Positions 1-7,126 of a stretch of 7,126 bases of DNA are shown here, in pieces. How positions within the stretch are numbered: the stretch's first letter is position 1; each line of letters opens with the position of its first letter. The notes below the pieces were generated by a model. It had not been told where the DNA came from and did not search any database. It saw only the letters and a program-made list of their open reading frames with translations. This stretch comes from a virus. Its lineage: Duplodnaviria > Heunggongvirae > Uroviricota > Caudoviricetes. Location: the IMG/VR virus record IMGVR_UViG_2706794670_000012; one strand, written 5' to 3'. The position numbers and the translations under genes are program-made.

Positions 1-182
1 AGGGACAGCTGATAGAAACAGAAGCCACTGGAGCACCTCAAAAACACCATCATACACTAAATCAGTAAGTTGGCAGCATCACCGGGGGCGCAGACCCTGA
101 TTATGTTATCTGGGCGAAAGAAGTTCAGGGTATTAACCGTGCATGGACTTTCAGACACTGGAAAGGCACTGGAACGGTTGGC

Positions 183-581
183 GTGATGGTGGCGACAAAC
201 GATCCGGAACGCCCGGCCCCGGATGAAAGCGTGATTAACGCAGTCAGGGACCACATCCTTCCTCTGGCACCTGTTGCCGGAAGCGGATTGTATGTATTCG
301 GTGCCACAGAAAAAGTCATCCCGATGACGATTGCATTATCGAAAGACACACCGCAGATCAGGACTGCAATAAAAGCAGAGCTGAATGCACTGATGTTACG
401 GGATGGTGTGCCAGAGGGGCGTATGTATCTGTCCAGAATCAGTGAGGCCATCAGTTTGTCTGCTGGTGAAGTGGCCCACCGGTTAATCGTCCCTTCATCG
501 GATATTGACCTGGGGGAGACCGAGCTTCCGGTGCTCGGCGAGATCACCTGGCAGGCTTATGACCCGGCAAGGAGTAAATAA
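183..581 (+). CDS. Baseplate J-like protein (Mu gp47 / P2 gpJ family), C-terminal portion; probably disrupted, because protein-like sequence continues upstream in frame to 69 and is preceded by an in-frame TAA at 66-68
   Basis: Longest ORF starts at GTG 183 and ends at TAA 579-581, overlapping the next gene start (TAATG). The same frame upstream (69-182) translates as VGSITGGADPDYVIWAKEVQGINRAWTFRHWKGTGTVG, which resembles the conserved mid-protein motif of baseplate J-like proteins as I recall it. No ATG/GTG/TTG lies between 69 and 183. Its position directly upstream of a DUF2313-like gene matches Mu-like baseplate gene order. Family assignment is from memory. Confidence 0.55.
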   Translation: MMVATNDPERPAPDESVINAVRDHILPLAPVAGSGLYVFGATEKVIPMTIALSKDTPQIRTAIKAELNALMLRDGVPEGRMYLSRISEAISLSAGEVAHRLIVPSSDIDLGETELPVLGEITWQAYDPARSK

Positions 582-1171
582 TGGATTCGTTACAGGATGA
601 TTATACAAAGCTGCTGTACGGACTGATGCCGCCGGGGCCTGCATGGTCAGATACCGACGGTGTACTTGACGGTCTGGCACCATCGCTTGTGCGTGTTCAC
701 CAGCGGGCTGATGAACTGGTGATTGAAATCGATCCCGGTCAGTCCACAGAGCTGATTGAACGTTATGAAGAATTGTATGGTTTACCTGATTCCTGTTCCC
801 CTGTCGGAACCCAGACATTACGCCAGCGTCAGCAACGTCTTGAAGCAAAAGCCAATGTGGCTGGTGGCATAAATGAGCAGTTCTTCCTGGATCAGCTTGA
901 GGCGCTGGGATATACCGGCGTAACGATCGAACAGTTCCAGCACTTGGATGCAAGCCCCGATCCGGAATGGGGAGATCGCTGGCGTTATTTCTGGCGTGTG
1001 ACGTTGCCGATGGATGCCGGTGCTCAGTGGCAGACATGCACGGACGCCTGCAACACACCGATCCGGACGTGGGGGGATACGGTTGCGGAGTGCGTGATTA
1101 ATAAATTATGTCCGTCACACACCGTCGTTTTATTTTCCTATCCAGATGAGGATGAAGATGCACAGGATTGA
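581..1171 (+). CDS. Phage tail protein, DUF2313-like (Mu gp48-like / e14 YmfQ-like)
   Basis: 196-aa ORF with AAGGAG (569-574) 6 nt upstream of ATG 581. The start overlaps the upstream stop by 1 nt. The C-terminal ...WGDTVAECVINKLCPSHTVVLFSY resembles the conserved end of Mu gp48-family proteins as I recall them. It sits between a J-like gene and a tail fiber gene. Confidence 0.75.
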   Translation: MDSLQDDYTKLLYGLMPPGPAWSDTDGVLDGLAPSLVRVHQRADELVIEIDPGQSTELIERYEELYGLPDSCSPVGTQTLRQRQQRLEAKANVAGGINEQFFLDQLEALGYTGVTIEQFQHLDASPDPEWGDRWRYFWRVTLPMDAGAQWQTCTDACNTPIRTWGDTVAECVINKLCPSHTVVLFSYPDEDEDAQD

Positions 1172-2198
1172 TACGCTGACTGCGGTAAAAGATAAGTTTG
1201 GTCCGGGTAAGAACGGATTTACTGACGGAAATCTTCGCACAGGACGTCTTGCTACCTGGCTGAACAGTGCCATGTGGAATGCCATTCAGGAGGAAATCTG
1301 TGGTGTCATTGAGAAGGCCGGGATAGAACTGAATAAAGAAGAACACGACCAGCTATATAAGGCTATATTATTGCTGGTGGGCGGTGCAATTAACGAAGAG
1401 GCATTGCTGATAAAAAATAACCTTTCGGATGTGGAAGACAGGGATGAGGCTGTTGAAAACCTCGGATTAAAACCCACGGTGGATAAGGCAAAAAATGCCG
1501 TTCAGCGTGATGGCGACACCATGACCGGAGAGCTGAAAATCCGTGGTGTTAATGCGCTGAGGATTTTCAACGAAGCTTTTGGCCTGATTTTTCGTCGTTC
1601 GGAAGAGTGCCTGCACCTTATTCCCACCAGTGAAGGTCAGGGGGAAAATGGCGATATTGGTCCCCTGCGCCCGTTCACCATTAATCTGCGGACGGGTGAA
1701 ATATCCATGTCGCATAAAGTGTCTGTTGGCGGTGGTTCGCAGGTCAATGGTGCGCTGGGTATCGGCGTTCAGAACGCCCTGGGGGGGAATTCAATTGTTC
1801 TTGGTGATAATGACACCGGATTCAAACAGAATGGTGATGGCCTGCTGGATGTTTATGCCAATAGCGTGCATGTGTTGCGTTTTCAGAGTGGCAGTATCCA
1901 GAGTAATAAAGCTGTAAACGTTACAGGACGGGTAACACCGTCAGACTACGGAAACTTTGATGCCCGTTACCAGCAGCGAAATGGTGGCGTGCAGGATGTG
2001 CGGTATGGTTATGAAATGTATTACCCCCCCGGCAGTAACACCGTTTCGTGGACATTTCGCTCACCTTCGGGACACGGGCTGTCAGGGATATCGATATCGG
2101 ATACCGGCCGTAACTCAGCGGATAACGTCAACGGCGTGTATTACCGACCGCTGCAAAAACTGATTAATGGCACCTGGTATAACGTAGCGAGTATTTAA
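1158..2198 (+). CDS. Tail fiber protein (short fiber, 346 aa from ATG 1158) with a C-terminal domain of the P2 gpH / Mu S / P1 S type
   Basis: C-terminal segments (NAVQRDGDTMTGEL; NALGGNSIVLGDNDTGFKQNGDGLLDVYANS; GNFDARY; YRPLQKLINGTWYNVASI) closely parallel the conserved C-terminus of P2 gpH as I recall it. In-frame ATGs lie at 1146, 1152 and 1158; only 1158 has a GAGG (1148-1151) at suitable spacing. The ORF track's longest version starts at 1146. Confidence 0.85.
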   Translation: MHRIDTLTAVKDKFGPGKNGFTDGNLRTGRLATWLNSAMWNAIQEEICGVIEKAGIELNKEEHDQLYKAILLLVGGAINEEALLIKNNLSDVEDRDEAVENLGLKPTVDKAKNAVQRDGDTMTGELKIRGVNALRIFNEAFGLIFRRSEECLHLIPTSEGQGENGDIGPLRPFTINLRTGEISMSHKVSVGGGSQVNGALGIGVQNALGGNSIVLGDNDTGFKQNGDGLLDVYANSVHVLRFQSGSIQSNKAVNVTGRVTPSDYGNFDARYQQRNGGVQDVRYGYEMYYPPGSNTVSWTFRSPSGHGLSGISISDTGRNSADNVNGVYYRPLQKLINGTWYNVASI

Positions 2199-2200
2199 CA

Positions 2201-2746
2201 ATGTTGCATTTAAAAAATATTACGGCAGGTAATCCGAAAACCGCGGAATAATATCAGCTGACAAAACAGTATGATGTCACCTGGCTTTTTTCGGAAGACG
2301 GCAAAAACTGGTATGAAGAACAGAAGAACTTTGCCAGTGACACCATAAAAATGGTTTACACCGGAGACGGGCGCGTGGTGTGGGTCGGTAAGGATGTGAC
2401 AGGCATTGAACCCCGTAACGCCAGTGTTATTGAAGTTCCTGATATTACCGCCAACCGCCGCATTACCGCGCCGGGTTACTGGTTTTACCGCAATGATGAA
2501 TTTGTCTTTGACTACAGACTCAAAGCGGAAGATGAGCGTGATGCCCTTCTGGCTCAGGTCAGTGCCCGGACAGGGGAATGGGAAGAAGACCTGCTGCTGG
2601 GGCTAATCAGCGACGAAGACCGGGAAAAACTGAAAGCGTACCGTATTTACGCGAAATCGCTGCAGGCGATGGATTTCAGCACCATCACTGATAAATCCTC
2701 ATATAACGCCATTGAATGGTCCGTCTCTCCGGAAGGTTCTTCCTGA
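2201..2746 (+). pseudogene. Tail fiber assembly protein (Mu U / e14 Tfa-type chaperone) interrupted by an in-frame TAA at codon 17 (2249-2251); longest intact ORF is 2351-2746 (131 aa)
   Basis: ATG 2201 sits 2 nt after the fiber gene stop. The frame reads [65 protein letters not shown]..., which is colinear with the N-terminus of Mu U-type assembly proteins (MMHLKNI..NPKTKEQYQLTK... as I recall). The TAA falls where homologs have Gln. No ATG/GTG/TTG exists in frame between the stop and ATG 2351, and there is no RBS before 2351. Confidence 0.7.
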
Positions 2747-2769
2747 TTTAATTTATCGCGAGAAAAACT

Positions 2770-4038
2770 ATGTCTGTAGTGATATCAGGTGCGCTGACTG
2801 ATGGCGCAGGCATCCCCATGTCCGGATGCCAGATTATTCTGAAATCCCGTGTAAACACCTCAGAAGTGGTGATGCGTACCAGGGCTGATGTAGTGACCGG
2901 AAATAACGGTGAATATTCGTTTGAGGCACAGGTCGGAAAATATTGCGTGTATCTGAAACGGGACTGGCGCGACGAGTACTGTGTTGGCGACATTGCTGTA
3001 TACGACGACTCAAAGCCCGGCACGCTGAATGACTTTCTGATTGCTCCTGATGAGGGCGACCTGAAACCGGATGTCGTCAAACGCTTTGAGGAAATGGTGG
3101 CGCAGGCGCAGCAGAGCGCCGGGGCCGCAGCCGGAAACGCACAGCAGACGGCGCAGGATGTGGCGGCAGCCGCAGGTTATGCCCGCGCAGCAGAGCAGGC
3201 CAAAAATGACATTGATGCTGCGCTGACCGGCACTCTGAAAACGGCTAACCATCTGTCTGAAATCGCAGCAGCAGGCGAAAAGGCACAACAGAAGTCCCGG
3301 GATAATCTGGGGCTGAAAAGTGCGGCCACGATGGAAGCACAGAGCGACATTTACGACCGGACAAAAGGCCGTCTGGCGATACCCGGCGCATTCGGCTTTG
3401 GGTGTGCTTTTCTGCCTGAAGATGTTATCCGTTTTGACACTAAGAGTGATTTCCTGGCCTGGGTAAGGAATGCGCTGCCAGGTGAATATTCCGTTGCTGG
3501 CCCCTACGACATCATCATACCCGACACACGGTTTGAAGGGGTGCTCAGCATCCGGTGGACTGATGCACGCCCTGAGACAACAGAACCGAGGTACAGAGCC
3601 AAATCCCTTACTTTTTACGGCATTAACGGCCCCATTTATCACACCCGCTACTGCTACTGGCCCATATCCAGACTGACTGGCTGGGTGAAAATAAATATAA
3701 CCACAGAAGATATTATTTACAGAATCGTGGCGAGCTCTGTCTGCAACAGATGGGGAGACCCTGACATTGGCGGGCTGATTATTGCTGCGTACCAGGGAGA
3801 AGCTGACGGTGATAAAGTCATCAGACTTGTCAGGGGGCAGTCATACAGAGGCTCACGACTGGGACCGGTGGGGATTTCAGTGCCCAGTACTCCCACCGGA
3901 ACGTATATAGCATCCCCACAATTTTTCATTACGGGATGTTCAGAGCATTCATTACCGGGGTCATATAGCGCCCTGTCCGGGGTGCCGGATGCTCATGTCT
4001 CTGGCGCAATGCCCGGGCTTTTTATTCGCACATCGTGA
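2770..4038 (+). CDS. Side tail fiber protein with a lambda Stf / StfR-like N-terminal domain, an Ala/Gln-rich central segment and an unrecognised C-terminal (presumed receptor-binding) domain
   Basis: 422-aa ORF. The N-terminus MSVVISGALTDGAGIPMSGCQIILKSRVNTSEVV...VYDDSKPGTLNDFL parallels the N-terminus of lambdoid side tail fibers (MAVKISGVLKDGTGKPVQNCTIQLKA...VYEDSQPGTLNDFL as I recall), followed by an Ala-rich region typical of fiber shafts. The last ~230 aa are not familiar to me. Confidence 0.8.
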   Translation: MSVVISGALTDGAGIPMSGCQIILKSRVNTSEVVMRTRADVVTGNNGEYSFEAQVGKYCVYLKRDWRDEYCVGDIAVYDDSKPGTLNDFLIAPDEGDLKPDVVKRFEEMVAQAQQSAGAAAGNAQQTAQDVAAAAGYARAAEQAKNDIDAALTGTLKTANHLSEIAAAGEKAQQKSRDNLGLKSAATMEAQSDIYDRTKGRLAIPGAFGFGCAFLPEDVIRFDTKSDFLAWVRNALPGEYSVAGPYDIIIPDTRFEGVLSIRWTDARPETTEPRYRAKSLTFYGINGPIYHTRYCYWPISRLTGWVKINITTEDIIYRIVASSVCNRWGDPDIGGLIIAAYQGEADGDKVIRLVRGQSYRGSRLGPVGISVPSTPTGTYIASPQFFITGCSEHSLPGSYSALSGVPDAHVSGAMPGLFIRTS

Positions 4039-4048
4039 GGAATGCACC

Positions 4049-4855
4049 GTGGAAATTAAAAAAATCATTAATCCCCGTTATACCGAAAGTGGCGCAGTAG
4101 ACTGTGACGTTTTTTTTGACGACAGGGACCAGGCAGTCCCCTACACAGCCACCGCTGATGATGTCGCACCGACGGGTCAGCGAATCTGGCAGGAACTGCA
4201 AAGTGGCAAATGGGGTGAGATAGCCCCATTCACTGTGACACCAGAAATGCTGGAAGCGGCCAGAGAGGCCAGACGTCAGGAAATTGAAGCATGGCGCACA
4301 GAACAGGAGGCGAAGCCGTTCACGTTTGAATGGAACGGTCGTATCTGGAATGCTGGCCCCAACTCACTGGGCCGCCTGTCCCCGGTAGTCATGCTGGCAA
4401 AATCTGTCACAGCACAAACNNNNNNNNNNNNNNNNNNNNNNNNNNNNNNNNNNNNNNNNNNNNNNNNNNNNNNNNNNNNNNNNNNNNNNNNNNNNNNNNN
4501 NNNNNNNNNNNNNNNNNNNNNNNNNNNNNNNNNNNNNNNNNNNNNNNNNNNNNNNNNNNNNNNNNNNNNNNNNNNNNNNNNNNNNNNNNNNNNNNNNNNN
4601 NNNNNNNNNNNNNNNNNNNNNNNNNNNNNNNNNNNNNNNNNNNNNNNNNNNNNNNNNNNNNNNNNNNNNNNNNNNNNNGATGCCGATAATCAGCAGGTGA
4701 AACTGTCGATGCCGGAACTGGAAGAACTGGCGGCAGCAATGGTGCAGGCGCAGGTCGATCGCAACGATGAGATTTATCGCCGTCAGCGTGAAATGAAAGA
4801 GGAGCTGAGTGGTCTGGAGGATTTGGGAACAATTAGAGCGTTTGATGTTACGTAA
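4049..4855 (+). CDS. Putative tail fiber assembly/chaperone protein; ORF spans the 259-N assembly gap, so length, continuity and even single-gene status are unverified
   Basis: GAGGA (4037-4041) lies 7 nt upstream of GTG 4049, immediately after the fiber gene stop (TGA 4036-4038). The ORF-track start at ATG 3989 would overlap the fiber gene by 50 nt and has no RBS. Position directly downstream of a fiber gene is the main argument; the sequence (...TPEMLEAAREARRQEIEAWRTEQEAKPFTFEWNGRIWN...) is only loosely chaperone-like. The pre- and post-gap segments are in the same frame only by virtue of the arbitrary gap length. Confidence 0.45.
   Translation: MEIKKIINPRYTESGAVDCDVFFDDRDQAVPYTATADDVAPTGQRIWQELQSGKWGEIAPFTVTPEMLEAAREARRQEIEAWRTEQEAKPFTFEWNGRIWNAGPNSLGRLSPVVMLAKSVTAQXXXXXXXXXXXXXXXXXXXXXXXXXXXXXXXXXXXXXXXXXXXXXXXXXXXXXXXXXXXXXXXXXXXXXXXXXXXXXXXXXXXXXXXDADNQQVKLSMPELEELAAAMVQAQVDRNDEIYRRQREMKEELSGLEDLGTIRAFDVT
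4420..4678. other. Assembly gap (259 N)
   Basis: Uninterrupted run of n characters from 4420 to 4678. Confidence 1.
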
Positions 4856-4901
4856 TTGGTAAGCTGCATCGTGTTAAATTGTTACCCTTATTTACAACTA
4901 G

Positions 4902-4935
4902 AAAAGCCTCTGACTTCATAATCAGAGGCTTTTTT
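4902..4935. terminator. Rho-independent, probably bidirectional terminator at the end of the tail-fiber operon
   Basis: AAAAGCCTCTGA (4902-4913), 8-nt loop, TCAGAGGCTTTT (4922-4933), forming a perfect 12-bp stem with a GC-rich core, followed by a T run to 4935. The A run on the 5' side gives a U tract for the opposite strand as well. Confidence 0.6.
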
Positions 4936-4936
4936 G

Positions 4937-4952
4937 AAATGCACGTGCATTT
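4937..4952. repeat. Perfect 16-bp palindrome AAATGCACGTGCATTT; candidate protein-binding site, function unknown
   Basis: The sequence equals its own reverse complement. It lies between the terminator and the ssrA 3' end. Confidence 0.9.
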
Positions 4953-5053
4953 TGCGTGTATATTTTTGTCTTTTTCTGGTCCGCTTACTGTCTGGTCAGT
5001 GTCCGTAAGTGACTGTTTTTATAGTCTCTGTCCGGTTGCAGTCCTGTCAAAAG

Positions 5054-5416
5054 TGGTGGAGCTGGCGGGAGTTGAACCCGCGTCCGAAATTCCTACATCC
5101 TCGGTACTACATGCTTAGTCAGTCTTTACATTCGCTTGCCAGCTGCGGACGGACACGCCACTAACAAACTAGCCTGATTAAGTTTTAACGCTTCAACCCC
5201 AGGCAGGGCTTCCACGCGATCTCTTTTGGGTTTGACCTCTCTTGATCCCCGTCCTAAGAGCGGAGGCTAGGGAGAGAGGGCTCTAAGCAGGTTATTAAGC
5301 TGCTAAAGCGTAGTTTTCGTCGTTTGCGACTATTTTTTGCGGCTTTTTACGAGGCCAACCGCCCCTCGGCATGCACCTTGGGTTTCGCAAATCCCGTCGA
5401 ATCCAGAATCAGCCCC
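5054..5416 (-). ncRNA. ssrA: tmRNA (transfer-messenger RNA, SsrA), 363 nt
   Basis: The reverse complement of 5054-5416 reads GGGGCTGATTCTGGATTCGACGGG...GGGTTCAACTCCCGCCAGCTCCACCA, matching the E. coli tmRNA as I recall it over the full length. The tag-peptide reading frame GCAAACGACGAAAACTACGCTTTAGCAGCTTAA (ANDENYALAA-stop) lies at 5295-5327 on the minus strand. The tRNA-like 3' end finishes in CCA. Confidence 0.97.
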
Positions 5417-5430
5417 AATGTGTAAAGGTA

Positions 5431-5460
5431 AGTATACCAGATTTATGAGCGCCATGACCA
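5431..5460 (-). promoter_or_regulatory. Putative sigma70 promoter of ssrA
   Basis: On the minus strand, TATACT (5431-5436) sits 14 nt upstream of the mature tmRNA 5' end, consistent with a short RNase P-processed leader. A weak -35-like TGGTCA (5455-5460) lies 18 bp further upstream. Sequence-pattern inference only. Confidence 0.4.
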
Positions 5461-5630
5461 GCCTCAATGGCGTTATCGTTAAAGATTTAGCACCCATGTA
5501 GCCTGATTTTTATTCGATTAAGCAATGGGATGGCAACATTTGTGTCGGATGTGATAGCCAATAAGATGTTCATTCGCGCCGCCGGAGAGGGAGGCGCGGT
5601 GAGGAACTGGTCAATAATTGGAGTGCAGGT

Positions 5631-6113
5631 TTAACGGTGGGCGTTTTTCATGATACGTGCTTTATCCACCTGCCATTCGCGTTCTTTGATATCTGAACGT
5701 TTATCGTGCTGTTTTTTACCTTTGGCGACGCCGATTTTCACTTTGCACCAGGCATTTTTCCAGTACAGGGAGAGCGCCACTACGGTATAGCCTTCTCGAT
5801 TGACGCGACCGTACAATGAGTCCAGTTCGCGCTGGTTGAGAAGTAACTTGCGGGTACGGGTAGGATCGCACACCACATGCGTGGAGGCCACGGCCATTGG
5901 CGTGATGTTAGCGCCAAACAGAAATGCCTCTCCGTCACGCAGAAGGACGTAGCTGTCGCTGATATTGGCTTTTCCTGCGCGCAGGGATTTAACTTCCCAG
6001 CCTTGCAGGGCAAGTCCCGCTTCGAACTCTTCTTCGATAAAGTATTCGTGACGGGCGCGCTTGTTAAGCGCGATGGTCGCTGAACCAGGTTTATGTGCTT
6101 TTTTCTTCGTCAT
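5631..6113 (-). CDS. smpB: SsrA-binding protein SmpB
   Basis: 160-aa ORF ([81 protein letters not shown]...) matching E. coli SmpB, in the conserved position upstream of ssrA on the same strand. Confidence 0.97.
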
Positions 6114-6244
6114 AAGCGTCGTGAATCATCGGTAATCTGAAATCGAAAACACCCCATATCAATCCTGCGGGGGACAAGGCTCTATCTTAGCATGAACCCG
6201 ATGTTACCCAGCGCCGGGATAGCGTTTTTTTTACAGCAGGATAA

Positions 6245-6721
6245 ATGATATTATTTGTTGGATTTTTGTTGATGGAAATAGTTATGCCTCAGATTAGCCG
6301 GACCGCACTGGTACCCTACAGCGCGGAGCAAATGTATCAGTTAGTGAATGACGTTCAGTCTTATCCTCAGTTTTTGCCGGGTTGTACCGGAAGTCGGATT
6401 CTGGAGTCCACTCCTGGGCAGATGACTGCGGCGGTAGATGTCTCTAAGGCTGGGATCAGCAAAACGTTTACTACCCGCAACCAGTTGACCAGTAACCAAA
6501 GTATTCTTATGAATCTGGTGGATGGGCCGTTCAAGAAATTGATTGGTGGATGGAAGTTTACGCCGCTGAGCCAGGAGGCGTGTCGTATCGAGTTTCATCT
6601 CGACTTTGAGTTTACCAATAAGTTGATTGAACTCGCCTTTGGTCGCGTGTTTAAAGAGCTGGCGTCTAATATGGTCCAGGCTTTTACGGTTCGTGCGAAA
6701 GAGGTTTACAGTGCTAGGTAA
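6245..6721 (+). CDS. ratA: Ribosome association toxin RatA (PasT/YfjG), SRPBCC-family protein
   Basis: 158-aa ORF ([60 protein letters not shown]...) matching E. coli RatA as I recall it, divergent from smpB as in E. coli. AGGA lies 4 nt upstream of ATG 6245. An internal ATG at 6284 (MPQISRT...) is an alternative start. Confidence 0.9.
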
Positions 6722-7001
6722 AATTGCCGTTGAGGTGGCTTATGCGCTACCTGAGAAGCAGTACCTGCAGCGCGTGACGCTGCAGGAGGGCGCGACGGTT
6801 GAAGAAGCTATTCGCGCCAGTGGCTTGCTGGAATTGCGTACCGATATCGATTTAACTAAAAACAAAGTCGGCATTTACAGCCGTCCGGCAAAACTAAGCG
6901 ATAGTGTGCATGATGGCGATCGGGTGGAGATTTATCGCCCTCTCATTGCCGATCCGAAAGAGCTTCGCAGGCAACGAGCAGAAAAATCAGCGAATAAATA
7001 A
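6711..7001 (+). CDS. ratB: UPF0125 protein RatB (YfjF)
   Basis: GTG 6711 is preceded by GAGG (6701-6704) and gives a 96-aa protein [48 protein letters not shown]...KSANK matching E. coli RatB as I recall it. It overlaps the ratA 3' end by 11 nt. The ORF track's longer version from ATG 6627 lies inside ratA in another frame and is unlikely. Confidence 0.85.
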
Positions 7002-7077
7002 CAGACAGAAAAAAGGTGCTCATTGAGCTAATGCCGATCAGTTAAGGATCAGTTGACCGATCCAGTGGCTGTGTAAG

Positions 7078-7112
7078 AATCCGGAAACGCTCACTTGTTT
7101 CCGGATTTTTTT
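7078..7112 (+). terminator. Rho-independent terminator downstream of ratB
   Basis: ATCCGGAAAC (7079-7088), 8-nt loop, GTTTCCGGAT (7097-7106), forming a perfect 10-bp stem, followed by T7 (7106-7112). Confidence 0.6.
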
Positions 7113-7126
7113 ATGCACATTGGACA

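Follow-up and report, generated by a model that had tools for sequence, protein, structure and literature searches.

Gene content and boundaries of the prophage end

The window (the whole stretch of DNA analyzed here, 7,126 nucleotides) is the tail-fiber end of a decayed phiP27-family prophage adjoining ssrA. The region would make up the last part of the late (tail) operon of a temperate myophage of the phiP27 family, integrated at the ssrA 3' end in a genome of Shigella sonnei type, and the following features were identified.

1–83: terminal 83 bp of IS1, inserted in baseplate gene J (100% identical to the IS1 ends in the P1 and SfIV records)
84–581, plus strand: 3' part of a baseplate J / Mu gp47-type gene, cut by IS1 (Pfam Baseplate_J, 3e-08)
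581–1171, plus strand: intact baseplate wedge protein of the Mu gp48 / YmfQ family (Pfam Phage_Mu_Gp48, 2.3e-25)
1158–2198, plus strand: fiber 1, an intact Mu S-type baseplate tail fiber of 346 aa (PDB 5yvq_A, PHROG 6859)
2201–2746, plus strand: chaperone 1, a Mu U / Caudo_TAP tail fiber assembly gene, probably inactivated (Pfam Caudo_TAP, 7e-21)
2770–4038, plus strand: fiber 2, intact, 422 aa (PF08400 phage_tail_N, 2.4e-63)
4049–4855, plus strand: chaperone 2, a DUF4376 protein of 187 aa (DUF4376, 61.6 bits on the intact identical copy)
4899–4936, plus strand: predicted intrinsic terminator at the end of the late (tail) operon (15-bp stem, then a U-run)
5049–5080: attachment-site core at the ssrA 3' end, the right prophage boundary (32-bp repeat)
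5054–5416, minus strand: ssrA tmRNA gene

The baseplate J remnant is collinear with phiP27 L52 and with the baseplate J gene of the E. coli C311 prophage, and the wedge protein has 98% amino acid identity to phiP27 L53. The terminator has a predicted folding energy of −20.6 kcal/mol (z = −6.4 relative to shuffled sequences). The 32 bp of the attachment-site core are found again in the intact C311 prophage, at its integrase end.

A total of eight finished genomes were 99.7–100% identical to the window, at least one of them from Shigella sonnei. In these genomes, J is split into an N-terminal and a C-terminal portion by a full IS1, and another IS1 copy is located in the 10-kb upstream flank, between the tape-measure and DNA-circularization genes. 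The nonsense codon reported in chaperone 1 by the initial annotation is real: a TAA at 2249–2251 (codon 17) replaces the Gln of the intact orthologue, and it was present in 8/8 finished genomes. Chaperone 1 is thus a family member by descent, and is probably non-functional here. With the IS1-split J and this nonsense codon, the prophage copy is a dead fossil, and therefore neither fiber is in use by a phage in this genome. The two IS1 elements and the nonsense codon, found with 10 kb of upstream flank covered, also speak against a complete, potentially inducible prophage. The proposal that the second module may be the functional host-range determinant is not supported, as the prophage is dead whichever fiber is considered (IS1 in J, second IS1 upstream).

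The finished genomes also filled the sequence gap in chaperone 2. The run of 259 N at 4420–4678 replaces only 16 bp, GCATATGGCGTGGGGT, and the DUF4376 gene is therefore intact in those genomes.

Two fiber modules of different lineage

The two tandem, co-directional fiber/chaperone modules proposed at 1158–4855 were recovered, with all four genes tightly packed on the plus strand. Their assignment to different lineages was likewise supported, one being of Mu S/U type and the other a PF08400 fiber with a DUF4376 protein, and the profiles of the two chaperones showed no relationship (hhalign probability 0.4%).

Module 1 lies directly 3' of the Baseplate_J and Phage_Mu_Gp48 genes, the same order as in Mu, where the homologous S and U follow gp47 and gp48. 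Fiber 1 matched the PHROG 6859 tail fiber family (5.7e-209, aligning from the Met at 1158) and Mu S (PDB 5yvq_A; E = 4.6e-25), with the N-terminus, middle and C-terminal tip all covered (aligned stretches at query residues 34–101, 83–134 and 126–349). The intact orthologue of chaperone 1 matched Mu U (5yvq_B; E = 9e-39). By homology with Mu, the fiber 1 N-terminus would attach to the baseplate, and the U-type (Caudo_TAP) chaperone would fold the fiber.

The open reading frame at 2770–4038 was confirmed as a fiber with a lambda Stf-type N-terminal collar domain, by both sequence and fold. Fiber 2 comprises a collar/anchor domain (aa 1–93), a predicted helical shaft (about aa 100–179) and a C-terminal globular domain (aa 212–422); the central shaft was modeled at low confidence (pLDDT below 50). 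In sequence and predicted fold, the N-domain matches the solved Ur-lambda Stf collar and the collar spike gp40 of the Vibrio myophage XM1, and it also matches the anchor of gp82, the neck fiber of the cyanophage A-1(L), likewise a myophage. The predicted succession of an Ig-like N-terminal anchor and a trimeric coiled coil is the one expected of a neck or collar fiber. Purifying selection acts on the anchor domain (dN/dS 0.03–0.38, about 0.1, with dS up to 2.3). The N-domains of the myophage prophages form their own clade, with at least 72% mutual identity and about 45% identity to those of lambdoid phages.

The gene downstream of fiber 2 encodes a DUF4376 protein and not a cognate Tfa (Caudo_TAP). 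The match covers residues 70–174 of 187 (61.6 bits against a cut-off of 25), and no sequence relative was found in the PDB. Alignment with five homologues placed the start at the GTG at 4049, 11 nt past the fiber 2 stop codon, whereas the annotated ATG at 3989 gives 207 aa. Members of the DUF4376 family have been identified as fiber chaperones by experiment, i.e., Alteromonas V22 gp27 and a Campylobacter CJIE1 protein (PMC7289586, PMC7882524). By analogy, the protein encoded here would fold the short fiber 2.

Both modules can be compared with known systems. As in the window, a DUF4376 chaperone gene is found immediately 3' of the fiber gene in Alteromonas V22 (gp26/gp27) and A5 (gp8/gp9), and the fiber/DUF4376 module is common to morphologically unrelated phages via horizontal transfer (PMC7289586, PMC10579305); the V22 and A5 modules, however, have other fiber proteins without the PF08400 anchor, and marine hosts. 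The Ur-lambda Stf/Tfa pair differs in that the phage of the window has a contractile Mu-like tail rather than a siphovirus tail and a DUF4376 chaperone rather than Tfa/Caudo_TAP, and fiber 2 is much shorter than Stf (422 versus 774 aa), with an unrelated distal domain. XM1 gp40 differs from fiber 2 in having its gene at a distance from the tail genes and a tailspike-like domain at its end.

Operon layout, distribution and inversion machinery

No sigma-70-like promoter was detected within 1000–5100, the gap between chaperone 1 and fiber 2 is only 23 bp, and the terminator follows the fourth gene, suggesting that the two modules would be expressed as one unit.

The same four-gene order was found in phiP27 (L54–L57), FDAARGOS_944, RMDEC364, Rac-SA53, C311 and M8, and all four genes are intact in the inspected records. 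In E. coli C311 they belong to an intact 43-kb prophage at ssrA, bounded by the 32-bp repeat, and the chaperone 1/fiber 2 junction is present in at least 88 of 5426 complete E. coli genomes. As judged from these gene orders, two co-directional fiber/chaperone pairs are the normal layout of the phiP27 family and not an unusual one.

Among the closest described parallels is L52–L57 of the Stx2e phage phiP27 (NC_003356), with baseplate J, a gp48-type wedge, a fiber, Caudo_TAP, a PF08400 fiber, a DUF4376-type gene and att, and likewise without an invertase. Nucleotide identity is about 91–93% from window position 84 to 3137; by aligned stretch, it is 93% over 84–2002 and 87% over 2423–3137. Homology ends at 3137, and the distal part of fiber 2 differs (490 aa in phiP27, 422 aa here). 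The phiP27 record also shows a different attachment site, and only the window copy is degraded by IS1 and the nonsense codon.

Rac-SA53-type and P2-type prophages also carry module 2, there as a two-gene cassette on its own. In P2-like prophages it follows gene D; the H/G-type fiber-assembly (chaperone) gene is about 6 kb away, with its end at the left edge of every locus. The phiP27-type and RMDEC364-type prophages share only the C-terminal two thirds of fiber 1, chaperone 1, fiber 2 and the DUF4376 protein, and no other virion protein common to the phiP27-, RMDEC364- and P2-type prophages was detectable by BLASTP. The 3' half of chaperone 1 and the fiber 2 N-domain form one conserved DNA block. 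We read module 2 as an autonomous, horizontally mobile cassette; in several unrelated lineages of contractile-tail prophages it lies at the end of the late operon nearest att. Shigella genomes carry 4–5 copies of module 2, and ipaH effector genes are found directly downstream of it in several relatives.

The initial annotation had the element ending at ssrA without an invertase, and this stands: the tmRNA gene lies at 5054–5416, no invertase was found in or near the window, and no repeats bracket the genes within it. Searches with Mu Gin (tblastn) returned no invertase in the window or in the 10-kb flanks of the eight finished genomes, and no match in phiP27, C311 or RMDEC364; the annotation of the complete C311 prophage lists none. 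Scans of the window that allowed up to 3 mismatches, or up to 10 of 34, gave no gix-like site, and the inverted repeats in the window are short and imperfect, with none bracketing the fiber genes. In one related Shigella flexneri locus, 2.5 kb downstream of the cassette and past an ipaH gene, there is a truncated gene of Gin/Pin type, with 77% identity to Mu Gin; no inverted repeats bracket the fibers there. Fiber 1 retains the NLGL motif, the position of gix in Mu.

The comparison with Mu, P1 and e14 drawn earlier is not apt. The Mu G, P1 C and e14 P segments swap C-terminal alternatives of one fiber on a single anchor. The window, unlike the G segment, has no inverted S'/U' pair, gix sites or Gin, and its second fiber is not an alternative C-terminus; the two fibers come from separate, complete genes, and their anchors differ.

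Probable display of two fibers and alternative explanations

We consider it likely that the locus encodes two complete fiber systems that are not alternatives but are displayed together without a switch, fiber 2 at a neck site. Between the two possibilities raised initially, ongoing replacement of one fiber by another or display of two different fibers by one phage, the second is favored, and the first conflicts with the same order being intact in phiP27 and C311. Domain logic and conservation make simultaneous display the most likely arrangement: both fibers would be on one virion at once, with different anchor domains, and they therefore would not compete for one site. There would be no invertase, inverted pair or crossover site because both fibers would be displayed at once.

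By analogy with characterized relatives, fiber 2 is most plausibly located at the neck. In Ur-lambda, Stf residues 1–94 assemble as a collar of 12 copies where gpV meets gpM, and this collar bears four trimeric fibers (PMC12617516); the neck of XM1 has six gp40 trimers, bound to the head-completion and tail-terminator proteins (PMC10457771). The collar domain may form a neck ring on contractile tails, as in XM1 and A-1(L), and the fibers would then be whisker-like accessory adhesins. The neck and tail-terminator proteins of related prophages had no PDB match tying them to XM1. The anchor domain is 72–97% identical across three tail types without another recognizable common protein. A specific partner at the neck does not easily account for this, and the domain may instead dock on a generic surface, the baseplate periphery or fiber 1.

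The last of these sites corresponds to an alternative in which the fiber 2 N-domain docks on fiber 1 or its bound U-type chaperone, giving one compound, branched adhesin. We regard this as unlikely. Mu U is reported to remain on the fiber tip, as cited in PMC7882524, and the four proteins common to phiP27- and RMDEC364-type prophages include both putative partners, with a single conserved DNA block spanning the chaperone 1 3' half and the fiber 2 N-domain. Against this, every relative of the N-domain with a solved structure builds a ring on a tube, tip or neck assembly, and in P2-like prophages six tail genes separate module 2 from the H/G-type module. A recombination linker joining two variable host-range cassettes would account equally well for the conserved block.

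Replacement in progress, with a recently inserted module 2 taking over as module 1 decays, is very improbable. The nonsense codon in chaperone 1 beside an intact fiber 2 and chaperone would suit it, but this codon belongs to the decay of the whole prophage rather than to a loss confined to module 1, because IS1 also breaks an essential baseplate gene, and fiber 1 itself is intact in the window. On a deeper timescale module 2 is indeed a mobile cassette, but a recent insertion is contradicted by the tandem arrangement, with none of the four genes broken, in phiP27 (a complete phage genome according to its record), the C311 ssrA prophage and others, and by the same order in at least 88 E. coli genomes.

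There is similarly little reason to believe that module 2 is a non-virion cargo gene (moron) or a hitch-hiking remnant at the att-proximal end, like Shigella ipaH. It does sit at the operon end by att, where morons accumulate, with ipaH genes directly 3' in several relatives and multiple copies per Shigella genome. Nevertheless, it has a full fiber architecture (anchor domain, coiled coil, distal domain and dedicated chaperone), would be co-transcribed with the tail genes, and shows strong purifying selection on its anchor domain. In lambda, XM1, A-1(L) and Bxb1, the homologues of this domain are structural components of the virion. An ordinary invertible host-range segment, with its invertase and crossover sites beyond the window, is extremely unlikely despite the S. 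flexneri Gin/Pin-like remnant and the NLGL motif kept in fiber 1, given that the two complete fiber genes run in one direction and have separate N-termini, that the window has no gix-like sequence or bracketing inverted repeat, and that the 10-kb flanks of the near-identical finished genomes and the complete C311 prophage have no invertase.

Returning to the display of two fibers together, we tentatively propose that the PF08400 fiber and DUF4376 pair is a plug-in second-fiber cassette that could serve contractile-tail virions of at least three architectures (phiP27 type, which is Mu-like; Rac-SA53 type, which is E217-like; and P2 type), docking on a generic feature, most likely a neck ring. 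If this is true, temperate enterobacterial myophages would gain lambda-style accessory fibers that are exchangeable independently of the baseplate fiber.

Gene content and decay of the prophage end

The fibre region consists of four co-directional genes on the plus strand, separated by gaps of only 2, 23 and 10 nt, and no sigma-70-like promoter was found within 1000-5100.

Features of the prophage end (positions in the window)
1-83: terminal 83 bp of IS1, 100% identical to the IS1 ends in the phage P1 and SfIV records
84-581: baseplate J / Mu gp47-type gene, 3' part only
581-1171: wedge gene of the Mu gp48/YmfQ type
1158-4855, plus strand: four fibre/chaperone genes, i.e., fibre 1 (1158-2198) and chaperone 1 (2201-2746) as module 1, fibre 2 (2770-4038) and a DUF4376 chaperone gene (4049-4855) as module 2
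4899-4936: strong intrinsic terminator (-20.6 kcal/mol, z -6.4)
5054-5416, minus strand: tmRNA gene ssrA
past ssrA: smpB, ratA and an RnfH-family gene, assigned partly from the annotation of relatives

Profile searches agreed with the initial annotation, which had described two co-directional modules of different lineage, the first a Mu-type fibre with a U-type chaperone interrupted by a nonsense codon and the second a fibre with a lambda Stf-type N-terminal domain. Fibre 1 (346 aa) matched the Mu tail fibre S (5yvq_A, E 4.6e-25), with its N-terminal, central and C-terminal parts all aligned, and PHROG 6859 over its full length. Chaperone 1 was assigned to Caudo_TAP (Pfam), and its intact orthologue from E. 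coli FDAARGOS_944 matched Mu U (5yvq_B, E 9e-39). Codon 17 of chaperone 1 is TAA in the window and Gln in that orthologue, and the TAA is shared by all eight finished near-identical chromosomes. With 346 aa against 402 aa, fibre 1 is 56 codons short of its closest orthologue in E. coli (window 1891-1926 vs 9808-10011 of the compared locus L002); the length difference is in-frame and in the distal half, and relatives have 332, 346 or 402 aa.

Fibre 2 (422 aa) carries a complete PF08400 "prophage tail fibre N-terminal" domain (2.4e-63). Alignment with five homologues placed the start of the DUF4376 gene at GTG 4049 (187 aa) and not at the annotated ATG 3989. None of the four proteins had an NCBIfam match. 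The two chaperones belong to distinct families, with no relationship detectable by profile-profile comparison (hhalign probability 0.4%, from shallow alignments), and the DUF4376 protein has no sequence relative in the PDB; the two-lineage description is thus correct.

The DUF4376 gene is interrupted in the window by a run of 259 Ns (4420-4678), and the halves flanking it each scored near the Pfam threshold. An exact look-up of the fibre 2 protein revealed many assemblies with the same sequence; this look-up yielded the near-identical lineage, and an alignment scan of genome contigs with fibre 2 returned 10 loci, the source not among them. Eight finished chromosomes, CP044191.1 among them, match the window at 99.7-100% on both sides of the run and have in its place 16 bp (GCATATGGCGTGGGGT), so the gene is intact, and its identical copy from the finished genomes scored 61.6 bits against a cut-off of 25. 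An in-frame insertion of 81 codons hidden by the Ns was rejected because every relative, the eight finished genomes included, has the 16 bp, and the preservation of the reading frame across the run is a coincidence. The 4-5 cassette copies per Shigella genome could account for an assembly break at this point, though the Ns may also derive from masking.

The finished chromosomes show that the IS1 simply inserted into baseplate J and that the tape-measure and DNA-circularisation genes are separated by a second IS1 (6551-7304 of the sister locus L018), which makes the prophage defective. Some sister genomes also have a frameshift in fibre 1 or the DUF4376 gene. With baseplate J split by IS1 and chaperone 1 cut at codon 17, this copy is a fossil prophage end, and the suggestion that module 2 may be the functional host-range determinant is moot. 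In two S. sonnei-type genomes (L019/L023, at about 12080) the homology to the window ends at 5091 and is followed by a second, integrase-bearing prophage, i.e., tandem occupancy of the ssrA site.

Related prophages and inversion machinery

A megablast search against phages matched the Stx2e phage phiP27 over window 84-3137, and its genes L52-L57 follow the same order as the window: baseplate J, a gp48-type wedge, a fibre, an assembly protein, a PF08400 fibre, a small fourth gene and attR. The same site in E. coli C311 is occupied by an intact member of the family, spanning about 43.6 kb between 32-bp direct repeats that correspond to the ssrA 3' end (window 5049-5080), with the other copy at the integrase end (2768-2799 of locus L006). 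The tail end of this prophage and the window are collinear. Of the complete E. coli genomes (5426), at least 88 have the junction between chaperone 1 and the fibre 2 N-domain, and 147 carry the N-domain clade. These comparisons indicate that the layout is not unusual, and they speak against a fibre replacement in progress or a recent insertion of module 2, which had been considered initially, since the layout occurs in phiP27, C311 and at least 88 E. coli genomes. A literature search found no description of the dual-fibre layout. The E. coli-type junction was also detected (87% nt, 91% aa; hits H28 and H96) at 42568-43766 of PP818812.1, a record labelled Actinobacillus phage vB_Apl-pPE4, which is unexpected for a Pasteurellaceae host.

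The initial annotation had also noted the lack of a DNA invertase, and the wider search bore this out. A tblastn search with Mu Gin against the window returned nothing, no invertase was found within 10 kb on either side in the eight finished chromosomes, and the C311 prophage annotation lists one tyrosine integrase and no serine invertase. No gix-like sequence was detected in the window, either with a gix consensus (up to 3 mismatches) or with the 34-bp site from the Mu record (up to 10 mismatches), nor were there meaningful inverted repeats. With no invertase or gix site found, the region is very unlikely to be an ordinary invertible segment. In Mu, P1 and e14, inversion exchanges alternative C-terminal segments on one common N-terminal anchor, whereas the two fibres here have different anchors.

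The Mu gix crossover site overlies codons of a conserved NLGL motif in fibre S (1455-1488 of L030, the Mu locus). This motif is kept in both window fibres (about 1452-1485 and about 3300-3315), in direct rather than inverted orientation, and fibre 1 retains a AAAACCTCGG core, with about 22 of 34 positions identical to gix when counted by eye.

Several related Shigella and enteroinvasive-type loci have an ipaH type III effector gene directly 3' of the DUF4376 gene (L011/L012 12019-14891, L002 12874-15825, L004 13498-16451). L011 then has a truncated Gin/Pin-like invertase gene, and L002 and L004 have a fragment from the C-terminal part of a tail fibre assembly gene. In the one Shigella flexneri locus concerned (L011/L012), a Rac-SA53-type remnant, the Gin/Pin-like gene is 2.5 kb downstream of the cassette, past ipaH, and no inverted repeats bracket the fibre genes; it has no bearing on the lineage of the window.

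Module 2 in other tail backgrounds

E. coli RMDEC364 shares, at about 96% identity, the segment that begins with the final 140 codons of fibre 1 and runs to the DUF4376 gene inclusive; there the segment follows a different baseplate (DUF2612), and the Rac-like prophage that carries it has a sheath similar to that of Pseudomonas phage E217. The gene order of this block recurs in phage Rac-SA53. When the C311 and RMDEC364 prophages were compared all-against-all by BLASTP, no common virion protein emerged outside the four cassette genes, and hence no common neck protein that could explain the shared anchor domain of these two types. In three P2-like prophages the PF08400 fibre comes after gene D at the extreme end of the tail cluster, some 6 kb past an H/G-type fibre-assembly gene whose end coincides with the left edge of the locus; of the three, one has an intact DUF4376 gene, one a fragmentary copy and one no annotated copy. 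The checkable P2-like tail genes had nothing else in common with the phiP27 or RMDEC364 types.

Codons 1-110 of fibre 2 encode a segment that is 72-97% identical in protein sequence between backgrounds, with dN/dS of 0.03-0.38 and dS up to about 2. Such low ratios point to an anchor domain maintained by selection in every background, and module 2 is, judging from sequence, an autonomous cassette. A PF08400-like N-domain occurs in 311 records of the phage collection; identity of at least 80% was confined to phiP27, Rac-SA53 and one oddly labelled record, the remainder being lambdoid siphophages at about 45%.

Experiments on Alteromonas phage V22 and a Campylobacter CJIE1 prophage have shown that active fibres require DUF4376 proteins (PMC7289586, PMC7882524). 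The likeness of DUF4376 to the C-terminus of Mu U proposed in PMC7882524 was not reproduced here by hhalign with our shallow alignments. Hybrid chaperones (PHROG 11571) join an N-terminal Caudo_TAP part to a C-terminal DUF4376 part, and in some E. coli prophages (hits H84, H90, H91 and H94) a fibre assembly gene directly abuts a DUF4376 gene, a pattern suggesting that the two chaperone families have exchanged domains.

Proposed placement of the two fibres

A profile of fibre 2 homologues matched residues 1-94 of Stf, the side fibre of Ur-lambda (9e7m, E 2.7e-30), and the collar spike gp40 of the Vibrio myophage XM1 (7kjk, E 6.8e-12). The AlphaFold model of fibre 2 (31 sequences) reached a pLDDT of about 80 over residues 1-90 and of about 85 over residues 212-422 (window 3403-4035), and the helical shaft was of low confidence, as expected for a trimer modelled as a monomer. 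The distal domain (residues 212-422) had no convincing match among PDB structures, only weak, high-rmsd ones to staphylococcal phage receptor-binding proteins.

Given its Mu S-type N-terminus and the position of its gene after the wedge genes, fibre 1 is by homology probably a baseplate fibre, while fibre 2 would use a different, ring-forming anchor. With different anchors the fibres would not compete for a site, so both could be displayed together and an inversion switch would be unneeded. In contractile tails the tube is covered by the sheath. For this reason, and because both solved contractile-tail examples of the fold are at the neck, fibre 2 most likely docks as a neck collar. The structure of the lambda Stf collar domain was not solved until 2025; in Ur-lambda, twelve copies of the domain form a collar round the gpV/gpM junction, with flexible linkers to four trimeric fibres (PMC12617516), and in XM1 six gp40 trimers sit on the head-completion and tail-terminator proteins of the neck (PMC10457771). 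Awkward for a neck location, however, is that three tail types with no other recognisable protein in common have almost identical anchors, so the docking site may instead be a generic surface or a cassette component, for instance fibre 1 or its chaperone. A link of the related prophages to XM1 via neck-terminator and sheath proteins was discarded, as the RMDEC364-type sheath resembles the E217 type instead and the terminators match nothing.

Of the two interpretations offered initially, the two-fibre phage is favoured by the two anchors and the lack of a switch, and replacement in progress is not, given phiP27, C311 and the other E. coli genomes. The region represents a known prophage family in degraded form, assembled from known module types. 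The locus itself matters little, being a fossil end unchanged in many sequenced Shigella genomes with the gene order of annotated phiP27. Its wider value is modest: tandem fibre modules without an invertase should be read as two fibres on two anchors and not as a broken switch, and the lambda Stf collar domain is common at the operon ends of contractile-tail prophages in E. coli and Shigella. If the anchor is portable across unrelated tails, it would offer a handle for adding receptor-binding fibres to engineered myophages and tailocins, and would help account for host-range mosaicism in Stx- and ipaH-carrying prophages.

Follow-up and report, generated by a model that had tools for sequence, protein, structure and literature searches.

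A 7,126-nucleotide stretch of viral DNA (IMG/VR record IMGVR_UViG_2706794670_000012), here called the window, carries a tail-fibre assembly gene of the Mu U type (Tfa; 2201-2746, forward strand) that is broken by an ochre codon close to its start. This raises the question of whether the stop is a gene boundary, an error of a draft assembly, a codon that is read through or the mark of a pseudogene, and whether any shortened product matters to its host. The frame that opens at ATG 2201 runs for 16 codons, meets TAA at 2249-2251, with T as the next base, and is then open up to TGA 2744-2746 (translation of 2201-2749), as the first-pass annotation had described. ATG 2201 starts 2 bases past the stop codon of the preceding fibre gene (2196-2198; junction TAACAATG, read directly from the sequence), a spacing typical of translational coupling. 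The next ATG, GTG or TTG in frame past the TAA is, according to the list of open reading frames, ATG 2351, which leaves an open reading frame of 131 amino acids (2351-2746, forward strand). A promoter and terminator scan of 2000-2900 returned no promoter-like site and nothing suggesting a gene boundary at 2249. We argue below that the gene is, very probably, a genuine and vertically inherited Q17 ochre pseudogene in a dead Shigella sonnei prophage, and thus a case of ordinary gene decay.

The window covers the right end of a defective prophage whose tail module is Mu-like and which lies by ssrA in Shigella sonnei. Upstream of the Tfa gene, after the remains of a baseplate J gene, stand an intact baseplate gene of the Mu gp48/YmfQ family (581-1171; 196 amino acids; Pfam Phage_Mu_Gp48, E 2.3e-25), whose exact protein is listed in 3758 index blocks, and an open, S-like tail-fibre gene (1146-2198; 350 amino acids from ATG 1146; weak gp37_trimer match), which is annotated as 'phage tail protein' and called at 346 amino acids in L003, L016 and the S. 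sonnei loci. Downstream come a second, intact fibre gene of the Stf type (2770-4038; 422 amino acids; Pfam phage_tail_N, E 2.4e-63), found as an exact protein on 674 contigs named S. sonnei, and its presumed partner, a DUF4376 gene (3989-4855; Pfam DUF4376), all four on the forward strand. The DUF4376 gene is broken by a run of 259 N (4420-4678); its protein has 207 amino acids in identical chromosomes, and in chromosomes that are otherwise identical the place of the N run is taken by 16 bases, GCATATGGCGTGGGGT. Since short-read contigs tend to stop at 4377 or 4419, the run resembles a gap left in scaffolding at the boundary of a repeat within the gene. The prophage adjoins the 3' end of ssrA (tmRNA; 5054-5416, reverse strand), which was identified by ARAGORN (tag peptide ANDENYALAA) and by the RefSeq annotation of matching Escherichia coli loci; past ssrA lie smpB, ratA and yfjF. 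The window is 99.7-100% identical to the S. sonnei-type chromosomes, and its segment 4679-7126 is 100% identical to every one of them that continues into ssrA. Judged by these identities, it comes from S. sonnei or from something indistinguishable from S. sonnei at this locus.

Protein searches used the 181-residue product with codon 17 read as Gln. This protein matches Pfam Caudo_TAP (PF02413) across residues 40-178 with 87.7 bits against a cut-off of 22.1, and the 131-residue remnant was flagged with PF02413 as well. The Mu tail fiber assembly protein U (PDB 5YVQ_B) aligns with residues 1-158 of the query through its own residues 1-164 (E 8.2e-39). The two are colinear from residue 1 over 158 residues and about 75% identical across the first 50 (MxHLKNI..), and the C-terminal third of the window protein diverges from Mu U. 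When phage genomes were searched by tblastn, the Tfa proteins of Mu, D108, SfMu, P1 and P7 proved about 50% identical to the window protein and those of P2-like phages 43-48% identical, with every match beginning at query residue 1. The position of the gene is Mu-like too: it stands immediately 3' of the fibre gene, within a baseplate module of the Mu type (gp44, gp45, gp46, J/gp47, gp48), with gp48 and J upstream, and the same order is found in annotated relatives. The first-pass annotation had named this a Mu U-type assembly gene and had held that the frame past the stop stays colinear with the N termini of assembly proteins. Both statements are borne out by these alignments, and we assign the gene to the Mu U-type, or Caudo_TAP, family of tail-fibre assembly genes, within which Mu U (gp50), P1 U and P2 G are relatives. 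A Tfa that is 86.7% identical to the window protein is encoded at 42831-43373 of PP818812.1 ('Actinobacillus phage vB_Apl-pPE4'); it is far closer than that of any Escherichia or Shigella phage in the collection, which is odd for the stated host.

The conservation of codon 17 was assessed in 119 cluster representatives that are 85-98% identical to the window protein. Gln17 is present in all 116 homologues that cover the position, none of which has a stop there, and the alignment with Mu U takes in the motif EQYQLTK, so that Gln17 is present in Mu U too. Exactly 181 amino acids are found in 108 of the 119, and at Met51, the residue encoded by ATG 2351, 26 have V, I or L instead. From these lengths and the variability of Met51 it follows that proteins of this lineage do not start at the downstream Met. 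An uninterrupted frame for the whole protein is what the window gene lacks, and because of the TAA at codon 17 we file it as a pseudogene of the Caudo_TAP family and not as a functional member.

At the DNA level, codon 17 is CAA in all three E. coli relatives that were aligned. The nearest of them, FDAARGOS_944, differs from the window over 251 bases only by having C instead of T at 2249, and over the whole gene by 4 of 546 bases. Its orthologue (WP_000902847.1) is an intact protein of 181 amino acids with the same start, from which the window gene is separated by two amino-acid changes and the stop. A second intact orthologue, P0002, comes from S. sonnei records (18 contigs); its 181 amino acids are identical to the window protein with codon 17 taken as Gln. 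Both intact orthologues share the gene neighbourhood of the window but have CAA at codon 17. The T variant is carried by none of 5426 complete E. coli genomes, in which the best 71-base matches are 98.6% identical. The stop is a single C-to-T transition of a conserved Gln codon (CAA to TAA) and not a gene boundary; this reading had already been put forward from the window by itself, together with the expectation, now confirmed, that alignment with homologues would show the stop to replace a conserved Gln.

A change in one base of a draft could also be an error in sequencing or assembly, with the gene really intact, and the first-pass annotation had offered this alternative. The window is clearly a draft, since it has a gap of 259 N where finished genomes have 16 bases, and the exact 'repaired' protein does exist in some S. 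sonnei records (the 18 contigs of P0002). Against an error, the same T recurs in 23 other assemblies. An exact look-up of the 131-residue open reading frame returned 16 contigs, and all ten Logan read-set contigs among the matches listed have TAA; these ten are all from different read sets (run accessions in four series: ERR6005xxx, ERR3633354, SRR13515267 and SRR29091133) and do not differ in the 150 bases upstream. Ten complete or near-complete chromosomes were among the matches listed for the exact 422-residue Stf protein, and every one has TAA in a Tfa gene that is otherwise identical to that of the window; the species of two of them is known from papers (CP060117, S. sonnei UKMCC1015; CP022457, S. 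sonnei 2015C-3566). Three IMG/VR contigs complete the count. The chromosomes were produced in different laboratories and on different platforms, the site is not a homopolymer, and the finished genome of S. sonnei Ss046 has T too, judged by its 131-residue open reading frame (AAZ89357.1, 'putative tail fiber assembly protein p37'; UniRef Q3YYQ5_SHISS). Because the same T stands in 23 other assemblies, the idea of a base-call error is refuted, and we give it a negligible chance.

Exact 39-mers were also sought in GTDB representative genomes, where both the T and the C variant were absent, presumably because Shigella is merged there into E. coli and represented by a genome without the prophage in question; a metagenome scan for the T variant returned none. 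The CAA state occurs in other S. sonnei-labelled records, in other Shigella and in E. coli. As a stable marker of the sampled S. sonnei chromosomes, T at 2249 could serve as a lineage single-nucleotide polymorphism.

A real stop codon might still be decoded, by programmed readthrough or by an ochre suppressor tRNA, to give the full-length protein. The sole point in favour is an open and conserved frame past the stop, and this would be equally expected of a recent mutation. A recoded stop should be conserved across homologues and lie in a weak termination context, and here neither was found: the stop occurs in 0 of 116 homologues and in no complete E. coli genome, and its context, read directly from the sequence, is TAA-T. 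Poole, Brown and Tate reportedly found in 1995 that no other context terminates translation as efficiently in E. coli. The tmRNA is the only tRNA-like gene in the window. We regard decoding of the TAA as almost certainly wrong. Under the preferred reading, that of a pseudogene, translation begun at ATG 2201 should stop after 16 codons, and no full-length chaperone of 181 amino acids would be made.

Another reading is that the gene is trimmed at the N terminus and not dead, and that a short but working chaperone is produced, of 131 amino acids from Met51 or of 162 amino acids from a CTG at codon 20. The 131-residue frame keeps residues 51-178 of the Caudo_TAP match at 40-178, it holds the whole of the C-terminal helical hairpin, which is modelled with confidence, and annotation pipelines do call it as a protein. 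Against this reading stands what would be missing. In Mu Tfa the N-terminal domain, a four-stranded sheet with flanking helices, binds the fibre, with a contribution from helix alpha-1, and the C-terminal helices drive trimerisation (PMC9608196). A product restarted at Met51 would lose about half of this fibre-binding domain. We examined an AlphaFold2 model of a 98%-identical homologue, built from an alignment of 35 close homologues, in which residues 15-24 (with Q17) form a helix and residues 48-54 a strand, in an N-terminal domain of low confidence (pLDDT about 50). A Met51 start would, as modelled at that pLDDT of about 50, cost the protein two strands and two helices and truncate a further strand.

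The claim that ATG 2351 lacks a ribosome-binding site was upheld: the 18 bases 5' of it (GCCAGTGACACCATAAAA, read directly) contain no AGGAGG-like or other Shine-Dalgarno-like run, and Met51 is, as noted above, variable among homologues. The calls of the remnant are themselves inconsistent, as pipelines annotate 162 amino acids (CTG start, codon 20), 131 or 123 (5489-5977 and 5606-5977 in L027-L036; 2019-2507 in L022-L026). The 162-residue call from CTG is also made in S. boydii with CAA, and it reflects the choice of the gene caller and is not evidence of a product. These S. boydii calls (P0140) had been suspected of carrying the same stop; in their contigs codon 17 is CAA and the frame upstream is open, so the short call is a matter of start-codon choice. 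Finally, as shown below, J is split by IS1, so that there would be no particle for the fibre to join. A functional truncated product is unlikely on these grounds, and we consider a working short chaperone an improbable explanation of the locus. The inconsistent calls do have a practical effect: truncated 'tail fiber assembly proteins' inflate protein clusters.

The state of the prophage bears on what the ochre change could have done, and here the left end of the window is informative. Its first 83 bases (1-83, reverse strand) are the terminal bases of an IS1 inserted in the baseplate J gene, and 84-581 (forward strand) is a 3' fragment of that gene, a relative of Mu gp47, from about codon 196 to codon 360. 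The fragment matches Pfam Baseplate_J at profile positions 132-255 of 255 (E 1e-24) and corresponds in alignment to J bases 586-1083 of L016, where the gene is intact. Contig L021 extends the first 83 bases of the window into an open reading frame that matches Pfam Zn_ribbon_InsA over its first 40 residues (E 4.9e-21). In S. sonnei chromosomes J is split by an insert of 767-768 bp that encodes InsA and DDE_Tnp_IS1, and bases 586-595 of J are found on both sides of this insert, a repeat that has the signature of simple transposition with target duplication.

The first-pass annotation had pointed to a second in-frame TAA in the J-like gene. There is indeed a TAA at 66-68 in the frame of 84-581, but the codon lies in the end of IS1 and not in J coding sequence: the translation of 3-581 reads ...HHHTLNQ, a stop, VGSIT and then GGADPDY..., and everything before GGADPDY is IS1. 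The TAA marks the insertion and not a second point nonsense mutation, a case which shows that an apparent second nonsense codon can be merely the end of an insertion element. A further IS1 is present between the tape-measure and DNA-circularisation genes of the prophage in complete S. sonnei chromosomes (L037, 3604-4301; L039, 3609-4306). With J split by IS1, the prophage cannot build a baseplate. The suggestion of a decaying prophage is thus supported by lesions other than the ochre codon, and the element is defective and decaying, disabled independently by the IS1 in J and by the second IS1 upstream.

The relative age of the two lesions can be approached through L021 (GCA_900159285.1), which has the same junction of IS1 and J and only 4 mismatches in 3100 bases against the window, but CAA at codon 17. 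The exact Gln17 protein is also encoded by two other chromosomes, L014 and L015, that have a related remnant at ssrA/smpB. Most likely, IS1 struck J first and the C-to-T change arose later in an already dead element, an order drawn from one 6.5-kb draft contig, L021, and one that a paralogous copy, or gene conversion among several related Shigella prophage remnants, could mimic. On a parsimonious reading, the TAA is fixed in a clade that includes Ss046 and all ten sampled chromosomes.

We hypothesize that the change was most likely neutral, because IS1 had already split J and no baseplate was possible, and that drift or hitch-hiking spread it in the course of Shigella genome decay. The fibre, Stf, DUF4376 and gp48 genes around Tfa are still open, which indicates that the module is only lightly decayed, and some residual selection may still act on it. 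The stop could, in principle, have been selected for, if losing the chaperone of a residual module had been advantageous to S. sonnei and the allele had been fixed for that reason; its presence in all ten sampled S. sonnei chromosomes, next to fibre genes that remain open, would fit. However, in a clone as young as S. sonnei neutral changes become fixed through descent, the chromosomes sampled are few and not balanced across lineages, and the baseplate was probably broken before the stop arose, leaving no obvious phenotype on which selection could act. Selection for the stop accordingly strikes us as highly improbable. Taken more broadly, a non-neutral ochre allele, whether through co-option of a truncated Tfa (from CTG 2258 or ATG 2351) or through selected loss of the chaperone in the ancestor of S. 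sonnei, is very improbable.

Neutral decay as the preferred account has ample precedent in this genus, as the degradation of Shigella genomes by the expansion of insertion sequences (IS1, IS2, IS4, IS600 and IS911) and by nonsense mutations has been described (Hawkey et al. 2020, PMC7373316). The locus resembles that reductive evolution in having an IS1 that borders the window and splits a neighbouring gene, and a point nonsense mutation that is fixed in a clone; it differs in that the gene hit is prophage cargo and not one of the chromosomal metabolic or anti-virulence genes that dominate this literature. The phenomenon is of a kind already known, and the truncated open reading frame has been in databases since the deposit of Ss046. 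Its biological weight is small: the locus adds one prophage-borne pseudogene to the record of a pathogen known for the decay of its genome.

Whether the downstream fibre pair could have replaced the broken chaperone, as had been proposed, was decided by comparison with uninterrupted modules. The order fibre, 181-residue Tfa, Stf and DUF4376 is also found in E. coli C311, FDAARGOS_944 and L016, so that the pair accompanies an intact Tfa in relatives and is no replacement; the four genes form a conserved two-fibre architecture. Mu is organized differently, as the window has neither the invertible G/C segment nor the U' partner of Mu and its Tfa gene is followed by another fibre, of the Stf type, and by a DUF4376 gene; the ochre at codon 17 is a further difference from Mu U. 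The fibre gene of FDAARGOS_944 (L001, 6013-7221) encodes 402 amino acids compared with 346-350 for the window gene at 1146-2198, and the DNA match between the two is broken into two parts by about 170 additional bases.

The surroundings of the module vary among the related loci. In L004 (ERR6005649), a TAA-bearing segment that is 100% identical to window 1856-4419 is joined to a diverged 3' end of DUF4376 with 92.6% identity (2581-3716), and an ipaH-type NEL gene stands where the window has ssrA. The related element in E. coli FDAARGOS_944 also adjoins an ipaHe pseudogene. These two contexts suggest several related prophage remnants, or recombination between them.

At the right end of the window, similarity to E. 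coli chromosomes stops at 7028, just past yfjF/ratB. Identical S. sonnei chromosomes have an IS4-family transposase gene (Nterm_IS4, DDE_Tnp_1) from about the equivalent of window position 7095, and the genes beyond it vary by strain, with raiA-pheA in some and bamE-recN in others. The last bases of the window (7029-7126) are probably an IS4 terminus at a point of rearrangement, to judge by the terminal sequence as well. In L028 and L032 (8152-13269) the DUF4376 gene is followed by another prophage end, with integrase, DUF2303 and YfdP-like genes, and not by ssrA and smpB, an arrangement that suggests either prophages in tandem or a rearranged chromosome at the site.

Follow-up and report, generated by a model that had tools for sequence, protein, structure and literature searches.

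Background

Tail-fibre tips set the host range of phages, and most families of tips in enterobacterial prophages are uncharacterised. In phage lambda, the side tail fibre Stf is followed by the gene for its chaperone, Tfa, and the Stf-type anchor domain (PF08400) binds the tail tip. The Alteromonas phages V22 (gp26/gp27) and A5 (gp8/gp9) pair a fibre with an intermolecular chaperone of the DUF4376 type, described as a 'transient chaperone cap', and V22 gp27 is needed for the production of active receptor-binding fibre (PMC7289586). These fibres are laid out as shoulder, stem, neck, one or more knobs and head, with knob duplication in some of them, and the knobs are similar to the ones in the fibre of R2 pyocin (PMC10579305). 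The fibre of the Campylobacter prophage CJIE1 is a receptor-binding protein only if the downstream DUF4376 gene is co-expressed (PMC7882524), and RBP1 and RBP2 of phage phi812 are chains of similar "tower" domains that end in a tip (PMC13433997). The pairs closest to the one described here are L56/L57 of phiP27, tail3/tail4 of Rac-SA53, gp69/gp70 of pPE4 and gp0076/gp0077 of Av-05, the tips of which are known from sequence, with no experimental characterisation.

The window, which is the whole stretch of 7,126 nt analysed here (IMG/VR record IMGVR_UViG_2706794670_000012), shares the gene order of the phiP27-type pairs: at the right end of a Mu-like tail module, a first fibre and its Tfa are followed by a second fibre with a PF08400 anchor and by a DUF4376 gene. 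A sequence-only reading had singled out positions 3250-4038, in the second fibre gene, as an unfamiliar C-terminal domain and a candidate novel receptor-binding domain. We consider it probable that this stretch encodes the distal end of a side tail fibre, comprising a junction, a knob and a receptor-binding head, which is matured by the DUF4376 chaperone and belongs to a mobile cassette.

Results

State of the prophage

The window contains plus-strand late genes of a Mu/phiP27-type contractile-tail prophage (Table 1), in which the Stf-type PF08400 anchor is found on a Mu-like tail. We take positions 1-82 to be an IS1 end, with the terminal inverted repeat on the reverse strand, on the basis of the known IS1 terminal repeat; IS1 transposase genes are adjacent in the S. 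sonnei loci, and multi-copy phage-type matches in other genomes begin at position 84. The prophage is an IS1-truncated remnant bounded by IS1 and ssrA, and S. sonnei-type chromosomes match the window with 99.7-100% identity. S. sonnei is highly clonal, so the repeated occurrence of an identical sequence says little about selection.

Two fibre/chaperone pairs are encoded. The PF02413 gene belongs to the first fibre and not to the fibre under study, and it contains an in-frame TAA at codon 17 (2249-2251; 'TAE*YQL' in place of the 'TAEQYQM' of E. coli C311), with a 131-aa ORF remaining from the ATG at 2351; it is therefore probably a pseudogene. A scan of positions 2100-5100 for sigma-70 promoters returned no sites, consistent with a position of the second fibre gene within the late operon. 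The two strong, adjacent hairpins that lie past the DUF4376 stop codon and before the ssrA 3' end (-29.2 kcal/mol for both together, z -7.0) probably terminate both the phage late operon and ssrA read-through. A terminator scan also picked up the second of them. The first hairpin is flanked by an A-run and a T-run and could be bidirectional.

Table 1 Features of the window discussed in the text
Feature	Position	Strand	Basis or remark
Baseplate J/gp47 gene, 3' part	truncated by IS1 (1-82)	+	
YmfQ/Mu gp48 gene	581-1171	+	PF10076
First fibre	1146-2198	+	PHROG 6859
Tfa chaperone gene of first fibre	2201-2746	+	PF02413
Fibre ORF under study	2770-4038	+	422 aa, intact
N-terminal anchor domain, lambda Stf type (residues 1-131)	2770-3162	+	PF08400 match
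Ala/Gln-rich shaft and conserved junction motif (residues 132-200)	3163-3369	+	composition; junction conservation
Knob, sub-domain A (residues ~201-314)	3370-3711	+	helix and five strands in model
Head, sub-domain B (residues 315-422 and stop codon)	3712-4038	+	always C-terminal; conserved core motifs, variable loops
DUF4376 gene, probable fibre chaperone	4049-4855	+	both flanks match PF14301
Two hairpins with T-runs, end of fibre/chaperone transcription unit	4899-4961	+	fold energy, terminator scan
tmRNA gene (ssrA)	5054-5416	-	followed by smpB, ratA

Anchor, shaft and junction of the second fibre

The N-terminus described earlier as Stf-like matches PF08400 over residues 1-131 with E 2.4e-63 (212.6 bits against a curated gathering cut-off of 26.6). 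In a search of PDB sequences, residues 1-92 align to a tail fiber protein chain (9e7m, E 4.6e-17), the anchor shared with lambda Stf, and residues 1-198 to a collar spike protein (7kjk, E 1e-6). The ribosome-binding region upstream is intact. The Ala/Gln-rich shaft is likewise borne out, as Ala and Gln make up about 32% of residues 132-200. It leads into a conserved motif of ~40 residues, LSEIAA.GE.AQQ.SRDNLGLKSAATM..QSDIYDRT.GRLA.PGAFGFG, which is common to fibres with different N-termini (PF08400 or PF12571), and the shaft/junction segment is likely to be a recombination joint. The sequence 'RLAIPG' marks residue 201 (nt 3370). Thus, the tail placed from position 3250 (residue 161) onward is real and was rightly called unexplained, but its first ~40 residues are conserved junction and the variable part begins at about 3370.

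The compositional remarks of that reading also hold for the last 222 residues, where there are four Cys and five Trp and where a search for HxH motifs and Gly-rich repeats found none; residues 201-422 contain 10.8% Gly and only one GG dipeptide. A relative that is 99% identical across residues 161-422 has Arg in place of C212 and C325 and Cys in place of S400. Since the Cys positions vary among near-identical relatives, Cys content is uninformative about disulfides. Trp231 and Trp305 are invariant or nearly so among the relatives.

A known but uncharacterised family of tips

Does the tip resemble any fibre tip already described? The claim that it does not is contradicted by PHROG 2636 ('tail fiber protein'), which matches the whole protein with E 7.8e-205 and the 262-aa tail alone with E 2.8e-112 (profile positions 300-567 of 568). 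The phiP27-type tips fall in the same PHROG, and tblastn detected C-terminal segments of 31-36% identity in phiP27 L56, Rac-SA53 tail3, Av-05 and relatives, in the stf of SerU-LTIIb and in Actinobacillus phage pPE4, together with a partial tip match inside a fibre of phage Goslar. In large protein collections, 143 relatives were found, and metagenomes contributed 104 representative clusters at 50% identity. The named relatives are mostly from Escherichia, Shigella, Salmonella and Citrobacter, and they carry the tip module on N-termini of the PF08400 or the PF12571 (tail-collar fibre) type. A near-identical gene is present in 10 of 5,426 complete E. coli genomes, annotated there as "prophage tail fiber N-terminal domain-containing protein", and the exact 422-aa protein is annotated on 674 contigs under a name referring to Shigella sonnei, many Shigella entries being partial and stopping at contig ends. 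The Actinobacillus pleuropneumoniae phage vB_Apl-pPE4 (L005, 1795-4361) and coliphage phiP27 have tips 98% and DUF4376 proteins 85% identical, a closeness that is surprising for a phage of Pasteurellaceae; recent transfer, a receptor in common or an erroneous host assignment could account for it.

Curated models and solved structures give a different picture, as no Pfam or NCBIfam domain model and no solved structure covers the tip region. Pfam returned no match to the C-terminal tail at E<=0.1 and, in a scan of 32 diverse relatives at E<=1, nothing but one chance match to T2SSJ; NCBIfam had no match to the whole protein, the tail or the chaperone fragment. In the PDB sequence search only the N-terminal part of the protein aligned, the tail having no match, and a profile of 32 tip sequences likewise found none. 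Phage_fiber_2 (PF03406), Collar (PF07484), gp37 repeats, His boxes and a Gly-rich adhesin were sought in the tip and were absent. An adhesin of the T2/S16 gp38 type was rejected, as its polyglycine-rich segments are absent from residues 201-422. The clear family match is therefore to an uncharacterised family (PHROG 2636) and not to a characterised one. Judged from these comparisons of sequence, the tip is a member of a recurrent, annotated and experimentally uncharacterised fibre-tip family and no new kind of element, and a divergent receptor-binding domain of a Stf-like fibre, as was suggested, is the best-supported reading.

Structure of the knob and head

Mapping the query onto all relatives revealed two units. 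Unit A (residues ~182-312) occurs singly or, in fibres of 500-1,000 aa, with one or two extra tandem copies, while unit B (residues ~315-422) forms the C-terminal end in every case. An hhalign comparison of the knob profile with the head profile was not significant (probability 0.6%), and the two sub-domains are thus not an internal duplication.

For the structure prediction that had been recommended, AlphaFold2 was given an alignment of 33 sequences; the resulting model is confident over residues ~215-422, with block pLDDT of about 70-93. In the model, the knob consists of a helix and five strands and is joined by a linker helix to a head of six strands, which is predicted to be all-beta. Foldseek comparison of this two-domain model with the PDB found nothing at E<=1e-3 (best match 5m9f, E 0.013), and the structural matches listed are 5-16% identical and have large rmsd values, which is to be expected when multi-domain proteins with hinges are aligned. 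Among these matches are the C-terminal domains (tower domains and tip) of Staphylococcus phage 812 RBP1/RBP2 and phage K gp144, at 11-16% identity; the hosts of these phages are Gram-positive, and the likeness is that of a generic fibre building block, not of family membership. The head, that is, the last ~108 residues, has no detectable fold match among solved structures. The tip can therefore be called novel in this narrow sense only, given that the exact protein is already annotated.

Conservation in the head is concentrated in GGL.LAAY, RG..(Y)PGS.L, LPG.Y.ALSG and GLF.R, with variable segments between them, and most of the invariant tip residues are Gly, Ala or aromatic, which is typical of a structural core. 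The variable loops are a candidate receptor-binding surface.

The DUF4376 partner gene

The strongest functional clue is the adjacent DUF4376 gene. A DUF4376 (PF14301) protein, 187-193 aa long where intact, is encoded directly 3' of the fibre in 11 of 11 loci: the window, E. coli FDAARGOS_944, E. coli C311, phiP27, Av-05, Rac-SA53, pPE4, a Mu-type E. coli prophage, two P2/HP1-type prophages (E. coli and Salmonella) and a lambdoid Citrobacter prophage, in which the fibre follows gpJ and Lom in the Stf position. The pair is thus found on lambda-type, P2-type and Mu-type tails. The arrangement recurs in three additional S. sonnei loci, in one of which the DUF4376 call is shortened.

In the window, the gene begins with a GTG at 4049, preceded by GAGGAA at 4037-4042; the RefSeq start of the equivalent gene in FDAARGOS_944 (L001) is an upstream ATG that corresponds to window position 3989. 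A run of N at 4420-4678 (259 nt) hides the middle of the gene. In its place, only 16 nt (GCATATGGCGTGGGGT) are present in S. sonnei chromosomes, whose identity to the window is 99.7-100% elsewhere, so the window is 243 nt longer (81 codons, in frame), through either a masked insert or a scaffold gap. The profile of the window-type chaperone aligns to V22 gp27 with a probability of 82%, and by analogy with the V22 and CJIE1 systems the DUF4376 protein is a probable fibre chaperone.

Divergence and mosaicism

Another important question is how the two partners have evolved relative to each other. Between the window type and phiP27, the knob and head are 27% identical and the chaperones 75%. Across the phiP27-type pairs, the knob and head are only 27-35% identical to those of the window, whereas the chaperones are 73-78% identical, except in Av-05 (35-37%); in temperate enterobacterial pairs generally, tips are 27-45% and chaperones 64-82% identical, the lambdoid Citrobacter partner reaching ~50%. 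On these identity values, the tip diverges much faster than its chaperone partner. The phiP27-type fibres are also longer (490-1061 aa against 422), with extra shaft or knob copies.

Individual relatives are mosaic in opposite ways. One (P0002) is identical in the shaft (69/69) and nearly so in the knob (113/114) and head (106/108), with an N-terminus only 59% identical; in another (P0055) the N-terminus is 83% identical, the knob 55% and the head 41%. This mosaic pattern is the expected signature of a host-recognition module swapped by recombination at a conserved junction.

E. coli C311 (L013, 4187-7053) also has a prophage of this type, likewise at the ssrA site. Its second fibre, of 759 aa, has a far longer shaft, rich in Ala, Gln and Glu, and another member of the knob and head family, followed by the DUF4376 gene. 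The second fibres of C311 and the window thus represent fibre replacement within one prophage backbone.

Discussion

The side tail fibre is presumably trimeric, with the junction, knob (~201-314) and head (315-422) at its distal end. The head, with variable loops on a conserved beta core, most likely binds a host-cell surface receptor, and the DUF4376 protein encoded immediately downstream would mature the fibre, probably as an intermolecular chaperone acting at its C-terminal end. The knob and head together with the chaperone would form a mobile cassette of two genes; by recombination at the conserved junction it would become joined to different N-terminal anchors and would so serve lambda-type, P2/HP1-type and Mu/phiP27-type tails.

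How closely does this arrangement follow the described systems? Lambda Stf/Tfa has the same anchor and the same logic of a fibre with a downstream chaperone; the partner in the window is a DUF4376 protein, as opposed to the Caudo_TAP (PF02413) or gp38 partners of lambda and T4 tips. The CJIE1 H-fibre is, as here, a Mu-like prophage fibre with a downstream DUF4376 partner, and its N-terminus is of the DUF3751/P2 gpH type, unlike that of the window fibre. The layout of stem, knob or knobs and head with a variable number of knobs is, as far as the model allows a comparison, common to the Alteromonas fibres and the window family. An hhalign comparison of the tip profile with V22 gp26, on the other hand, reached a probability of about 3% (3.2%) over 33 columns, confined to the junction LGL..AAT...GAFG.G; this is not significant, and homology of the fibres is therefore not claimed. 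The N-terminal anchor and the host clade of V22 also differ from those of the window fibre, and the V22 and A5 heads are reported to be lectin-like (AP22 gp53), a match that the window head does not show. The window system would thus work like that of V22, by analogy, with a fibre that lies outside the V22 sequence family.

Does the fibre still function? We give about even chances to the possibility that the ORF is a relic whose product is no longer assembled into particles, its intact sequence being due only to the youth and clonality of the lineage. The prophage is cut by IS1 in its baseplate J gene, the first fibre's Tfa gene is interrupted, many Shigella entries end at contig borders and the exact sequence recurs on the 674 contigs named for the clonal S. 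sonnei. Yet the 422-aa ORF, the ribosome-binding region, the flanks of the chaperone gene and the terminator are all intact, and even a cryptic fibre cassette could still be rescued by recombination with infecting phages. This possibility is about what the fibre does today and does not conflict with the ancestry proposed here; given its position in an IS1-truncated remnant next to ssrA in an S. sonnei-type chromosome, the cassette probably no longer builds virions.

Three other readings concern what the C-terminal region does. It could be purely structural, as distal shaft or as a collar/whisker decoration, with the other fibre (1146-2198) or another protein recognising the host; the two fibre/chaperone pairs, the likeness of the N-terminal domain to a collar spike protein and the mostly structural role of knob and tower domains in solved receptor-binding proteins would fit. 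We think this unlikely, because the head always forms the free C-terminus and varies more than any other part while the chaperone is conserved, because the same cassette is the Stf-position fibre beside gpJ and Lom in a lambdoid prophage, and because the V22 and CJIE1 fibres served by DUF4376 chaperones are receptor-binding proteins. An enzymatic tip, a depolymerase or esterase with O-antigen or capsule as its substrate, is very improbable: the sub-domains have ~110 residues each, show no beta-helix and match no catalytic family in Pfam or NCBIfam, the invariant residues are mostly those of a structural core, and the structural matches to tailspikes are partial alignments with long rmsd. Slightest of all is the chance that the last ~100 residues are an intramolecular chaperone cleaved after trimerisation, as in T5 pb1 or the K1F endosialidase. 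The module is C-terminal with conserved motifs, and the published work on Alteromonas phages likens DUF4376 chaperones to such domains; against this, Peptidase_S74 or any other Pfam match is lacking in the protein and 31 relatives, the head is predicted to be all-beta and not a helical intramolecular-chaperone body, a separate chaperone gene is always present and the head is hypervariable, unlike such chaperones.

A bolder version of the receptor-binding reading, which we regard as doubtful, holds that the head (~315-422) is a receptor-binding fold absent from solved structures and that the pair is a distinct, portable host-range cassette with an unusually conserved chaperone, used in three tail architectures. 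Conserved chaperones (64-82%) on diverged tips (27-45%) would then imply that the chaperone recognises only GGL.LAAY, PGS.L and GLF.R. If the chaperone reads only such core motifs, the cassette would be a convenient scaffold for host-range engineering. With its conserved junction, the knob-head-chaperone cassette would suit fibre swapping in lambda, P2, Mu and pyocin scaffolds, and once defined it would give annotators a named domain.

For the window itself the biological consequence is small, since the prophage is a decayed remnant, and the tip, as a recurring family found in a decayed Shigella-type prophage remnant, is ordinary despite the ~100 outer residues that match no solved structure. 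The tip family is common in prophages of Shigella and of E. coli, both enteroinvasive and Shiga-toxin strains, the Stx2e phage phiP27 being one example. In E. coli FDAARGOS_944 (L001, 14020-15661), the fibre/DUF4376 cassette is followed by a frameshifted T3SS effector gene of the ipaH type (ipaHe), and the tail-fibre end of this prophage type thus serves as a cargo site for virulence effectors.
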